A stretch of 64,000 nt of DNA from an uncultured Acidobacteriota bacterium (GTDB taxonomy: Bacteria; Acidobacteriota; Thermoanaerobaculia; Gp7-AA8): assembly GCA_963741955.1 (NCBI GenBank), contig CAVUKB010000010.1, positions 416,001-480,000 on the forward strand, given 5' to 3'. A program made the position numbers and the translations under genes. The notes beneath the pieces are model-generated. The model was not told the origin of the DNA. It made no database searches and worked only from the letters and a program-made list of their open reading frames with translations. Positions within the stretch are counted from its first letter, which is position 1. Each line of letters begins with the position of its first letter. Positions 1 through 64,000 of the stretch are shown piece by piece.

Positions 1-1
1 C

Positions 2-139
2 AACATGATGGAACGGATGCGCGAGATCGCGGAAGTCAACCGCGGCTCGGCCGCCGAGATGGCCGACTCGATCTCGCTGCTGAACGAAGCGATGCGATCA
101 TTGGAAGAGGAAGTGCGGCGCTTCCGGATCCGCAGCTGA
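2..139 (+). CDS. 3' end of a probable methyl-accepting chemotaxis protein (partial)
   Basis: Open frame from the window edge, NMMERMREIAEVNRGSAAEMADSISLLNEAMRSLEEEVRRFRIRS*, resembles an MCP C-terminus. It lies directly upstream of cheW. Confidence 0.6.
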   Translation, partial: NMMERMREIAEVNRGSAAEMADSISLLNEAMRSLEEEVRRFRIRS

Positions 140-160
140 GTCGCCGGCAGGCGAGAGATC

Positions 161-667
161 ATGGCCACGCGCGCGAACCAGTCCACGACCGCAGACGCTT
201 CGAGGGCGGTCCGCCTGATCAGCTTCAAGGTGGCGGACGAGTTGTTCGTGATCGACATCATGGCCCTCCGCCAGATCATTCCGTACCAGAGGACCACTCC
301 GGTGCCGAAGGCTCCCGAGTTCATCGAAGGAATCATCGTCCTCCGCAACGAGGTGATCCCGGTGATCGATCTTCGCGAACGACTCTTTCCGGAGAGCCCG
401 CGAGGCGTCGAGACGAGCCTGGTGCTCGTCACCCGGACCTCCGAAGGAGTGATCGGGATGCGGATCGACCAGGTGCACCGGATTCTGAACGTGAATCTCG
501 ACGCGATCCTCCCCTCGCCGGAGATCATCCGGGGGCTGGCAGGAGAACTGTTCGTCGGCGTGATCCGGATGGAAGACGAGGTCTATCTCGTTCTGGACAT
601 CGAGGCGATCCTCTCCACCGAAGAGAAGATCTCTCTTCGGAATGCGGACCTGACCCCCGAGGAGTGA
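161..667 (+). CDS. cheW: Chemotaxis coupling protein CheW
   Basis: Motifs TPVPKAPEFIEGIIVLRNEVIPVIDLR and YLVLDIEAIL are typical of CheW. Confidence 0.9.
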   Translation: MATRANQSTTADASRAVRLISFKVADELFVIDIMALRQIIPYQRTTPVPKAPEFIEGIIVLRNEVIPVIDLRERLFPESPRGVETSLVLVTRTSEGVIGMRIDQVHRILNVNLDAILPSPEIIRGLAGELFVGVIRMEDEVYLVLDIEAILSTEEKISLRNADLTPEE

Positions 668-799
668 GTTCTTCCACGTGCCCGCACCTCCGTCCGCTCG
701 ATGCTTCCGATGAAGTGGTCGCGATCGGCCGAGGGGCGGAAACGATTTTCTGAAGCTCGAGACTACCCACTCAATCCAACTCCGTTTATTCTGTCGGCC

Positions 800-1807
800 A
801 TGTCCGCACGCACCCGACTCCTCGAGATCGTCGACGCCATGAAGGGACGCCTGGTCATCGTCTACGGTGACATCGTCGCGGACCGTTTCATCTACGGCAC
901 TCCGAAGCGCATCTCCCGGGAGGCGCCGGTGCTGATTCTCCGGCAGTATCGTGACGACCTTCTCCTCGGCGGGGCAGGCAATGCGATCAACAACATCTTT
1001 TCTCTCGGCGGCGTCCCGATTCCGATCTCCGTGCTGGGAAAGGACGAAGCGGGCGACGCCCTGGTGCGCCGGCTGACCGAAGAAGGGGTCGACTGCAGCG
1101 GAATCCTCCGGGCGGACCGCTACCGTACACCGACCAAGATCCGGGTGCTCGGCGGGATGCCGCACTCGGCCCGTCAGCAGATCGTGCGATACGACATCGA
1201 GGAATCGATCGCCCTGAGCGACGAAGAGCAGGATCGGTTCGGGTGGATCCTTCGCGATCAGCTCGCGATCGCACATGCGGCGCTGATCTCGGACTACGGA
1301 TATGGAACGGTCACTCCTTCGCTGGTGGCGAACCTGACCGGGTTCGCACGCGGAAGGCCGGTCACACTCGACTCCCGCTTCGACCTTCTCCGCTATCCGG
1401 ACGTCACCGCAGCGACTCCCAATGAAGAAGAAGCGGCAGCGGCTGCCGGTCTGTCGCTCTACGAGGGGCCGGAGGAAGAGACGCTCACCGCGGTCGGCGA
1501 GGCGCTGCGGGGAGCGCTCGACGCCGAGGCGATTCTGATCACGAGGGGATCGAGAGGGATGGCGCTGTTCGAGCGCGGACGTGCGGAGCCGATGCTGATC
1601 CCGGTGTGGGGAACCAACCAGGTCGCCGACGTCACGGGCGCGGGCGACACGGTGATCGCGACGTTCACTCTCGCCCTGTCCGCCGGCGCTTCATTCGAAG
1701 AAGCCGCGAGGCTGGCGAATTTCGCCGGCGGAATCGTGGTGATGAAGATGGGGACGGCGACCGTCTCCGCCGACGAGCTGCGTCGTGCGGTGGAAAGCTC
1801 GGACTGA
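800..1807 (+). CDS. hldA: D-glycero-beta-D-manno-heptose-7-phosphate kinase (RfaE domain I / HldA, PfkB family)
   Basis: Motifs RISREAPV, LGGAGNA and DVTGAGDTV. Start placed at ATG 800. Confidence 0.9.
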   Translation: MSARTRLLEIVDAMKGRLVIVYGDIVADRFIYGTPKRISREAPVLILRQYRDDLLLGGAGNAINNIFSLGGVPIPISVLGKDEAGDALVRRLTEEGVDCSGILRADRYRTPTKIRVLGGMPHSARQQIVRYDIEESIALSDEEQDRFGWILRDQLAIAHAALISDYGYGTVTPSLVANLTGFARGRPVTLDSRFDLLRYPDVTAATPNEEEAAAAAGLSLYEGPEEETLTAVGEALRGALDAEAILITRGSRGMALFERGRAEPMLIPVWGTNQVADVTGAGDTVIATFTLALSAGASFEEAARLANFAGGIVVMKMGTATVSADELRRAVESSD

Positions 1808-1895
1808 CCCGCGACTCGGGGACGTCGACTGGAGCTCGTGCGCGTCCGTGGTGGGGGCGGCAGGCTGGAATCGGGTGGATCCGGAGGAAGGGAGA

Positions 1896-2396
1896 ATGGA
1901 GCAGAGACGGGTGATCCTGCCGGGAAGGGTGGTCGGGATCGAGCAGCTGGTAGCGTCGGTGCAGCAGGAGCGACGGAGCGGGAAGAGCATCGCTCTGGCG
2001 AACGGATGCTTCGATCTTCTCCACGTCGGACACGTGCGATATCTGCTCGCGGCTGCAGCAGTGGCCGACCTCCTGGTGGTTGCGGTGAACGGCGACGAGT
2101 CGGTGCGGCTCCTGAAGGGAGAAGGGCGGCCGCTGGCGCCGGAGCTCGAGCGGGCCGAGCTCGTGGCGTCGATCCGTGGCGTCGATTTCGTGACCATCTT
2201 CCACGACTCCACGGTGGGGCCCCTGATTGAAAGACTGCGACCCGATCTGCAGTGCAAAGGAACGGACTACACCGCCGACACTGTCCCCGAAGCAGCGCTG
2301 GTTCGCTCCTACGGAGGTGAGGTGGTGATCGTCGGCGACCCGAAGGACCATTCGACCTCCGATCTGGTCGAGAAACTCCGGCGGTCCGGCTCGTGA
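1896..2396 (+). CDS. hldC: D-glycero-beta-D-manno-heptose-1-phosphate adenylyltransferase (RfaE domain II / HldC)
   Basis: Motifs NGCFDLLHVGHVRYL, KGTDY and HSTS. Purine-rich RBS before ATG 1896. Confidence 0.9.
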   Translation: MEQRRVILPGRVVGIEQLVASVQQERRSGKSIALANGCFDLLHVGHVRYLLAAAAVADLLVVAVNGDESVRLLKGEGRPLAPELERAELVASIRGVDFVTIFHDSTVGPLIERLRPDLQCKGTDYTADTVPEAALVRSYGGEVVIVGDPKDHSTSDLVEKLRRSGS

Positions 2397-3418
2397 CTGC
2401 CGGCGCGGACCCGATCCTCGTGTTCCGTCTCTCGGCTCTGGGAGACGTCATCCACACGCTTCCGGCGGTGATGCTCCTCCGCCAGGCAGTCGGAGAAGAG
2501 CGGAGCATCGGGTGGGTGGTGGAAGCGCCGTACCGCGATCTCCTGGAACAGGTCGCGCCGGTCGACCTCGTCATCGCCACTGCCACGAAACGCTGGCGGC
2601 GCGACTGGAGCTCTTCAGTGACCCGTGCCGAGATCTCGCTGATGCGGGAAGAGATGCGCCACTTCTCCCGGCGGGGAACTTCGATCGATTTTCAGGGGCT
2701 GCTGAAGTCGGCCGCGCTGGCGTGGCTCTCCGGCGCAACGACGAGAATCGGCTTCGACCGGCGTTCCGCGCGGGAGGGGGTGAGTGCGCTCCTGAACAAC
2801 CGCAGAGTGCCGGCTTCGGATGCGGAACACGTGGTGGAAAAGAACATCCGCCTCCTCTCGGCTCTCGGCATCGAGCATCACGGTCCCGCACCGGCGCTCG
2901 ACTGGAGCGGGTATCCGCGCGACCGGGATGGAACGCTCGCACTCGTCTCGGATCGTGCCACGGCGATTCTCTTTCCGGGAGCGGGAAGGCCGGAGAAGCT
3001 CTGGGGCGCGGAGTCGTTCGCCATCGTGGCGAAGGAGATCCGCAGTCGTTTCGGAATACGGTCCGTCGTGGTATGGGGGCCGGGAGAGAGGGAATTGGCA
3101 GCGGAAGTCGTTGCGCGGAGCGAAACTGCAGAACTGGCCCCCGCGACGAATCTGCGGGAGCTGGCGTGGATCCTGAGGCACGCGCGCCTGGTGGTGGCCG
3201 GAGACACCGGACCGCTGCATCTCGCAGACGCACTCGGAACGGACGTGGTCGGGATCTACGGTCCGACCGATCCGGTGAGGAATGGTCCGTACCACCAGGT
3301 GGAGCGATGCGTCGAATCGTGGTCGACCACGCGCGACATCCGCAGTGTCTCGCCGGAAGCGGTTCTGACCCGGATTGGAGAAGTGCTGACGCGAGATCCG
3401 GGGTCGCTGAGGAAGTGA
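2393..3418 (+). CDS. waaC: Lipopolysaccharide heptosyltransferase (GT9, WaaC-like)
   Basis: Motifs RLSALGDVIHTLP, IDFQGLLKSA, GDTGPLHLA and YGPTDP. Operonic with the heptose genes. Confidence 0.8.
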   Translation: MTAGADPILVFRLSALGDVIHTLPAVMLLRQAVGEERSIGWVVEAPYRDLLEQVAPVDLVIATATKRWRRDWSSSVTRAEISLMREEMRHFSRRGTSIDFQGLLKSAALAWLSGATTRIGFDRRSAREGVSALLNNRRVPASDAEHVVEKNIRLLSALGIEHHGPAPALDWSGYPRDRDGTLALVSDRATAILFPGAGRPEKLWGAESFAIVAKEIRSRFGIRSVVVWGPGERELAAEVVARSETAELAPATNLRELAWILRHARLVVAGDTGPLHLADALGTDVVGIYGPTDPVRNGPYHQVERCVESWSTTRDIRSVSPEAVLTRIGEVLTRDPGSLRK

Positions 3419-3566
3419 TTCTGTGATTGCGGAGGGCGTGGCCGGTGGCGGAGAGGAGAATGCCGCACGAGGGTCGCAGAGGGAGATCGCCGGTCGAGCA
3501 TACGGAAATGCGCTTCCCCGGCGGGCTGTTCTCGTGTGATACTTACGAATAACTTTCACCGCGTCG

Positions 3567-3596
3567 TTGACGTGATTTTCGGCGCGATGCTAGACT
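3567..3596 (+). promoter_or_regulatory. Candidate sigma70 promoter for the pil operon
   Basis: TTGACG-N18-TAGACT with an extended -10 TG, ~180 bp upstream of pilB. Confidence 0.45.
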
Positions 3597-3776
3597 TCAA
3601 ATCGGGAAAAGGTCTCTAAGTTCCTCAGATCACGCATCATGTTCAAGCCCGGACCATTCGCGGCCGTACGCAGCAGACTTGCCGCGAGAGTATTCGGGCG
3701 ATGTTGAGCCCGGCGCGGAGAACGGGTTCATCAACCTCTCTTCTCCGAGCGTGAAGGGCGCTGGAGTTCACAACGG

Positions 3777-5492
<1,716 letters not shown>

Positions 5493-5539
5493 CCGGTTCA
5501 TGACGCGCGTGCTTTTTTCTCTCATGGAGTGATCCGAAA

Positions 5540-6670
5540 ATGGCTCAGGTGACGCTGCATCAGCTCCTCAAGACGATGGTCGAGCGCGGAGGCTCCGATC
5601 TCCACATCACCACCAACTCTCCGCCTCAGATCCGGATCGACGGCAAGCTCGTACCGCTCGACATCCCGCCTCTCTCCGCTCCGGAGACGAAACAGCTCTC
5701 GTATTCGGTTCTCACCGACGCGCAGAAGCACCGGCTGGAGGAGGACCTGGAGCTCGACCTCTCGTTCGGCATTAAGGGACTGGCGCGGTTCCGGGCGAAC
5801 GTGTTCAACCAGAGGGGAGCCGTCGCGGCGGTCTATCGGCAGATTCCCTACGAGATCCTCGGATTCAAGGAGCTGGGTCTCCCTCAGGTGGTCGAGGAGA
5901 TCTGCAACAAACCCCGCGGCCTCGTGCTGGTCACCGGGCCGACCGGATCGGGGAAGTCGACCACTCTCGCGGCGATGATCGACAAGATCAACCGCGAGCG
6001 CCACGAGCACATCATCACCATCGAAGACCCGGTCGAGTTCCTCCACTCTCACAAGAGCTGCGTGGTGAACCAGCGGGAGCTCCACGCCGACACCCATTCG
6101 TTCGCGAACGCGCTCAAGAGCGCGCTCCGTCAGGATCCCGACGTGGTGCTCATCGGCGAGATGCGCGACCTCGAGACGATCGAATCGGCGCTCCGGATCG
6201 CGGAGACCGGCCACCTGACGTTCGGCACTCTGCACACCAACTCCGCCGCCCAGACCATCAACCGTATCGTCGACGTCTTCCCGGCTCACCAGCAGCCGCA
6301 GATCCGGGCCCAGCTCTCGTTCGTGCTGGAAGGCATCCTCTGCCAGTCGCTGCTGCCGCGTGCGAACGGGAAAGGACGGGTCATGGCCATGGAGATCCTG
6401 ATTCCGAACGCGGCGATCAGGAACCTGATTCGAGAAGACAAGGTGCACCAGATCTACAGCATGATGCAGACGGGGCAGGCGAAGTACGGGATGCAGACGT
6501 TCAATCAATCGCTTGCGACGCTTTACTTCCGCAAGCAGATCACGCTGCAGATCGCGCTCAGCCGTTCGTCCAATCCCGATGAATTGCAGGAAATGATCTC
6601 CCGCGGAGCAGGGGCCTTGCAGGCGCCCTCTGTCCCACCGGTGGGAGCGAGTCGCCCGCGGCCCTCGTGA
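5540..6670 (+). CDS. pilT: Type IV pilus retraction ATPase PilT
   Basis: Motifs GPTGSGKST, RQDPDV, AIRNLIRE and GMQTF. Confidence 0.95.
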   Translation: MAQVTLHQLLKTMVERGGSDLHITTNSPPQIRIDGKLVPLDIPPLSAPETKQLSYSVLTDAQKHRLEEDLELDLSFGIKGLARFRANVFNQRGAVAAVYRQIPYEILGFKELGLPQVVEEICNKPRGLVLVTGPTGSGKSTTLAAMIDKINRERHEHIITIEDPVEFLHSHKSCVVNQRELHADTHSFANALKSALRQDPDVVLIGEMRDLETIESALRIAETGHLTFGTLHTNSAAQTINRIVDVFPAHQQPQIRAQLSFVLEGILCQSLLPRANGKGRVMAMEILIPNAAIRNLIREDKVHQIYSMMQTGQAKYGMQTFNQSLATLYFRKQITLQIALSRSSNPDELQEMISRGAGALQAPSVPPVGASRPRPS

Positions 6671-6702
6671 TTCGAGAAGCCGCTTACCCTTGGAGGTGAG
6701 GA

Positions 6703-7905
6703 ATGCCCAGTTTCGAATGGAAGGGGAGGGGACGGTCGGGTCAGGACCAGACAGGGGTCCTGGTTGCCGATTCGAAGGAAGCCGCGATCGCCATGCTGCG
6801 ACGGCAGCAGATCGTCGTGACCGCGGTGAAAGAGAAAGGGAAGGAGATCGCGCTTCGGAAGTTCGGCGGCAGGGTTCCGCCCCAGCTCGTGGCGATCTTC
6901 ACCCGCCAGTTCTCGGTCATGATCGATGCCGGTCTCCCTCTGGTGCAGTGTCTGGAGATTCTCGGCAGTCAGCAGGAGAACAAGGCGTTCAAGCGTTCGA
7001 TGCTGCAGATCCGCCAGGATGTGGAATCCGGATCGAGCCTCGCCGACGCAATGCGCAAGCATCCGAAGGTCTTCAATGACCTCTACACCAACATGGTGGC
7101 TGCCGGCGAAGCAGGCGGTATTCTCGACACGATCCTGCAGCGTCTCGCCGTGTACATTGAAAAGTCGGTCAAGCTCACCTCCCAGGTCAAGTCGGCCATG
7201 ATTTACCCGGTGTCGGTCATCTCGATCGCCGTCCTGGTCGTCGCGATCATTCTGTGGAAGGTCATCCCGGTGTTCGCCTCCCTCTTCAAGGGTCTCGGCG
7301 CCGAGCTGCCTCTCCCGACCGTGGTGGTCATTGCGCTTTCGAACTTCATCGCCGATTTCTGGTGGCTGATCGCCCTGGTGATCATCGCAACGGTCGTCTT
7401 CCTGCGTAAATACCACGACACCTACAAGGGACGGCGGGTGCTCGACGGAATCCTGCTGAAGGTGCCGGTTCTCGGAATGCTCCTTCGCAAGATCGCCGTG
7501 GCCCGGTTCTGCCGTACTCTGGCCACCCTGACCAGCTCCGGCGTTCCCATCCTCGACGGCCTGGAGATCACCGCGAAAACGTCTGGAAACGCGATCGTCG
7601 AAGACGGGATCATGGCCACCCGGAAGTCCGTCGAAGAAGGAAAGACGATTGCCGAGCCGCTCGGCGATACCGACGTTTTCCCTGCGATGGTCGTCCAGAT
7701 GATCGGAGTCGGTGAGCAGACCGGTGCCCTCGATGCGATGCTCTCGAAGATCGCCGACTTCTACGAAGACGAGGTCGACACGGCGGTCGCTGGTCTGATG
7801 AAGCTCCTCGAGCCGGTGATGATCGCATTCCTCGGAGTCGCGATCGGCGGCATCGTCATCGCGATGTACATGCCGATGTTCTCGCTGATCGGCAAGGTCG
7901 GTTGA
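6703..7905 (+). CDS. pilC: Type IV pilus platform protein PilC (GspF family)
   Basis: Motifs FTRQFSVMIDAGLPL, GEAGGIL, GEQTGALD and LLEP. Confidence 0.95.
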   Translation: MPSFEWKGRGRSGQDQTGVLVADSKEAAIAMLRRQQIVVTAVKEKGKEIALRKFGGRVPPQLVAIFTRQFSVMIDAGLPLVQCLEILGSQQENKAFKRSMLQIRQDVESGSSLADAMRKHPKVFNDLYTNMVAAGEAGGILDTILQRLAVYIEKSVKLTSQVKSAMIYPVSVISIAVLVVAIILWKVIPVFASLFKGLGAELPLPTVVVIALSNFIADFWWLIALVIIATVVFLRKYHDTYKGRRVLDGILLKVPVLGMLLRKIAVARFCRTLATLTSSGVPILDGLEITAKTSGNAIVEDGIMATRKSVEEGKTIAEPLGDTDVFPAMVVQMIGVGEQTGALDAMLSKIADFYEDEVDTAVAGLMKLLEPVMIAFLGVAIGGIVIAMYMPMFSLIGKVG

Positions 7906-7912
7906 TCCGCGC

Positions 7913-7947
7913 GAAAGGGAGGGGGCCGGCTGGCCCTCTCCCTTTCG
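7913..7947 (+). terminator. Stem-loop between pilC and pilS
   Basis: gaaagggagggggcc / ggccctctccctttc inverted repeat. Confidence 0.45.
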
Positions 7948-7971
7948 TGATCTTCCTCTCCCCACCCCGAA

Positions 7972-9645
7972 ATGCACTCGCTCCACTCAGACGTACGAAG
8001 ATTGATCGCGGTACGCGTCGTCGTGGTGACGACGCTCCTGCTCGCAGCCCTCCTCATCCAGTTCGCCTCCGATCTCGAGATCCCGCTCGAGTTCGTCTAC
8101 GCGACCACTCTCCTCACGTTCGTTCTCTCCATCGGCTACATCATCTCCGGGAAACTGATCGAGAGCCGTGCCGCGAATCTCTACCTGCAGTTCGGGGGCG
8201 ATCTCTTCATCGAGACTCTGCTCGTCTATTTCACCGGCGGCCTCGACTCGCCGTTCTCGTTCCTTTATCTGGTCACCATCATCACCGCGTCGATGATGCT
8301 CTATCGACGCGGCGGTCTCTTCGTCGCTTCCGGAGCGGTGATCCTCTACGGCGGCCTCGCGGACCTGATGTACTACCATGTGGTCCCCCTGCCACCTCAG
8401 AGTGTCTTTTCTCCCAGCCCCTGGAGCTCGGCCCGGCTCTATCTCAACATGGCCGCGAACTTCGCCGGGTTTTATGCGACCGCGCTCCTCACCGCCTACG
8501 TCTCGGAGCAGTTGCGGGTCACGTTCCGCGAGCTCGACGTCAACCGCGAGAGCCTGGCGCGACTGCAGGCGCTCAGCCAGAACGTGATCGAGTCGATTCC
8601 GTCCGGTCTGGTCACCATGACCACCGAGGGAATCGTCGCGTTCGTCAATCCCGCCGGCGCCGCGATTCTGGGGATCGAGGCCGCATCCCTGGTCGGAACA
8701 CACGTGACCGAGTGCGGCATCTGGTCACTCGCCGAATGGTCCGCGATTCGGCAACGTCTCGATCGGGAGGGGGTGCTCCGCGAAGAATCGACTTATGAGC
8801 ACGCCGGTGAGATGCACACGGTGGGCTTTGCCGTGACCCCGCTCCGCTCCGCTGATGGAGCCCTATACGGGCTGACGCTGATCTTTCAGGATCTCACCGA
8901 AATGAAGAAGCTCGAGGAGCAGCTTCGGCTGAAAGACAGGATGGCGGCGGTCGGCGAGCTGTCGGCCGGAATTGCACACGAGATTCGGAACCCGCTCACC
9001 GCGATCGCCGGATCGGTTCAGGTGCTGCGGACCTCCACCCACCTCCAACCCGCCGAACAGCGGTTGATGTCGATCATCCTCAAGGAATCCGAGAGGTTGG
9101 AGAAATCGATCGCGGAGTTTCTCCGTTTCGTCCGGCCGCACGAGCGATGCCCTGCGGAGTTCGACGTTGCGAGCAGCCTCACCGAGACCCTCGAACTTCT
9201 GGCGAACTCCTCCGAGCTGAAGCCGCGCCACGAGATCGTGCGCGAGATCGATCCACCATCTTTCTTCATCGTTGCCGATGCTGATCAGATTCGCCAGGTG
9301 TTCTGGAATATCGCGCGAAACGCCGTCCACGCCATGCAGGAGGGGGGCGTGCTCCACGTCTCCACGACCGTCGGGAGAGAGTTCTACCGGATCACCTTTG
9401 CCGACGAAGGGATCGGAATGTCTCCGGCCGAGCGCAAGAATCTCTTTCAGCCGTTTCGCACGAACTTTCCTTCGGGAACGGGGCTCGGAATGGCGATCTC
9501 TTATCGCATCGTGCAGGAGCACGGAGGCCGGATCGAGATCGAGTCCACCCCCGGCGCCGGCACCAGGATCACGGTCGCGCTCCCGATCGCGCCGCGGGGA
9601 GGGACGATCCGCTCCGTCGGGGTCCGTGTGGTCTCGGGCGATTGA
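7972..9645 (+). CDS. pilS: PilS-like membrane sensor histidine kinase with PAS domain
   Basis: Multi-TM N-terminus (TGGLDSPFSFLY), PAS domain, H-box AHEIRNPL, G2 box GTGLG. Follows pilC. Confidence 0.85.
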   Translation: MHSLHSDVRRLIAVRVVVVTTLLLAALLIQFASDLEIPLEFVYATTLLTFVLSIGYIISGKLIESRAANLYLQFGGDLFIETLLVYFTGGLDSPFSFLYLVTIITASMMLYRRGGLFVASGAVILYGGLADLMYYHVVPLPPQSVFSPSPWSSARLYLNMAANFAGFYATALLTAYVSEQLRVTFRELDVNRESLARLQALSQNVIESIPSGLVTMTTEGIVAFVNPAGAAILGIEAASLVGTHVTECGIWSLAEWSAIRQRLDREGVLREESTYEHAGEMHTVGFAVTPLRSADGALYGLTLIFQDLTEMKKLEEQLRLKDRMAAVGELSAGIAHEIRNPLTAIAGSVQVLRTSTHLQPAEQRLMSIILKESERLEKSIAEFLRFVRPHERCPAEFDVASSLTETLELLANSSELKPRHEIVREIDPPSFFIVADADQIRQVFWNIARNAVHAMQEGGVLHVSTTVGREFYRITFADEGIGMSPAERKNLFQPFRTNFPSGTGLGMAISYRIVQEHGGRIEIESTPGAGTRITVALPIAPRGGTIRSVGVRVVSGD

Positions 9646-9661
9646 CCACGTCCCGCTCTCT

Positions 9662-10696
9662 TCAGAAAAGCCGGTCCTGATTTCGTCGTGCGCCGAGCGG
9701 ATACCCGAGGTGCTCGTAGGCGCTCTTGGAGGCCATCCGCCCGCGGGGCGTCCGTTGCAGAAAACCGATCTGGATCAGGTACGGTTCGTAGAGGTCCTCG
9801 ATGGTTCCCCGATCCTCGGAGATGGACGACGCGATGGCGCCGAGTCCCGCCGGTCCGCCGCCGAAACGCTCGATGATCGTCGACAGGAGCTTCCGGTCGA
9901 TCTCGTCGAGCCCGTACTCGTCGACTTCCAGCATCTGCAGCGCGCCGCGGGCCACCTCCTGATCGATGCGTCCATCGTGCTTCACTTCAGCGTAGTCACG
10001 AACCCGGCGGAGCAGCCGGTTCGCGATGCGCGGGGTTCCGCGCGACCGCCGCGCGATCTCGTGGGTCCCCTCCTCTTCGATGGGGATTCCGAGAATCTCC
10101 GCCGAGCGATCGACGATGACCGACAGTGAGCCGGCGTCGTAGAAGTCGAGTCGGTGGACGATTCCAAAGCGAGCGCGGAGAGGTGCAGTGAGGAGTCCGG
10201 CTCGGGTCGTCGCTCCGATCAGGGTGAATCGCGGGAGCTCGATCTTCACCGTTCTCGCGGAGGGCCCCTGGCCGATGATCACGTCGAGATTGAAGTCCTC
10301 CATCGCGGAGTAGAGGATCTCTTCGACCTGAGGCGAGAGGCGGTGGATCTCGTCGATGAAGAGAACCTCTCCCGCCTCGAGATTGGTGAGGATCGCCGCG
10401 AGGTCCCCCGGCTTTTCGATGACCGGTCCCGCAGTCGCCTTGATTCCGGCGCCCATCTCGTTGGCGATGATGTTGGCCAGAGTGGTCTTTCCGAGGCCGG
10501 GAGGACCGAACAGAAGAACGTGATCGAGCGTCTCGTGCCGGTTCCGGGCCGCCGTGATCGAGATCTCCAGGTTCTCTTTCACCTTCGTCTGCCCGATGTA
10601 TTCGCGGAGGTATTTCGGACGAAGGGAGAGCTCGATTCCGAGGTCGTCCTGGTCAGGCTCGGCGGAGAGGATCCGGTCTTCGGGCATCGGGGGCAT
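9662..10696 (-). CDS. ruvB: Holliday junction branch migration helicase RuvB
   Basis: Motifs [45 protein letters not shown] and RTPRGR. Confidence 0.97.
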
Positions 10697-10702
10697 TGTA
10701 CA

Positions 10703-10744
10703 GCGAGAGGCGAGGGGCGAGAGGCGAGAGGCGAGAGGCGAGGG
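10703..10744. repeat. Heptamer tandem repeat (GAGGCGA)n
   Basis: About 5-6 copies visible directly. Confidence 0.8.
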
Positions 10745-11069
10745 TTATAGGGGTCGGGGGTCAGGGATCAGGGGCGGAAGGATCGACATTGAGGAGCTGA
10801 CTGCCGCGAATGCGCCAGAGGAATGCAGTATGCAGAGTCCAGAATGAACAACCGTTCGTAAGTCGCCCGCCCGATTCGCAAGGTCGTCCGCGAGAAAGCC
10901 AATGCCAGTGCCCGAGTACAGGGATGGGAGGCGAGGCCGGCGAGACGGGAGCAGGGTCAATGCGCCGCAATGGTTGTTCTGTCAATAGCGCTATCTCACG
11001 AATATTCGCCGCAAAAATCGCCAAAATCAGTCGATTATTCTGAATTATTCCGGAAAACAGAAATATTCT

Positions 11070-11263
11070 GCGTCTCGTCTCTCGCCTCTCGCCTCTCGCC
11101 TCTCGTTCCCCCCGAGCCTCGAGCCCCGCGTCTCTCGCCTCTCGTTCCCCCCGAGCCCCGAGCCTCGAGCCTCGAGCCCCGCGTCTCTCGCCTCTCGCCT
11201 CTCGCCTCTCGTTCCCCCCGAGCCCCGAGCCTCGAGCCTCGAGCCCCGCGTCTCTCGCCTCTC
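11070..11263. repeat. Mixed heptamer repeat tract (CCTCTCG / GAGCCTC / GAGCCCC) with higher-order blocks
   Basis: Visible directly. CCTCTCG is the reverse complement of the 10703 tract unit. Confidence 0.85.
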
Positions 11264-12956
11264 AGTCTTTCCTGAAATGCGCTCCTCGCGAGACGGGATT
11301 CTTGATCGCCGCTTCCGAGACGATGGCCGCCATCTGCTGGCCGTGAAAGAGCTCGATGATCTCCTTCGAGATCCTCGACTCGTGGTAGAACTTGGTGAGG
11401 CGGTGGCCGAGCTCGCGCATGTCGGCGACCGCGCGCTTGAGCCGCTCGAGGGTCCGCACGATCCCGACGTAGTTCCACATGGTGTTCTGAATCGTGGTCC
11501 AGTCCTGGAGAATCAGCGCCGGATCTTCCTTGCTCACCGTTCCCGGCTGTCTCCAGTCGGGGATCGACTCGAGCAGCCGGCCGGCCATCGGTCCGAATCC
11601 GGGAAGCCCCGAAGCGTAGGACCGCCGGATCGATGCGGCCGCGAGGGCGTCACCGGAGCGATCGCGGGCGGCGACCGATTCCACCGGCGTGGTCCCCGCC
11701 TCCAGACGCTCGCGAATGGAGACTGCCGCGTAGTAGCCCCAGGTCAGTCCTTCGAGGAGGGAAGTGGAGGCGAGCCGGTTCGCTCCGTGGACCCCGGTAC
11801 AGGAGCTCTCGCCGATCGCGTAGAGCCGGCTGAGAGTGGTCTCGCCGAACGAATTCGCGAGGATTCCGCCGCAGAAGTAGTGGGCGGCGGGGACGACCGG
11901 GATCGGATCTTTCTCGATGTCGATGCCGATCTCGAGGCAGGTGGCGTGGATGTTCGGGAAACGCTTCCGGATGCGCTGGCTCCCCTGGTAGAAGCCGGCG
12001 AGATCGAGATAGACGAATTCGTCCTTCTCCCTCGTCATCTCCTCGAGGATCGCGCGGGCGACGACGTCGCGCGGCGCGAGGTCCTTCTGCCGCGGCGAGT
12101 AGCGCTCCATGAAGTACTCGCCCTTCTGGTTCCTCAGCCGAGCGCCCTCTCCGCGCAGGGCCTCGGAGATCAGGAAGTGGTTCGCCTTCTTGTCCGCCAG
12201 CGCGGTAGGGTGGAACTGGACGTACTCCGAATTGAGGATCTTCGCCCCCGCGCGCGATGCCATCACCACCCCATCGCCGAGCGCATGGCGGGTGTTCGTC
12301 GTGTGGAGGTAGATCTGTCCGATCCCGCCGGTGGCGAGCACCGTGAAGTCGGCGAAGAGTGTGTAGACGTCGTTGGTTTTGTTGTCGAGCAGGTAGACCC
12401 CGACGCATTCGTTGTTCAGCCGGTAGTGCACCTGGATGTCGGCCGGATGGTGATGGGTGGTGAGAAGGTCGATCGCGGTGACGTCGGTGACCAGATCGAT
12501 GTTCGGATCATCCAGGATGTCGCGGAGGAGCGAGACCTCGATCGCGTTTCCGGTCGCGTCACCGGCATGGATGATGCGCGAGACCGAATGCGCCCCCTCC
12601 TGAGTCAGGTCGAGCTCCCCTTCATCCGTCTCGGAGAAGGGGACGTGGAATTCTCCGATCAGGAGCTTCTCCACCACCCGCGGCCCTTCGGCGGCGAGGA
12701 ACTGGACCGCGTCACGGTTGTTGATTCCCGCCCCCGCCTCGATGATGTCGTTCACCAGCGTCGCCGCGGTGTCGTTCTCTCCGCGGTAGATGATTCCTCC
12801 CTGAGCCCAGAACGTGTTGCAGTCTTTCGGGTCGGTCGCCTTGGTGACCAGGAGGACCCGGTATCCGGCACGGGAGAGTGTGTGGGCGCACGTCAGCCCG
12901 GCGATGCCGGTCCCGATGACGATGGCGGGGTAGTGATCGCGGTTCCTGAGGTTCAC
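11262..12956 (-). CDS. nadB: L-aspartate oxidase
   Basis: Motifs IGTGIAG, WAQGGI, EGAHS, QFHPT, ISEALRGEG, LAPRDVVAR, AAHY, HGANRLASTSLLEG and SRGAHFR. Confidence 0.93.
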   Translation of the reverse strand: MNLRNRDHYPAIVIGTGIAGLTCAHTLSRAGYRVLLVTKATDPKDCNTFWAQGGIIYRGENDTAATLVNDIIEAGAGINNRDAVQFLAAEGPRVVEKLLIGEFHVPFSETDEGELDLTQEGAHSVSRIIHAGDATGNAIEVSLLRDILDDPNIDLVTDVTAIDLLTTHHHPADIQVHYRLNNECVGVYLLDNKTNDVYTLFADFTVLATGGIGQIYLHTTNTRHALGDGVVMASRAGAKILNSEYVQFHPTALADKKANHFLISEALRGEGARLRNQKGEYFMERYSPRQKDLAPRDVVARAILEEMTREKDEFVYLDLAGFYQGSQRIRKRFPNIHATCLEIGIDIEKDPIPVVPAAHYFCGGILANSFGETTLSRLYAIGESSCTGVHGANRLASTSLLEGLTWGYYAAVSIRERLEAGTTPVESVAARDRSGDALAAASIRRSYASGLPGFGPMAGRLLESIPDWRQPGTVSKEDPALILQDWTTIQNTMWNYVGIVRTLERLKRAVADMRELGHRLTKFYHESRISKEIIELFHGQQMAAIVSEAAIKNPVSRGAHFRKD

Positions 12957-12957
12957 G

Positions 12958-13797
12958 TTATTCGTGCGCCGCGTAAGGATTCTGGGCGAAGCCGGTGATG
13001 ATGTAGGTTCCCGACTTCACGTCCTTTTTGATCTTGATCAGGTTCTTCGACTGGGCGTCCTCGAGCAGCTGACTGAACGTATCGTAGCCGTAGTACTCCT
13101 CGTTGAACGTCGGCTTCTTCCTCTGCATCGTCTGCTTGACCATCGAGCCCCAGAGAATCTCCTTGTTCTCCCGCATCAGCGCCTTGATCGAATCGATCAG
13201 CAGCTTGAAACACTCGGCCTGCTTCTTGTCCTCGGATGCGACCTGCGGGACGTTGGTCACGCCCCGCACCAGATCTTCGTAGAAGATGAACTCGTCGCAG
13301 TTCGCGATCAGCAGGTCGCTCGACGAGCTCTTCACTCCCACTCCGATCACGAACTTGTCGTTCTCTTTGAGCTTGGAGACGAGGGGCGAGAAATCGGAGT
13401 CTCCGGAGGCGATCACGAAGACGTCGATGTGCTCTTTCGACCACGCCATGTCCATCGCGTCGACGACCAGCCGGATGTCGGCGGAGTTCTTCCCGGAGTA
13501 GTTGCGGGCGGGAATGTCGATCAGTTCGATCGCCGCTTCGTGGAGCTCGCGCTTCAACTCCTGGAACTTGTCCCAGTCGCAATACGCCCGCTTGACGACG
13601 ATCTTTCCCTTCTCCAGCAAGCGCTCGAGGAGGAGATCGATGTCGAACTTCTTGTACTTCGCTTCGCGTACGCCGATGGCGAGGTTCTCGTAATCGATGA
13701 AAAGAGCGATCTTCCGTTCTGCGTTCATCCTTCCGGGCGGCGGCTCCGAATCGTACTCCTCGGATTCCGCCTCGGCTTCCTTTCTTTTCCCGGTCAT
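12958..13797 (-). CDS. NYN (LabA/DUF88, PIN-like) domain protein with C-terminal OST-HTH/LOTUS domain
   Basis: Motifs FIDYEN, GKNSADIRLVVDA, SGDSDF and PTFNEEYYGYDTFSQLLE. Start uncertain. Confidence 0.85.
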   Translation of the reverse strand: MTGKRKEAEAESEEYDSEPPPGRMNAERKIALFIDYENLAIGVREAKYKKFDIDLLLERLLEKGKIVVKRAYCDWDKFQELKRELHEAAIELIDIPARNYSGKNSADIRLVVDAMDMAWSKEHIDVFVIASGDSDFSPLVSKLKENDKFVIGVGVKSSSSDLLIANCDEFIFYEDLVRGVTNVPQVASEDKKQAECFKLLIDSIKALMRENKEILWGSMVKQTMQRKKPTFNEEYYGYDTFSQLLEDAQSKNLIKIKKDVKSGTYIITGFAQNPYAAHE

Positions 13798-13880
13798 GTG
13801 ATGCCCTAGTTTCGAGCTTTGGTCCCCGGGATTCAAGTGGAAGACGAATTCAGCGCTCCTCTCCATTAGAATCCGCACTC

Positions 13881-14864
13881 GTGAAGAACTGGATCACACT
13901 CACCCGGCCGTTCACCCTTCTCCCGCCGCTCCTGGGGATCATCTCCGGCGCGATCTGCGCGTGGGGCTCGGTCCACAACCCCGATCCGACACGTGCGGTG
14001 ACCGCCACGGTGGTGCTCACCATCGTGCTCGGCTCACTCTGCGCGTCGTTCCTCAACGCCGCGTCGAACGTGCTGAATCAGATCTACGACCTGGAGATCG
14101 ATCGGGTGAACAAGCCGCGCCGCCCCCTGGTCACCGCCGCAGTGGGGATGCGCGAGGCTTGGATCGGGACGGTGATCCTCTACCTCCTCGCCATCATTCC
14201 GACCTGGCTGGTGGTCGTCTTTCCTTACAACGGCGTGGCGGCGAAATTCTTCGCTCCACTCCCGTATCACGAATGCCTCTTCATCTACATCGCGGGGATG
14301 ATCTTCACGTTCGTCTACTCGGCTCCCGCATTCGGGAGGACCAAGCGCTTCGGCATCTGGGCGAACCTGACCATCGCCATCCCCCGCGGAACGCTGCTCA
14401 AGGTGGCCGGCTGGTCGATGGTCGCCCACGTCTTCTCCACCGAGCCCTGGTTCATCGGAGGGATTTTCGGCCTGTTTCTCCTCGGCGCCGCCTCGACCAA
14501 GGACTACTCCGACATCGAAGGCGACCGCCGCGGAGGCTGTCAGACCCTCCCGATCCGCTACGGCGTCCGCGCGTCCGCCTGGATGATCGCTCCCTTCTTC
14601 GTCTTTCCCTGGATCCTGATGCCGATCGGCGCGCACGTCACCGATCCGTTTCTCCACGGCGCGGTGCACCCGATCCTCACCGGCAACGCGACGCTGCTCA
14701 CCGCGGTCGGAATCATCCTCGTGCTGTGGGGGAGCTACACCGCCTGGCTTTTGTTGCGCAATCCCGACGAGCTCACCTCGACCGAGAACCATCCATCGTG
14801 GCGTCACATGTACCTGATGATGATGTTCGCGCAGGTCGGCTTCGCGGTGTCGTATCTTTTTTAG
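13881..14864 (+). CDS. UbiA-family prenyltransferase (DGGGP synthase / chlorophyll synthase-like motifs)
   Basis: Asp-rich motifs NQIYDLEIDRVNKPRRPL and KDYSDIEGD; multiple TM helices. Confidence 0.85.
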   Translation: MKNWITLTRPFTLLPPLLGIISGAICAWGSVHNPDPTRAVTATVVLTIVLGSLCASFLNAASNVLNQIYDLEIDRVNKPRRPLVTAAVGMREAWIGTVILYLLAIIPTWLVVVFPYNGVAAKFFAPLPYHECLFIYIAGMIFTFVYSAPAFGRTKRFGIWANLTIAIPRGTLLKVAGWSMVAHVFSTEPWFIGGIFGLFLLGAASTKDYSDIEGDRRGGCQTLPIRYGVRASAWMIAPFFVFPWILMPIGAHVTDPFLHGAVHPILTGNATLLTAVGIILVLWGSYTAWLLLRNPDELTSTENHPSWRHMYLMMMFAQVGFAVSYLF

Positions 14865-14919
14865 CGGCGAGCGGCGAGCGGCGAGCGGCGAGCGGCGAGC
14901 GGCGAGCGGCGAGAGGCGA
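14864..14919. repeat. Heptamer tandem repeat (GCGGCGA)n
   Basis: About 7 copies immediately after the UbiA stop codon. Confidence 0.85.
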
Positions 14920-15099
14920 CGTCAGACGTGTCGGACAGGTCTGACGATTTGTCGGACAGTCGGACCTGATTGTTCCCACAATCTCGCTCGCCTCTCGCCT
15001 GAGACTTTAGTCATTTCTCGCCTTCTCCTGTTCCGGTACAACGGATCCCGACTTCAGGCGCGGCCCTCATCGCGCACACGAAAAGGAGATCTCCTTCCC

Positions 15100-17382
15100 A
15101 TGTCTTATCGGAAGTACTGGATCGCACTCTGTCTGGTCGTCGTGGCTTCATTCTCGGTTCTCGGTTACGTCGGCTACCGCGGAATCCAAGCCGCACCACC
15201 CATTCCGAACCAGGTCGTCTCGACGGACGGCACGCTGCTGTTCACCGGAGAGATGATCCGCGACGGACAGAACGTCTGGCAGTCGATCGGCGGGCAGGAA
15301 GTCGGATCGGTGTTCGGCCACGGCGCGTATGTCGCCCCCGACTGGACCGCCGACGCTCTTCACCGTGAAGCCGAGACGATTCTCGACCTCCAGGCCCGAG
15401 CTCTTGGCGCGTCCGGATTCTCTGCGCTCGATCCCGGCCGGCGGGCGGCACTCCATGCCGAGCTCCAGGCCTCGATGCGCCGGAATACCTACGACGCGAA
15501 GAGCGGCCGGATCACCGTCGACCCGCTTCGGGCGAAGGCGTTCGCAGCGCTCGCAGCGCACTACGCAGACGTCTTTTCCAACGGCCGTTCCGAATACGCC
15601 ATCCCTCCCGGCGCGCTCACCGACGTGACGAAGCTGAGACAGATGTCCGCCTTCTTCTGGTGGACCGCCTGGGCCTCCACCACCGACCGTCCGGGGAGCG
15701 ACGTCACCTACACTCAGAACTGGCCGCACGAGCCTCTGGTCGGCAACGCTCCGACCACTTCGGCGATCCTCTGGAGCCTGCTCAGCGTGGTTCTCCTTCT
15801 CGCCGGGATCGGCGCCCTGATCTGGTATTCGGCCGCGCGTGGCGAACAGGCGAAGAAGCTCGAGCCTCCGCACCGCGATCCGATGCTCGGGTTCACTCCC
15901 ACGCCGTCGCAGAAGGCGACGGTCAAGTACTTCGGCGTGGTGGCCGCACTCTGGCTGGTGCAGATCGGCCTCGGCGCGCTGACCGCGCACTACGGCGTCG
16001 AAGGTTGGGGATTCTTCGGAATCCCTCTCGAGAAGATCCTCCCGTACGCCGTGACGCGCACGTGGCACCTGCAACTCGCCATCTTCTGGATCGCTACCGC
16101 CTGGCTCGCGACCGGACTCTTCATCGCTCCCGCAGTCGGCGGGCACGAGCCCAAAGGACAGCGCATCGGGGTGAACATTCTCTTTGTCGCACTGGTGCTC
16201 GTGGTTGCCGGATCGATGGCCGGTGAGTGGTTCGGGATCCAGCAGAAGCTCGGAAATCTCTGGTTCTGGTTCGGCGCACAGGGATACGAGTACGTCGACC
16301 TCGGGCGCTTCTGGCAGATCCTCCTCTTCGCGGGCCTCTTGATCTGGCTGTTCCTGATGTGGCGCGCGATCCGTCCGGCACTTCGCAAACGCGACGAGAG
16401 CCGCACGCTCCTGACGATGTTCCTCGTCTCCAGCATCGCCATCCCGATGTTCTACGCGGCTGGGCTGATGTACGGTCAGCGCTCTGCGATGGTCACCGCC
16501 GAGTACTGGCGCTGGTGGGTGGTCCACCTCTGGGTGGAAGGGTTCTTCGAGGTCTTCGCGACCGTCGTCATCGCGTTCCTCTTCACCCGCTTGAAGCTGA
16601 TCGAGACGGCGTCGGCGACGCGCGTGGTGATGTTCTCGACCTCGATCTTCCTCGCCGGCGGCATCATCGGCACGTTTCATCACCTCTACTTCACCGGAAC
16701 TCACGCTGCAGTACTCGCACTCGGCTCGGTGTTCAGCGCACTGGAGATCGTCCCGCTTGTGATGATCGGTCACGAAGCGTGGGAGAACATCAGGTTCTCG
16801 CAGGGATCGAGCGCGGCGCCATGGCTCCGTGAGTACCGCTGGCCGATCCTCTTCTTCGTCGCGGTGGCGTTCTGGAACCTGGTCGGCGCAGGCGTCTTCG
16901 GATTCCTGATCAACCCACCCGTCGCGCTCTACTACATGCAGGGTCTCAACCTGACGCCGGTCCACGGTCACACTGCGCTTTTCGGCGTGTACGGAATGCT
17001 GGCCCTCGGGCTCACCCTCTTCTCACTCCGCGCACTGACTCCCGGACGTGCATGGAAGGAGCGGAACCTCGCGTTCGCATTCTGGGCGCTCAACGTTGGC
17101 CTTCTTGCGATGGTCGTCCTGAGCCTGTTCCCGATCGGCATCATGCAGGCCGTGGCATCGATCGACACGGGCACCTGGTACGCCCGCTCGGCGGAGTTCC
17201 TCCAGCAGCCAATCATGCAGAAACTCCGCTGGATGCGCGTGGTGGGCGACTCGGTGTTCTCGCTCGGCGCACTCTCGTTCGTCTGGTTCCTCGTCGGTCT
17301 CCTCACCGGATCGTCGTACGAGACGGAGAGCGAGACGAACGAGCTGCCGGACACCATTTATCAAGCGGGTGGCGGCGACTGA
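15100..17382 (+). CDS. norB: Quinol-dependent nitric oxide reductase (qNor)
   Basis: 760 aa. Motifs GHGAYVAPDWTAD, RTWHLQLAIFW, VHLWVEGFFEVF, GTFHHLY and HGHTALFG. Confidence 0.93.
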   Translation: MSYRKYWIALCLVVVASFSVLGYVGYRGIQAAPPIPNQVVSTDGTLLFTGEMIRDGQNVWQSIGGQEVGSVFGHGAYVAPDWTADALHREAETILDLQARALGASGFSALDPGRRAALHAELQASMRRNTYDAKSGRITVDPLRAKAFAALAAHYADVFSNGRSEYAIPPGALTDVTKLRQMSAFFWWTAWASTTDRPGSDVTYTQNWPHEPLVGNAPTTSAILWSLLSVVLLLAGIGALIWYSAARGEQAKKLEPPHRDPMLGFTPTPSQKATVKYFGVVAALWLVQIGLGALTAHYGVEGWGFFGIPLEKILPYAVTRTWHLQLAIFWIATAWLATGLFIAPAVGGHEPKGQRIGVNILFVALVLVVAGSMAGEWFGIQQKLGNLWFWFGAQGYEYVDLGRFWQILLFAGLLIWLFLMWRAIRPALRKRDESRTLLTMFLVSSIAIPMFYAAGLMYGQRSAMVTAEYWRWWVVHLWVEGFFEVFATVVIAFLFTRLKLIETASATRVVMFSTSIFLAGGIIGTFHHLYFTGTHAAVLALGSVFSALEIVPLVMIGHEAWENIRFSQGSSAAPWLREYRWPILFFVAVAFWNLVGAGVFGFLINPPVALYYMQGLNLTPVHGHTALFGVYGMLALGLTLFSLRALTPGRAWKERNLAFAFWALNVGLLAMVVLSLFPIGIMQAVASIDTGTWYARSAEFLQQPIMQKLRWMRVVGDSVFSLGALSFVWFLVGLLTGSSYETESETNELPDTIYQAGGGD

Positions 17383-17477
17383 TCGTCCGCAGAGTGTGGT
17401 CTTGATCGCGGATCAGGGGATCGAGGATTGGGAGAGATCCACAATCCACGGCCCCCGATCCGCGGTATTCTCTATTT

Positions 17478-18416
17478 ATGCTCAGCCTTGATGCGGAGAT
17501 CGGGCGCCTTCGGGACGAACGACGTCTCGATCCGGATCGTGCAGCGACGCTGATCGCGATCGAGAGGGGCAACCTCTTCTCGCTCCATCTCGAGCTGCGC
17601 CTTCTCCTTTACGCGGCGGTCGTGGCGATCGTCACCGGGGTCGGCGTCGTTCTCTCGAAGAACCTCGACCGGATCGGTCCGGTTACCCTGATCGCGGGAA
17701 TCGGTCTGGTTGCCGCGGCCTGCTACCTCTACGCCTGGATCATGCCGCGGCGGCAGGCTCGGGAGCTTTCATTGCTGGAGAGCTACGTCCTCCTCCTCGG
17801 CGCTCTCCTCGTGAGCACCGACGTCGGGTATGCGGAGAGCCAGTTCCATCTGTTCGGTTCCGACTGGTCGCGGTACCTTCTCCTCCTCGCGATCTTCCAC
17901 GGCGCGACCGCGTATCTCTACCGCTCCAAACTCCTCCTGACGGTGTCGATCACGTCGCTCGCGGCGTGGTTCGGGATCGAGAGAAACATCGACACCCTCT
18001 GGGATTCGACTCCGGAGATGGGTCTCCGTGCGCTCGCCTGTGCCGCCGTGGTCTTCGTGTGGCGGGTGTTGGATCGTCGTTTCAGCCGTGCCGGGTTCAC
18101 CAACGTGTTCGATCATGCCGTCGCGAACCTCGCTCTCCTCGGAGCGCTCTTCCTCGTCTTCGACGACTCGACACGATGGATCGGTCTTCTTCTACTGACG
18201 GCCGGCGCCGGCTTCACGATCTTCGCCGGGTTCCGGAATCGTGAAGAGATCTTCCTGGTCTACGGTGTGGTCTACCTCCTGATCGGCGCGGGGGAGGTCG
18301 TCACCGATCTTCTTCACGAAGAAGTCCTGGAGATGCTCTGGTTCCTCGTGACCACGGCGACGGGCGGGGTGTGGCTCTTCATGATGCATCTGCGGCTGAG
18401 GGAGGGTGGATCATGA
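17478..18416 (+). CDS. Integral membrane protein, DUF2157-like
   Basis: N-terminal FSLHLELRLLLY motif and many TM helices. Confidence 0.65.
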   Translation: MLSLDAEIGRLRDERRLDPDRAATLIAIERGNLFSLHLELRLLLYAAVVAIVTGVGVVLSKNLDRIGPVTLIAGIGLVAAACYLYAWIMPRRQARELSLLESYVLLLGALLVSTDVGYAESQFHLFGSDWSRYLLLLAIFHGATAYLYRSKLLLTVSITSLAAWFGIERNIDTLWDSTPEMGLRALACAAVVFVWRVLDRRFSRAGFTNVFDHAVANLALLGALFLVFDDSTRWIGLLLLTAGAGFTIFAGFRNREEIFLVYGVVYLLIGAGEVVTDLLHEEVLEMLWFLVTTATGGVWLFMMHLRLREGGS

Positions 18417-19480
18417 TGCGGCCGTCCGTCCGGGAAGAACGCTCCTGGAGTCTGATCGATGCGATGAGGAGCTGGAGGAAAGCCGGGCTGGTGACGCCGG
18501 AGGAGGAGCTCGCCGCCCGAGGAGCACGCGCGAGCGGATGGAAGCGCTCCGGCCCGGTGGCGAGAATCGTACTGATGATCTTCGCCGCGATCTGCGTCGC
18601 GTCGTTCTACGGAATTCTCGATCTCGCGCAGATGCCCGGAAGGGGCGTCGTCGTTGCGCTGGCCGCGGTCGGAGTGGCCGAGTTTCTGATCCGGGGGAAA
18701 CGGCTCTTCCACACCGGTTTCGACGAGGGGTTGTACATCGCGGGGCTGTTTGCGTTCATCATCGGGCTTGGCGGGCCGCCGCGGGACGAAGGACTTCTGC
18801 TGTTCGCTCTCGCGTCGCTGATCGCAGGAGTTCGGACGCTCAACGGATTCTTCGTCACCGGCAGTTCGATCTTCGTGATCGCCTACGTCGGAGTGAAACT
18901 CGACAGCGGAATCGCCGCCGGATGGCTGGCGCTGCTGTTCGTTCTCCTTGCGCTCGTTCTCGACCGCATCCCGTTCAACCGGCCGACGCACCAGGACGTG
19001 GTCTCGCTCCATCTCCTCGTCTTCCCGCCTCTCGCCTGGTTTCTCTTTCTTTTCGGGCGGAACGGGCCTGACTCGATGCCGTTCATCTGGATGCTGCTCT
19101 TTCCTCTCTTCGCGGCGGCCCTCCTGGGGGCGGGTCTCCACTTCCGACGTCACCCGCAGCTTCTCGCTGGAATGATTCTGTTCGCCCTCTGGGCGTTCGA
19201 GCTCTCGACGCAGATGAAATGGCGCGGGGATCTCGCCGCGATCGGGTGGGGCGTGACGGGTCTGGCCGCTGCGATGGGAGCGGAGCGAGTCCTCCGGCAC
19301 GAGCATGGGGGAATCACGTCGCGGCAGCTCGCGGCGGGCGAGCTCGATCTGGTGGAGCTGGCGGCGATCATTCCGGTGGTCCCGCGGGCCGCAACCCCTG
19401 CACCGGCATCGGGGCCGCAACTCGACTCCTCCTCGGATGGCGGGAGTTTCGGCGGTGCGGGGGCGAGCGGGGAGTATTGA
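18413..19480 (+). CDS. Integral membrane protein with Gly-rich GGSFGGAGASGEY tail, partner of the DUF2157 protein
   Basis: ATGA overlap with the upstream gene; multi-TM; Gly-rich C-terminus. Confidence 0.7.
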   Translation: MMRPSVREERSWSLIDAMRSWRKAGLVTPEEELAARGARASGWKRSGPVARIVLMIFAAICVASFYGILDLAQMPGRGVVVALAAVGVAEFLIRGKRLFHTGFDEGLYIAGLFAFIIGLGGPPRDEGLLLFALASLIAGVRTLNGFFVTGSSIFVIAYVGVKLDSGIAAGWLALLFVLLALVLDRIPFNRPTHQDVVSLHLLVFPPLAWFLFLFGRNGPDSMPFIWMLLFPLFAAALLGAGLHFRRHPQLLAGMILFALWAFELSTQMKWRGDLAAIGWGVTGLAAAMGAERVLRHEHGGITSRQLAAGELDLVELAAIIPVVPRAATPAPASGPQLDSSSDGGSFGGAGASGEY

Positions 19481-19657
19481 GCGGCCTGTACTCCGGCCCG
19501 ATCCGAACACGTTCCCGGGTCGCGACGTCCTGGCCGTCAGGCCTCGGCGTCTGATGAGGAAAACTCGTTTGCCGGCACCCGATTCTCCGTTTTCCGCAGC
19601 GCTTCCGCCAACCCGGGATTTTGCGACGCTCCGAAAAAAATCGAGTTGTGAAACGGC

Positions 19658-19824
19658 TGTGGAGAAGTCTGTGGATCGCTGCGGAAAACTATCGATTCAG
19701 GGCTGCGGAAACCCCTGCCCGAAACCTGTGCAGGAAGGCTGCAAAACCTGTCGAAATGGACACGAAAAGGGGTCCCGCTTCTGTGGAAAAATCTGTGGAG
19801 AAGCTGTCGATTTGCAGTGGAGAA
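19658..19824. promoter_or_regulatory. Cluster of degenerate DnaA-box-like 9-mers
   Basis: TGTGGAGAA 19658, TGTGGATCG 19670, TGCGGAAAA 19680, TGTGGAAAA 19782, TGTGGAGAA 19794 and AGTGGAGAA 19816, compared with consensus TGTGGATAA. All in the same orientation. Confidence 0.5.
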
Positions 19825-19881
19825 ACGGCGGATTCCCTGCGCAAAACGTGTGAAGCCTAAGTTCTTCCAAATAGGCCATTT

Positions 19882-19929
19882 ACACTATAAATAGTGGGTG
19901 ATGGCAGCCTCTACCACAATATCTGGTAT
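19882..19929. promoter_or_regulatory. Tandem NrdR boxes
   Basis: ACACTATAAATAGTGG (19882) and CCACAATATCTGGTAT (19914) match acaCwAtATaTwGtg. Starts are 32 bp apart, upstream of nrdJ. Confidence 0.85.
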
Positions 19930-19936
19930 AACGTTC

Positions 19937-19965
19937 TTGACATCGTCCGAGGCGAGGCCTATAAA
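19937..19965 (+). promoter_or_regulatory. sigma70 promoter of nrdJ
   Basis: TTGACA-N17-TATAAA. Confidence 0.8.
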
Positions 19966-20008
19966 TAAAGTCCATCAAGCTGACAAGTGATGTTTGATGG
20001 GAGGGCAG

Positions 20009-20161
20009 ATGAAGGCTTCGGTCAAGAATCAGCGTATTTCCGCCCCGATGCGTCAGGTCTCGCTCCAGATCCGCGATTCCCTGGTGACCATGAAGGTGAA
20101 AGTGCCGCTGTCGTTGACGAGGCCGCCTATCGGCTCTTCAGTTTCTGAACGGAGACGCTGA
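20009..20161 (+). CDS. Candidate 50-aa small ORF in the nrdJ leader
   Basis: GGAGGG RBS followed by MKASVKNQRISAPMRQVSLQIRDSLVTMKVKVPLSLTRPPIGSSVSERRR*. Confidence 0.35.
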   Translation: MKASVKNQRISAPMRQVSLQIRDSLVTMKVKVPLSLTRPPIGSSVSERRR

Positions 20162-20212
20162 ACGAAGAAATGAGTTTCGTCGTCCTCTCTGCAGGAGGGA
20201 GGACGTGGTTGG

Positions 20213-20428
20213 AGCTCCGGAAAAGGGACGGAAGTCGGATGATCTTTTGGAAATGAGACCGGACGGGGACGTCGGACCGGAGGGCGCTCGAGAAGACCTG
20301 AAACGTGGGCCTTGGCAGCGTCGGGTCGGGAGGGTGGGCGCAGCTCTTCGGAATCGAAGAACCCCCACCGTCGCGGTCTCGGATTGAATTCCAGAACGTC
20401 ATTCGAACTCCATCCTCCATCCGGAGCT
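20213..20428 (+). ncRNA. Candidate structured cis-regulatory RNA in the nrdJ leader
   Basis: Nested complementary segments: AGCTCCGGA/TCCGGAGCT, TTTTGGAA/TTCCAGAA, GAGACCG/CGGTCTC, and hairpin TCTTCG-GAAT-CGAAGA. Confidence 0.4.
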
Positions 20429-20450
20429 GGAAAGAGAGGAGAGGGGAGTC

Positions 20451-23360
20451 ATGACAGCGATCGAGATCACGGGTTCGGATTCGCGCCCTCGCGGGGAGAA
20501 CTCTCGTCCGCGGGGAAAGAAAGCGGCGAAGGGTGGCGGCATCGAGGTCCCGCGGGTGTTCACGCGCCCCGGGGTGGACGTGTTCGACACCTGCGAATGG
20601 GAGCAGCGGACAGCGGTGATCACCAACGAGCGCGGAGAAGTCGTTTTCGAGCAGCGCGATGTCGAGATGCCGAAGTTCTGGAGCCAGATGGCGACGAACG
20701 TCGTCGTCTCGAAGTACTTCCGGGGGCATCTCGGCACCCCGGAGCGCGAGCGGTCGGTTCGACAGCTGATCGGTCGGGTGGTCCGCTCGATGACCGAATG
20801 GGGGCGCGAAGGCGGCTACTTCGCAACGGAAGCGGACGGTGACTCTTTCCGCGATGAGCTGACGCACATCCTCCTCTACCAGATGGCGTCGTTCAACTCG
20901 CCGGTCTGGTTCAACGTCGGGATCGAAGAAAAGCCGCAGTGCTCGGCGTGTTTCATCAACTCGGTCCGCGACACCATGGATTCGATTCTCTCCCTCGCCA
21001 AGACCGAGGGGATGCTCTTCAAGTACGGATCGGGAACAGGGTCCAACCTGTCGACCATCCGTTCTTCCCGCGAGAGTCTGGCGGGAGGCGGAACGGCCTC
21101 CGGACCGGTCTCCTTCATGAAGGGCTACGACTCGTTCGCCGGCGTGATCAAGTCGGGCGGCAAGACCCGTCGCGCGGCGAAGATGGTGATCCTCAATATC
21201 GACCACCCCGACATCGTCGACTTCATCAACTGCAAGGCACGCGAAGAGAAGAAGGCGTGGGCGCTGATCGAGGCCGGTTTCGAAGGAGCGTTCAACTCCG
21301 TCGGTGGCGCGTACGACTCGGTTCAGTTCCAGAACGCGAACCATTCCGTGCGGGTGACGGACGACTTCATGCGCGCATACGAGAAGGACGGCGACTGGTC
21401 GAGCTGGTCGGTCACCGAGCCGAAACGTCCGATGGACACCTGGAAGGCGCGCTCCCTGATGCGTCAGATCGCCGATTCCGCCTGGATCTGCGGCGACCCG
21501 GGAATGCAGTTCGACACCACAGTGAACGACTGGCACCCCTGCCCGAACACCGCGCGCATCAACGCCTCCAATCCCTGCTCGGAATACATGTTCCTGGACG
21601 ATTCCGCGTGCAATCTCGCCTCGCTGAACCTGATGAAGTTCTACAGCGAGGAGAACGGGTTCGACGTCGAGGCCTACCGGGCAGCGCTCCGCATCGTGAT
21701 CACCGCGCAGGAGATCGCAGTCGACAACGCGAGCTACCCCACCGAAGCGATCGGAAAGAATTCGCATGCGTTCCGTCCGCTCGGGATCGGATACGCGAAC
21801 CTCGGAGCACTTCTGATGGCCCGCGGTCTTCCGTACGACAGTGACGAGGGAAGGGATTACGCAGCCGCGGTCACCGCGATTCTCTCCGGTGAGTCGTATG
21901 CGCAGAGCGCGCGCATCTCAGAGAAGATCGGCCCCTTCGAAGGCTACAAGGTGAACGAAGAGCCGTTCCTCCGGGTGATCGACAAGCACCGGAAGCACGC
22001 CTACACCATCGATCCGCGCAGCGTGCCGGCGGACCTTCTCGCCGCGGCGAGGAACACCTGGGACGAGGCGTACGCACTCGGCGCGAAGCATGGATTCCGC
22101 AATGCCCAGATCTCCGTTCTCGCGCCGACCGGCACCATCGCATTCATGATGGATTGCGACACCACCGGAATCGAGCCCGACATCGCTCTGGTCAAGTACA
22201 AGAAGCTGGTCGGCGGCGGAATGCTCAAGATCGTGAACAACACCGTCCCGACCGCGCTCAAGCGCCTCGGTTACGACCAGAAGCGAATCAATGACATCGT
22301 CCACTACATCGATGAGAACGACACCATCGAGGGTGCGCCGTATCTCGCCGACGAGCATCTGCCGGTCTTCGACTGCGCATTCAAGCCGGCGAACGGAACC
22401 CGTTCCATCCAGTGGATGGGACACCTGAAGATGATGGGCGCGGTTCAGCCTTTCATCTCCGGTGCGATCTCCAAGACCATCAACATGCCGACCGATGCGA
22501 CGGTCGAGGACATCGAGCAGGCGTACTTCGAGGCGTGGCGGCTCGGACTGAAGGCGGTCGCGGTTTACCGTGACGGTTGCAAGCGCTCACAGCCGCTCTC
22601 CACGCGTAAAGAGAAATCCGCCGAAGCCGCCGTCGCCGCGCTCGGCGTCGAGCCGACCGCCGTCCGGCGCAAGCTCCCCGACGAACGCGAATCGATCACC
22701 CACAAATTCTCCGTCGGCGGTCACGAGGGATACATCACCGTCGGAAAATACGAGGACGGAACTCCGGGCGAGATCTTCATCACCATGGCGAAGGAAGGTT
22801 CGACCATCTCCGGCCTGATGGATTCGTTCGCGACCATGACCTCGCTCGCTCTGCAGCATGGCGTTCCGCTACAGCTCCTGGTCGACAAGTTCACCCACAC
22901 CCGGTTCGAGCCCTCGGGCTTCACCAAGAATCCCGAGATCCCGATGGCCAAGTCGATCATGGACTACATCTTCAAGTGGTTGGCCATCAAGTTCCTCTCG
23001 AAGGAGAGCCAGATCAAGGCCGGCGTAATCCAGCGGGATCAGGATCTGCCGGCACCTTCGGAGACTCCGGTGACTGCGGCGGCCGAGACGAGTGCCGTGC
23101 CGACTCCGAAAGCCGACGTGGTCGAGCTCTCGAAGGAAGACCGGAAGTTCGTCGACGAGCTCAAGACCGCTCCGGTGGTCGAGCCTCCGATCGTGGTGAT
23201 GTCTCCGCCGCGCTCGGCCGACCATCCACGGCCGAAGCAGCCATCGACGTTCCTCTATCAACAGGACGCGCCGAGCTGCAGCGACTGCGGCGCGATCATG
23301 GTGCGCAACGGCGCCTGTTACAAGTGCCTGAACTGCGGTTCGACGAGCGGCTGCTCGTAG
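20451..23360 (+). CDS. nrdJ: Vitamin B12-dependent (class II) ribonucleotide reductase
   Basis: Motifs FNSPVWFN, QCSACFI, NASNPCSE, APTGTI and AISKTIN; TSCPD-type domain; C-terminal CxxC...CLNCGSTSGCS. Confidence 0.95.
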   Translation: MTAIEITGSDSRPRGENSRPRGKKAAKGGGIEVPRVFTRPGVDVFDTCEWEQRTAVITNERGEVVFEQRDVEMPKFWSQMATNVVVSKYFRGHLGTPERERSVRQLIGRVVRSMTEWGREGGYFATEADGDSFRDELTHILLYQMASFNSPVWFNVGIEEKPQCSACFINSVRDTMDSILSLAKTEGMLFKYGSGTGSNLSTIRSSRESLAGGGTASGPVSFMKGYDSFAGVIKSGGKTRRAAKMVILNIDHPDIVDFINCKAREEKKAWALIEAGFEGAFNSVGGAYDSVQFQNANHSVRVTDDFMRAYEKDGDWSSWSVTEPKRPMDTWKARSLMRQIADSAWICGDPGMQFDTTVNDWHPCPNTARINASNPCSEYMFLDDSACNLASLNLMKFYSEENGFDVEAYRAALRIVITAQEIAVDNASYPTEAIGKNSHAFRPLGIGYANLGALLMARGLPYDSDEGRDYAAAVTAILSGESYAQSARISEKIGPFEGYKVNEEPFLRVIDKHRKHAYTIDPRSVPADLLAAARNTWDEAYALGAKHGFRNAQISVLAPTGTIAFMMDCDTTGIEPDIALVKYKKLVGGGMLKIVNNTVPTALKRLGYDQKRINDIVHYIDENDTIEGAPYLADEHLPVFDCAFKPANGTRSIQWMGHLKMMGAVQPFISGAISKTINMPTDATVEDIEQAYFEAWRLGLKAVAVYRDGCKRSQPLSTRKEKSAEAAVAALGVEPTAVRRKLPDERESITHKFSVGGHEGYITVGKYEDGTPGEIFITMAKEGSTISGLMDSFATMTSLALQHGVPLQLLVDKFTHTRFEPSGFTKNPEIPMAKSIMDYIFKWLAIKFLSKESQIKAGVIQRDQDLPAPSETPVTAAAETSAVPTPKADVVELSKEDRKFVDELKTAPVVEPPIVVMSPPRSADHPRPKQPSTFLYQQDAPSCSDCGAIMVRNGACYKCLNCGSTSGCS

Positions 23361-23375
23361 GAACGTGCGGAACTC

Positions 23376-23410
23376 GGTGCACGGTCCGTCGTCGCGGCGG
23401 ACCGTGCACC
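23376..23410 (+). terminator. Stem-loop after nrdJ
   Basis: GGTGCACGGTCCG / CGGACCGTGCACC perfect 13-bp stem, no clear U-tract. Confidence 0.5.
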
Positions 23411-23478
23411 ACCCAGACCTGACGAAACACGGGCGTGCCGGGAGAGTGGACACGAACCACGAACGGAGGGATCTCATC

Positions 23479-23697
23479 ATGGAATGCCGCTGCCCCGCCT
23501 GTGACGCCGTTCTTCTCTGGACCGACCCCATCACCGAAACCTCCTGGATCACCTGCCACGCCTGCGATCGCGGATTCCGTCCCTCCGACGCGCGTTGCGT
23601 CGACTGCGCCGCGCCGTTCGGAAAAACCGACTGGAACCGGCACCGCTGCACGATCGAGTCGAATCTCGGCCTGCACCTCGTCGCGCACGGCGCCTGA
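23479..23697 (+). CDS. Small Cys-rich (zinc-ribbon-like) protein, 72 aa
   Basis: GGAGGG RBS; three CxxC motifs (CPAC, CHAC, CVDC) plus HRC. Confidence 0.6.
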   Translation: MECRCPACDAVLLWTDPITETSWITCHACDRGFRPSDARCVDCAAPFGKTDWNRHRCTIESNLGLHLVAHGA

Positions 23698-23748
23698 CCC
23701 CGGTTCGGTTGATCGGAGGGAGCCCAGGACCTCCGTCCCGGGCTATTG

Positions 23749-23829
23749 TCAAACGCCCCTCCGGGGCTGGCCCGATCCCCGATCCTCGATCCGCGAGGAC
23801 CTGGGATGGTTCAAACGCCCCTCCGGGGC
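23749..23829. repeat. Two REP-like palindromes TCAAACGCCCCTCCGGGGC
   Basis: Direct copies at 23749 and 23811. The GCCCC-nnn-GGGGC hairpin resembles the tnpA-associated repeats at 53-64 kb. Confidence 0.6.
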
Positions 23830-23850
23830 CGTCCCCGACCGCCGACCGCC

Positions 23851-24184
23851 GACCCCCGATCCCCGATCCTCGATCCTCGATCCTCGATCCCCGATCCTCG
23901 ATCCTCGATCCTCGATCCCCGATCCTCGATCCTCGATCCTCGATCACCGATCCTCGATCACCGATCCTCGATCCTCGATCCTCGATCCCCGATCCCCGAT
24001 CCTCGATCCTCGATCCCCGATCCTCGATCCTCGATCCTCGATCCTCGATCCTCGATCCCCGATCCTCGATCCTCGATCCCCGATCCTCGATCCCCGATCC
24101 TCGATCCTCGATCCCCGATCCTCGATCCCCGATCCCCGATCCCCGATCCCCGATCCCCGATCCTCGATCCTCGATCCTCGATCA
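23851..24184. repeat. Long heptamer tandem repeat (GATCCTC / GATCCCC / GATCACC)n, ~47 units
   Basis: Visible directly. Confidence 0.95.
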
Positions 24185-24311
24185 TAGATGCCTTACAGCC
24201 GCCCTTGCCACACCCGTAGCTTCCCTGATTCAATCGGGCTCGCAGTTCGCATGACTCGAGGGCTGATTCGTTCAGACGTGCGGGAACGTCCGAACGTGGA
24301 AGGGAGGAACG

Positions 24312-26486
24312 ATGTCATTCCTGTTCAAAGGCATCCTGCTCGTGGCGACGGCGTTCTCGTTCGGAACTGCAGACGTGCCCCCCGGCACGGCCGGACGATC
24401 CGGACAGACGGCGCAAGCCTCTGTCGCCACGCCGCAACATCCGGTTCGCGGAAGGGCAGTGACGGCTCCTTCCCTGTCGTTCTCACCCGGTCAGCTCGAG
24501 GCGTACCTCGACCAGCAGCAGATCGCGTACATCCGGCCGGGCCTCGACATCACCATCAACTCCGTGACGGTCGGCTCAGACGGGAAGCCGGTGGTCGATC
24601 TGACCATTGCCGACAGCCTCGGAAATGCGCTGGACCGGCAGGGTGCGATCACTCCCGGGCCGGTGTCGGTGAGCTTCATCCTCTCGAAATACGTGGAGTC
24701 GACCGAACAGCCTGGAGAGGGTGACTATCACGCCGTCACCACCCGGAGCGTCACCACTCCCGCCTCCAGTCCCCACCCGGGCGTCACGGTGACGCAGCCC
24801 TCGACGGATTCGGGCGGCACGTGGACCGAGCTCGAGATGGGCCACTACGTCTACAAGTTCAAGACTCCGCTCCCCGATGGATTCGATCCGAATCAGACGT
24901 TCACCGTCGGGCTCTACGCCACCCGCGATCTGATGGACATCCTCGGGAAGAACTACTACGACAACGAGGAGTACGACTTCCATCCGAACGGGACTCCGGT
25001 CACCGGGCATTGGGACGAGCTGAGAACCTCGGCGTGCAACCAGTGCCACGATCCTCTCGCCGCGCATGGTGGATCACGGCAGGACGTGAAGCTCTGCGTG
25101 CTCTGCCACACTTCCGACAACGTCGATCCCGACAGCGGGAACTCGGTCGATTTCAAGGTGATGATCCACAAGATTCACGCCGGAGAGAATCTCCCCAGCG
25201 TGCAGGCCGGTACTCCCTACCAGATCATCGGATTTCAGCAGTCGGTACACGATTTTTCGACCGTGGCCTTTCCGCAGGATCTGCGGAACTGCAGCACGTG
25301 CCATCAGGGGCACGATCCGAAAGACGTTCCGACCCAGTCCCAGGTCTGGTATACGGAGCCGTCGCGGGCTGCGTGTGGCGCGTGTCACGACGACATCAAC
25401 TGGTCCACCGGAGCGAACCACCCCGGCGGAGCGCAGATGAACGACGAGGCGTGTTCCCGCTGCCACATCCCCGACAGCGGAGAGGAGTACGACGCATCGA
25501 TCATCGGGGCGCATACCGTTCCGGAAGAATCATCACAGTTGAAGGGATTGAATGCGGCGATCGTCAGTGTGTCCAATGCCGCACCGGGGCAGAATCCGAC
25601 CGTGGTCTTCAAGCTCACGAATGATGCGGGTGAGCCGATCGACGGGACGAAGCTCGACACCTTCGCTCCGATTCTCGGAGGACCGTCGAAGAGCTACGAC
25701 TACGCATGGCGTGAGAACGGACTGAAGTCCGCCGTCTACGACTCCGCGAACGGAACCACCACGTACACCTTCCAGCACGCGCTTCCCGCGGACGCGACCG
25801 GAACATGGACCATCAGCGGCGACTTCTATCGCTTCGTCGATCTGCAGGAAGCGGACGGCGATCCTCCGATCCGATTCCGCGAAGCGGCGTTCAATCCGAT
25901 CAAGTACGTGGCGGTGACGGGGACAGACATCCACCCGCGCCGGATGATCGTCTCCACCGACCAGTGCAACTCGTGTCACGAACATCTCGCACTTCACGGC
26001 GGACAACGGAAGAACGTGATGGAGTGCGTGATCTGCCACAACCCGAATGCGACGGACGAATCACAGAGGCCGGCGGATCAGAATCCTCCGGAATCGATCT
26101 CGTTCCAGCATCTGATTCACCGCATCCACAGTGGGGAGAATCTCACCCGGGACTTCACCATCTTCGGGTTCAATGGAAGCAGGAACAACTTCAATGAAGT
26201 ACGTTTTCCGGGAGACCGCCGCGACTGCGCGAAGTGTCACCTCGACGAGACGTATACTCTGCCGCTCTCGCCGGACGCAGAACCGGTCACCACGCCTCGA
26301 GACTTTTTCAGTCCCGAAGGTCCGGCGACCGCAGCGTGTCTCGGCTGTCACGACAGCCAGGATGCGGCTGCCCACGCATTCCTCAACACCACCGACTTCG
26401 GCTCGGGCGATCGAGTGGCCGAGGCGTGCGCGGTCTGTCATGGTCAGGGCGCCGACTGGGCGGTGTCGAAGGTGCATGCCCGATAG
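24312..26486 (+). CDS. Decaheme c-type cytochrome, OmcA/MtrC family
   Basis: Ten CxxCH motifs in two groups of five (CNQCH, CVLCH, CSTCH, CGACH, CSRCH; CNSCH, CVICH, CAKCH, CLGCH, CAVCH). Also MIHKIH and LIHRIH motifs and a signal peptide. Confidence 0.88.
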   Translation: MSFLFKGILLVATAFSFGTADVPPGTAGRSGQTAQASVATPQHPVRGRAVTAPSLSFSPGQLEAYLDQQQIAYIRPGLDITINSVTVGSDGKPVVDLTIADSLGNALDRQGAITPGPVSVSFILSKYVESTEQPGEGDYHAVTTRSVTTPASSPHPGVTVTQPSTDSGGTWTELEMGHYVYKFKTPLPDGFDPNQTFTVGLYATRDLMDILGKNYYDNEEYDFHPNGTPVTGHWDELRTSACNQCHDPLAAHGGSRQDVKLCVLCHTSDNVDPDSGNSVDFKVMIHKIHAGENLPSVQAGTPYQIIGFQQSVHDFSTVAFPQDLRNCSTCHQGHDPKDVPTQSQVWYTEPSRAACGACHDDINWSTGANHPGGAQMNDEACSRCHIPDSGEEYDASIIGAHTVPEESSQLKGLNAAIVSVSNAAPGQNPTVVFKLTNDAGEPIDGTKLDTFAPILGGPSKSYDYAWRENGLKSAVYDSANGTTTYTFQHALPADATGTWTISGDFYRFVDLQEADGDPPIRFREAAFNPIKYVAVTGTDIHPRRMIVSTDQCNSCHEHLALHGGQRKNVMECVICHNPNATDESQRPADQNPPESISFQHLIHRIHSGENLTRDFTIFGFNGSRNNFNEVRFPGDRRDCAKCHLDETYTLPLSPDAEPVTTPRDFFSPEGPATAACLGCHDSQDAAAHAFLNTTDFGSGDRVAEACAVCHGQGADWAVSKVHAR

Positions 26487-26524
26487 AGGAGGGATGACGC
26501 GCAAGAGAGAGGCCGCGCCGGTTG

Positions 26525-28513
26525 TCAATGGCGCTCAGAGGAGTCCCGCGCAGCCAGTCTCGCGATGGTCGAGATGAGGTCCGCGGTGGCGACCGGCTTC
26601 GCGAGGAACTCGTCGAATCCGGAGTCGAGCGCCTTCTGTCGCGCTTCGGCCCCGGCGTAGGCGGTGACCGCGATGGCAGGAACGACGCTTCCGGCTTCCT
26701 TGCGGACGCTGCGGAGAAGTTCGTGTCCGTCCCCTCCCGGGAGAGCGATATCGCTCACGATGATCCGAGGCGTGCTGGAGCGGAAGAGTGAGAGCGCGTC
26801 GTCGGCCCGACCTGCGGTCGTGACTTCCGCTCCTGCGTTCTCGAGAGCGATCCGGAAGATGCCGCAGGTATCGGAATCGTCTTCGACCAGCAGCACGTTC
26901 ACTCCGTGAAGCGTCATCGCAGGCGAGCCCTCCCGGTTCGGATCGAGCGACGGGTTCCTCCGGTCTCCGGACCGTTGTCGCTCTTCCGGAACCCGGACTG
27001 TGATGGTGGTTCCCTTTCCGGAGCCTTCGCTGAACGCCTGAACGCTGCCCTGGTGCTGGTCGACGATTCCCTTGACGATGGCCAACCCGAGCCCGAGTCC
27101 TCCGTGCTCGCGCGTGGATGAGACGTCTTCCTGTCGGAATCGCTCGAAGACGAACGGGAGGAAATCGGGAGCGATACCCCGTCCGGAATCGGTCACCTTC
27201 AGCACCGCTTCGTCACTGTCACGATGGAGAGCGATGTCGATCTGCCCGCCGGCGGGCGTGAACTTCAGTGCATTCGAAACGAGATTCGTCAGGAGTTGGC
27301 GAAAGCGAAGAGCGTCGCCGGAGATCATGATTCCAGGTTCGACGTCGTCAGTCAGTGCGATCTCCTTCTGGAGCGCCATCGGCCGCATCGAGCTGGCCGC
27401 ATCCTGGATGGCGACGGAGAGATCGAACTCTTTTCGGTCCACTTCCAGATTCCCGCGCACGATCCGTGAGACGTCGAGCAGGTCGTCGATCATCTTGTTC
27501 TGGGCCCTGACACTCCCGGCGATCGCTTCGAGTGCGGACTTCCGGGTCGTCTCGTCATCCGAGACCTCCATCATCCCGGTCCAGCCGAGAATCACGGTGA
27601 GGGGAGTCCGCAACTCGTGTGAGAGGGTCGCCAGGAATTCGTCTTTGGCATCGTTCGCCCGGCGCAGCTCGGCTTCGATCTGTTTGAGAGAAGTGATGTC
27701 GTGGAGTACGACTACGGCGACCTCCGGGTGTCCGTAGAGGGGAGGAAAGACCTCTCCGTGGAGTTGCAGGATTCGCCGCTCGCCCCCGGCATTCCATTCC
27801 GTCTGCATCATTCCGAGCGATTCATGCCTGGAGATCCGCTCGAGTACCTCATTCGGGACGAGGCTCTGCGGCTGGGACGTGATTCTTGCCGCGGCGCGGT
27901 TGGCGAAGAGGATCCGCCGCTGCTCGGGAGCGATGATGAGAATGGGCGATGGAGCGAGATCGAAGACCGCTTCGAGCCATCGTTCCTGGCTGCGGATCGC
28001 TTCCGCGGCGCGCCGTTCGCTCTCGACCAGTGCGAGTTGCGATTCCTCCTGTTTTCTGCGGACCGCGTCGAGCTCCATCTCGTGCAGCCGCGCATTGCGA
28101 AGCGCGAGCGCGGCCTGGTCGGCGAGCGCGTCCAGCATCTGCGACTCTTCTTCGTCAGGAGGATGATCGCGGACCGCAAGGACGATCCCGTGGATCGTCT
28201 CTTCACTCACGATCGGCACTGCCATCACCCCGGCCCCGGGCGGGAGTTGCAGGCGCCTTCGTACCTCATCGATCACTCGCTCGTCGATTGGCTCCGACAG
28301 ATCGGAAAAGAGAGAGAGATCGACGCCGCTCGCCGCTCTTACCCGCAGTTCCCGGCTTTCACTATCCAGGAGCACCAGCGTTGCGTCGGCGGAGAGGAGA
28401 GACCGCGCGCTCTCTGCAATGGCCTGGAGGACGTCCGAAAAATCGAGACTTCCGGCGAGGGCGCGATTGATCACGGCCCACTGACGCCACATTCTGTCTC
28501 GAGCTGCTTTCAT
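26525..28513 (-). CDS. Hybrid sensor histidine kinase (GAF-PAS-HisKA-HATPase-REC)
   Basis: Motifs LSHELRTPL, NALKFT, GGLGLGL and a C-terminal REC domain (SDIALP, LAKP). Confidence 0.9.
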   Translation of the reverse strand: MKAARDRMWRQWAVINRALAGSLDFSDVLQAIAESARSLLSADATLVLLDSESRELRVRAASGVDLSLFSDLSEPIDERVIDEVRRRLQLPPGAGVMAVPIVSEETIHGIVLAVRDHPPDEEESQMLDALADQAALALRNARLHEMELDAVRRKQEESQLALVESERRAAEAIRSQERWLEAVFDLAPSPILIIAPEQRRILFANRAAARITSQPQSLVPNEVLERISRHESLGMMQTEWNAGGERRILQLHGEVFPPLYGHPEVAVVVLHDITSLKQIEAELRRANDAKDEFLATLSHELRTPLTVILGWTGMMEVSDDETTRKSALEAIAGSVRAQNKMIDDLLDVSRIVRGNLEVDRKEFDLSVAIQDAASSMRPMALQKEIALTDDVEPGIMISGDALRFRQLLTNLVSNALKFTPAGGQIDIALHRDSDEAVLKVTDSGRGIAPDFLPFVFERFRQEDVSSTREHGGLGLGLAIVKGIVDQHQGSVQAFSEGSGKGTTITVRVPEERQRSGDRRNPSLDPNREGSPAMTLHGVNVLLVEDDSDTCGIFRIALENAGAEVTTAGRADDALSLFRSSTPRIIVSDIALPGGDGHELLRSVRKEAGSVVPAIAVTAYAGAEARQKALDSGFDEFLAKPVATADLISTIARLAARDSSERH

Positions 28514-29907
28514 GATTCCTGCGGCTGCGTATCGATCTCCATTCCCGAGGACGAGATCTCGAATCTTCTTTCGACGGGATCGTGGCCGCTGTTACGTGTC
28601 TTCAGGATTCGAATCCAACGCTGCATCTCCCGGTCGGCTTTGAACCGTAGCGTGAGAATGTTGTCGCTCATGTTCGAGACCTCGTCGCCGGTGACCTGCT
28701 GGAGGAGGAGAGCGGTGGGAACTTCGACCGTGATCAGCGTCGTAACCTCTTCCACGGCGAACCACTGTGTCAGGGAATAGAGATATTCGATCAGCCGCTG
28801 GGGGTCGTAGCTTCGGTGACGGAGGTCGCCCAGCGCGTCGATCACCAGACGGCGGATCTTCTGCTGGCGGACCCGCTGAAACAGCTCGACCACCACACTG
28901 TCGATCTGCATCTCGACCGGAGAACGGTACATGTGCTCCATGTTTCCGCTGGAGAGGAGAGCTTCGTCATCCCACCCGAAGTTGCGGAGGGTGGCGCGGA
29001 ACTGCACCGGATTTTCCTGAAACCCGAGATACAGCGTCTTCTCTCCTGCGAGCGCTCCGGTGATTGCGAAGCGCAACGCGAGTGCGGTCTTTCCGACTCC
29101 GGTCGGTCCCGCCACGAGAGAGGTGCTCCCTCGCAGGAATCCACCGTCGAGCATCGTATCCAGTCGGGGCACTCCGCTCTTCGCCCGTTCGAGACTCGGC
29201 GAGTAATCGGGGAAGTTCGCCGGAGTCCGCAGCCGCGGATAGACGTGGAGACCGTCAGCGTGAATGCCGAATGCGTGCATTCCCTCCAGCGAATCCGATC
29301 CGCGAAGCTTCTCCACTCGGAGAAACCGCTGCTCGCGCATGCCGCTGTGGACCTTCGACAGCTGGATGATTCCATCCGCGATGGCGAACTCCGGAAGCTC
29401 GGTCAGAGACTCCGGCGCGTATTCGCCGACCAGAATCGTCGTGCAGTCGAGCGAAGCGAGTACCGTCGCGAGCTCGAATACGATCTGTCGCCGATCTTCG
29501 GGGTGGAGACCGGGGCGGTTCAGAGCCTTGAATGAGTCGATGATCAGAACGCGAGGCTTGTGTTGCGCGGTCATTTCCGTCACCGTCTCGACCAGTGTCG
29601 AGAGTCCGGAGCTCTCGTTCACCAGCAGCCCCAGGTCCTCGTAGAAGACGGAGCGTCCGACCATATCGGGATCGAAAAACTCGTATGCACGTCCATGCAG
29701 GACGAACTTCTCCAGCGGTTCCGAAAACGTGGTCAGGTACAGGACCCGCTCCCCACGGCTTCCGTGAAAGAACGCAATCTGCTCGGCGAGGATGGTCTTG
29801 CCGGTGCCCGGCGCGCCCATCAGCACGTTCACGGAATGCCGAAGGAGACCTCCGCAGAGGATCTCGTCCAGCTCTTCGATCGAGGTGCTCAACCGGTCGA
29901 CCATCAT
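28510..29907 (-). CDS. KaiC-like double-domain RecA-type ATPase
   Basis: Two Walker A motifs (GAPGTGKT, GPTGVGKT), plus EKLRG, VYPR and ILKTRNSGHD. Confidence 0.9.
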   Translation of the reverse strand: MMVDRLSTSIEELDEILCGGLLRHSVNVLMGAPGTGKTILAEQIAFFHGSRGERVLYLTTFSEPLEKFVLHGRAYEFFDPDMVGRSVFYEDLGLLVNESSGLSTLVETVTEMTAQHKPRVLIIDSFKALNRPGLHPEDRRQIVFELATVLASLDCTTILVGEYAPESLTELPEFAIADGIIQLSKVHSGMREQRFLRVEKLRGSDSLEGMHAFGIHADGLHVYPRLRTPANFPDYSPSLERAKSGVPRLDTMLDGGFLRGSTSLVAGPTGVGKTALALRFAITGALAGEKTLYLGFQENPVQFRATLRNFGWDDEALLSSGNMEHMYRSPVEMQIDSVVVELFQRVRQQKIRRLVIDALGDLRHRSYDPQRLIEYLYSLTQWFAVEEVTTLITVEVPTALLLQQVTGDEVSNMSDNILTLRFKADREMQRWIRILKTRNSGHDPVERRFEISSSGMEIDTQPQES

Positions 29908-30308
29908 CCGTTCGTCAATCCCTTCTCCCGCAACAGCAGCGAGACCTTTTCGATCAGTACGTCCGGGTCGAATGGTTTGAGGAGGAATGCATCTGCTCCT
30001 GCTTCGAGCGCTCTCTTCGCCGCTTCGAGATGACTGATCAGAATGATCGCGACGGAGTTGCTCTGGCGATCGATCCTGATCGCGCGGCAGAGACTGAAGC
30101 CGTCCAGCCGTGGCACGAGGACCTCGCTCACCAGAAGATGCGGCCGGAGCTCGCGTGCGAGCGCGAGCGCGGAGATGCCGTCGCTCGCGAACTCGACTTC
30201 GAACCCTGCGTTCTCGAGGAGGTAACGCTCGAGTCGCTGAACCGCAGGGTTTCGCTCGACCACCAGAATCAGAGCGTGACCCGTACCAGACTCTGTGCGC
30301 TCAGCCAT
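29904..30308 (-). CDS. Single-domain response regulator with atypical acidic pocket
   Basis: ILVVERN..., LVSEVLVPRLDG (Glu at the usual phospho-Asp position), FLLKPF. Confidence 0.8.
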   Translation of the reverse strand: MAERTESGTGHALILVVERNPAVQRLERYLLENAGFEVEFASDGISALALARELRPHLLVSEVLVPRLDGFSLCRAIRIDRQSNSVAIILISHLEAAKRALEAGADAFLLKPFDPDVLIEKVSLLLREKGLTNG

Positions 30309-30792
30309 CCTTTGATTTTCTCGGGAAAAGCACTCTATCAGAAACGGAGCCACCGGGTTCTGCAGGCTTCCGCTGCGACGGATACCGCCAGAAGCCCTGA
30401 CGCTCGTTCGCAGAGGCCGCGCTCCGGGGCGCTCCATTGGGGAATTGCATGACGGCATCGCGGGGAGGAAGGATCTTCTGTGCTTCCAACGGGTGATCCG
30501 CGGGGGTTCAGACATACGGGCGAAAATGCGAATCGCACTCGGTCTGCCGATGCGAAGAATGCTGATGCGTTCGCATCAGCCCATCGTGCTTGTGCGTCGG
30601 GTCACGCTCGGCCGGTTCGAGAACGATTGCGACTGCTCCGGGCGGAACTTACGTTGCTCTCAGCTGAACCCGCTGACGCCGGTCGGCAGGGCTCCGCGTG
30701 ACTCCCGTCCTCGAGTCCCTGATCGGTTCCCCTGAACCTCCGGCGTCCGGGCTGCCGCGTCGATTCATCGATGCGACCAGACTGGAGGATGC

Positions 30793-32550
30793 ATGAATTT
30801 CTCGATCAAGATTGATCCGGGTACCTGGGAGCAGTACATCTCCACCCCCTTCAAGGGGAAGACTCTTCTGATGAATCCATTCACGAACAAGGGGACTGCA
30901 TTCACCGCGCGCGAGCGCGACGAGCTCGATCTCCACGGCCTTCTCCCTCCGCAGATCTCGACCATCGAACAGCAGCTCGAACGGGTGTACGAGAACTTTC
31001 AAGCGAAACCGACCAACATCCTGAAGTTCACCTACATGGCCGATCTTCAGGACCGGAACGAAACGCTCTTCTACCGGCTCTGTCACGAACGGATCGACGA
31101 GATGATGCCGATCGTCTACACACCGGTGGTCGGCGAGGCGTGTCAGAAGTTCTCACACATCTACCGCCGCGCACGCGGGATGTACATCAGCTACGACCAG
31201 AGGGACCACATCGAGAAGGTTCTTCTGAATTACCACACCCAGCAACCGTCAGTAATCGTCGTGACGGATGGGGAGCGGATCCTCGGGCTCGGCGACCAGG
31301 GTGCCGGGGGAATGGGCATTCCGATCGGGAAGCTCTGCCTCTATACGCTCTGCGCCGGCGTTTCGCCATACAGCACTCTGCCGATTCTCCTCGACGTCGG
31401 CACGGACAACGAGGAGCGGCTCGCTGATCCTCTCTATCTCGGACTGCGCCAGAAACGCATCCGTGGTGAAGAGTACCAGGACTTCATCGACCGCTTCGTC
31501 GCTGCCGTGCGACGGGTGTTTCCGAACGTCCTCCTGCAGTGGGAAGACTTTCTCAAGGGAAACGCGATCAAGCAGCTGGAGCGCTTCCGCCACCAGCTCT
31601 CGACGTTCAACGACGACATCCAGGGAACCGCGGCGGTGGTGGTCTCCGGAATGTATGCGGCGATGAAGCTCACCGGAAAGAGAATGCGTGACCAGCGCCT
31701 CCTCTTCGCCGGAGCCGGCGCATCGGCACACGGAATCGCGGAGCTCTTCGTCTCGGCATTGATCGAAGACGGTCTCTCGCCGGAAGAAGCGCGGGCCCGG
31801 GTCTGGACGTGCGACACGAAGGGACTGGTCATGAACGACCGTCCCGGGCTGGAGGACTTCAAGGCGACGTACGCGCGTGATCGTGGCGAGGTCGAAGAGT
31901 GGATCTGCGCCGACCGAGCGAGGATCTCGCTCGAGGAGACGGTCGCCAATGTGAAGCCCACCATCCTGATCGGCGTCTCGGCGATGCCGGGTACCTTCAA
32001 TGAGCACATCGTTCGTCTGATGGCGGGCAGCTGTGAGCGTCCGATCATTTTCCCGCTCTCCAATCCGACCTCGAAGAGCGAGTGCACTGCAGAGGAAGCG
32101 ATCCACTGGTCGGACGGCCGGGCGATCGTGGCGACCGGTAGCCCGTTCGATCCGGTGATCTACGAAGGCAAGCGGACCCGCATCGGCCAGTGCAACAACG
32201 CGTTCATCTTCCCCGGTGTGGGTCTGGGGGTGTGTGTCAGCCGGGCCACGCACGTGAGCGACGGGATGTTCCTCGCCGCGGCGAAGGCGCTCGCGGAACA
32301 CGTGACCTCGTCCGATCTCGCCGAGTCGGCGGTCTATCCGAAGCTCTCCACGATTCGCGACTGCTCGTTCTCCGTCGCGACCGCAGTGGTCCGCCGCGCG
32401 GTCGCCGACGGGTTCGCCGAACCCGGCATCCTGATGAACCTCGACAAGATGGTGCGGAACGCGATGTGGTTCCCGGAGTATCTCCCCATCCGTTACGAGC
32501 GCCGTTCGGAGTCTTCCCGCGAGTACCTCGAAGTCGTCATGGGCGAATAG
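30793..32550 (+). CDS. maeA: NAD-dependent malic enzyme
   Basis: Motifs NKGTAFT, PIVYTP, VTDGERILGLGD, FNDDIQGT, GAGA and LSNPT. Confidence 0.93.
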   Translation: MNFSIKIDPGTWEQYISTPFKGKTLLMNPFTNKGTAFTARERDELDLHGLLPPQISTIEQQLERVYENFQAKPTNILKFTYMADLQDRNETLFYRLCHERIDEMMPIVYTPVVGEACQKFSHIYRRARGMYISYDQRDHIEKVLLNYHTQQPSVIVVTDGERILGLGDQGAGGMGIPIGKLCLYTLCAGVSPYSTLPILLDVGTDNEERLADPLYLGLRQKRIRGEEYQDFIDRFVAAVRRVFPNVLLQWEDFLKGNAIKQLERFRHQLSTFNDDIQGTAAVVVSGMYAAMKLTGKRMRDQRLLFAGAGASAHGIAELFVSALIEDGLSPEEARARVWTCDTKGLVMNDRPGLEDFKATYARDRGEVEEWICADRARISLEETVANVKPTILIGVSAMPGTFNEHIVRLMAGSCERPIIFPLSNPTSKSECTAEEAIHWSDGRAIVATGSPFDPVIYEGKRTRIGQCNNAFIFPGVGLGVCVSRATHVSDGMFLAAAKALAEHVTSSDLAESAVYPKLSTIRDCSFSVATAVVRRAVADGFAEPGILMNLDKMVRNAMWFPEYLPIRYERRSESSREYLEVVMGE

Positions 32551-32556
32551 ACCGGC

Positions 32557-32588
32557 CGGGAGAGGAGCGCAATGGCGCTCCTCTCCCG
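32557..32588. terminator. Stem-loop after maeA
   Basis: CGGGAGAGGAGCGC / GCGCTCCTCTCCCG inverted repeat. Confidence 0.5.
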
Positions 32589-32794
32589 CCGCCGAAGAAG
32601 AGGTCTGAAGGCGAATCGGGCAGTCATCGAGGTGATCCGGGCGATCCGCTTTCTCGCTACGGACGTTTCTACCGCGCGGGCTAGCGCGACGCGACGGACG
32701 TGAACCGGCGACGAAATTCTTCGGGCTCGCCTCCCGGTAACCGGGAGAGGAACGCCGCCGAGCGAGCAAGTGTGCCGGCCGTGCAGACGCGATG

Positions 32795-33298
<504 letters not shown>

Positions 33299-33417
33299 GA
33301 TGTCCTCCATCAGATTGAATTCGACGCCGGATCGCAGCGTCGCGTATGAAGGTACGCCCGCCCGCAAGGCGGTTCATGAGGGAACTCTGATGATTCGGTG
33401 ATGGCGGAGCCTGGATT

Positions 33418-36400
33418 TCAGTGGACGGTGGTGGAGGAGCCGTCGGAATCGGACTCTTGCTCCAGGTCGGAGGAACAGGCGGTCGCAGAATCCCGTGCGC
33501 GATCGAGCGCCAGGTCGAGGAGTACGGCGACGGAACGTCTCCCCGCACATTCTGCAACGAGACCCGCCGCCGCATCCCTCAGCTCCGTCGTCGCGCGGCT
33601 GGCTTCTCCGGCGGCGAGAAGGCACTCGCCGAGCACAGCGGCGGCGCGCCAGCGTTCACCCAGTCGGGACGTGCGGAGGAGAGCGGCCGCCTCACGAGCT
33701 CGATCGAGAGCCGCGCTGAGCTCGCCCTGCATCAGCTCCGAGCGCGCCATCTCGCACCATGCGAGAGCGATCCCGTCGCGATTGTTCAGTTCGGAGGCGA
33801 TCCCCGCAGCCTCTCCGGCGACGCGGAATGCTTTCGCGCAGTCTTTGATCCGGATCTCCATGCGAGCCAGATCCGTGAGGATGCGGAATTCGTCGTCGCG
33901 GTCGCCGATCTGGCGGACCATCGTCAATGCATTGAGGAGCAGAGGTTCGGCCCCGGCGCAATCGCCTCGCTCGACCAGGCACCGCCCGAGCAGCCAGAGA
34001 GTCTCCGCCTCACAGTGGGTGTCTCCGATCTCGCCCAGGTTCTCGAGCGTCTGGCGAAGGTACTCTTCGGCCTCGTCGTATCGTCCCTGACCGATGCGGG
34101 CCTGACCGAGGCCCATGTTCGATTTTGCTTCGCCGGCGACGTCGCCGATTCGACGGAATTCGTTCCGTGCGCGGAGAGCCAGGTCGATCGCTTCTTCGTA
34201 CTTCCCTCGTGAGAGCTCGATCCAGTGGAGGCGCCGGAGCAGAAGCGCTCTGCGGCGGACGTTCACCGCAGGCTCTGTGCTCTCGAGAGCCCGGCTCAGG
34301 AGCTCCGAGCCTCGTTCGTAGTCGCCCTGCAGTGCCGTGGCCCAGCCGAGAATGCCGAACGCCAGAGAGGCGAGTTGACTGCGGGGGTCCAGCCGCTCGA
34401 GTGCGGAGGTGAGAAGCTCGTGGGCGTCGTCGTAACGTCCGCGGGCGGCCTCGACTCCTCCGAGCTCGATCAGTGCGCGATGCTCGCCTGCAGAGCTTCC
34501 GACGTTCCGGAATGCCTCGATCGATTCCTGAAGGACGGTCGCGGCTTCGCGGTAACGGCTCAACGCCGTCTGTGCACGTCCACGCAGAAGGAGGAGATCT
34601 CCACGCGTGGCCCGCGGCACGTCCGACGATGCGAGCGCGCGCTCGACCACTTCGTCCGCCTCCTTCAGCCGGCCGAGCGAAAGGAGAGTTTCTCCCAATG
34701 CCAGCGCAAGCGCACTATCCTCCTCGGCTGAAAGCCGCCGGTTCGAGCTCCCGGCGAGCCGCTCCGCGGCACGACGCGCGCGCTCGACGGCAGTCAGCGC
34801 CTGGCGCCACTCCCAACGCCCGCTCGCCGCCTGCCACGCTCGCATCGACGTGGTGAACGTCAGTCGAGTCTCTCCGGCCGCTTCGTAGTGAACGCTCAGT
34901 GCGTCGGCGACCCGATCGAGCTCACCTGCATACACTTCTTCCAGTGCCCGTGCGGCCTTTGCGTGGAGAGAACGACGCTGCCAGTCCGAGAGCCGATCGT
35001 AGACGGTACGGCGGATCAGCGTGTGATAGAAGCGTCCGTCCTCGCCGGGCGTGAGAGCGCGGCGCGTGAGCACGCCCTCCGCCACGCCCCGCTCGATCAG
35101 AACCTCGGCTTCGCGTTCCTCGACCTTCGCGATTCGGGAGAGAGTCGGAATTCTGAATTCGTCACCGATGACCGCTGCGGCGTCGATCAGCGATCGAACG
35201 TGCGGGTCGAGTCGTTCCAGGCGTGCTTCAGCGAGCAGCACCAGGCTGTCCGGTAGCCTGACTCGATCTCTGCCGGTCCAGCGCCAGCGGTGGTTCTCCC
35301 GATCGGCCACGAGCACGCCGTCCGAGATGAGCAACCGGAGCGTCTCCATCAGGAAGTACGGATTCCCCCGACAGAGGTCGTAGATCGAATCGAGCTGGGG
35401 TTCGGGAATTACCGGTGCTGTCGCGGCTCCGAACACCGCGTCGACGGCGTCTCGGCAACGCTCTCTCGTCAACGGCTCGAGACGAAGTGTCGTGAAGCTC
35501 CGGTATCCGGCTTCTTTCCGCATCCAGCGTGCGATGGGGCGGGTGGTGGATGCGAGGTCTTCGCTGCGCAGGATTCCGACCAGCAGAAGTGGATCGCCTT
35601 CCGGAGCGCGGAGCAGCCACGAAACGAGGTCGAGATCCGCCTCGGTCGCCCACTGCAGATCGTCGGCGATCAGCACGAGCGGCCGTTCGCGCGACAGCTC
35701 CTGAATGCAGCGGCCGATCGTCACGATCATTCCATACGAATCACCCAGCGATGCAGCCGACTGCGGGTCCACTGACGGCCCGCCGCTGGAGCGGTTCGAC
35801 AGGTCTACGCCCCAGCGGCGATGGATCCGGTCGAGCGCATCCGTCGCCGGGTTCGCAGGACTCCCTTCGCCTGCGGTTCGAGCGAGAAGGTCGATGAACG
35901 ATTCGTACGGTGCGAGCTGACTTCCTCCGTAATCGAAGAAGCGAACGTAAAGCGTGCGGACTCCAGTGGACGAGATTTCGCGCTCGAACCGTCGCGCGAG
36001 CTGCGTCTTTCCGATTCCCGCGTCACCCAGGATCATCACCGGGCGCGGTTGACCGGTGATCGCGTTGCGAAGTTCGCTGGAGAGGATCGCGAGCTCCAGC
36101 TCGCGTCCGGTGAGCTGGTCGAAATCGGGATCCGGCATCCCGGAACGCTCAGGCTCGGCGGCGACGGTGCGATCCACCGATGCGACGAAACGATAGCCGC
36201 GCCCGTGGTACGTGGCGATGAATCGCGCCGAACTGGGAGTGTCCCCGAGAGCGCGCCGGGCTTGAGAGATCGCTCGTTTGAGGACTCCGTCGGTGGTGAA
36301 TACGTCCGGCCAGAGCGCGTCGAGCAGCTCTTCTTTGGGAACCACACGGTCACTGTGATGCGCCAGATAGCGGATCACCTTCACCGCTTGCGGTTCGAGA

Positions 36401-36492
36401 GCCACCACTTCGTCATCTCGATACAGGAGATCGACCTCTGCAGGAATGGAGTGAGAGGCGAAGCGAAGCGTTTCCCGGCGCGAGTCGGACAT
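33418..36492 (-). CDS. STAND-type regulator: winged-HTH (OmpR/CadC) + AAA ATPase + TPR repeats
   Basis: Motifs KEELLDALWP...RRALGD...GRGYRF, GDAGIGKT, DDLQWA and GNPYFL; TPR-like C-terminal half. Confidence 0.88.
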   Translation of the reverse strand: MSDSRRETLRFASHSIPAEVDLLYRDDEVVALEPQAVKVIRYLAHHSDRVVPKEELLDALWPDVFTTDGVLKRAISQARRALGDTPSSARFIATYHGRGYRFVASVDRTVAAEPERSGMPDPDFDQLTGRELELAILSSELRNAITGQPRPVMILGDAGIGKTQLARRFEREISSTGVRTLYVRFFDYGGSQLAPYESFIDLLARTAGEGSPANPATDALDRIHRRWGVDLSNRSSGGPSVDPQSAASLGDSYGMIVTIGRCIQELSRERPLVLIADDLQWATEADLDLVSWLLRAPEGDPLLLVGILRSEDLASTTRPIARWMRKEAGYRSFTTLRLEPLTRERCRDAVDAVFGAATAPVIPEPQLDSIYDLCRGNPYFLMETLRLLISDGVLVADRENHRWRWTGRDRVRLPDSLVLLAEARLERLDPHVRSLIDAAAVIGDEFRIPTLSRIAKVEEREAEVLIERGVAEGVLTRRALTPGEDGRFYHTLIRRTVYDRLSDWQRRSLHAKAARALEEVYAGELDRVADALSVHYEAAGETRLTFTTSMRAWQAASGRWEWRQALTAVERARRAAERLAGSSNRRLSAEEDSALALALGETLLSLGRLKEADEVVERALASSDVPRATRGDLLLLRGRAQTALSRYREAATVLQESIEAFRNVGSSAGEHRALIELGGVEAARGRYDDAHELLTSALERLDPRSQLASLAFGILGWATALQGDYERGSELLSRALESTEPAVNVRRRALLLRRLHWIELSRGKYEEAIDLALRARNEFRRIGDVAGEAKSNMGLGQARIGQGRYDEAEEYLRQTLENLGEIGDTHCEAETLWLLGRCLVERGDCAGAEPLLLNALTMVRQIGDRDDEFRILTDLARMEIRIKDCAKAFRVAGEAAGIASELNNRDGIALAWCEMARSELMQGELSAALDRAREAAALLRTSRLGERWRAAAVLGECLLAAGEASRATTELRDAAAGLVAECAGRRSVAVLLDLALDRARDSATACSSDLEQESDSDGSSTTVH

Positions 36493-36723
36493 CCGTCTCC
36501 TCGAAGTCGATTCGAGAGGTGAACTGCGAATTCAGGGATGTGTTCATTATATGAGAAGACGGCAATCCACGCAGAATGGCGGGCTCAGCGAGAACCGTCG
36601 CCGCGTTCGAAGGCCATCCGGTCAGTCCGATCCCCTCACGGCATCATCACCGAAACATCACGACACCAGATGCCGCTGGAGCGATCCTGCAGTGCAGATC
36701 GAGCTCACAGGAGGAGGTCGCCC

Positions 36724-37278
36724 ATGTCCCGGCAAATCGGAAGATCCATCACTCTCGCGCTGATCGTCGGAATGTTCACCGTGCCGCTTCTCCCGCAGGT
36801 GCGCGAGGACGGGGCGCCGGTCCGGGTCACCAACGGTTCGGACAATCCGGTCGCGGTGACGGTGGTCGGAGATCCTGATGCGAGGTTCTGCCCGCGGACG
36901 TGCGGGACGTTTCAGGTCGTCAAACACCTCCAGTTCATCAACGGAGTCTCTCAGGTCTACATCGAAATTCCGCGCGGCACGCGTCTGGTGGTCCACCAGT
37001 TGTCGGTTCGGGTCGGTGGACCGAAGGGAGCTCGTGTCGACGTCGGCGTTCAGCTCCATTTCGGTGGAGAGAACCAACTGGTGCCGCTGGAGCTGACGAA
37101 ATTCAGCGCGCCGGACGAGGACGTGTGGGCGTGCAGCCGGGAGATCCGAATGTTTCACGAGAATCGGGCCACGCCGGAAAGCTCGCCCGATTACCTCATC
37201 GTCTTCGCATACATCTCGAACAATGCCGGGAGTCCCTACCTTCACGCATTCGTCTCCGGCAATCTCGAACCGATCTGA
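36724..37278 (+). CDS. Secreted hypothetical protein
   Basis: GGAGGAGG RBS, signal-peptide-like N-terminus, PVRVTN..NPVAVTV motif. Confidence 0.65.
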   Translation: MSRQIGRSITLALIVGMFTVPLLPQVREDGAPVRVTNGSDNPVAVTVVGDPDARFCPRTCGTFQVVKHLQFINGVSQVYIEIPRGTRLVVHQLSVRVGGPKGARVDVGVQLHFGGENQLVPLELTKFSAPDEDVWACSREIRMFHENRATPESSPDYLIVFAYISNNAGSPYLHAFVSGNLEPI

Positions 37279-37314
37279 GGTGAAGAGCAAAGGAGCGCGA
37301 GTAACACCACGAAG

Positions 37315-37473
37315 ATGTGGACGGCCGAGCATCGATTCGCAGCGTGCATGCAGAACAAGGGGGGATACCTCTATACCTTGAACACCAAAGGCTTCTCGCC
37401 CGGCAATTACAGTCTCGTATTCAGCGTGAACGGAGATCCGGTGAATCACGTCGCTCCGTTCAGGGTGAAGTGA
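37315..37473 (+). pseudogene. Fragment resembling the C-terminus of PxKF-domain extracellular proteins
   Basis: Translation GGYLYTLNTKGFSPGNYSLVFSVNGDPVNHVAPFRVK*. Family assignment is from memory of the motif. Confidence 0.4.
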
Positions 37474-37503
37474 AAATCAGGCAGTTCCATCGGAGGTCGT
37501 GAC

Positions 37504-37989
37504 ATGCCGACGTTTCAGATCCGCGACGACAAACGTTTGCTCGAGATCGGTCGCGACGAGCAGCCCGTTGCCACGCTCCGGAGGAGTTGGTTCATGCCGA
37601 AGATGACCGGGGAGATCGAGCAGGCCCGAGTCCAGATCGCGTGGCCAGCCCCCTGGAACGGCCTCCGATGGCACCTGACTCTGAACGGGCTCGATCTGGC
37701 CACCGCGACGAATCCTCGTGAAGGAATCACGAGGAACCTCGCGACGTTCGAGGTCGACTTTCAGGGACGACAACTCCGGCTGGAGACTGAGGATCACGCC
37801 GGCTTCGCGTACGCGCTCCAGGAGCTGGGTCGTACGTGTGGTGGCGTCACCCTCCGTCCGTTCGATCCGAACGCGCGCTGGTGGAGTGATTTCGAAGTCC
37901 CCGAAGGGCTTCCGCTCGCGGTGGTCTCCTTCCTCGCCTGTCTGATCCGCGAAGGCGGAATTCGACAGCGCGAGCGGTACAAAGTCTGA
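37504..37989 (+). CDS. Hypothetical protein
   Basis: GGAGG RBS; 161-aa ORF with plausible composition. Confidence 0.6.
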   Translation: MPTFQIRDDKRLLEIGRDEQPVATLRRSWFMPKMTGEIEQARVQIAWPAPWNGLRWHLTLNGLDLATATNPREGITRNLATFEVDFQGRQLRLETEDHAGFAYALQELGRTCGGVTLRPFDPNARWWSDFEVPEGLPLAVVSFLACLIREGGIRQRERYKV

Positions 37990-38049
37990 AGTCGATCCGA
38001 TTGTCCGATTTCGGAAGTTCGCTTCTCAGGCGGTGAAGTCGATGGCGCG

Positions 38050-38466
38050 TTACGAGTCCACCGGGACCAGCATGTTCGCATCGCGCGCCAGGACCCAGCG
38101 ACCGTTCTCCTTCTTCAGAACGGTGAGGGTGTGCCCGGCACGCCTCGCCGGTTTCCCTCCATGCGGGGTGACGGCGACGGCGAGCTTGGTCCACATGAAC
38201 GCCCACTCCCCGAAGATGCGGATTTCCTGAATCTCGCTTCTCCCGTCGATGAGCGGCGGATCCGTCGCCGACTGCGCGCGCGCGGCCACTTCGAAGTCGA
38301 CTTTACGCATCACCGGCTGACCCGGAAGCAGGAACACCGCATCTTCGGCGATGAGCGACAGCACGGTGTCGACGTCGCCGGCCTTCGTCGCTTCCATCCA
38401 GCTGGAGATCAACTCCCGGATCTCCCGTTCGTCCGTATTCATCGGCACACTTTTCTCCTCCGACAA
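38050..38466 (-). CDS. NTF2/SnoaL-like protein (SgcJ/EcaC, DUF4440)
   Basis: Motifs DEREIRELISSWMEATKAGD and GRWVLARDAN. Confidence 0.85.
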   Translation of the reverse strand: MSEEKSVPMNTDEREIRELISSWMEATKAGDVDTVLSLIAEDAVFLLPGQPVMRKVDFEVAARAQSATDPPLIDGRSEIQEIRIFGEWAFMWTKLAVAVTPHGGKPARRAGHTLTVLKKENGRWVLARDANMLVPVDS

Positions 38467-38605
38467 ATCAGATGCAAGGCGGAGACCCTGGCTGGGGCCG
38501 GACCGTCAGGATCGCGGTGCAGTGACGATCAGCCCGTCATGCCAGCCCATTCCCCCCATCGCCGGTGTACGATCGTTGCACGAGCGAATCCTGACCGGAG
38601 GACCC

Positions 38606-39607
38606 ATGCAATACGTTCGACTCGGCAACACCGGACTCACCGTCTCCCGCATCTGCCTCGGCTGCATGAGTTACGGTGACCCCACCGCCGCGCTTCCCGG
38701 CGAGGAGCCGCGATTCAACTGGGCACTGAGCGAAGAGGCCGCGCGTCCCTTCTTCAAACGCGCGCTCGAGCTCGGAATCAACTTCTTCGACACTGCGAAC
38801 GTCTACTCACTCGGGGCGAGCGAAGAGATCACCGGCCGCGCACTGCACGACTTCGCGCGTCGGGAGGACGTCGTTCTCGCGACGAAAGTATGGGGGGCGA
38901 TGCGTCCCGGACCGAACGGGCACGGCCTCTCGCGAAAAGCGATCCTTCACGAGATCGACGCGAGCCTCCGGCGGCTCGGTACGGATTACGTCGATCTCTA
39001 TCAGATCCACCGGTGGGATCCCGAAACGCCGATCGAGGAGACGATGGAGGCGCTGCACGACGTGGTCCGCGCCGGAAAGGCGCGCTACATAGGCGCGTCA
39101 TCGATGCACGCGTGGCAGTTCGCGAAGGCGAACCACGTCGCCGAAGTGCACGGGTGGACGCGCTTCGTCTCCATGCAGAACCACTACAACCTCCTCTACC
39201 GCGAAGAGGAACGGGAGATGGTGCCGCTCTGTGTCGATCAGGGTGTCGGGATGATTCCGTGGAGCCCGCTCGCGCGGGGACATCTCGCACGAGCGCCCGA
39301 GTCGGGAGCGACGAAGCGCTCGAGCGTGGACCGCTTCGCCCGCAGCCTCTATGGCTCGATGCCGGAAGCGGACGATCGCGTGATCACCGCACTCGATGCC
39401 CTCTCGACGTCACGCGGCGCGCCGCATGCGGAGCTCGCGCTGGCGTGGCTGCTACAGAAGCCGGGCGTCACGGCACCGATTGTCGGCGCGACGAAGATGG
39501 AGCATCTCGAATCCGCGGTGCGTTCGGTCGACGTCACTCTGACGGACGAGGAGATTGCGGCGCTCGAGTCCCCTTACGTGCCTCACCCGATCGCGGGATT
39601 CAGCTGA
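38606..39607 (+). CDS. Aldo/keto reductase
   Basis: Motifs MQYVRLGNTGL, FFDTANVYS, YVDLYQIHRWD and WSPLARG. Confidence 0.93.
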   Translation: MQYVRLGNTGLTVSRICLGCMSYGDPTAALPGEEPRFNWALSEEAARPFFKRALELGINFFDTANVYSLGASEEITGRALHDFARREDVVLATKVWGAMRPGPNGHGLSRKAILHEIDASLRRLGTDYVDLYQIHRWDPETPIEETMEALHDVVRAGKARYIGASSMHAWQFAKANHVAEVHGWTRFVSMQNHYNLLYREEEREMVPLCVDQGVGMIPWSPLARGHLARAPESGATKRSSVDRFARSLYGSMPEADDRVITALDALSTSRGAPHAELALAWLLQKPGVTAPIVGATKMEHLESAVRSVDVTLTDEEIAALESPYVPHPIAGFS

Positions 39608-39654
39608 GATGGTGTGGCCGGCGCGTCGAGTGGTCTGAAGAGCGGGTCGTTCGA

Positions 39655-40506
39655 TCAGTCGCCCAGGGATGCGGCCTCGAACGTCTCGCACTGACCGATG
39701 TCTCCCGTCTCGAATCCGCGACGGAACCAGAACGTCCGCTGGGTGGATGATCCATGCGTGAAGGAGTCAGGGGTGACTTCACGACCGGTTCCGCGCTCGA
39801 GGCGGTCGTCGCCGATTGCGCTCGCTGCATTCAGCGCCTCTTCGAGATCGCCCTGCTCGAGGACATTGCGCTCGGACGCGCTGTGGCCCCATACACCTGC
39901 GTAGCAGTCCGCCTGCAGCTCGAGCCGAACCGACAGCGCGTTCGCCTCCCTCTGGTTCGACCGCGCCTCGGCCTGGTGGACGTCTTGCGCTCGTCCGAGA
40001 AGACTTTGTACGTGGTGCCCGACCTCGTGCGCGATCACGTACGCCTGGGCGAAGTCACCGGGAGCTCCGAACCGGTCCTTCAACTCGCGATAGAACTCGA
40101 GATCGATGTAGACCGCCTGGTCCGACGGACAGTAAAAGGGACCGGTCGCCGATTCCGCCAGACCGCAAGCCGATCGCGTCGCTCCGGAAAAGAGGACGAG
40201 CTTCGGGGGATCGTACGTCCGGCCGAGTTGGTCGCTGAAAATCTGCGACCAGGTGTCTTCCGTATCGGCGAGGACCACGGAGACGAAGTCGGCCATCGGA
40301 TCCGCGGGACGGGACTCCGTCGAGGTCTGTTGCGGCGACGCCTGGTTTTCCGGGGCCGATTGCATGAGTGCCCGGGGATCGACGCCGAAAATGAGAGCGA
40401 CGATCAGAAGAACGAGGCCGCCGATCCCGCCTCCGGCCAGAAGCGGAATCCTCGAGCCCCGCCGGTCCTCCACGTTCGTGCTGCGTCTCCCCATCTGCCA
40501 TCGCAT
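39655..40506 (-). CDS. Neutral zinc metallopeptidase (YpfJ family)
   Basis: Motifs NVEDRRG, GPFYCP, AHEVGHHVQ, ELQADC and FTHGSS. Confidence 0.92.
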   Translation of the reverse strand: MRWQMGRRSTNVEDRRGSRIPLLAGGGIGGLVLLIVALIFGVDPRALMQSAPENQASPQQTSTESRPADPMADFVSVVLADTEDTWSQIFSDQLGRTYDPPKLVLFSGATRSACGLAESATGPFYCPSDQAVYIDLEFYRELKDRFGAPGDFAQAYVIAHEVGHHVQSLLGRAQDVHQAEARSNQREANALSVRLELQADCYAGVWGHSASERNVLEQGDLEEALNAASAIGDDRLERGTGREVTPDSFTHGSSTQRTFWFRRGFETGDIGQCETFEAASLGD

Positions 40507-41031
40507 GAGCCGGCACCCTGCAAGTGTGATGCTCAGAGCGTTCGGGGTGGAATCGCCCCCGGCTTCGCGTTCATCTTCCTTGGAGAATCTGCGATCAGAG
40601 CCGGTGGAAGACCACGGGTACGAGTGATGTGGGGAGTCGATCGTTGCACGCGTTGTACTTGCCTGCCGAACACACAGCAGAGGTGACGCGACGAACCCCG
40701 AGCGGACACGCCCCACTCCGACTCGGATGGAGGCCGGAATTGGCCGGGTTGCCGATCCGGACGAAAAACGTCGCGTTCCTGTTCTCGTCGAACGAATCGC
40801 GACTGAAGTTCTACGATTTCACGCGAACGCGATCAGGTCGTCGCGCTGCGGGTCTGCGCGGCAACTTGCGCACAAGAATATCGTCGTGCCGCGTGAGGTG
40901 TGAACGCGGCTTCAATCCGTCCATTGTGATCGATTTCATTGCATGCCGCATGTCACGAATCGTCCACAATGAAGACTGGCGGGTTGTCGCTGCGAGTCAT
41001 GTGCTCGAAAATGAGAGAAAAGGAGGTTCTC

Positions 41032-41961
41032 ATGCGACACGCTTCGACAGGCCTGGTGACTCTCGCTCTGGTCCTCCTCTCCACCGTCGTGCCTCTGATG
41101 GCGACGACTCCACCGTCGAATTCGAGTGAAGGTGAACGGAAGGCACTCCTCGATGAGCTGATGCGGAGCGTCGACGTGAACTTCATGGTGGAATCCGTAG
41201 TCCATGAGAACTTCGCTGCAACCGAAGACCCACCGCCGATCAGCGAAGAGGCCGGAATCAGCGCGGGGGATGCCGAGCGTTACCGGAAGGCGCAGCAGGA
41301 GATCTCGCGAAGACAGCGGGAGGTGGTCGACCGCAGTTTGGCGCGTCTCGACCGGCAGAAGGTCGCAGAAGCGGTCATTCGCCCGGCATTCGACGCGACG
41401 TTCTCGACCGCCGAGCTTCGCGAGCTCGTGGCGTTCTACCGGACCCGAACGGGTTCGAAGATGGCGGAGCTCGGACCCGCACTGATGATTCGAGTGATGG
41501 CGCAGAGCATGGACGAGCTCCGGCCGATCTTCGGGGAAGTGACCGGGGAGATGCGGGAGGAGGACGAGCAGAACGAACCGAAGTGGAAGCGGACCATGGC
41601 GGAGATGAGGATGATCGCGACGGCAGCGGAAGCGTACGCCGTTGACAACAACGCCTACCCCGACGCGAACACGATCGATTCGCTCGCCGCTCTTCTCTCT
41701 CCGACGTACATCCGCGAGTTTCCTCGGAAAGACGGCTGGGGGAACGAATACCGCTTCGTCGTCTCGGCCGATCGGACCCACTACCGGATCGTGAGCGCGG
41801 GCGAGGATGGCGAGTTTCAGTGGGACAGCGATTCCCTCCTCGCCGCCGGTCAGCCTCGAAGCGGTGTTCGGATCACCCGCGACGGAGCGGACGACATCAT
41901 CTACCAGGACGGATCGTTCGTTCAGGTTCCCGCCGAAGGAGCTCAGTCGCCGGAATTCTGA
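41032..41961 (+). CDS. Secreted protein: DUF2059-like helical domain fused to a GspG/pilin-like C-terminal domain
   Basis: FSTAELRELVAFYRTRTGSK (DUF2059-like), then RTMAEMRMIATAAEAYAVDNNAYP...KDGWGNEY...SAGEDG (pseudopilin globular domain). Confidence 0.7.
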   Translation: MRHASTGLVTLALVLLSTVVPLMATTPPSNSSEGERKALLDELMRSVDVNFMVESVVHENFAATEDPPPISEEAGISAGDAERYRKAQQEISRRQREVVDRSLARLDRQKVAEAVIRPAFDATFSTAELRELVAFYRTRTGSKMAELGPALMIRVMAQSMDELRPIFGEVTGEMREEDEQNEPKWKRTMAEMRMIATAAEAYAVDNNAYPDANTIDSLAALLSPTYIREFPRKDGWGNEYRFVVSADRTHYRIVSAGEDGEFQWDSDSLLAAGQPRSGVRITRDGADDIIYQDGSFVQVPAEGAQSPEF

Positions 41962-43283
41962 TGGAGGTCATGCGCTCCTCCCGCGATTGTCGTCACTGCC
42001 CCGGTTGTCGAATCGATCGCGCGGATCGTGCATTCGTTCGTGTCGGTGACGAGAATGCGTCCATCTGCGGTCGTTGCCATGTATTGGGGGGTGGCGAACG
42101 GCACGTTGGACGAAACGTAACCAGGGAGTCCCCGGTCGACGGGCTGGCCACCACGTACGCTGACGTTCAGATCGGGGGTGACTTCGTAGACCGCGGAACC
42201 GGAGATCAGTAAGACGGTTCCCTGGGGATCGAAGGTGATCGACGTGATCTGAGCGGGGAAGGAAGGGAGAGAGAGCGTCGTCACCTCACCCATCGGCGAG
42301 ATCCGGCGGAGACGTCCATTGTCTCCGACGTACACCGTTCCATCCGGTGCGACACCGACACCCCATGGATGCGCGAACCGGGCTTCGCTTCCGGTGCCGT
42401 CGTTCGTTCCATACGAGCCCGGCATTCCTGCGAACGTGGTCGTCGTTCCGTCCGGACTCATCTTATAGACGGCACGTGCTCCGTCATCGGACAGGTAGAG
42501 ATTCCCCGCGGCGTCGCAGGCAAGGCCTTTGAGATCCTTGAACGGCCCCGATCGACTGCCGGTGGAGCCGTCGGGCGCGAACTTCAGGATCGCGTTGTGC
42601 TGGATGACGTAGAGGTTCCCGTCGGGTCCGGCCGCGATTCCGCGAGGAAACTCAATCTTGGTTTCGGTTCCGGCGACCGTCGTCACCAGTCCGTCCACGC
42701 CGACTTTGCGCAATGACCATTCGTCTGCGACGTAGAGATCGCCGGACGGTCCGAGCGCGATACCCACGATGCGCGCAAATCGAGCCGCGGCACGGGCTCC
42801 ATCTTTCGGAACCCAGAATCCCGGGATTCCGGCCAGCGTCGTCACCTCGTCGCCGGAGATCTTTCGGACCGAGTACGAGTCGGCCACGATGAGGTCCCCC
42901 GCGGCATCGACGGCGACTCCGCGCGGATCGAGTCGCTCCTCTCCTCCCGACCCGTCGAACCATCCCGGACCTCCGGTCGAACCGGCAAAGAACGCGAAGT
43001 TGTATCCGAGGAGATCGTGGTCGGGCGGGGTTGCCTCTTTCGAGCTGCTCTGATCGGCCGCAAGAATCGAAAACACCGGGACAGCAATCAGAAAGAGCGA
43101 AAGCGAGAACGCACCCGAACCATTGGTGGTGAGTGCGCCGAGTGATTCTCCTCCCGGCGGTGCGAGGTTGCAATGGTCGTGGCACGTAACCCGTGACCGG
43201 AGCCGACTCGATGGCATCGTCCGATGGCTCGTTCGCTTCCGGTGAGGTGAAGGGAGTTGGCGGGTTCCGGCGTCTCTTCTCAC
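41943..43283 (-). CDS. NHL-repeat beta-propeller protein; true start uncertain, possibly 3'-truncated
   Basis: Repeated PRGVAVDAAGDLIVAD, ARFAHPWGVGVAPDG and VTTLAG motifs. The ORF ends abruptly and overlaps the convergent gene. Confidence 0.75.
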   Translation of the reverse strand: MRRDAGTRQLPSPHRKRTSHRTMPSSRLRSRVTCHDHCNLAPPGGESLGALTTNGSGAFSLSLFLIAVPVFSILAADQSSSKEATPPDHDLLGYNFAFFAGSTGGPGWFDGSGGEERLDPRGVAVDAAGDLIVADSYSVRKISGDEVTTLAGIPGFWVPKDGARAAARFARIVGIALGPSGDLYVADEWSLRKVGVDGLVTTVAGTETKIEFPRGIAAGPDGNLYVIQHNAILKFAPDGSTGSRSGPFKDLKGLACDAAGNLYLSDDGARAVYKMSPDGTTTTFAGMPGSYGTNDGTGSEARFAHPWGVGVAPDGTVYVGDNGRLRRISPMGEVTTLSLPSFPAQITSITFDPQGTVLLISGSAVYEVTPDLNVSVRGGQPVDRGLPGYVSSNVPFATPQYMATTADGRILVTDTNECTIRAIDSTTGAVTTIAGGAHDLHQNSGD

Positions 43284-44656
43284 TCCGGACGTTTGAGGCC
43301 GAGGGCCGCGAGTTTCTGGTGGAGGTAGGTGCGCTGGATTCCGAGCAGCTGCGCCGCACGGGTGAGATTCCAGTTCGTTTGAAGGAGTACGCGCTCCAGG
43401 TAGTCGTGCTCACATCGTGACTTGAAATCCCTGAGCGGGATCACCGGCGACGTGGACGGCGGTAGGATGGGAGCGCCTCCGGTCTCTGCGGGATTAAGGA
43501 TGGTGGACGGGAGCTGCTCGACCGTGATCGGGTCGGTGCCGAAGACGGAGAGCCGCTCGCAGAGATTTCGAAGCTCCCGCACGTTCCCGGGCCAGTGGTA
43601 GCCATTGAGGCGGTCGAGCGCCTCCTCGTTGCAGTCGAAAGGAGGTCGCTGATTTTCGCGGCAGGCGAGATCGAGAAAGTGGCGGAACAGGAGCGGGACG
43701 TCCGTCGTGCGATCGCGGAGTGGCGGAACTGCGATCGGGACGGTGGAGATCCGATAGAAGAGGTCCTCGCGAAAGCGGCCCTCCCGCACCATCGTGCCGA
43801 GATCCTGGTTCGTCGCGGCGATGAGCCGGACATCGACCAGCCGTTCGGCGTGCTCTCCAATCCGTCGGACTCTTCCGTCTTCGAGCACGCGGAGGAGCCG
43901 AGCCTGGAGATCGAGGTCCATATCGCCGATCTCGTCGAGGAAGAGGGTTCCCCGATGTGCGGCCTCGAACAGCCCGGCTCGTGTCACCCGTGCATCGGTG
44001 AAGGCACCCCGTACGTGTCCGAAGAGTTCACTTTCGACGAGGTGACGCGGGATCGCCGCGCAATTGATCTTCACGAAAGGTTGAGCGGCGCGCGGACTCA
44101 GATTGTGGATCGCGGCCGCGACGAGCTCCTTTCCCGTTCCGCTCTCTCCGGTCACGAGGACGCGCGCGGTCGTCGGACCGACCTTCTCGATCGCGTCGCG
44201 GACCTTCCGAATCGACCACGAGCGCCCCAGGATTCCGTGGTGCCGGGCGGATCCGGAACGGAGCTCCGCCAGCTCGCGCTGCACCCGAAAATGTTCGAGG
44301 CAGTTTCTGACCGAGTGCATCAGACGTTCACGCGTGAACGGCTTCTCGAGAAAGTCCCAGACCCCGAGCCGCAGCGCCTCGACGGTCTCCGAGATCGAAG
44401 CTTCGCCGGAAACGACGATGGTCGGAGGAAGCTCTCCGTCGTCGACGAGTCTCCGAACCAGCTCGACCCCGGAGATTCCCGGAAGCCGCACATCCAGGAG
44501 GAGAAGATCCGGACGGACGGAGGCCCGGTCTGCCCACGCTTCGGCCATCTCTTCTGCGGACGGGAACGAGCGTGCCCCGAATCCACGGTCACGGAGCTCG
44601 AGAGTCATGTTGCCGCGGAGAACCGCATCGTCTTCGACGATCCAGATCAGACTCAC
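43280..44656 (-). CDS. sigma54-interacting response regulator (NtrC/NtrX family)
   Basis: REC domain (LLDVRLP), [29 protein letters not shown] and Fis HTH. GTG start. Confidence 0.9.
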
Positions 44657-45855
44657 TCTCCGCCTCCCGGCTTCGGAAGCAGCAGACGAAACGTCGTGCA
44701 GCGTTCGGAGGTGGAGACGAGCTCCAGATCTCCGTGGTGATCGAGCATGATCTTTCGCGCGATCGCGAGGCCCAGTCCCATTCCTTCGCCTGGCCGGCTG
44801 GTGGTGTTGTACGGCTCGAAGAGCCGCGCGAGGATCGGTGCGGGGATTCCACGGCCATCGTCCCGGTGCTCGATTGCGATCATGCCGTTCTCCTCTCCAA
44901 CGGAGACGCGGATCGTCCCATTCTCCTCCATCGCTCGGGCGCTGTTCGCACAGAGATTGGCGAGAACGCGGCGGATCAGCTCCGGATCGAAGGCCGCGAC
45001 TGCATCGCTGTCTGTGGAGCATTCGAGCCCGACTCCTTTCCACGCCTCGCGGAACGTCGTGCAGAACTCTTCGAGGAACGGAGCAACGGGGAGAGTGCGA
45101 AGCGCCGGTTCGGCGATCGTTCCGAACGACGAGTACTGCCGGGTGAAACGGCGAAGCGCTTCGAGCTCCGACCGGACCGACTCGACCAGCGAATCGACGG
45201 CGCCGGGCTCGGGGGAGGCGGAGCGAGCGGCATCCGCCAGTCGCTCGACGCCGAGCTGCAACGACGTGAGGGGAGTGCGGATCTCGTGTGCGTGCCGGCG
45301 GGCAGCTTCCTGCCAGACCTGAAGATGGCGCAGTGATTCGATCCTCCGGTGATCGCGGACCATCCGCTTCGACGTCGCTTCGATCATCCGCGCGATCCGT
45401 CCGACGGTGTCGGCGGAGGTCTCGTCGACCCGAACCTCTTCGATCCCGGAGAGTCCGTCCAGTGCCCCTCCGATCCGCGCCAGCCGTCGCTGCTCCCGCC
45501 GCCGTTCGATGAGATACCAGGAGGAGACGATCAACACGCCAGCGAAGAAGACGCCGACCAGGATCAGATCGTATCGGCGGGTCATCGAATCGCGACTGAG
45601 TGCGAGGACTTCCAGTCTCGTTTCGAGCCTGCGGAGGTTCTCGAAGCGGCCGCGATACTGATCCCGATGCGCCGGGTCGAGCTGCGCGAGACGCTTCTGA
45701 TCTTCGAGGGACCGGCTCACCGCATTCCGAACGTCAGGATGGAGTGAAAAAGAGAGCCACGTCGACGAGATGCGGTGCTGAAAAGCATACAGTCCGATCG
45801 CTGCTCCGACCGAGAGAAGCACTGCGACCACCACCATTCTGGAGAGTGTGTTCAT
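44653..45855 (-). CDS. Membrane sensor histidine kinase (NtrY-like H-box)
   Basis: Two TM segments, WQEAARRHAHEIRTPLT, GMGLGL. Confidence 0.85.
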   Translation of the reverse strand: MNTLSRMVVVAVLLSVGAAIGLYAFQHRISSTWLSFSLHPDVRNAVSRSLEDQKRLAQLDPAHRDQYRGRFENLRRLETRLEVLALSRDSMTRRYDLILVGVFFAGVLIVSSWYLIERRREQRRLARIGGALDGLSGIEEVRVDETSADTVGRIARMIEATSKRMVRDHRRIESLRHLQVWQEAARRHAHEIRTPLTSLQLGVERLADAARSASPEPGAVDSLVESVRSELEALRRFTRQYSSFGTIAEPALRTLPVAPFLEEFCTTFREAWKGVGLECSTDSDAVAAFDPELIRRVLANLCANSARAMEENGTIRVSVGEENGMIAIEHRDDGRGIPAPILARLFEPYNTTSRPGEGMGLGLAIARKIMLDHHGDLELVSTSERCTTFRLLLPKPGGGE

Positions 45856-46478
45856 GGACTCAGTCCGATCGTCCAGCGATACGTGAGAACCGGCCGTGCC
45901 TGAATGGACGTCGCGATCAGGGCGTCGATGATTCCGCCGGAGCCCGGCGCATTCCTGGTGTTGTCCTCTTTCGAGATGTCCGCCGCTTCGCTCGCTCCCC
46001 TCGATGTCAAGCCGGCGGCTTCGCCGATCCAGTCTCGCGTCTCCTGCTCCTCGGATGGGGAAAACGGAAGCACGCGCAACCCGACCATCACTCTGCCCGG
46101 CTCTCCTCGTGCGACAGAGAAGAGTCGGAGGGGTTGGGCCGTCCACCAGGCTCGGAGGGCCTGAAGATCCCCGACCCGGAGAAGATCACTCCGTCCGCTC
46201 CCGTCGACCACGCGCGCGAGATAGACCTCGTCCCACGGGTCGTACCGGACTTCGATCCGAGCCTGTCGCGCCGCGCCGCCGAATTTCGCGTCGACCAGGA
46301 ATGTGGTGGTGAGACCGGATTGCAGTCGTTCCTGGATGATCTCCTTGCTAAGGAGAGACGAAGGAAGGATGACGGCGATCTGATCGTCGATCCGTCGCGC
46401 CACGGGAACGTCTCCGGCGAGAGCGACGAAAGGAGCGAGTGCCAGGGCGAGCGCGAAGGCGCAGCGAAGTCGGCTCAT
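45852..46478 (-). CDS. Periplasmic protein, possibly DUF4390-like
   Basis: Signal peptide; ERLQSGLTTTF and VRYDPWDEVY motifs. Translationally coupled to the kinase. Confidence 0.55.
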   Translation of the reverse strand: MSRLRCAFALALALAPFVALAGDVPVARRIDDQIAVILPSSLLSKEIIQERLQSGLTTTFLVDAKFGGAARQARIEVRYDPWDEVYLARVVDGSGRSDLLRVGDLQALRAWWTAQPLRLFSVARGEPGRVMVGLRVLPFSPSEEQETRDWIGEAAGLTSRGASEAADISKEDNTRNAPGSGGIIDALIATSIQARPVLTYRWTIGLSP

Positions 46479-47746
46479 CGCGGCCACCCGGGAAGACCAC
46501 TCGAGCCGCTGTCCGGGATCGGTGTGTAAGGGATCGTCTCGCGATCCGTCCACGGCTCGAACGCCGCCCGAATGGTGATCAAGCCCCATCCGTTCCGGAA
46601 CACGAGGCCTGCACCCAGCTCGATCGACTGCGAGTCGAACCGCGAATCGGAGCGATGGTATTCGGAGAAAACCTGCCAGCGGAAGTATCCGTCCGTCTGG
46701 CTCCGCTCCGGGCTCCAGAAGCTGTCGGAATAGCCGATGCGCACGCTCTCGGCGTACGCGGTTCCTCCGAGGTATGAGTTCAGACCCCCGGAGCCCGCGA
46801 GTCTGCCGTAGTCGGATCTCACTGCACTGACGTCGACGCCAGTCTCGAACGAGCCCTGTGTGAACAGCGGCCTGTGACGGGCCGCTCCGATTTCGAGCGA
46901 CGACTGGTTCAGCGTGACTCTTTCGGCGGTCCACTGCGACGGGATGCCTCGGGAGATCAGGAACGGCTGTGAGGAGTGAGCGAATCCGATGGTGGCACTC
47001 GCGACGATGCCTTCGACCGGAAGGAACGGATCGTCGGTCGAATCGTAGATCCAGCTCAGACCCGCAGCAGTCGCCCGGTTTCGCAGAGCGAGTGGCGAAG
47101 CGCCCGGGCAACAATCCAGCGGTCCGAAATCGTAAGAGTAGGAAAAGTGGCTGGCGTTGAAGCGGAGCGCCTGATTGCCGACCGTGGGGACGGTCAGCGT
47201 CAACGAAGGAGAAAGGTCGAAACGGGAGTCGGTCTTCTTCTCCAGATTGACGTTGAGAAGACCGCCGCGACCGAACAGGTCGTAGCGGTTGATTCCGAGG
47301 TTCACGTCGCCGAAGCCGTTGAACCCGGTCCCCGCAGCGAGGTAGCTCTCGGTCGACTGGCCGAAGAACCAGCGGTGTCCGCCCTGAATCGCCTCGTTCT
47401 TTCCGCCTCCTTCGAACACTGCGCCGCCGAGTTGAAAGAACCAGAGTCGCGTTTCGGTGACCTTCAGGACGAGGACGTAGCGGCCGCGTTCCGATCCCTT
47501 CTCCAATGCGAGATCACATGCCACGACGAAGGGAAGCCGCTGGACGCGATTCGCAGCGTCGTGCATCTCGGTCTCGCTGTAGGCGTGCCCTTCCTGAAGT
47601 CGCGATTCGGCCAGAATGATGGACGCAGAAACGTGGTGCAGATTGCGAACCTCGATCCGCTCGATGAAGAACTTCGTGTTCTCTCCCCGGGCGCTCCAGG
47701 GGATGAGGCCCGCGAGCAGGAAGAAGAGAAGAAATCGTGATCGCAT
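46475..47746 (-). CDS. Outer-membrane protein with one POTRA domain and a beta-barrel (Omp85-like)
   Basis: IERIEVRN...LVLKVTE POTRA, NRYDLFGRG, and YDSTDDPFLPVEG barrel motif. Confidence 0.7.
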   Translation of the reverse strand: MRSRFLLFFLLAGLIPWSARGENTKFFIERIEVRNLHHVSASIILAESRLQEGHAYSETEMHDAANRVQRLPFVVACDLALEKGSERGRYVLVLKVTETRLWFFQLGGAVFEGGGKNEAIQGGHRWFFGQSTESYLAAGTGFNGFGDVNLGINRYDLFGRGGLLNVNLEKKTDSRFDLSPSLTLTVPTVGNQALRFNASHFSYSYDFGPLDCCPGASPLALRNRATAAGLSWIYDSTDDPFLPVEGIVASATIGFAHSSQPFLISRGIPSQWTAERVTLNQSSLEIGAARHRPLFTQGSFETGVDVSAVRSDYGRLAGSGGLNSYLGGTAYAESVRIGYSDSFWSPERSQTDGYFRWQVFSEYHRSDSRFDSQSIELGAGLVFRNGWGLITIRAAFEPWTDRETIPYTPIPDSGSSGLPGWPR

Positions 47747-48078
47747 CAGAACCCTCCTGGTGCCGGCGATCCTTCGAGGTCCGCCGGATCCTGGAGGGAA
47801 CCCAGGGGCGAACGGTCTGCCACGACGTTGCAGGTCGCCGTGCATGGCGGGTCGTCTCCCGAACTTCCTTGCGGCACAGAGAGTTGGAGCCATCGGCGAT
47901 CCTTTCGGGGTTTGCCGGTTGAGGACGGGAGTGTCAGCTTTTTCTTACACCCGAGTGTCTGTTTCTGTCGACAGGTTTTTGTGACGAAGCGAACGACATC
48001 AGCCGATCAGGAACGTCGGCGGTCACACGAAGGATCGATCATCGCGGATGCTCACGCATGGCATCATGGAGCCGACTC

Positions 48079-48705
48079 ATGCCGAAGAGCGGAACTTTCG
48101 ACGAGCAAACGGTCGCCTACGACGCCTGGTTCGAGCGCAACCGCCCGGTGTACCAGGTCGAGCTCGAGGCGATCCGTCAGGTGCTCCCGCTCGCAACCGG
48201 CGCGCTCGGCGTCGAGGTCGGGATCGGCTCGGGGAGATTCGCCGCACCGCTCGGAATCGGGATGGGTGTCGAACCGTCGATCAGGATGGCGGCGACGGCG
48301 AGACTGCGCGACGTTCGCGTCGTTCTCGGAGTCGCCGAGAAGCTTCCTTTGCAGTCGGAACCGATTTCGTGTTGATTGTGACCACGATCTGTTTCCTCGA
48401 CGACCTCGCGCAGTCGCTGCGTGAAGCTGCGCGCGTGCTCAGGCGCGGTGGATCGATCGTGATCGGTTTCGTCGATCGGGAGAGTGCTTCCGGGACGAGA
48501 GTACGAAGCGCGGAAAGAAGCCAGCCGGTTCTACCGAGAGGCGACATTCATCCCGGCGTCGGAACTTCTGGATCACCTTCGAAGATCGCGATTCGAGATC
48601 GCGAGTCTCCGGCAGACGCTGATCCCGAACGAGCCGGAGGGAACGATTCTCGACGATTTCGGGGAGGGAGGATTCGTAGTGGTGGAAGGGCGGAAGGTCG
48701 GGTGA
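48079..48705 (+). pseudogene. Class I SAM-dependent methyltransferase with two frameshifts
   Basis: YDAWFE...VEVGIGSGRF...GVAEKLP, then DFVLIVTTICFLDD...RVLRRGG in a second frame, then GREYEARKEASRFYREATF in a third frame. Confidence 0.8.
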
Positions 48706-48790
48706 TCCAGCGCGGCGCACTCGGCGGTTACGGATCGGTTGATCGTGGCTGCCTGCCCGTGACCTCCTTCTGCGCCGTCGAGAGCGTCGG

Positions 48791-48819
48791 TTGACGAGGT
48801 AGCTACTGGAGGCTACCTT
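48791..48819 (+). promoter_or_regulatory. TA promoter with overlapping palindromic operator
   Basis: TTGACG-N17-TACCTT; inverted repeat AGGTAGC-N8-GCTACCT at 48797-48818; ATG 48826 at leaderless distance. Confidence 0.6.
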
Positions 48820-48825
48820 TTGGAG

Positions 48826-49110
48826 ATGCGATCCGTTGGCATCAAGACTCTGAAGAACCGGCTGAGTGAATATGTCCGGATCGCCTCTCAAGGCGAAGTG
48901 GTTCTCGTGACGGATCGCGACCGGGTGGTGGCCGAGATCACTGCACCGCGTGCCGGTCGCGCCGAAACGGTGACGGATGCCGTACTGGCCGAAGCAGTCC
49001 GGAAAGGATGGATCACGCCGCCGGCGATTCGACGATCCCCCCCGCGACAGCCGGTCAAATCGATCGATGAGATTCTGGAGGATCTTTCTCGAGACCGGAG
49101 CGATCGTTGA
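48826..49110 (+). CDS. Phd/YefM-family antitoxin
   Basis: MRSVGIKTLKNRLSEYVRIASQGEVVLVTDRDRVVAEI. Confidence 0.88.
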   Translation: MRSVGIKTLKNRLSEYVRIASQGEVVLVTDRDRVVAEITAPRAGRAETVTDAVLAEAVRKGWITPPAIRRSPPRQPVKSIDEILEDLSRDRSDR

Positions 49111-49493
49111 TCTACCTCGACACGTCCGTGGCTCTGGCGCAATTGCTCGCGGAGGATCGGCAGCCGCCGGAGGAGCTGTGGGCCGAGACGATCGTCAGCA
49201 GCAGATTGCTCGAATACGAATTGTGGAACGCAATTCATCGCCATGGACTGATGGCATCTCACGCCGAAGCGGCCCGACAGCTCCTCGAGGCCCTGGCGTT
49301 TGCCGAGCTTTCCCGCGAAACGTTGCGGCGCGCCCTGGAGCCGTTTCCGGTACCCGTCCGAACGCTGGAGGCTCTTCACCTGGCGTCGGTCCTGTTTCTA
49401 CGCGATCAGGGGCTCGAGCTGGAGCTCGCCTCCTACGATGGTCGTATGATCGAAGCGGCTACGGCACTGGGAATTCCTCTCGCGGAGTGCTGA
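49107..49493 (+). CDS. vapC: PIN-domain (VapC-like) toxin
   Basis: Motifs MIYLDTS, RTLEALHLAS and SYDGRM; 4-bp overlap with the antitoxin. Confidence 0.85.
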   Translation: MIYLDTSVALAQLLAEDRQPPEELWAETIVSSRLLEYELWNAIHRHGLMASHAEAARQLLEALAFAELSRETLRRALEPFPVPVRTLEALHLASVLFLRDQGLELELASYDGRMIEAATALGIPLAEC

Positions 49494-49684
49494 GGCATCA
49501 CGAATCCTCCCGTCGAATGAAGACGTGACCCCAGAGGTGGGGAGGTGCGCGAGCAGGAAAAGAAAGTGGGGCACACGCCTCACCCAGATGCGAGATCCGG
49601 CGGAGACCTCCATTGTCTCTCAAGTACACCGAGCCGTCGGGCGCGACACCGCGAGGGCCGCAGAGAAGAGATTCGCCGCCCGGA

Positions 49685-50338
49685 TCAGGACGTGCGGGGG
49701 GCGTTTCTCGACGCGATCAGTCGATCCACTCTCCCCGAGGCGTACCGGAGGTGGAGGATCGGATAGACGTTGAGCGGTACGTGTATCGCGCACGCGAGAG
49801 CGACCGGAAGCCACCGGCCGCGGAGCAGCCAGTACGCGAGCCATGGAGCCGAGAGGAGGATTCCCCAGAGATGGACCGTCTCGGCGTCATACATGGCGCG
49901 CAGTACGTGCGCAACGTCGCGACGGGTCGTCCGGAGATAGACGTCCCCTCCGAGAGCTCGCAGCGGGGTGTTCCTCAGGAGCGACCCGAACGCACGAATC
50001 GCGGTCCAGCGGGAGCGAAGGATCCGCAGTTCGAGGGGTCGGACCTTCAGTATGGCATCCGGAACGGGGAGCCGGATGCAGGACTGAACCACCGCAGCCC
50101 AGGCGGTGACGAGGGGGACGACGAGAGCCGCGAAGACGTTCGGCTGCATGGCGAACAGACGGCGGAAAGCGAAGAGTGCGAAGAGGACGGCGGCGGTGCC
50201 GGTCGCGAGCACGGCGATGGTTCGCGCGCGATCGGGTCCCGCGATCTCCGAGCGCTTCCGGCTCCACATCACCAGAACGCCCGCCACGGCGCCGGCGACC
50301 GATGCGGAGAAGAGGAGTGCGTACGTGTGAGAGGACAT
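49685..50338 (-). CDS. Membrane protein, CrtO-like (glycosyl-4,4'-diaponeurosporenoate acyltransferase family)
   Basis: AETVH and NVYPILHLRY..GR motifs. Confidence 0.6.
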   Translation of the reverse strand: MSSHTYALLFSASVAGAVAGVLVMWSRKRSEIAGPDRARTIAVLATGTAAVLFALFAFRRLFAMQPNVFAALVVPLVTAWAAVVQSCIRLPVPDAILKVRPLELRILRSRWTAIRAFGSLLRNTPLRALGGDVYLRTTRRDVAHVLRAMYDAETVHLWGILLSAPWLAYWLLRGRWLPVALACAIHVPLNVYPILHLRYASGRVDRLIASRNAPRTS

Positions 50339-50528
50339 GATTCGGCTCTCGGACTACTGCATGGTGGGATCGTATCGCATCTCCGAGACGCGGCTGCTCG
50401 CAACGGTCTGACCGGCGTGACGCGAATGAAAGCCGCTCGTCGAGATCGATTCGCGGAGTTGCCGCTGCTCCTCTGCGCGGTCCCGGCGGCGAGTCGGGCT
50501 CGTGACGGGCGAATGCCGAGCTCGAACG

Positions 50529-50563
50529 AAAAAGCGGGGCGTGCGATTGATCGCGCGCCCCGC
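50529..50563 (-). terminator. Rho-independent terminator of icd
   Basis: Minus strand GCGGGGCGCGCGATC-AATCGCACGCCCCGC-TTTTT. Confidence 0.75.
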
Positions 50564-50586
50564 AGGTGAGGAACCGTGATGATCGA

Positions 50587-53004
<2,418 letters not shown>

Positions 53005-53087
53005 TCAAGCACACGCCGCCTGAGCAGAGTGCGGAGACGGTTACGTCTCGTTGTGATCTTGCTCACAGGGAGGGGATGCCGGTAGCA

Positions 53088-53754
53088 GGTGAGACGCCCC
53101 GAAGGGGCGGCGGAGATTAGCCGGTGGGAAGAGCGGCGGCAGCCGCGCGCACCCACCGGAGGAGAAGACAAACGAACGGGTGAGACGCCCCGAAGGGGCG
53201 GGGGAGATTAGCCGGTGGGAAGCGGGGCGATAGCCGCGCGCACCCACCGGAGGAGAAGACAAACGAACGGGTGAGACGCCCCGAAGGGGCGGCGGAGATT
53301 AGCCGGTGGGAAGAGCGGCGGCAGCCGCGCGCACCCACCGGAGGAGAAGACAAACGAACGGGTGAGACGCCCCGAAGGGGCGGCGGAGATTAGCCGGTGG
53401 GAAGAGCGGCGGCAGCCGCGCGCACCCACCGGAGGAGAAGACAAACGAACGGGTGAGACGCCCCGAAGGGGCGGGGGAGATTAGCCGGTGGGAAGCGGGG
53501 CGATAGCCGCGCGCACCCACCGGAGGAGAAGACAAACGAACAGGTGAGACGCCCCGAAGGGGCGGCGGAGATTAGCCGGTGGGAAGAGCGGGGCGATAGC
53601 CGCGCGCACCCACCGGAGGAGAAGACAAACGAACGGGTGAGACGCCCCGAAGGGGCGGCGGAGATTAGCCGGTGGGAAGAGCGGCGGCAGCCGCGCGCAC
53701 CCACCGGAGGAGAAGACAAACGAACGGGTGAGACGCCCCGAAGGGGCGGCGGAG
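53088..53754 (-). repeat. Tandem array of 91-bp double-hairpin REP-like units (7 full + 1 partial), at the 3' side of tnpA
   Basis: Unit starts at 53088, 53179, 53270, 53361, 53452, 53543, 53636 and 53727. Hairpins CGCCCC-GAA-GGGGCG and CCGGTGGG...CCCACCGG. Confidence 0.95.
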
Positions 53755-53777
53755 AAGCTGCGCAAAACGCGACGAGG

Positions 53778-54224
53778 TCAAAGGAAATACCGTTCGTCGA
53801 ATTCGATCCCGGCTTCTGTGAGAAGCTTTCGATATTCTTCTTCAAACGTGCTCTGGCGGTGATGGTCCTCCTGGTTGCGGATATACCGGCGGACGCCGTC
53901 CACGCTCGACGGGCTGACGCTGAAGCCCGCATATCCTTCCTGCCACGCGAAATCGCGGACGTTCAATTCGTCATGGACCCAGGAGGACGCTTCGCTCTTG
54001 ATCTCGCGCAACAAGTCGGCGATCCGATGAGTGGCCCGAATTCCGGCGAGGATGTGCACGTGATCGGAAATTCCGCCGATCTCGAGAGGAATAGTGTCGA
54101 GTGTCTTCAGACAACCGCCGAGGTACGCGTGAAGGCGTGGACGCCAGTCGTCTCGAATGAGCGGGCGGCGATGTTTCGTTCCGAAGACGATGTGGACATT
54201 GAGCGCGAGGAATGTCGAAGGCAT
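53778..54224 (-). CDS. tnpA: IS200/IS605-family Y1 HUH transposase (TnpA, REP-associated type), no tnpB
   Basis: Motifs HIVFGTKHR, DHVHIL (HUH), WQEGY and YIRNQ..HH (catalytic Tyr). Confidence 0.92.
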   Translation of the reverse strand: MPSTFLALNVHIVFGTKHRRPLIRDDWRPRLHAYLGGCLKTLDTIPLEIGGISDHVHILAGIRATHRIADLLREIKSEASSWVHDELNVRDFAWQEGYAGFSVSPSSVDGVRRYIRNQEDHHRQSTFEEEYRKLLTEAGIEFDERYFL

Positions 54225-54257
54225 TCGTGATTCTACCTCGGTGGCGCTGTGACCCTC

Positions 54258-54952
54258 ATCTCCGGCGCCCCTTCAGGGCGCGTGCAGGGTGTGCGTTCAA
54301 CGCGAGGAGCGGTGGGTGCGGACCGCGTTGCGGTCCTTCCCACCGGCTGATCTCCGGCGCCCCTTCGGGGCGCGTGTAGGGTGTGCGTTCAACGCGAGGA
54401 GCGGTGGGTGCGGACCGCGTTGCGGTCCTTCCCACCGGCTGATCTCCGGCGCCCCTTCGGGGCGCGTGTAGGGTGTGCGTTCAACGCGAGGAGCGGTGGG
54501 TGCGGACCGCGTTGCGGTCCTTCCCACCGGCTAATCTCCGGCGCCCCTTCGGGGCGCGTGTAGGGTGTGCGTTCAACGCGAGGAGCGGTGGGTGCGGACC
54601 GCGTTGCGGTCCTTCCCACCGGCTGATCTCCGGCGCCCCTTCGGGGCGCGTGCAGGGTGTGCGTTCAACGCGAGGAGCGGTGGGTGCGGACCGCGTTGCG
54701 GTCCTTCCCACCGGCTGATCTCCAGCGCCCCTTCGGGGCGCGTGTAGGGTGTGCGTTCAACGCGAGGAGCGGTGGGTGCGGACCGCGTTGCGGTCCTTCC
54801 CACCGGCTAATCTCCGGCGCCCCTTCGGGGCGCGTGTAGGGTGTGCGTTCAACGCGAGGAGCGGTGGGTGCGGACCGCGTTGCGGTCCTTCCCACCGGCT
54901 AATCTCCGGCGCCCCTTCGGGGCGCGTGTAGGGTGTGCGTTCAACGCGAGGA
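54258..54952 (+). repeat. Tandem array of 92-bp double-hairpin REP-like units (7 full + 1 partial), at the 5' side of tnpA, inverted relative to the 53088 array
   Basis: Unit starts at 54258, 54350, 54442, 54534, 54626, 54718, 54810 and 54902. Core TTCCCACCGGCT(A/G)ATCTCCGGCGCCCCTTCGGGGCG. Confidence 0.95.
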
Positions 54953-55040
54953 CTCTATGCCTTCGTTGCCGAAGCCGGGTGCGCCTTGCATCCAAGCCAC
55001 TCTCCACCTCCTCGCGACGAGACGGTGTGAGAAATGCGGG

Positions 55041-55838
55041 CTAGTCGCCGATGAAATTGTGCGTGAGTTTCGGGATCGCATCGTTCGACACCGCACTCAC
55101 GAATGAGATGCTCGGTTGACTTACCGTCACGGAAACGTACGTGCCACGGAGTCTCCCTTCCGGTCCGCACGCGGTGTAGCCCACCACTCCGGAGTCGAGC
55201 CGCACCGCCTGGATCGTGGTGTTGGCGGGAATCGTGATCGTGGCGGACGCAATGCTCGCGTCGTCGCACATCCGGTGGACCGACACATCCGCAACGGCGG
55301 CGTCCGTTCCCGCGTTGTAGATCGCCACGTTCACCCGCCGATCCATGAGGCCGAGATCCGTTCCCAGGAATACCTGCTCCTCATTCGCCGGCTTGAGTGC
55401 GGTGAATTCCGGGAGTGTGATCTGCCCGAGCGAGGTGGCCATGTCGTGGAATTCGCAGTCGACCGCCCTCAGCTCGAGATAAGTGTTCGTATCGACTCCC
55501 TCGGGAACGTCGAGCTTCCAGATCCAGATAGGGACACCGCCCAGCGCGCTGGGTTGCCAGGTGCCAGCCACCGCACTCTCGATCGATGAACTTGCACCCG
55601 GCGCTATGGTGAATTCCCGGCTGGGCGTGTCGATCACGCCGTTGCTCGCATCGAGCAGACGAATCGTCTGAGGCGCGTTCGTTCCGTTGTGAAAGAGCAC
55701 GTTGGAATGCCAGAACTGATAGACACAGGGGTTGATCGGCGCGCCCGCGGCTGTGACGCCGATTGTATAGAGGTCCCTCGCCGAGACCGCCGTCGCCGTC
55801 GCGATGATCAGCACGGCTATCAGAGTTCGCACGTTCAT
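55041..55838 (-). CDS. Secreted hypothetical protein (copy 1)
   Basis: Signal peptide, GGAGG RBS, paralog at 60357-61148. Confidence 0.8.
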   Translation of the reverse strand: MNVRTLIAVLIIATATAVSARDLYTIGVTAAGAPINPCVYQFWHSNVLFHNGTNAPQTIRLLDASNGVIDTPSREFTIAPGASSSIESAVAGTWQPSALGGVPIWIWKLDVPEGVDTNTYLELRAVDCEFHDMATSLGQITLPEFTALKPANEEQVFLGTDLGLMDRRVNVAIYNAGTDAAVADVSVHRMCDDASIASATITIPANTTIQAVRLDSGVVGYTACGPEGRLRGTYVSVTVSQPSISFVSAVSNDAIPKLTHNFIGD

Positions 55839-55897
55839 GTCGCCTCCTTCCAGATTCGGGACCGTCGTCCGGAGCGGTCCTCATCGATTCACAAGAT

Positions 55898-57481
55898 TCA
55901 ATACACGATCCGAGCGAGATTGACCTCTCCATTGTCAGGGCCCGGAACCGTAACGAACGCTGGGACCGCGCGTTCTCCGAACGAATAGCTCCAGTCCCAC
56001 AGTGATTGATAATCCCCGATGAAGAATGCATCCGCGCCCGCCACGGTTGAAATTAGGGTCGGATCAGATTGGCTCGACGTGATCCTCGTGTTCGGCTCGA
56101 GCCGCACGCCGTCGACGTTCAGATATGCATAGTATTCATGGTATTTCTTGTTCTGGGGGTCGTCGCGGCGATCGTAGAAGGCGATCACCACGTTGCCCGC
56201 ACTATTGAAGTCGATCGCGGGCATGAATTGATCGTTCGTGCTGTTGTCGTTCACCTGGATCGCGTTGCGCCAGCCCCAGGCGTTGCAGTTCGACGTGCAG
56301 GGCTTATAGCTATAATAGACTTCCATCGATCCGGTCTCGGCGGAATAGCCCATCCACGTGACGATAACGCGACCCGATTGGTAATGAAAGCGCGCGAGGG
56401 CGCATGTTTGCGCAGGCACGCCCGGGTAGATCGTCGGCCCCAGGTAATAGGGCCCGGTCACCTGTTCGTACCAACCAAAAGAGATTCCGTAATCGGTGGA
56501 TGACGCCACGACGATTCTCTGGTTCGTATTGTCCAACCAGAACACGTACAGTTTGCCCGTATTCGAATCCACCACGAGGTCCGGAGCAGTCACGCGGCCG
56601 ATCGAGATCACGACGGGCGTACCGAAGCTGAGGCCGCCATCGGTGCTGCGTTCGACGACGAGCGCGTTTTGCGTGCGATCGTACTCGTTCACACTCACGT
56701 AGGCGACGTACACGTATCCGAGCGTGTTCGGGTGCGTCGAGACTGCGATGGCGGGGCGATCGAGGAGGTAGTGGTTGCTGCGCATTTCAACGATGGTCGG
56801 GCCAGACCACGTCGCTCCCCCGGTGTCCGTTCGCCAGACTCCGATCGCGCTGATATCCGTGAAATTGCCGTTGTGAAGAAGGCCGGCCACGTAGACGCGC
56901 TTTCCGGCGATACCACCGGTGTAGGGGTTGACGGCCGTCTGCGGGTCGGCAGACCGCGTGTACCCGGCTGGAATGCTCAACTGGCCGGTCGTGAAGGAGG
57001 AGAAGTTCGTCGTGTAGGCGTAGTAGATCGAGGCGTACTTTTGAGGCGGACCGTACTTGATCCACGCGGATACGCTGTATTGCGTCCCAAAGACGGTCGT
57101 TGCGGTCGTCGATGGTTCCACGTCGAGATACGCATCGTTCGTGACCCGTATGGGCCCCCCTGAGAGCGACTCGACGCTGAGATTCGATGAACTATCGGTG
57201 GCGCCGCCGAATGTCTCTGCGTCGCCGACTTCGCTCGAGCGGGCCAGATCGGAGTAGAGGGCTCCGCTGAGCGTGAAGCCGTCCAGTTCAGCGCGCGTCA
57301 GGGGCGTCCGAGGAGGGCCTGGCGTCCATATCCGTGTCGGTTGTTGGTTCGGGGCGGTCGGTTTCACCGCTGCCGGCATCGCGACAGCCGGAAGCGGCGG
57401 TGGGTCGCTGGCGCGGACCGGGAGCGTAGAGGCGATCGCGACTACTGCGGCGGCGGCAAGCATGGTGCGCACGGAAGACAT
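55898..57481 (-). CDS. Secreted BNR/Asp-box beta-propeller (sialidase-like fold) protein (copy 1)
   Basis: Signal peptide; RTDTGGATW, RSTDGGLSF and SSTDYGISF Asp boxes; DQFMP, FYDRR and FIGDY motifs. Confidence 0.8.
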   Translation of the reverse strand: MSSVRTMLAAAAVVAIASTLPVRASDPPPLPAVAMPAAVKPTAPNQQPTRIWTPGPPRTPLTRAELDGFTLSGALYSDLARSSEVGDAETFGGATDSSSNLSVESLSGGPIRVTNDAYLDVEPSTTATTVFGTQYSVSAWIKYGPPQKYASIYYAYTTNFSSFTTGQLSIPAGYTRSADPQTAVNPYTGGIAGKRVYVAGLLHNGNFTDISAIGVWRTDTGGATWSGPTIVEMRSNHYLLDRPAIAVSTHPNTLGYVYVAYVSVNEYDRTQNALVVERSTDGGLSFGTPVVISIGRVTAPDLVVDSNTGKLYVFWLDNTNQRIVVASSTDYGISFGWYEQVTGPYYLGPTIYPGVPAQTCALARFHYQSGRVIVTWMGYSAETGSMEVYYSYKPCTSNCNAWGWRNAIQVNDNSTNDQFMPAIDFNSAGNVVIAFYDRRDDPQNKKYHEYYAYLNVDGVRLEPNTRITSSQSDPTLISTVAGADAFFIGDYQSLWDWSYSFGERAVPAFVTVPGPDNGEVNLARIVY

Positions 57482-57506
57482 GGAGATTCCCTTCAGAATG
57501 AAGATG

Positions 57507-57653
57507 TTAGAAGACGATTCTGGAGAGATGGATGTCACCCAGACGGGTACCGAAGATCCCCGTCCACGCACCGCTGATGCTCTCGCCATCTCCGTATATC
57601 CAATCCCAGGTGTGCTGGTCGTTCGTCTCATGGAGTTCCTCCGTCCGTTTCAT
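57507..57653 (-). pseudogene. 48-codon ORF homologous to the BNR protein C-terminus
   Basis: DQHTWDWIYGDGESISGAWTGIFGTRLGDIHLSRIVF* compared with DYQSLWDWSYSFGERAVPAFVTVPGPDNGEVNLARIVY*. Confidence 0.65.
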
Positions 57654-57740
57654 CGCGCTCGGTGTCCACGGCGTTCGACTCGCCGACGCGGTTCCTCAAA
57701 CATAGGCCGGCGCCTGCGTCACGTATAGTCGCTATTCTTG

Positions 57741-59324
57741 GGTTCTCCTAACAGGTGTGTAGGTGCGGAATGATTGTCGGAGGCATGCAGGAACGGCGAC
57801 GCGGCTGTTTTCGAGGAGCAAGTCGGTGTTCGCCGAAGCGTTCGGAAAGCGAAGTTGTGGAAACCGCGGAAAACGCCGCCACCCGGCCGCCGCGTTTTCC
57901 GCCGTTCCCACAACTTGCCCCGCCGTCGCGGAAGGATCTGAAGGAGCCCCGAAAGTCGCTGCTCGTGGAGAGGTGAAGATCGAAGCAGCGATAGCAGGTT
58001 GGAATCGGCGAACCGTGCTGCCCATTTCCCGTAGTCTGTAGTCGATGAAACCAAGACACGGGGAGGACAGGCACGGTGCGCCTGACGACATTGTTCCGGA
58101 AGTTGCTCAACATGGCAAACGTAACGGTTCGCGGGGTTCGGTTCGAAGCTCGGAGTCTCTATCTCGACGTGAGTCCAACGTGGAGACGTCCGCGGTGCGG
58201 AGGGTGCGGACGGGTTGCTCCCGAGCTTCACGGAACGGTGATGAAGCATCGCGAATGGCGTCATCTCGGCCTCTGGGGATGCCGGGTGATGCTGCGGGCG
58301 GATCTGCCGCGGGTGCGTTGCCGCCGCTGCGGGGTGCGAACGGCCGCGGTTCCGTGGGCACGGCCTGGTTCGATGTTCACCCGCGCGTTCGAAGACGAGC
58401 TTGCCTGGTTTCTGCAGCGATCCAATCAAACCGCGGTCTCGGCGTACTTCAAGGTCAGCTGGCTCACGGCCGGACGGATCGCCGCTCGAGTGGTTGCCGA
58501 AAAACGCGACCCGAACGCGCTCGAGAATCTGACCCGGATCGGCATCGACGAGATCTGCTGGGGGCGGCCGAAGAAGTTCATGACCGTGGTCACGAACCAC
58601 GAGACCGGGCAGATGATCTGGGCGGCGAAGGGTAAAAGTGCAGAGGTTCTCGACGGGCTGTTCGATCTGCTCGGCCCCGAGCGCTGCGCGCGAATCCGTC
58701 TGGTGAGCATCGACATGAGCGCGGCCTTCGAGAAAGCTGTTCGCGACCGACTGCCGAACGCCGAGGTCGTTTTCGATCGGTTCCACGTGGTCCAACTCCT
58801 CGGGAATGCGATCGATCAGGTGAGGCGGGACGAGATGCGAAAGGCCACCGGCGAGGAGCGCTCCGCTCTCAAATCCACTCGGTTCGTCCTCCTGAAGAAC
58901 CCCTGGAACCTGCGTGATGCCGAGGAGGCGAAACTCTCGGAGCTCGCGCGGATGAATCACACCCTCTTTCGCAGTTACCTGGTCAAGGAATCCTTTCAGG
59001 ACATCTATGACTCCTCGTCCGTCCGCCAAGCTGATCGACGGTTCAAGCGCTGGTATCAGTCCGCGGTTCATAGCCGCATTCAACCCCTCGTTCGCTTCGC
59101 GCGAACCGTCGCGGCGAAATGGCCTGGCATCCGCCGTTACTTCGAGTATCGACTCACGAATGCAGTTGCTGAAGGCTGCAACAACAAGATCCGAATGCTC
59201 AGTCACCGCGCTTTCGGCTTTCACACCGCGGAAGCTCTGATCGCAATGGCGTTCCTCTGTACGTCAGCAATCGCATTCCATCCTCTCGGCCTATGAACTC
59301 TGCTACACACCTGTTAGGAGATCC
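57741..59324 (+). mobile_element. ISL3-family insertion sequence, 1584 bp
   Basis: Terminal IRs GGTTCTCCTAACAGGTGTGTAG / CTACACACCTGTTAGGAGATCC (21/22 match). 8-bp TSD TATTCTTG at 57733-57740 and 59325-59332. Empty site visible in the paralogous copy near 62959. Confidence 0.95.
58076..59296 (+). CDS. ISL3-family DDE transposase
   Basis: Zn finger CGGC...CRRC; motifs IGIDE, SIDMS, FDRFHV, TNAVAEG.NNKI and RAFGF. Confidence 0.95.
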   Translation: MRLTTLFRKLLNMANVTVRGVRFEARSLYLDVSPTWRRPRCGGCGRVAPELHGTVMKHREWRHLGLWGCRVMLRADLPRVRCRRCGVRTAAVPWARPGSMFTRAFEDELAWFLQRSNQTAVSAYFKVSWLTAGRIAARVVAEKRDPNALENLTRIGIDEICWGRPKKFMTVVTNHETGQMIWAAKGKSAEVLDGLFDLLGPERCARIRLVSIDMSAAFEKAVRDRLPNAEVVFDRFHVVQLLGNAIDQVRRDEMRKATGEERSALKSTRFVLLKNPWNLRDAEEAKLSELARMNHTLFRSYLVKESFQDIYDSSSVRQADRRFKRWYQSAVHSRIQPLVRFARTVAAKWPGIRRYFEYRLTNAVAEGCNNKIRMLSHRAFGFHTAEALIAMAFLCTSAIAFHPLGL

Positions 59325-59771
59325 TATTCTTGGACATCACAATTTGCTGTGATCTGCGGATGGCCGTTGTCGATTTGGGACGCCGTGGGCGTTGGGCTTT
59401 CTCGGTAAGATCCTTGCGTCCTCCCGAGGTGTCGCTCGAAGAGTTGATAGAGTCGGCGTCGGGTGCGGATCCCGGTGCGGTACGCGATCGTGGCGTTGGA
59501 GAGGGCGGTTGTCTCAAGGAGGTGTATTGCCGCATGAATCTGGCGGCAGATGATCCAGGCGGTGGTGGTGCGGCCCGTGAGCCGCTGGAAGTGCCGGTCG
59601 AGGTGTCGCCGGCTCAGTCGGAGTGTTGCGGCGAGTTCTTTCAACCGCCGGCGTGTTCTTCCGGGCGAAGCACGTTCGGAGGTAGGATTCTGCCGTGGAC
59701 AGGAGGTCGTCCATGGAGGATCGGTGTTGCGGTACGTCTTCCTTTCGCGAGTATCTGGGCACGTCGCGCAT
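59324..59771 (-). pseudogene. Short AraC-type HTH regulator, frameshifted (copy 1)
   Basis: KELAATLRLSRRHLDRHF...IAYRTG..F...G.T...YR. One extra base at ~59643 relative to copy 2. Confidence 0.75.
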
Positions 59772-59913
59772 CGAGAAAGTCCCCTTCCATCAGGGGAGTA
59801 CCGACAGGACCGTATTTCGCTACCCCCGCCGCGCCATATCGTCACGGTCTCGTAACATCCGGAGCGTGTCGAATGGCTGGTGCTTTCGCGGATGGGGATG
59901 CGCTCGACCAGGT

Positions 59914-59952
59914 CGCGAGGAAGGTCGAAGGCATTCGTGATGGTACCTCGGT
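59914..59952 (-). pseudogene. 5' stub of tnpA (MPSTFLA plus upstream sequence)
   Basis: CGCGAGGAAGGTCGAAGGCATTCGTGATGGTACCTCGGT matches 54204-54242. Confidence 0.75.
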
Positions 59953-59968
59953 TGGCGGGAAGATACCG

Positions 59969-60270
59969 ATCTCCGGCGCCCCTTCGGGGCGGAACGATGG
60001 ATTGGAATCGCGAACGCGGGAACCGGTGGGTGCGGATCGCTGCGCGGTCCTTCCCACCGGCTAATGTCCGAGGCCCCTTCGGGGCGTGTGAGGGAATGGC
60101 GTCGGTCGCGAAAACCGGTGGGTGCGGGCCGCGATGCGGTCCTTCCCACCGGCTAATCTCCCTCGCCCCTTCGGGGCGTGTGGGGGAATGGCGTCGGTCA
60201 CGGGAACCGGTGGGTGCGGGCCGCGATGCGGTCCTTCCCACCGGCTAATGTCCGGCGCCCCTTCGGGGCG
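59969..60270 (+). repeat. Third cluster of the same REP-like unit (4 CGCCCCTTCGGGGCG-type hairpins, spacing 95/92/92 bp) with different linker sequence
   Basis: GCCCC starts at 59978, 60073, 60165 and 60257. Confidence 0.9.
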
Positions 60271-60356
60271 GGGCGCGCCCTCCTCGAGCCCTGAGTATTT
60301 CTTCGGGCGGTGGTATACCGGATGGAGATGCCGCCGCCTCGGCCCGATAGTAGGAC

Positions 60357-61148
60357 CTAGTCGCCGATGAAATTGTGCGTGAGTTTCGGGATCGTTTCGT
60401 TCGAAATCGCACTCACGAATGCGATGCTCGGCTGACTTACCGTCACGGACACGTACGTGCCGCGGCCTCTCCCTTCCGGTCCGCACGCGGTGTAGCCCAC
60501 CGCTCCCGAGGCGAGCCGCACCGCCTGGATCGTGGTGTTGGCGGGAATCGTGATCGTGGCGGATGCGATGGTCGCGTCGTCGCACATCCGGTGGACCGTC
60601 ACATCCGCAACGGCGGCCTCCGTTCCCGCATTGTAGATCGCGACGTTCACCCGCCGATCCATGAGGCCGAGATCCGTCCCGAGGAATACCTGCTCCTCAT
60701 CCGCGGGCTTGAGTGCGGTGAATTCCGGGAGCGTGATCTGCCCGAGCGAGGTGGCCATGTCGTGGAATTCGCAGTCGACCGCTCTCAGCTCGAGATAGGT
60801 GTTCGTATCGACTCCCTCGGGAACGTCGAGCTTCCAGATCCAGAGATTGTCTTCTCCGACCGCGATCGGCCGCCACTTTACATTCTCCCACTCGAGCGAG
60901 GTGCTCGCGCCGGCTGCGATGACGAACTCGCGAAAAGGCGCGTCGATGATTCCATTGCTCACACCCAGCAGGCGAATCATCTGAGGCGCGTGCGTTCCGT
61001 TGTGAAAGAGCACGTTGGATTGCCAGAACTGATAGACACACGGGTTAATGGGCGCGCCCGCGGCTTCAACGCCAATCATGTAGATGTCCTTCGCCAGCCC
61101 GGGAGCAGCGAGCGCGGCGATCAGAACTGTGAGTATCGCGTATTTCAT
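60357..61148 (-). CDS. Secreted hypothetical protein (copy 2)
   Basis: Paralog of 55041-55838; MKYAILTV signal peptide. Confidence 0.8.
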   Translation of the reverse strand: MKYAILTVLIAALAAPGLAKDIYMIGVEAAGAPINPCVYQFWQSNVLFHNGTHAPQMIRLLGVSNGIIDAPFREFVIAAGASTSLEWENVKWRPIAVGEDNLWIWKLDVPEGVDTNTYLELRAVDCEFHDMATSLGQITLPEFTALKPADEEQVFLGTDLGLMDRRVNVAIYNAGTEAAVADVTVHRMCDDATIASATITIPANTTIQAVRLASGAVGYTACGPEGRGRGTYVSVTVSQPSIAFVSAISNETIPKLTHNFIGD

Positions 61149-61222
61149 AATCTTCCTTTCTCGATATCCGGAGGCGTCGTCAGCGAAACTGCGAAGCCAC
61201 GCGTGCCGTAGTCGCGCCTGCG

Positions 61223-62707
61223 TCAATACGTGATCCGCGCAAGATCCACTTCCCCGTTGTCGGAACCTACAACCGTCGTGAACGCGGGTATGCCGCGCTC
61301 TCCGAACGAATAGGTCCAGTCCCACAGCGACTGGTAGTCGCCGATGAAGTCCACCACGGCGCCGGCGGTCGCATGGATATCTGTCGGATCTGATGGTGTA
61401 GTTGTTATTCGCGTATTTGCCTCCAAGCGCGCGCCGTCGACGTTCAGATATGCGTAGTATTCGTGATACTTTATGTTCTGGGGGTCGTCGCGGCGATCGT
61501 AGAAGGCGATCACCACGTTGCCGGCACTGTTGAAGTCGATCGCGGGCATGAATTGATCGTTCGTGCTGTTGTCGTTCACCTGGATCGGGTTGCGCCAGCC
61601 CCAGGCGTTGCAGTTCGACGTGCAGGGCTTATAGCTATAATAGACTTCCATCGATCCGGTCTCGGCGGAATAGCCCATCCACGTGACGATAACGCGACCC
61701 GATTGGTAATGGAAGCGCGCGAGGGCGCATGTTTGCGCGGGCACGCCCGGGTAGATCGTCGGCCCCAGGTAATAGGGCCCGGTCACCTGTTCGTACGAAC
61801 CAAAAGAGATTCCGTAATCGGTGGATGACGCCACGACGATTCTCTGGTTCGTATTGTCCGACCAGAACACGTACAGTTTGCCCGTATTCGAATCCACCAC
61901 GAGGTCCGGAGCAGTCACGCGGCCGATCGAGATTACGACGGGCGTACCGAAGCTAAGGCCGCCATCGGTGCTGCGTTCGACGACGAGCGCGTTTTGCGTG
62001 CGATCGTACTCGTTCACGCTCACGTAGGCGACGTACACGTATCCGAGCGTGTTCGGGTGCGTCGAGACTGCGATGGCAGGGCGATCGAGGAGGTAGTGGT
62101 TGCTGCGCATTTCAACGATGGTCGGGCCAGACCACGTACCACCGGTGTACGGGTTGACAGCCGTCTGCGGGTCGGCAGACCGCGTGTACCCGGCTGGAAT
62201 GCTCAGCTGGCCGGTCGTGAAGGAGGAGAAGTTCGTCGTGTAGGCGTAGTAGATCGAGGCGTACTTTTGAGGCGGACCGTACTTGATCCACGCGGATACG
62301 CTGTATTGCGTCCCAAAGACGGTCGTTGCGGTCGTCGATGGTTCCACGTCGAGATACGCATCGTTCGTGACCCGTATGGGCCCCCCTGAGAGCGACTCGA
62401 CGCTGAGATTCGATGAACTATCGGTGGCGCCGCCGAATGTCTCTGCGTCGCCGACTTCGCTCGAGCGGGCCAGATCGGAGTAGAGGGCTCCGCTGAGCGT
62501 GAAGCCGTCCAGTTCAGCGCGCGTCAGGGGCGTCCGAGGAGGGCCTGGCGTCCATATCCGTGTCGGTTGTTGGTTCGGGGCGGTCGGTCTCACCGCTGCC
62601 GGCATCGCGACAGCCGGAAGCGGCGGTGGGTCGCTGGCGCGGACCGGGAGCGTAGAGGCGATCGCGACTACTGCGGCGGCGGCAAGCATGGTGCGCACGG
62701 AAGACAT
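61223..62707 (-). CDS. Secreted BNR/Asp-box protein (copy 2, 33-aa in-frame deletion)
   Basis: Near-identical to copy 1 except for the deletion and a diverged C-terminus. Confidence 0.8.
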   Translation of the reverse strand: MSSVRTMLAAAAVVAIASTLPVRASDPPPLPAVAMPAAVRPTAPNQQPTRIWTPGPPRTPLTRAELDGFTLSGALYSDLARSSEVGDAETFGGATDSSSNLSVESLSGGPIRVTNDAYLDVEPSTTATTVFGTQYSVSAWIKYGPPQKYASIYYAYTTNFSSFTTGQLSIPAGYTRSADPQTAVNPYTGGTWSGPTIVEMRSNHYLLDRPAIAVSTHPNTLGYVYVAYVSVNEYDRTQNALVVERSTDGGLSFGTPVVISIGRVTAPDLVVDSNTGKLYVFWSDNTNQRIVVASSTDYGISFGSYEQVTGPYYLGPTIYPGVPAQTCALARFHYQSGRVIVTWMGYSAETGSMEVYYSYKPCTSNCNAWGWRNPIQVNDNSTNDQFMPAIDFNSAGNVVIAFYDRRDDPQNIKYHEYYAYLNVDGARLEANTRITTTPSDPTDIHATAGAVVDFIGDYQSLWDWTYSFGERGIPAFTTVVGSDNGEVDLARITY

Positions 62708-62732
62708 GGAGATTCCCTTCAGAATGAAGATG

Positions 62733-62879
62733 TTAGAAGACGATTCTGGAGAGATGGGTGTCGCCCGGACGTGCGCCGGAGATCCTCGTTCACGTGCTGC
62801 TGATGCTCTCCCCGTCTCCGTATGTCCAATCGCAGGCGTCCTGGTCGTTCGTCTCATGGGGTCCCTCCGTCCGTTTGAT
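62733..62879 (-). pseudogene. Degenerate second copy of the BNR C-terminal fragment
   Basis: DQDACDWTYGDGESISST*TRISGARPGDTHLSRIVF*; internal stop, ATG changed to ATC. Confidence 0.6.
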
Positions 62880-62957
62880 CGCGGTCGGTGTCCACGGCGT
62901 TCGACTCGCCGACGCGGTTCCTCAAACATAGGCCGGCGCCTGCGTCACGTATAGTCG

Positions 62958-63404
62958 CTATTCTTGGACATCACAATTTGCTGTGATCTGCGGATGGCCG
63001 TTGTCGATTTGGGACGCCGTGGGCGTTGGGCTTTCTCGGTAAGATCCTGGCGTCCTCCCGAGGTGTCGCTCGAAGAGTTGATAGAGTCGGCGTCGGGTGC
63101 GGATCCCGGTGCGGTACGCGATCGTGGCGTTGGAGAGGGCGGTTGTCTCAAGGAGGTGTATTGCCGCATGAATCTGGCGGCAGATGATCCAGCCGGTGGT
63201 GGTGCGGCCCGTGAGTCGCTGGAAGTGTCGGTCGAGGTGTCGCCGGCTCAGTCCGAGTGTTGCGGCGAGTTCTTTCACCGCCGGCGCGTTCTCCCGGGCG
63301 AAGCACGTCCGGAGGTAGGATTCTGCCGTGGACAGGAAGTCATCCGTGGAGGATCGTTGTTGCGGTACGTCTTCCTTACGCGAGTACCCGGGCCCGTCGC
63401 ACAT
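62958..63404 (-). CDS. Short AraC-type HTH regulator (copy 2, intact frame)
   Basis: PAVKELAATLGLSRRHLDRHF...LLETTALSNATIAYRTG...GRTPGSYR. Confidence 0.75.
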   Translation of the reverse strand: MCDGPGYSRKEDVPQQRSSTDDFLSTAESYLRTCFARENAPAVKELAATLGLSRRHLDRHFQRLTGRTTTGWIICRQIHAAIHLLETTALSNATIAYRTGIRTRRRLYQLFERHLGRTPGSYRESPTPTASQIDNGHPQITANCDVQE

Positions 63405-63547
63405 CGAAGAGTCCCCTTCCGTCAGGGGAGTACCGACAGGACCGCATTCCGCTACCCCGGTCCCCTCGTATCGTCACGGTGTCGTAACACCGCGAGCCTG
63501 TCGAAATAGCTGGGGCTTTCGCGGAAGGGGATGCGCTCGATCGGGTC

Positions 63548-63770
63548 TTTCGTGCGTATCTCGGCGGTTGCCTCAGGACACTCAACGCCATTCCTCTCGA
63601 GATCGGCGGGGTCTCGGACTGCCTTCAGCGTCAGCCCCTCGAATGTGGAGGGCGTGCGCCGGTATATCTGCGATCAGGAGGATCATCACCGCCGCCTCAG
63701 TTTTGAAGAGGAATATCGAAAGCTTCTCACCGACGCCGGGATCGAATTCGACGAACGCTATTTTCTTTGA
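63548..63770 (+). pseudogene. Internally deleted tnpA remnant, inverted relative to the intact copy
   Basis: RAYLGGCLRTLNAIPLEIGGVSD is joined out of frame to FSVSPSNVEGVRRYICDQEDHH...FDERYFL*. The HUH motif is missing. Confidence 0.85.
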
Positions 63771-63799
63771 CCTCGTCGCGTCCCGCGCATCATCTGGCA

Positions 63800-63903
63800 C
63801 ACCCCTTAGGGGTGCCAATCGGTCTCGCTCTCCTCGTAAACCGGTGGGAAGGACGGCTGCGCCGTCCTTCCCACCGGCTAATGTCCGTCGCCCCTTCGGG
63901 GCG
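63800..63903 (+). repeat. Fourth REP-like cluster downstream of the tnpA remnant
   Basis: CACCCCTTAGGGGTG, the hairpin CCGGTGGGAAGGACGGC...GCCGTCCTTCCCACCGG, and CGCCCCTTCGGGGCG. Confidence 0.85.
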
Positions 63904-64000
63904 GAACCAGATCAGTTCCCCTTAACCTCCGGAACCTCTTTCAATCCCCGCTCGATCAGGAGCGGTTCCACGACCGCGTCACGGCCGCGGAACGCGCGGT

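Follow-up and report, generated by a model that had tools for sequence, protein, structure and literature searches.

The tnpA gene described here lies between inverted three-hairpin ends, each of which probably grew to seven units by local duplication between its B hairpins, and the encoded enzyme probably recognises such an end in single-stranded DNA and copies it round the genome. The locus lies in a window of 64,000 nucleotides (the whole stretch of DNA analysed) from an uncultured Acidobacteriota bacterium. Its features, and those of further copies in the window, are as follows.

53088-53755, + strand (reads towards the gene): downstream end, amplified; 7 units plus terminal B' at 53734-53748; B starts at 53095, 53186, 53277, 53368, 53459, 53550 and 53643
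53778-54224, - strand: tnpA, Y1/HUH nuclease of TnpA-Y1 subclass 1.2; 148 aa; H55, H57, W94-Q95, Y114, Q118, H121, H122
54258-54952, - strand (reads towards the gene): upstream end, amplified; partial linker 54952-54926, then 7 units with B starts at 54924, 54832, 54740, 54648, 54556, 54464 and 54372, plus terminal B' at 54280-54266
54955-55044, unstranded: unrelated dispersed element with terminal inverted repeats, present as a truncated copy outside the TnpA unit; 113 blastn hits
59914-59934, - strand: start (21 nt) of a second tnpA copy, which is broken
59968-60270, - strand: upstream end of the second tnpA copy; 3 units (92, 92 and 95 bp) plus terminal B'; hairpin A type as in the main arrays, own linker
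63551-63770, + strand: remaining 3' part of an internally deleted tnpA copy; 80% identity across residues 99-148
63797-63903, - strand: one end (B - TAG-A - linker - B'), not amplified, behind the tnpA remnant at 63551-63770

Architecture of the tnpA locus

Units in both arrays have the order hairpin B, 8-nt spacer, TAG, hairpin A, linker. The arrays are mutually inverted, with 37-nt arms that are 95-97% complementary. The downstream (left) array has a period of 91 (7.3 copies, 95% matches) and the upstream (right) array a period of 92 (7.6 copies, 98% matches). Left units measure 91, 91, 91, 91, 91, 93 and 91 bp and right units 7 x 92 bp, a final B hairpin following in each case. An earlier sequence-only reading had described 91/92-bp units, seven plus one partial per side; this layout was confirmed, with the exception of a single 93-bp unit on the left. 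That reading wrote the core on one strand, and the opposite one is probably the functional strand. Folding yields two hairpins per unit (z -4.3 to -5.3, equalled by 0 of 200 shuffles), and the units bear distinct variants in a non-random order, including a 93-bp chimera. At the outer end of the right array a nearly complete extra linker is joined to the truncated dispersed repeat, indicating that the array was probably longer once; the repeat probably marks the deletion that cut it. We rejected the linkers as captured spacers or guides because their parts had no match outside the arrays or elsewhere in the genome.

Between the arrays lies an intact gene for a 148-aa TnpA, as the sequence-only reading had stated, and a search for an adjoining TnpB-like ORF found none. 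The neighbouring genes are icd and an ORF of 265 aa that has no Pfam match. The protein carries DHVH at residues 54-57 and YIRNQEDHH at 114-122. It matches Pfam Y1_Tnp at 76.8 bits (cut-off 23) and the NCBIfam IS200/IS605 model NF033573 at 55.9 bits, barely above the cut-off of 55. A tail of 30 residues extends beyond Q118, with F127, E130, L135, G139, D143 and E144 conserved. Y114, H121 and H122 are unchanged in 115 of 115 aligned sequences, and YxxxQxxHH is present in 78 of 87 homologs. Among solved structures, IS608 and a second TnpA of the IS200 type come closest, rather than TnpA-REP. IS608 dimer residues give a mixed signal, with T or S at the T115 position in 113 of 115 sequences and P at the P73 position in 13 of 115. 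A single-sequence structure model (pLDDT 41) was not usable.

Judged by its motifs, the window TnpA is a subclass-1.2 enzyme of the IS200 side rather than a class-2 RAYT, and the RAYT-like identity proposed earlier was abandoned for the protein. Its DHVH, WQ and YxxxQxxHH correspond to the subclass-1.2 entry (DH[IV]H, WQ, YxxxQxxHH) in Table 1 of Quentin et al. 2018 (PMC6006769), where the subclass has a median length of 148 aa, a short core and a conserved 30-residue tail. The window TnpA shares this length, tail and set of motifs, as well as the low copy number and divergent paralogs. Class 2 (TnpA-REP/RAYT), whose members act as monomers with C|T cleavage on the REP strand, was rejected since it needs YxxxNP; the five class-2 genes of the host genome have YxxxNP and lack the B-A unit. 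The class-2 foot GT[AG]G was likewise rejected, as the window feet are TTAG and TCAG and only 30 of 101 homolog units have GTAG.

A conserved end in homologs and in the host genome

Homologs in several phyla carry the same inverted end of hairpin B, nTAG-footed hairpin A, linker and second B. The unit faces the gene on both sides at 38 of 75 loci and away from it on both sides at 2 of 75, compared with 12 of 254 control windows. Inspection of these flanks bore out the earlier proposal of a REPtron-like arrangement, in which the enzyme is flanked by partner hairpins of its own that have array-specific linkers on a common core. End geometry is fixed and linker sequence is free: the distance from B loop to TAG is 16-17 nt in 66 of 83 units and that from A to B' is 32.0 +/- 2.5 nt in 76 of 83. 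Where both ends are present (30 loci), their periods differ by a median of 2 nt, and identity is 0.945 for hairpin A and 0.36 for linkers. Linkers of the C7-type family, named after one host paralog, resemble diverged relatives of one another by eye. The first foot base varies (G 30, A 30, T 17 among 101). Stems covary, with two-sided changes in 9 of 14 pairs, 93.9% of cells paired and a score reached by 0 of 500 shuffles. On the B-to-A strand, GNA/GNNA loops cap 80 of 96 B hairpins and 65 of 84 B' hairpins versus 57 of 720 background hairpins; their reverse-strand form occurs in 2 B and 1 B'. Such loops form DNA mini-hairpins that are much weaker in RNA (PMC13037366). Among related genomes, 19 of 21 that have a strong TnpA match and 3 of 40 that lack one contain at least two matches to the hairpin-A pattern, in a count where the genomes are kin and the thresholds were chosen after the tables had been seen.

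Unit length and copy number had been read as a constraint, and neither claim held. The period ranges from 65 to 98 bp among homologs and tracks hairpin A length (r = 0.95). A strict detector found no unit at 22 of 66 homolog loci, a plain 1+1 at 27, and 7+7 only at the window locus. At one orthologous Chryseobacterium site there are 1-8 copies upstream and about 1 downstream. This variation and asymmetry indicate that length and number are unconstrained.

In relatives, inverted doublets also occur without a gene, and their sharp outer border falls at the foot of B. Target duplication was absent from 16 such doublets in three relatives, the longest end repeat being 0-4 nt, as in mismatched pairs. 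Mapping of the cut site from filled and empty Chryseobacterium sites was given up because the sites were too diverged and A-rich. In genome G014 the outer foot of B favours pyrimidine-pyrimidine-purine (22, 22 and 23 of 25), and in G005 it does so in part; this preference is a lead only and was found neither in the window nor in the C7-type family.

In the host genome we counted 122 strict units, versus 12 and 12 in shuffles, in line with the earlier call for a genome-wide count of the core. All 3 subclass-1.2 genes are flanked by units, and none of the 8 other Y1 genes is. The other two intact subclass-1.2 genes are 42% and 36% identical to the window TnpA, and there is one decayed copy nearby. 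Each of the three paralogs has its own unit version, and for two of these versions identical copies without a gene exist elsewhere; units of the C7 and C6 paralogs are dispersed at 24 and 6 loci. All 18 genome copies of the window's exact unit lie inside 11 kb, with a related unit at 6 distant sites. The dispersed units showed no replication-strand bias (16 vs 17, the skew being noisy in this 16-contig assembly), unlike IS608, which is replication-strand biased. In each family B' is followed by a conserved tail of 5-7 nt, a candidate cut site. Counts beside the intact genes are 7+7, 3+5 and 1+9, whilst most gene-less sites have one unit; the enzyme may thus help amplification nearby. C7-type units also form head-to-tail arrays at gene-less sites, with periods of 67-81.

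Origin of the arrays

An array is an end in which the B-to-B stretch is repeated, which explains the 7+1 layout, the array-specific linkers and the near-equal periods; the traits behind all three are already visible in single-copy ends. On single-stranded DNA, TnpA would bind hairpin A together with its nTAG foot, through a WQ motif as in GTAG-binding RAYTs, and would nick with Tyr114 and then rejoin, by analogy with E. coli TnpA-REP. B and B', alike over about 20 nt and 91-92 nt apart with a stable hairpin between them, could misalign in replication or recombine unequally. This would give (B-A-linker)n-B' with the end's own linker carried along, and growth and shrinkage would continue. The host genome seems to treat many repeat families likewise, and the arrays would then be a by-product without a function of their own. 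Several findings weigh against this reading: the window's exact unit has stayed local, the multi-unit flanks of all three intact genes hint at help from the enzyme, the dispersed units show no replication-strand bias, some homolog loci lack a strict unit, and short-read depth falls short of seven copies.

Alternatively, TnpA itself could build the arrays, its nick priming strand-displacement synthesis or a one-period single-strand circle being excised and re-integrated at the next B. We regard this as rather unlikely, even though such a model, with in-vitro strand transfer, features in the account of BIME amplification in PMC3333891, the period exactly equals the B-to-B' distance, all three intact genes have multi-unit flanks and the tail after B' offers a candidate cut site. 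Against it, 53 of the 59 long tandem arrays in the host genome lack the B-A unit (6 have it), C7-type arrays lie far from any tnpA and the plain 1+1 homolog loci are numerous. Integration of free circles would moreover yield hairpin A without an upstream B, which is almost never seen: among 48 C7-type matches, 5 lacked the family B pattern and all 5 had another B. Amplification at TnpA nicks, as first suggested, is thus possible but not needed. The assembly might also have inflated the number of real tandem units, the population holding 2-3 per side or a mixture. Depth of the array contigs (run X1) was 20.3 and 24.2 versus 7.5-12.3 in the flanks, where about 5-fold was expected, and one X1 contig omits one 92-nt unit of the third array. 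Short-read depth of about 2-2.5-fold supports at least two copies, not seven; seven is the number as assembled. GC-rich hairpin arrays are, however, commonly under-read and k = 31 contigs collapse such repeats. The ordered unit variants with their 93-bp chimera, the resolution of 17 other near-identical ISL3 copies by the assembly and the 8-unit array in an unrelated Chryseobacterium genome also make inflation improbable.

Processing of transcribed arrays into short structured RNAs, or selection of their length and symmetry for enzyme spacing, would suit the filing of the core as an sRNA family in Rfam and the 7 units with periods of 91-92 on both sides. The short RNAs proposed by the sequence-only reading found no support: the loop type suits DNA and lies on the strand opposite to the Rfam model, there are no variable spacers, and a sigma-70 promoter scan found no sigma-70-like promoter. 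A -10-like box 5' of the start codon was shared at 3 of 25 loci only and was dropped. Together with the free variation of period and copy number among homologs and a right array that was probably longer before, this leaves the RNA or spacing explanation very improbable. Even less can be said for an ordinary IS200 element whose subterminal hairpins were duplicated by chance. The narrow NF033573 match, the nearest structures and several copies with the same ends in genome G025 fit such an element, but WQ and YxxxQxxHH replace W[TS] and Y[IV]ENQ, the intact paralogs are merely 36-42% identical, the ends are inverted rather than in one strand and the gene occupies one site in 14 Chryseobacterium species. 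On motif, copy number and end orientation, this explanation is largely refuted. Local duplication between B hairpins remains our preferred explanation.

Acido-Lenti-1 and other known systems

The only Rfam family that matched the arrays at E <= 5 was Acido-Lenti-1 (RF01687). The window units have its architecture of two hairpins with GGCTA and about 9 nt between them, the same core and junction as in Acido-Lenti-1 (Weinberg et al. 2010, PMC2864571). Because their hairpin A is longer and bulged, the 14 window units score only 21.1-24.5 bits, below the cut-off of 37. Units of the C7 paralog score 46.5-49.5 bits, above it, and of the 46 copies above the cut-off in the host genome, 8 lie at both C7 paralog ends, inverted. 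The Rfam model differs in being on the opposite strand, without linker and B', and in being filed as an sRNA of unknown function. The B-A core is a below-threshold variant of Acido-Lenti-1, and since this variant is the hairpin end-repeat of a tnpA, Acido-Lenti-1 is likely mobile DNA, not RNA. Our literature search found no paper linking it to such mobile DNA. An abundant family that Rfam files as a 'small RNA', and that a preprint of October 2026 still describes as 'of unknown function', would thus gain an identity. Genome papers already take Acido-Lenti-1 matches for regulators.

Subclass 1.2 is listed by Quentin et al. as lacking REPs or REP-like flanking structures (PMC6006769). This trait fails, given the conserved inverted ends at 38 of 75 homolog loci. 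It stands in a descriptive column, not among the protein criteria, and appears to be an oversight of a GT[AG]G-based search; Table S1 of that paper holds 25 TAGCC places, 0 of them in subclass-1.2 rows. An enzyme subclass published without a substrate is now given a candidate one. The long arrays, on which the sequence-only reading centred, are what is least new here; many repeats of the host show such a by-product.

TIRtrons, as outlined in Di Nocera et al. 2013 (PMC3733652), likewise have a tyrosine transposase gene (TIRYT) with long inverted repeats on both sides, some 'double palindromic' and some also dispersed; the window unit may overlap a double-palindromic TIR of their figure 9. Membership was rejected because GGGGWSAS is absent, the window B hairpins are followed by CG rather than WSAS and the protein is class 1, whilst most TIRYTs are assigned to subclass 2.1 in Quentin et al. 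(PMC6006769).

IS200/IS605 elements (subclass 1.1; IS608, ISDra2) share the fold family, the catalytic residues, a tetranucleotide 5' of a hairpin and the lack of target duplication. In IS200/IS605 two different ends act on one strand, whereas the window ends are inverted copies of one design. Here there is also no tnpB, and the subclass-1.1 traits W[TS], Y[IV]ENQ and many near-identical copies are missing. Transposition of IS200/IS605 is strand-specific and single-stranded, according to PMC8266576.

REPtrons, as portrayed in PMC3333891, PMC3479197, PMC8266576 and PMC5581495, have a similar layout. They share a low-copy HUH gene with partner palindromes in variable number, an own repeat family per gene, tandem copies that are conserved at the locus and vary in number between strains, a tetranucleotide foot ending in TAG, the WQ motif and gene-less inverted doublets. 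The AA/GC internal bulge of window hairpin A resembles the E. coli REP. The window system differs in its class 1 enzyme (IS200 side, not class 2 with YxxxNP), a free first foot base, an obligatory B at fixed distance, a third hairpin B' and arrays of head-to-tail single units rather than REP/iREP pairs. We raise, tentatively, the idea that subclass 1.2 is a living intermediate between IS200 and REPtron. It would move a unit with two inverted three-hairpin ends, with or without the gene and without target duplication; the nTAG foot would guide a cut at the foot of B, at fixed distance; it would have seeded Acido-Lenti-1 in many phyla; and each enzyme would read its own hairpin pair only. If true, the subclass would offer a natural panel of orthogonal single-strand DNA recombinases. 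With an IS200-side enzyme paired to REPtron-like TAG-footed repeats, oligonucleotides and a single small protein suffice to test how REPtrons arose from IS200.

A subclass 1.2 TnpA between inverted arrays

From its sequence, the locus is best described as a putative REPtron-like element (a TnpA-REP/RAYT gene with partner REP repeats) with a TnpA-Y1 enzyme of subclass 1.2; its inverted ends consist of three hairpins each and are related to Acido-Lenti-1 (Rfam RF01687, filed as an sRNA). Both ends have likely been amplified locally.

53088-53755 (+): left array, downstream end of tnpA; period 91, 7.3 copies (Tandem Repeats Finder)
53778-54224 (-): tnpA ORF, 148 aa, with DHVH and YIRNQEDHH
54258-54952 (-): right array, upstream end of tnpA; period 92, 7.6 copies (Tandem Repeats Finder)

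The TnpA is intact, as a previous sequence-only reading had stated, matching Pfam Y1_Tnp at 76.8 bits and NCBIfam IS200/IS605 at 55.9 bits (cut-off 55). It has every protein feature listed for subclass 1.2 by Quentin et al. 2018 (Table 1, PMC6006769): median length 148, DH[IV]H, WQ, YIKNQKEHH and a 30-residue tail. That table gives the subclass as 'REP: no', and the paper was our sole find on this IS200-related subclass. Class-2 RAYT identity was ruled out, as these proteins carry YxxxNP instead of YIRNQEDHH. Ordinary IS200 identity was largely ruled out too, IS200 proper having W[TS] and Y[IV]ENQ where the window TnpA has WQ and YxxxQxxHH. The element is predicted to work in a REPtron-like way whilst being neither. 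The RAYT-like system proposed earlier survives in its layout with cognate hairpins but not in its protein class. YxxxQxxHH occurred in 78 of 87 homologs excised from fetched loci (short matches excluded), and Y114, H121 and H122 were invariant across 115 close relatives (of 120 relatives among the matches listed). By sequence, the closest solved structures are those of IS608 TnpA and of a second IS200-type TnpA. A passage of Bertels et al. 2017 (PMC5581495) describes an 'IS200 group 3' without duplicates or plasmid copies and with abundant flanking 16-mers, which may be the same group. A TAGAAT hexamer at 54230-54235, 5 nt upstream of where tnpA starts, might act as the -10 box of a transcript without leader; of 25 close homologs, just 3 showed something similar.

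The arrays are inverted relative to each other and each unit folds into two hairpins (z -4.3 to -5.3). Towards tnpA both read (hairpin B, 8-nt spacer, TAG or CAG, hairpin A, linker) x 7, then an extra B. Repeat finding and folding thus agree with the mutually inverted ~0.7-kb tandem arrays of seven full units plus a partial one described earlier, as assembled. The quoted unit length of 91-92 bp matches the periods, except for one 93-bp left unit, a chimera of two variants. The right array starts with a nearly whole linker joined to a truncated dispersed repeat, and therefore probably once exceeded seven units.

This dispersed element (~180 bp, with terminal inverted repeats; truncated copy at 54955-55044) gave 113 blastn matches to its 90-bp end. 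It may target the feet of units, because one host copy (C1:263460-263645) lies inside the foot, TTAG, of a related hairpin unit and is bordered by TTAG at either end, and another (C5:1087706) is inside the foot of a unit belonging to the C6 tnpA paralog. The neighbourhood also holds a tandemly duplicated cassette (54204-59914 and 59914-63547, 83-97% identical) comprising the tnpA start, the upstream end, a 265-aa ORF with no Pfam match, a 577-aa ORF with a weak BNR-repeat match in its copy, and an AraC-type helix-turn-helix; the duplication borders lie inside tnpA remnants. An ISL3-family element at 57741-59324 (NF033550, 307.9 bits) has 17 further full-length copies at 99.7-100% identity.

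End structure and its pairing with the enzyme

Homolog loci were fetched from 61 related genomes (30 loci) and from GTDB genomes of several phyla (69 loci). With a simple detector, 38 of the 75 loci that had sufficient flank showed a B-nTAG-A unit on each side facing the gene, and 2 of 75 had units facing away from it on each side (control windows 12/254). The commonest state was a single B-A-linker-B' on each side, B' being a terminal second B. A stricter detector on 66 loci gave 1+1 units in 27, none in 22, one side only in 14 and 1+2 in two; 7+7 was found in the window only, though short-read assemblies under-report arrays.

In 66 of the 83 distinct units, the B loop and the T of TAG were 16-17 nt apart; once 7 outliers had been set aside, the other 76 had B' centred 32.0 +/- 2.5 nt beyond the end of A. 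The distance from B to B', which is the period, ranged from ~65 to 98 nt (five values of 54-57 nt were probably mis-picked) and correlated with hairpin A length (r = 0.95). With both distances fixed, the period is therefore set by hairpin A length, and the fixed unit length claimed earlier does not extend to homologs. Comparing the two ends at 30 loci, the median period difference was 2 nt and identity was 0.945 for hairpin A and 0.36 for linkers. Single-copy ends thus already show the shared core, equal periods and end-specific linkers reported for the arrays; the proposed check of homolog flanks found the inverted core with differing linkers, most commonly as single-unit ends. Across 40 aligned ends, which were chosen as hairpins and so biased towards structure, 93.9% of cells were paired, 9 of 14 pairs had two-sided changes and the covariation score was reached by 0 of 500 shuffles. 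Overall, the inverted three-hairpin end is the predicted default of the TnpA family.

In the host genome, the unit lies beside all three subclass-1.2 genes and none of the other eight among 11 Y1_Tnp matches. The suggested genome-wide count of the core yielded 122 strict units, against 12 and 12 in shuffles. Every paralog has its own hairpin A type: the C7 type occupies 24 loci (the pattern also captures 4 sister-type copies) and the C6 type 6. The 18 exact copies of the window unit all fall inside 11 kb; a related unit occurs at 6 distant sites, the exact one at none. This purely local spread argues against a straightforward RAYT model of the window copy. The significance of the locus is the enzyme-repeat pairing, not the arrays.

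For two further host families of units (14 copies and 4 copies), the assembly contains no matching tnpA; they would be orphans of lost or unassembled tnpA genes.

C1:387806, C7:162263, C7:1226084 and others: first orphan family
C4:1856, C5:493369 and others: second orphan family

A five-copy 459-bp array (C13:32485-34795) contains a complete C6-type B-A-B' end in each unit.

Mobility and copy number

Among the 61 related genomes, which are kin and not independent, 19 of the 21 that have a strong TnpA match (E <= 1e-20) gave at least two hits to the window-type hairpin pattern, versus 3 of the 40 that lack one. Relatives also carry gene-less inverted doublets (B-A-B' facing B'-A-B, 180-270 bp), whose left and right B' types match those of the full element and whose outer border falls sharply where the foot of B ends. 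In 16 doublets, surveyed in 40 hand-chosen regions of three genomes, target duplication did not exceed chance. In one relative (G025), copies of a single gene-bearing element lie at several different sites.

In Chryseobacterium, tnpA is kept at one site in 14 species. The best 30 loci from 101 genomes (L100-L129) comprised 16 filled sites, 13 empty sites and one (L120) with only the two outer B hairpins. These patterns suggest a single insertion of the unit followed by inheritance and occasional loss, and its status appears to be between an IS and a domesticated gene. It lies within the 3' end of a kinase-like gene, where in filled sites a B hairpin provides the new stop codon region.

The window locus was present in one soil DNA run, which may be the source sample. 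Its contigs were identical to the assembly across tnpA with its two inner ends, and across the outer junction on the left. Array contigs had depths of 20.3 and 24.2 against 7.5-12.3 for single-copy parts (~5-fold expected), and one contig omits one unit of the third array (59968-60270, (-)). These data support two or more units, seven being the figure as assembled.

A probable DNA element and the likely origin of its arrays

Acido-Lenti-1, from Weinberg et al. 2010 (PMC2864571, consulted in part), was the sole Rfam family matching the arrays, at 21-24.5 bits (cut-off 37) and on the strand opposite B-to-A. It exceeded the cut-off at two homolog loci and at least 46 times in the host (150 of 1068 candidates scored), eight of these at both ends of the C7 paralog, inverted. 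No paper in the open literature was found to tie it to subclass 1.2. With a detector requiring no loop sequence, GNA/GNNA loops on the B-to-A strand capped 80 of the 96 B hairpins and 65 of the 84 B' hairpins, the reverse-strand form 2 and 1; in 720 background hairpins the counts were 57 and 43. In an excerpt of PMC13037366, GCGNAGC and GCGNNAGC are reported to be exceptionally stable as DNA and far less so as RNA. In the A stem, G-T outnumbered A-C on the B-to-A strand (12 vs 2). Feet (n = 101) were mainly GTAG (30), ATAG (30) and TTAG (17), with ATAA in 6 and TCAG in 5. The end unit is thus likely a DNA element resembling Acido-Lenti-1. A figure of Di Nocera et al. 2013 (figure 9, PMC3733652) presents 'double palindromic TIRs'. 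E. coli TnpA-REP, according to the section of PMC3479197 consulted, requires an A12-A13/G26-C27 bulge; hairpin A of the window has a similar AA/GC bulge, and in 14 of 31 long A hairpins the outer stem is followed by AA.

An above-cut-off copy of Acido-Lenti-1 at 23723-23768 adjoins a 7-bp tandem repeat of 46.7 copies (region 23723-24183). C7-type units mostly lie within 7-bp repeats; the repeat around the distant window-type units is also of 7 bp but a different one.

B and B' are direct repeats of ~20 nt with a stable hairpin between them, and duplication of the B-to-B' stretch would yield exactly (B-A-linker)n-B', the end's own linker included. At the orthologous Chryseobacterium site, upstream units number 1 in most loci, 2 in L100 and L105, 3 in L102, ~5 in L108 and 8 in L123, whilst the downstream end is constant at ~1 (24 loci); the symmetric copy number noted in the window is thus not general. 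Of 59 long tandem arrays detected in the host (period 86-496, at least 3.8 copies), six contain this B-A unit; C7-type units lie head-to-tail at gene-less sites (periods 67-81 nt). These long arrays reach 23 copies, many with GTGG-footed palindromes, and this genome seems to amplify most repeat families in tandem. Dispersed units showed no replication-strand bias (16 vs 17). Host-level misalignment or unequal exchange would suffice and is the more likely origin. Amplification driven by the enzyme is improbable, but keeps some weight because all three intact host genes have multi-unit flanks. Of the rolling-circle or slippage route at TnpA nicks suggested earlier, slippage-like misalignment is retained and dependence on nicks is less favoured. 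Nick-primed amplification has been proposed for BIMEs in a passage of Ton-Hoang et al. (PMC3333891), which also describes them as conserved at a locus with copy number differing between strains, the same pattern as in these end arrays.
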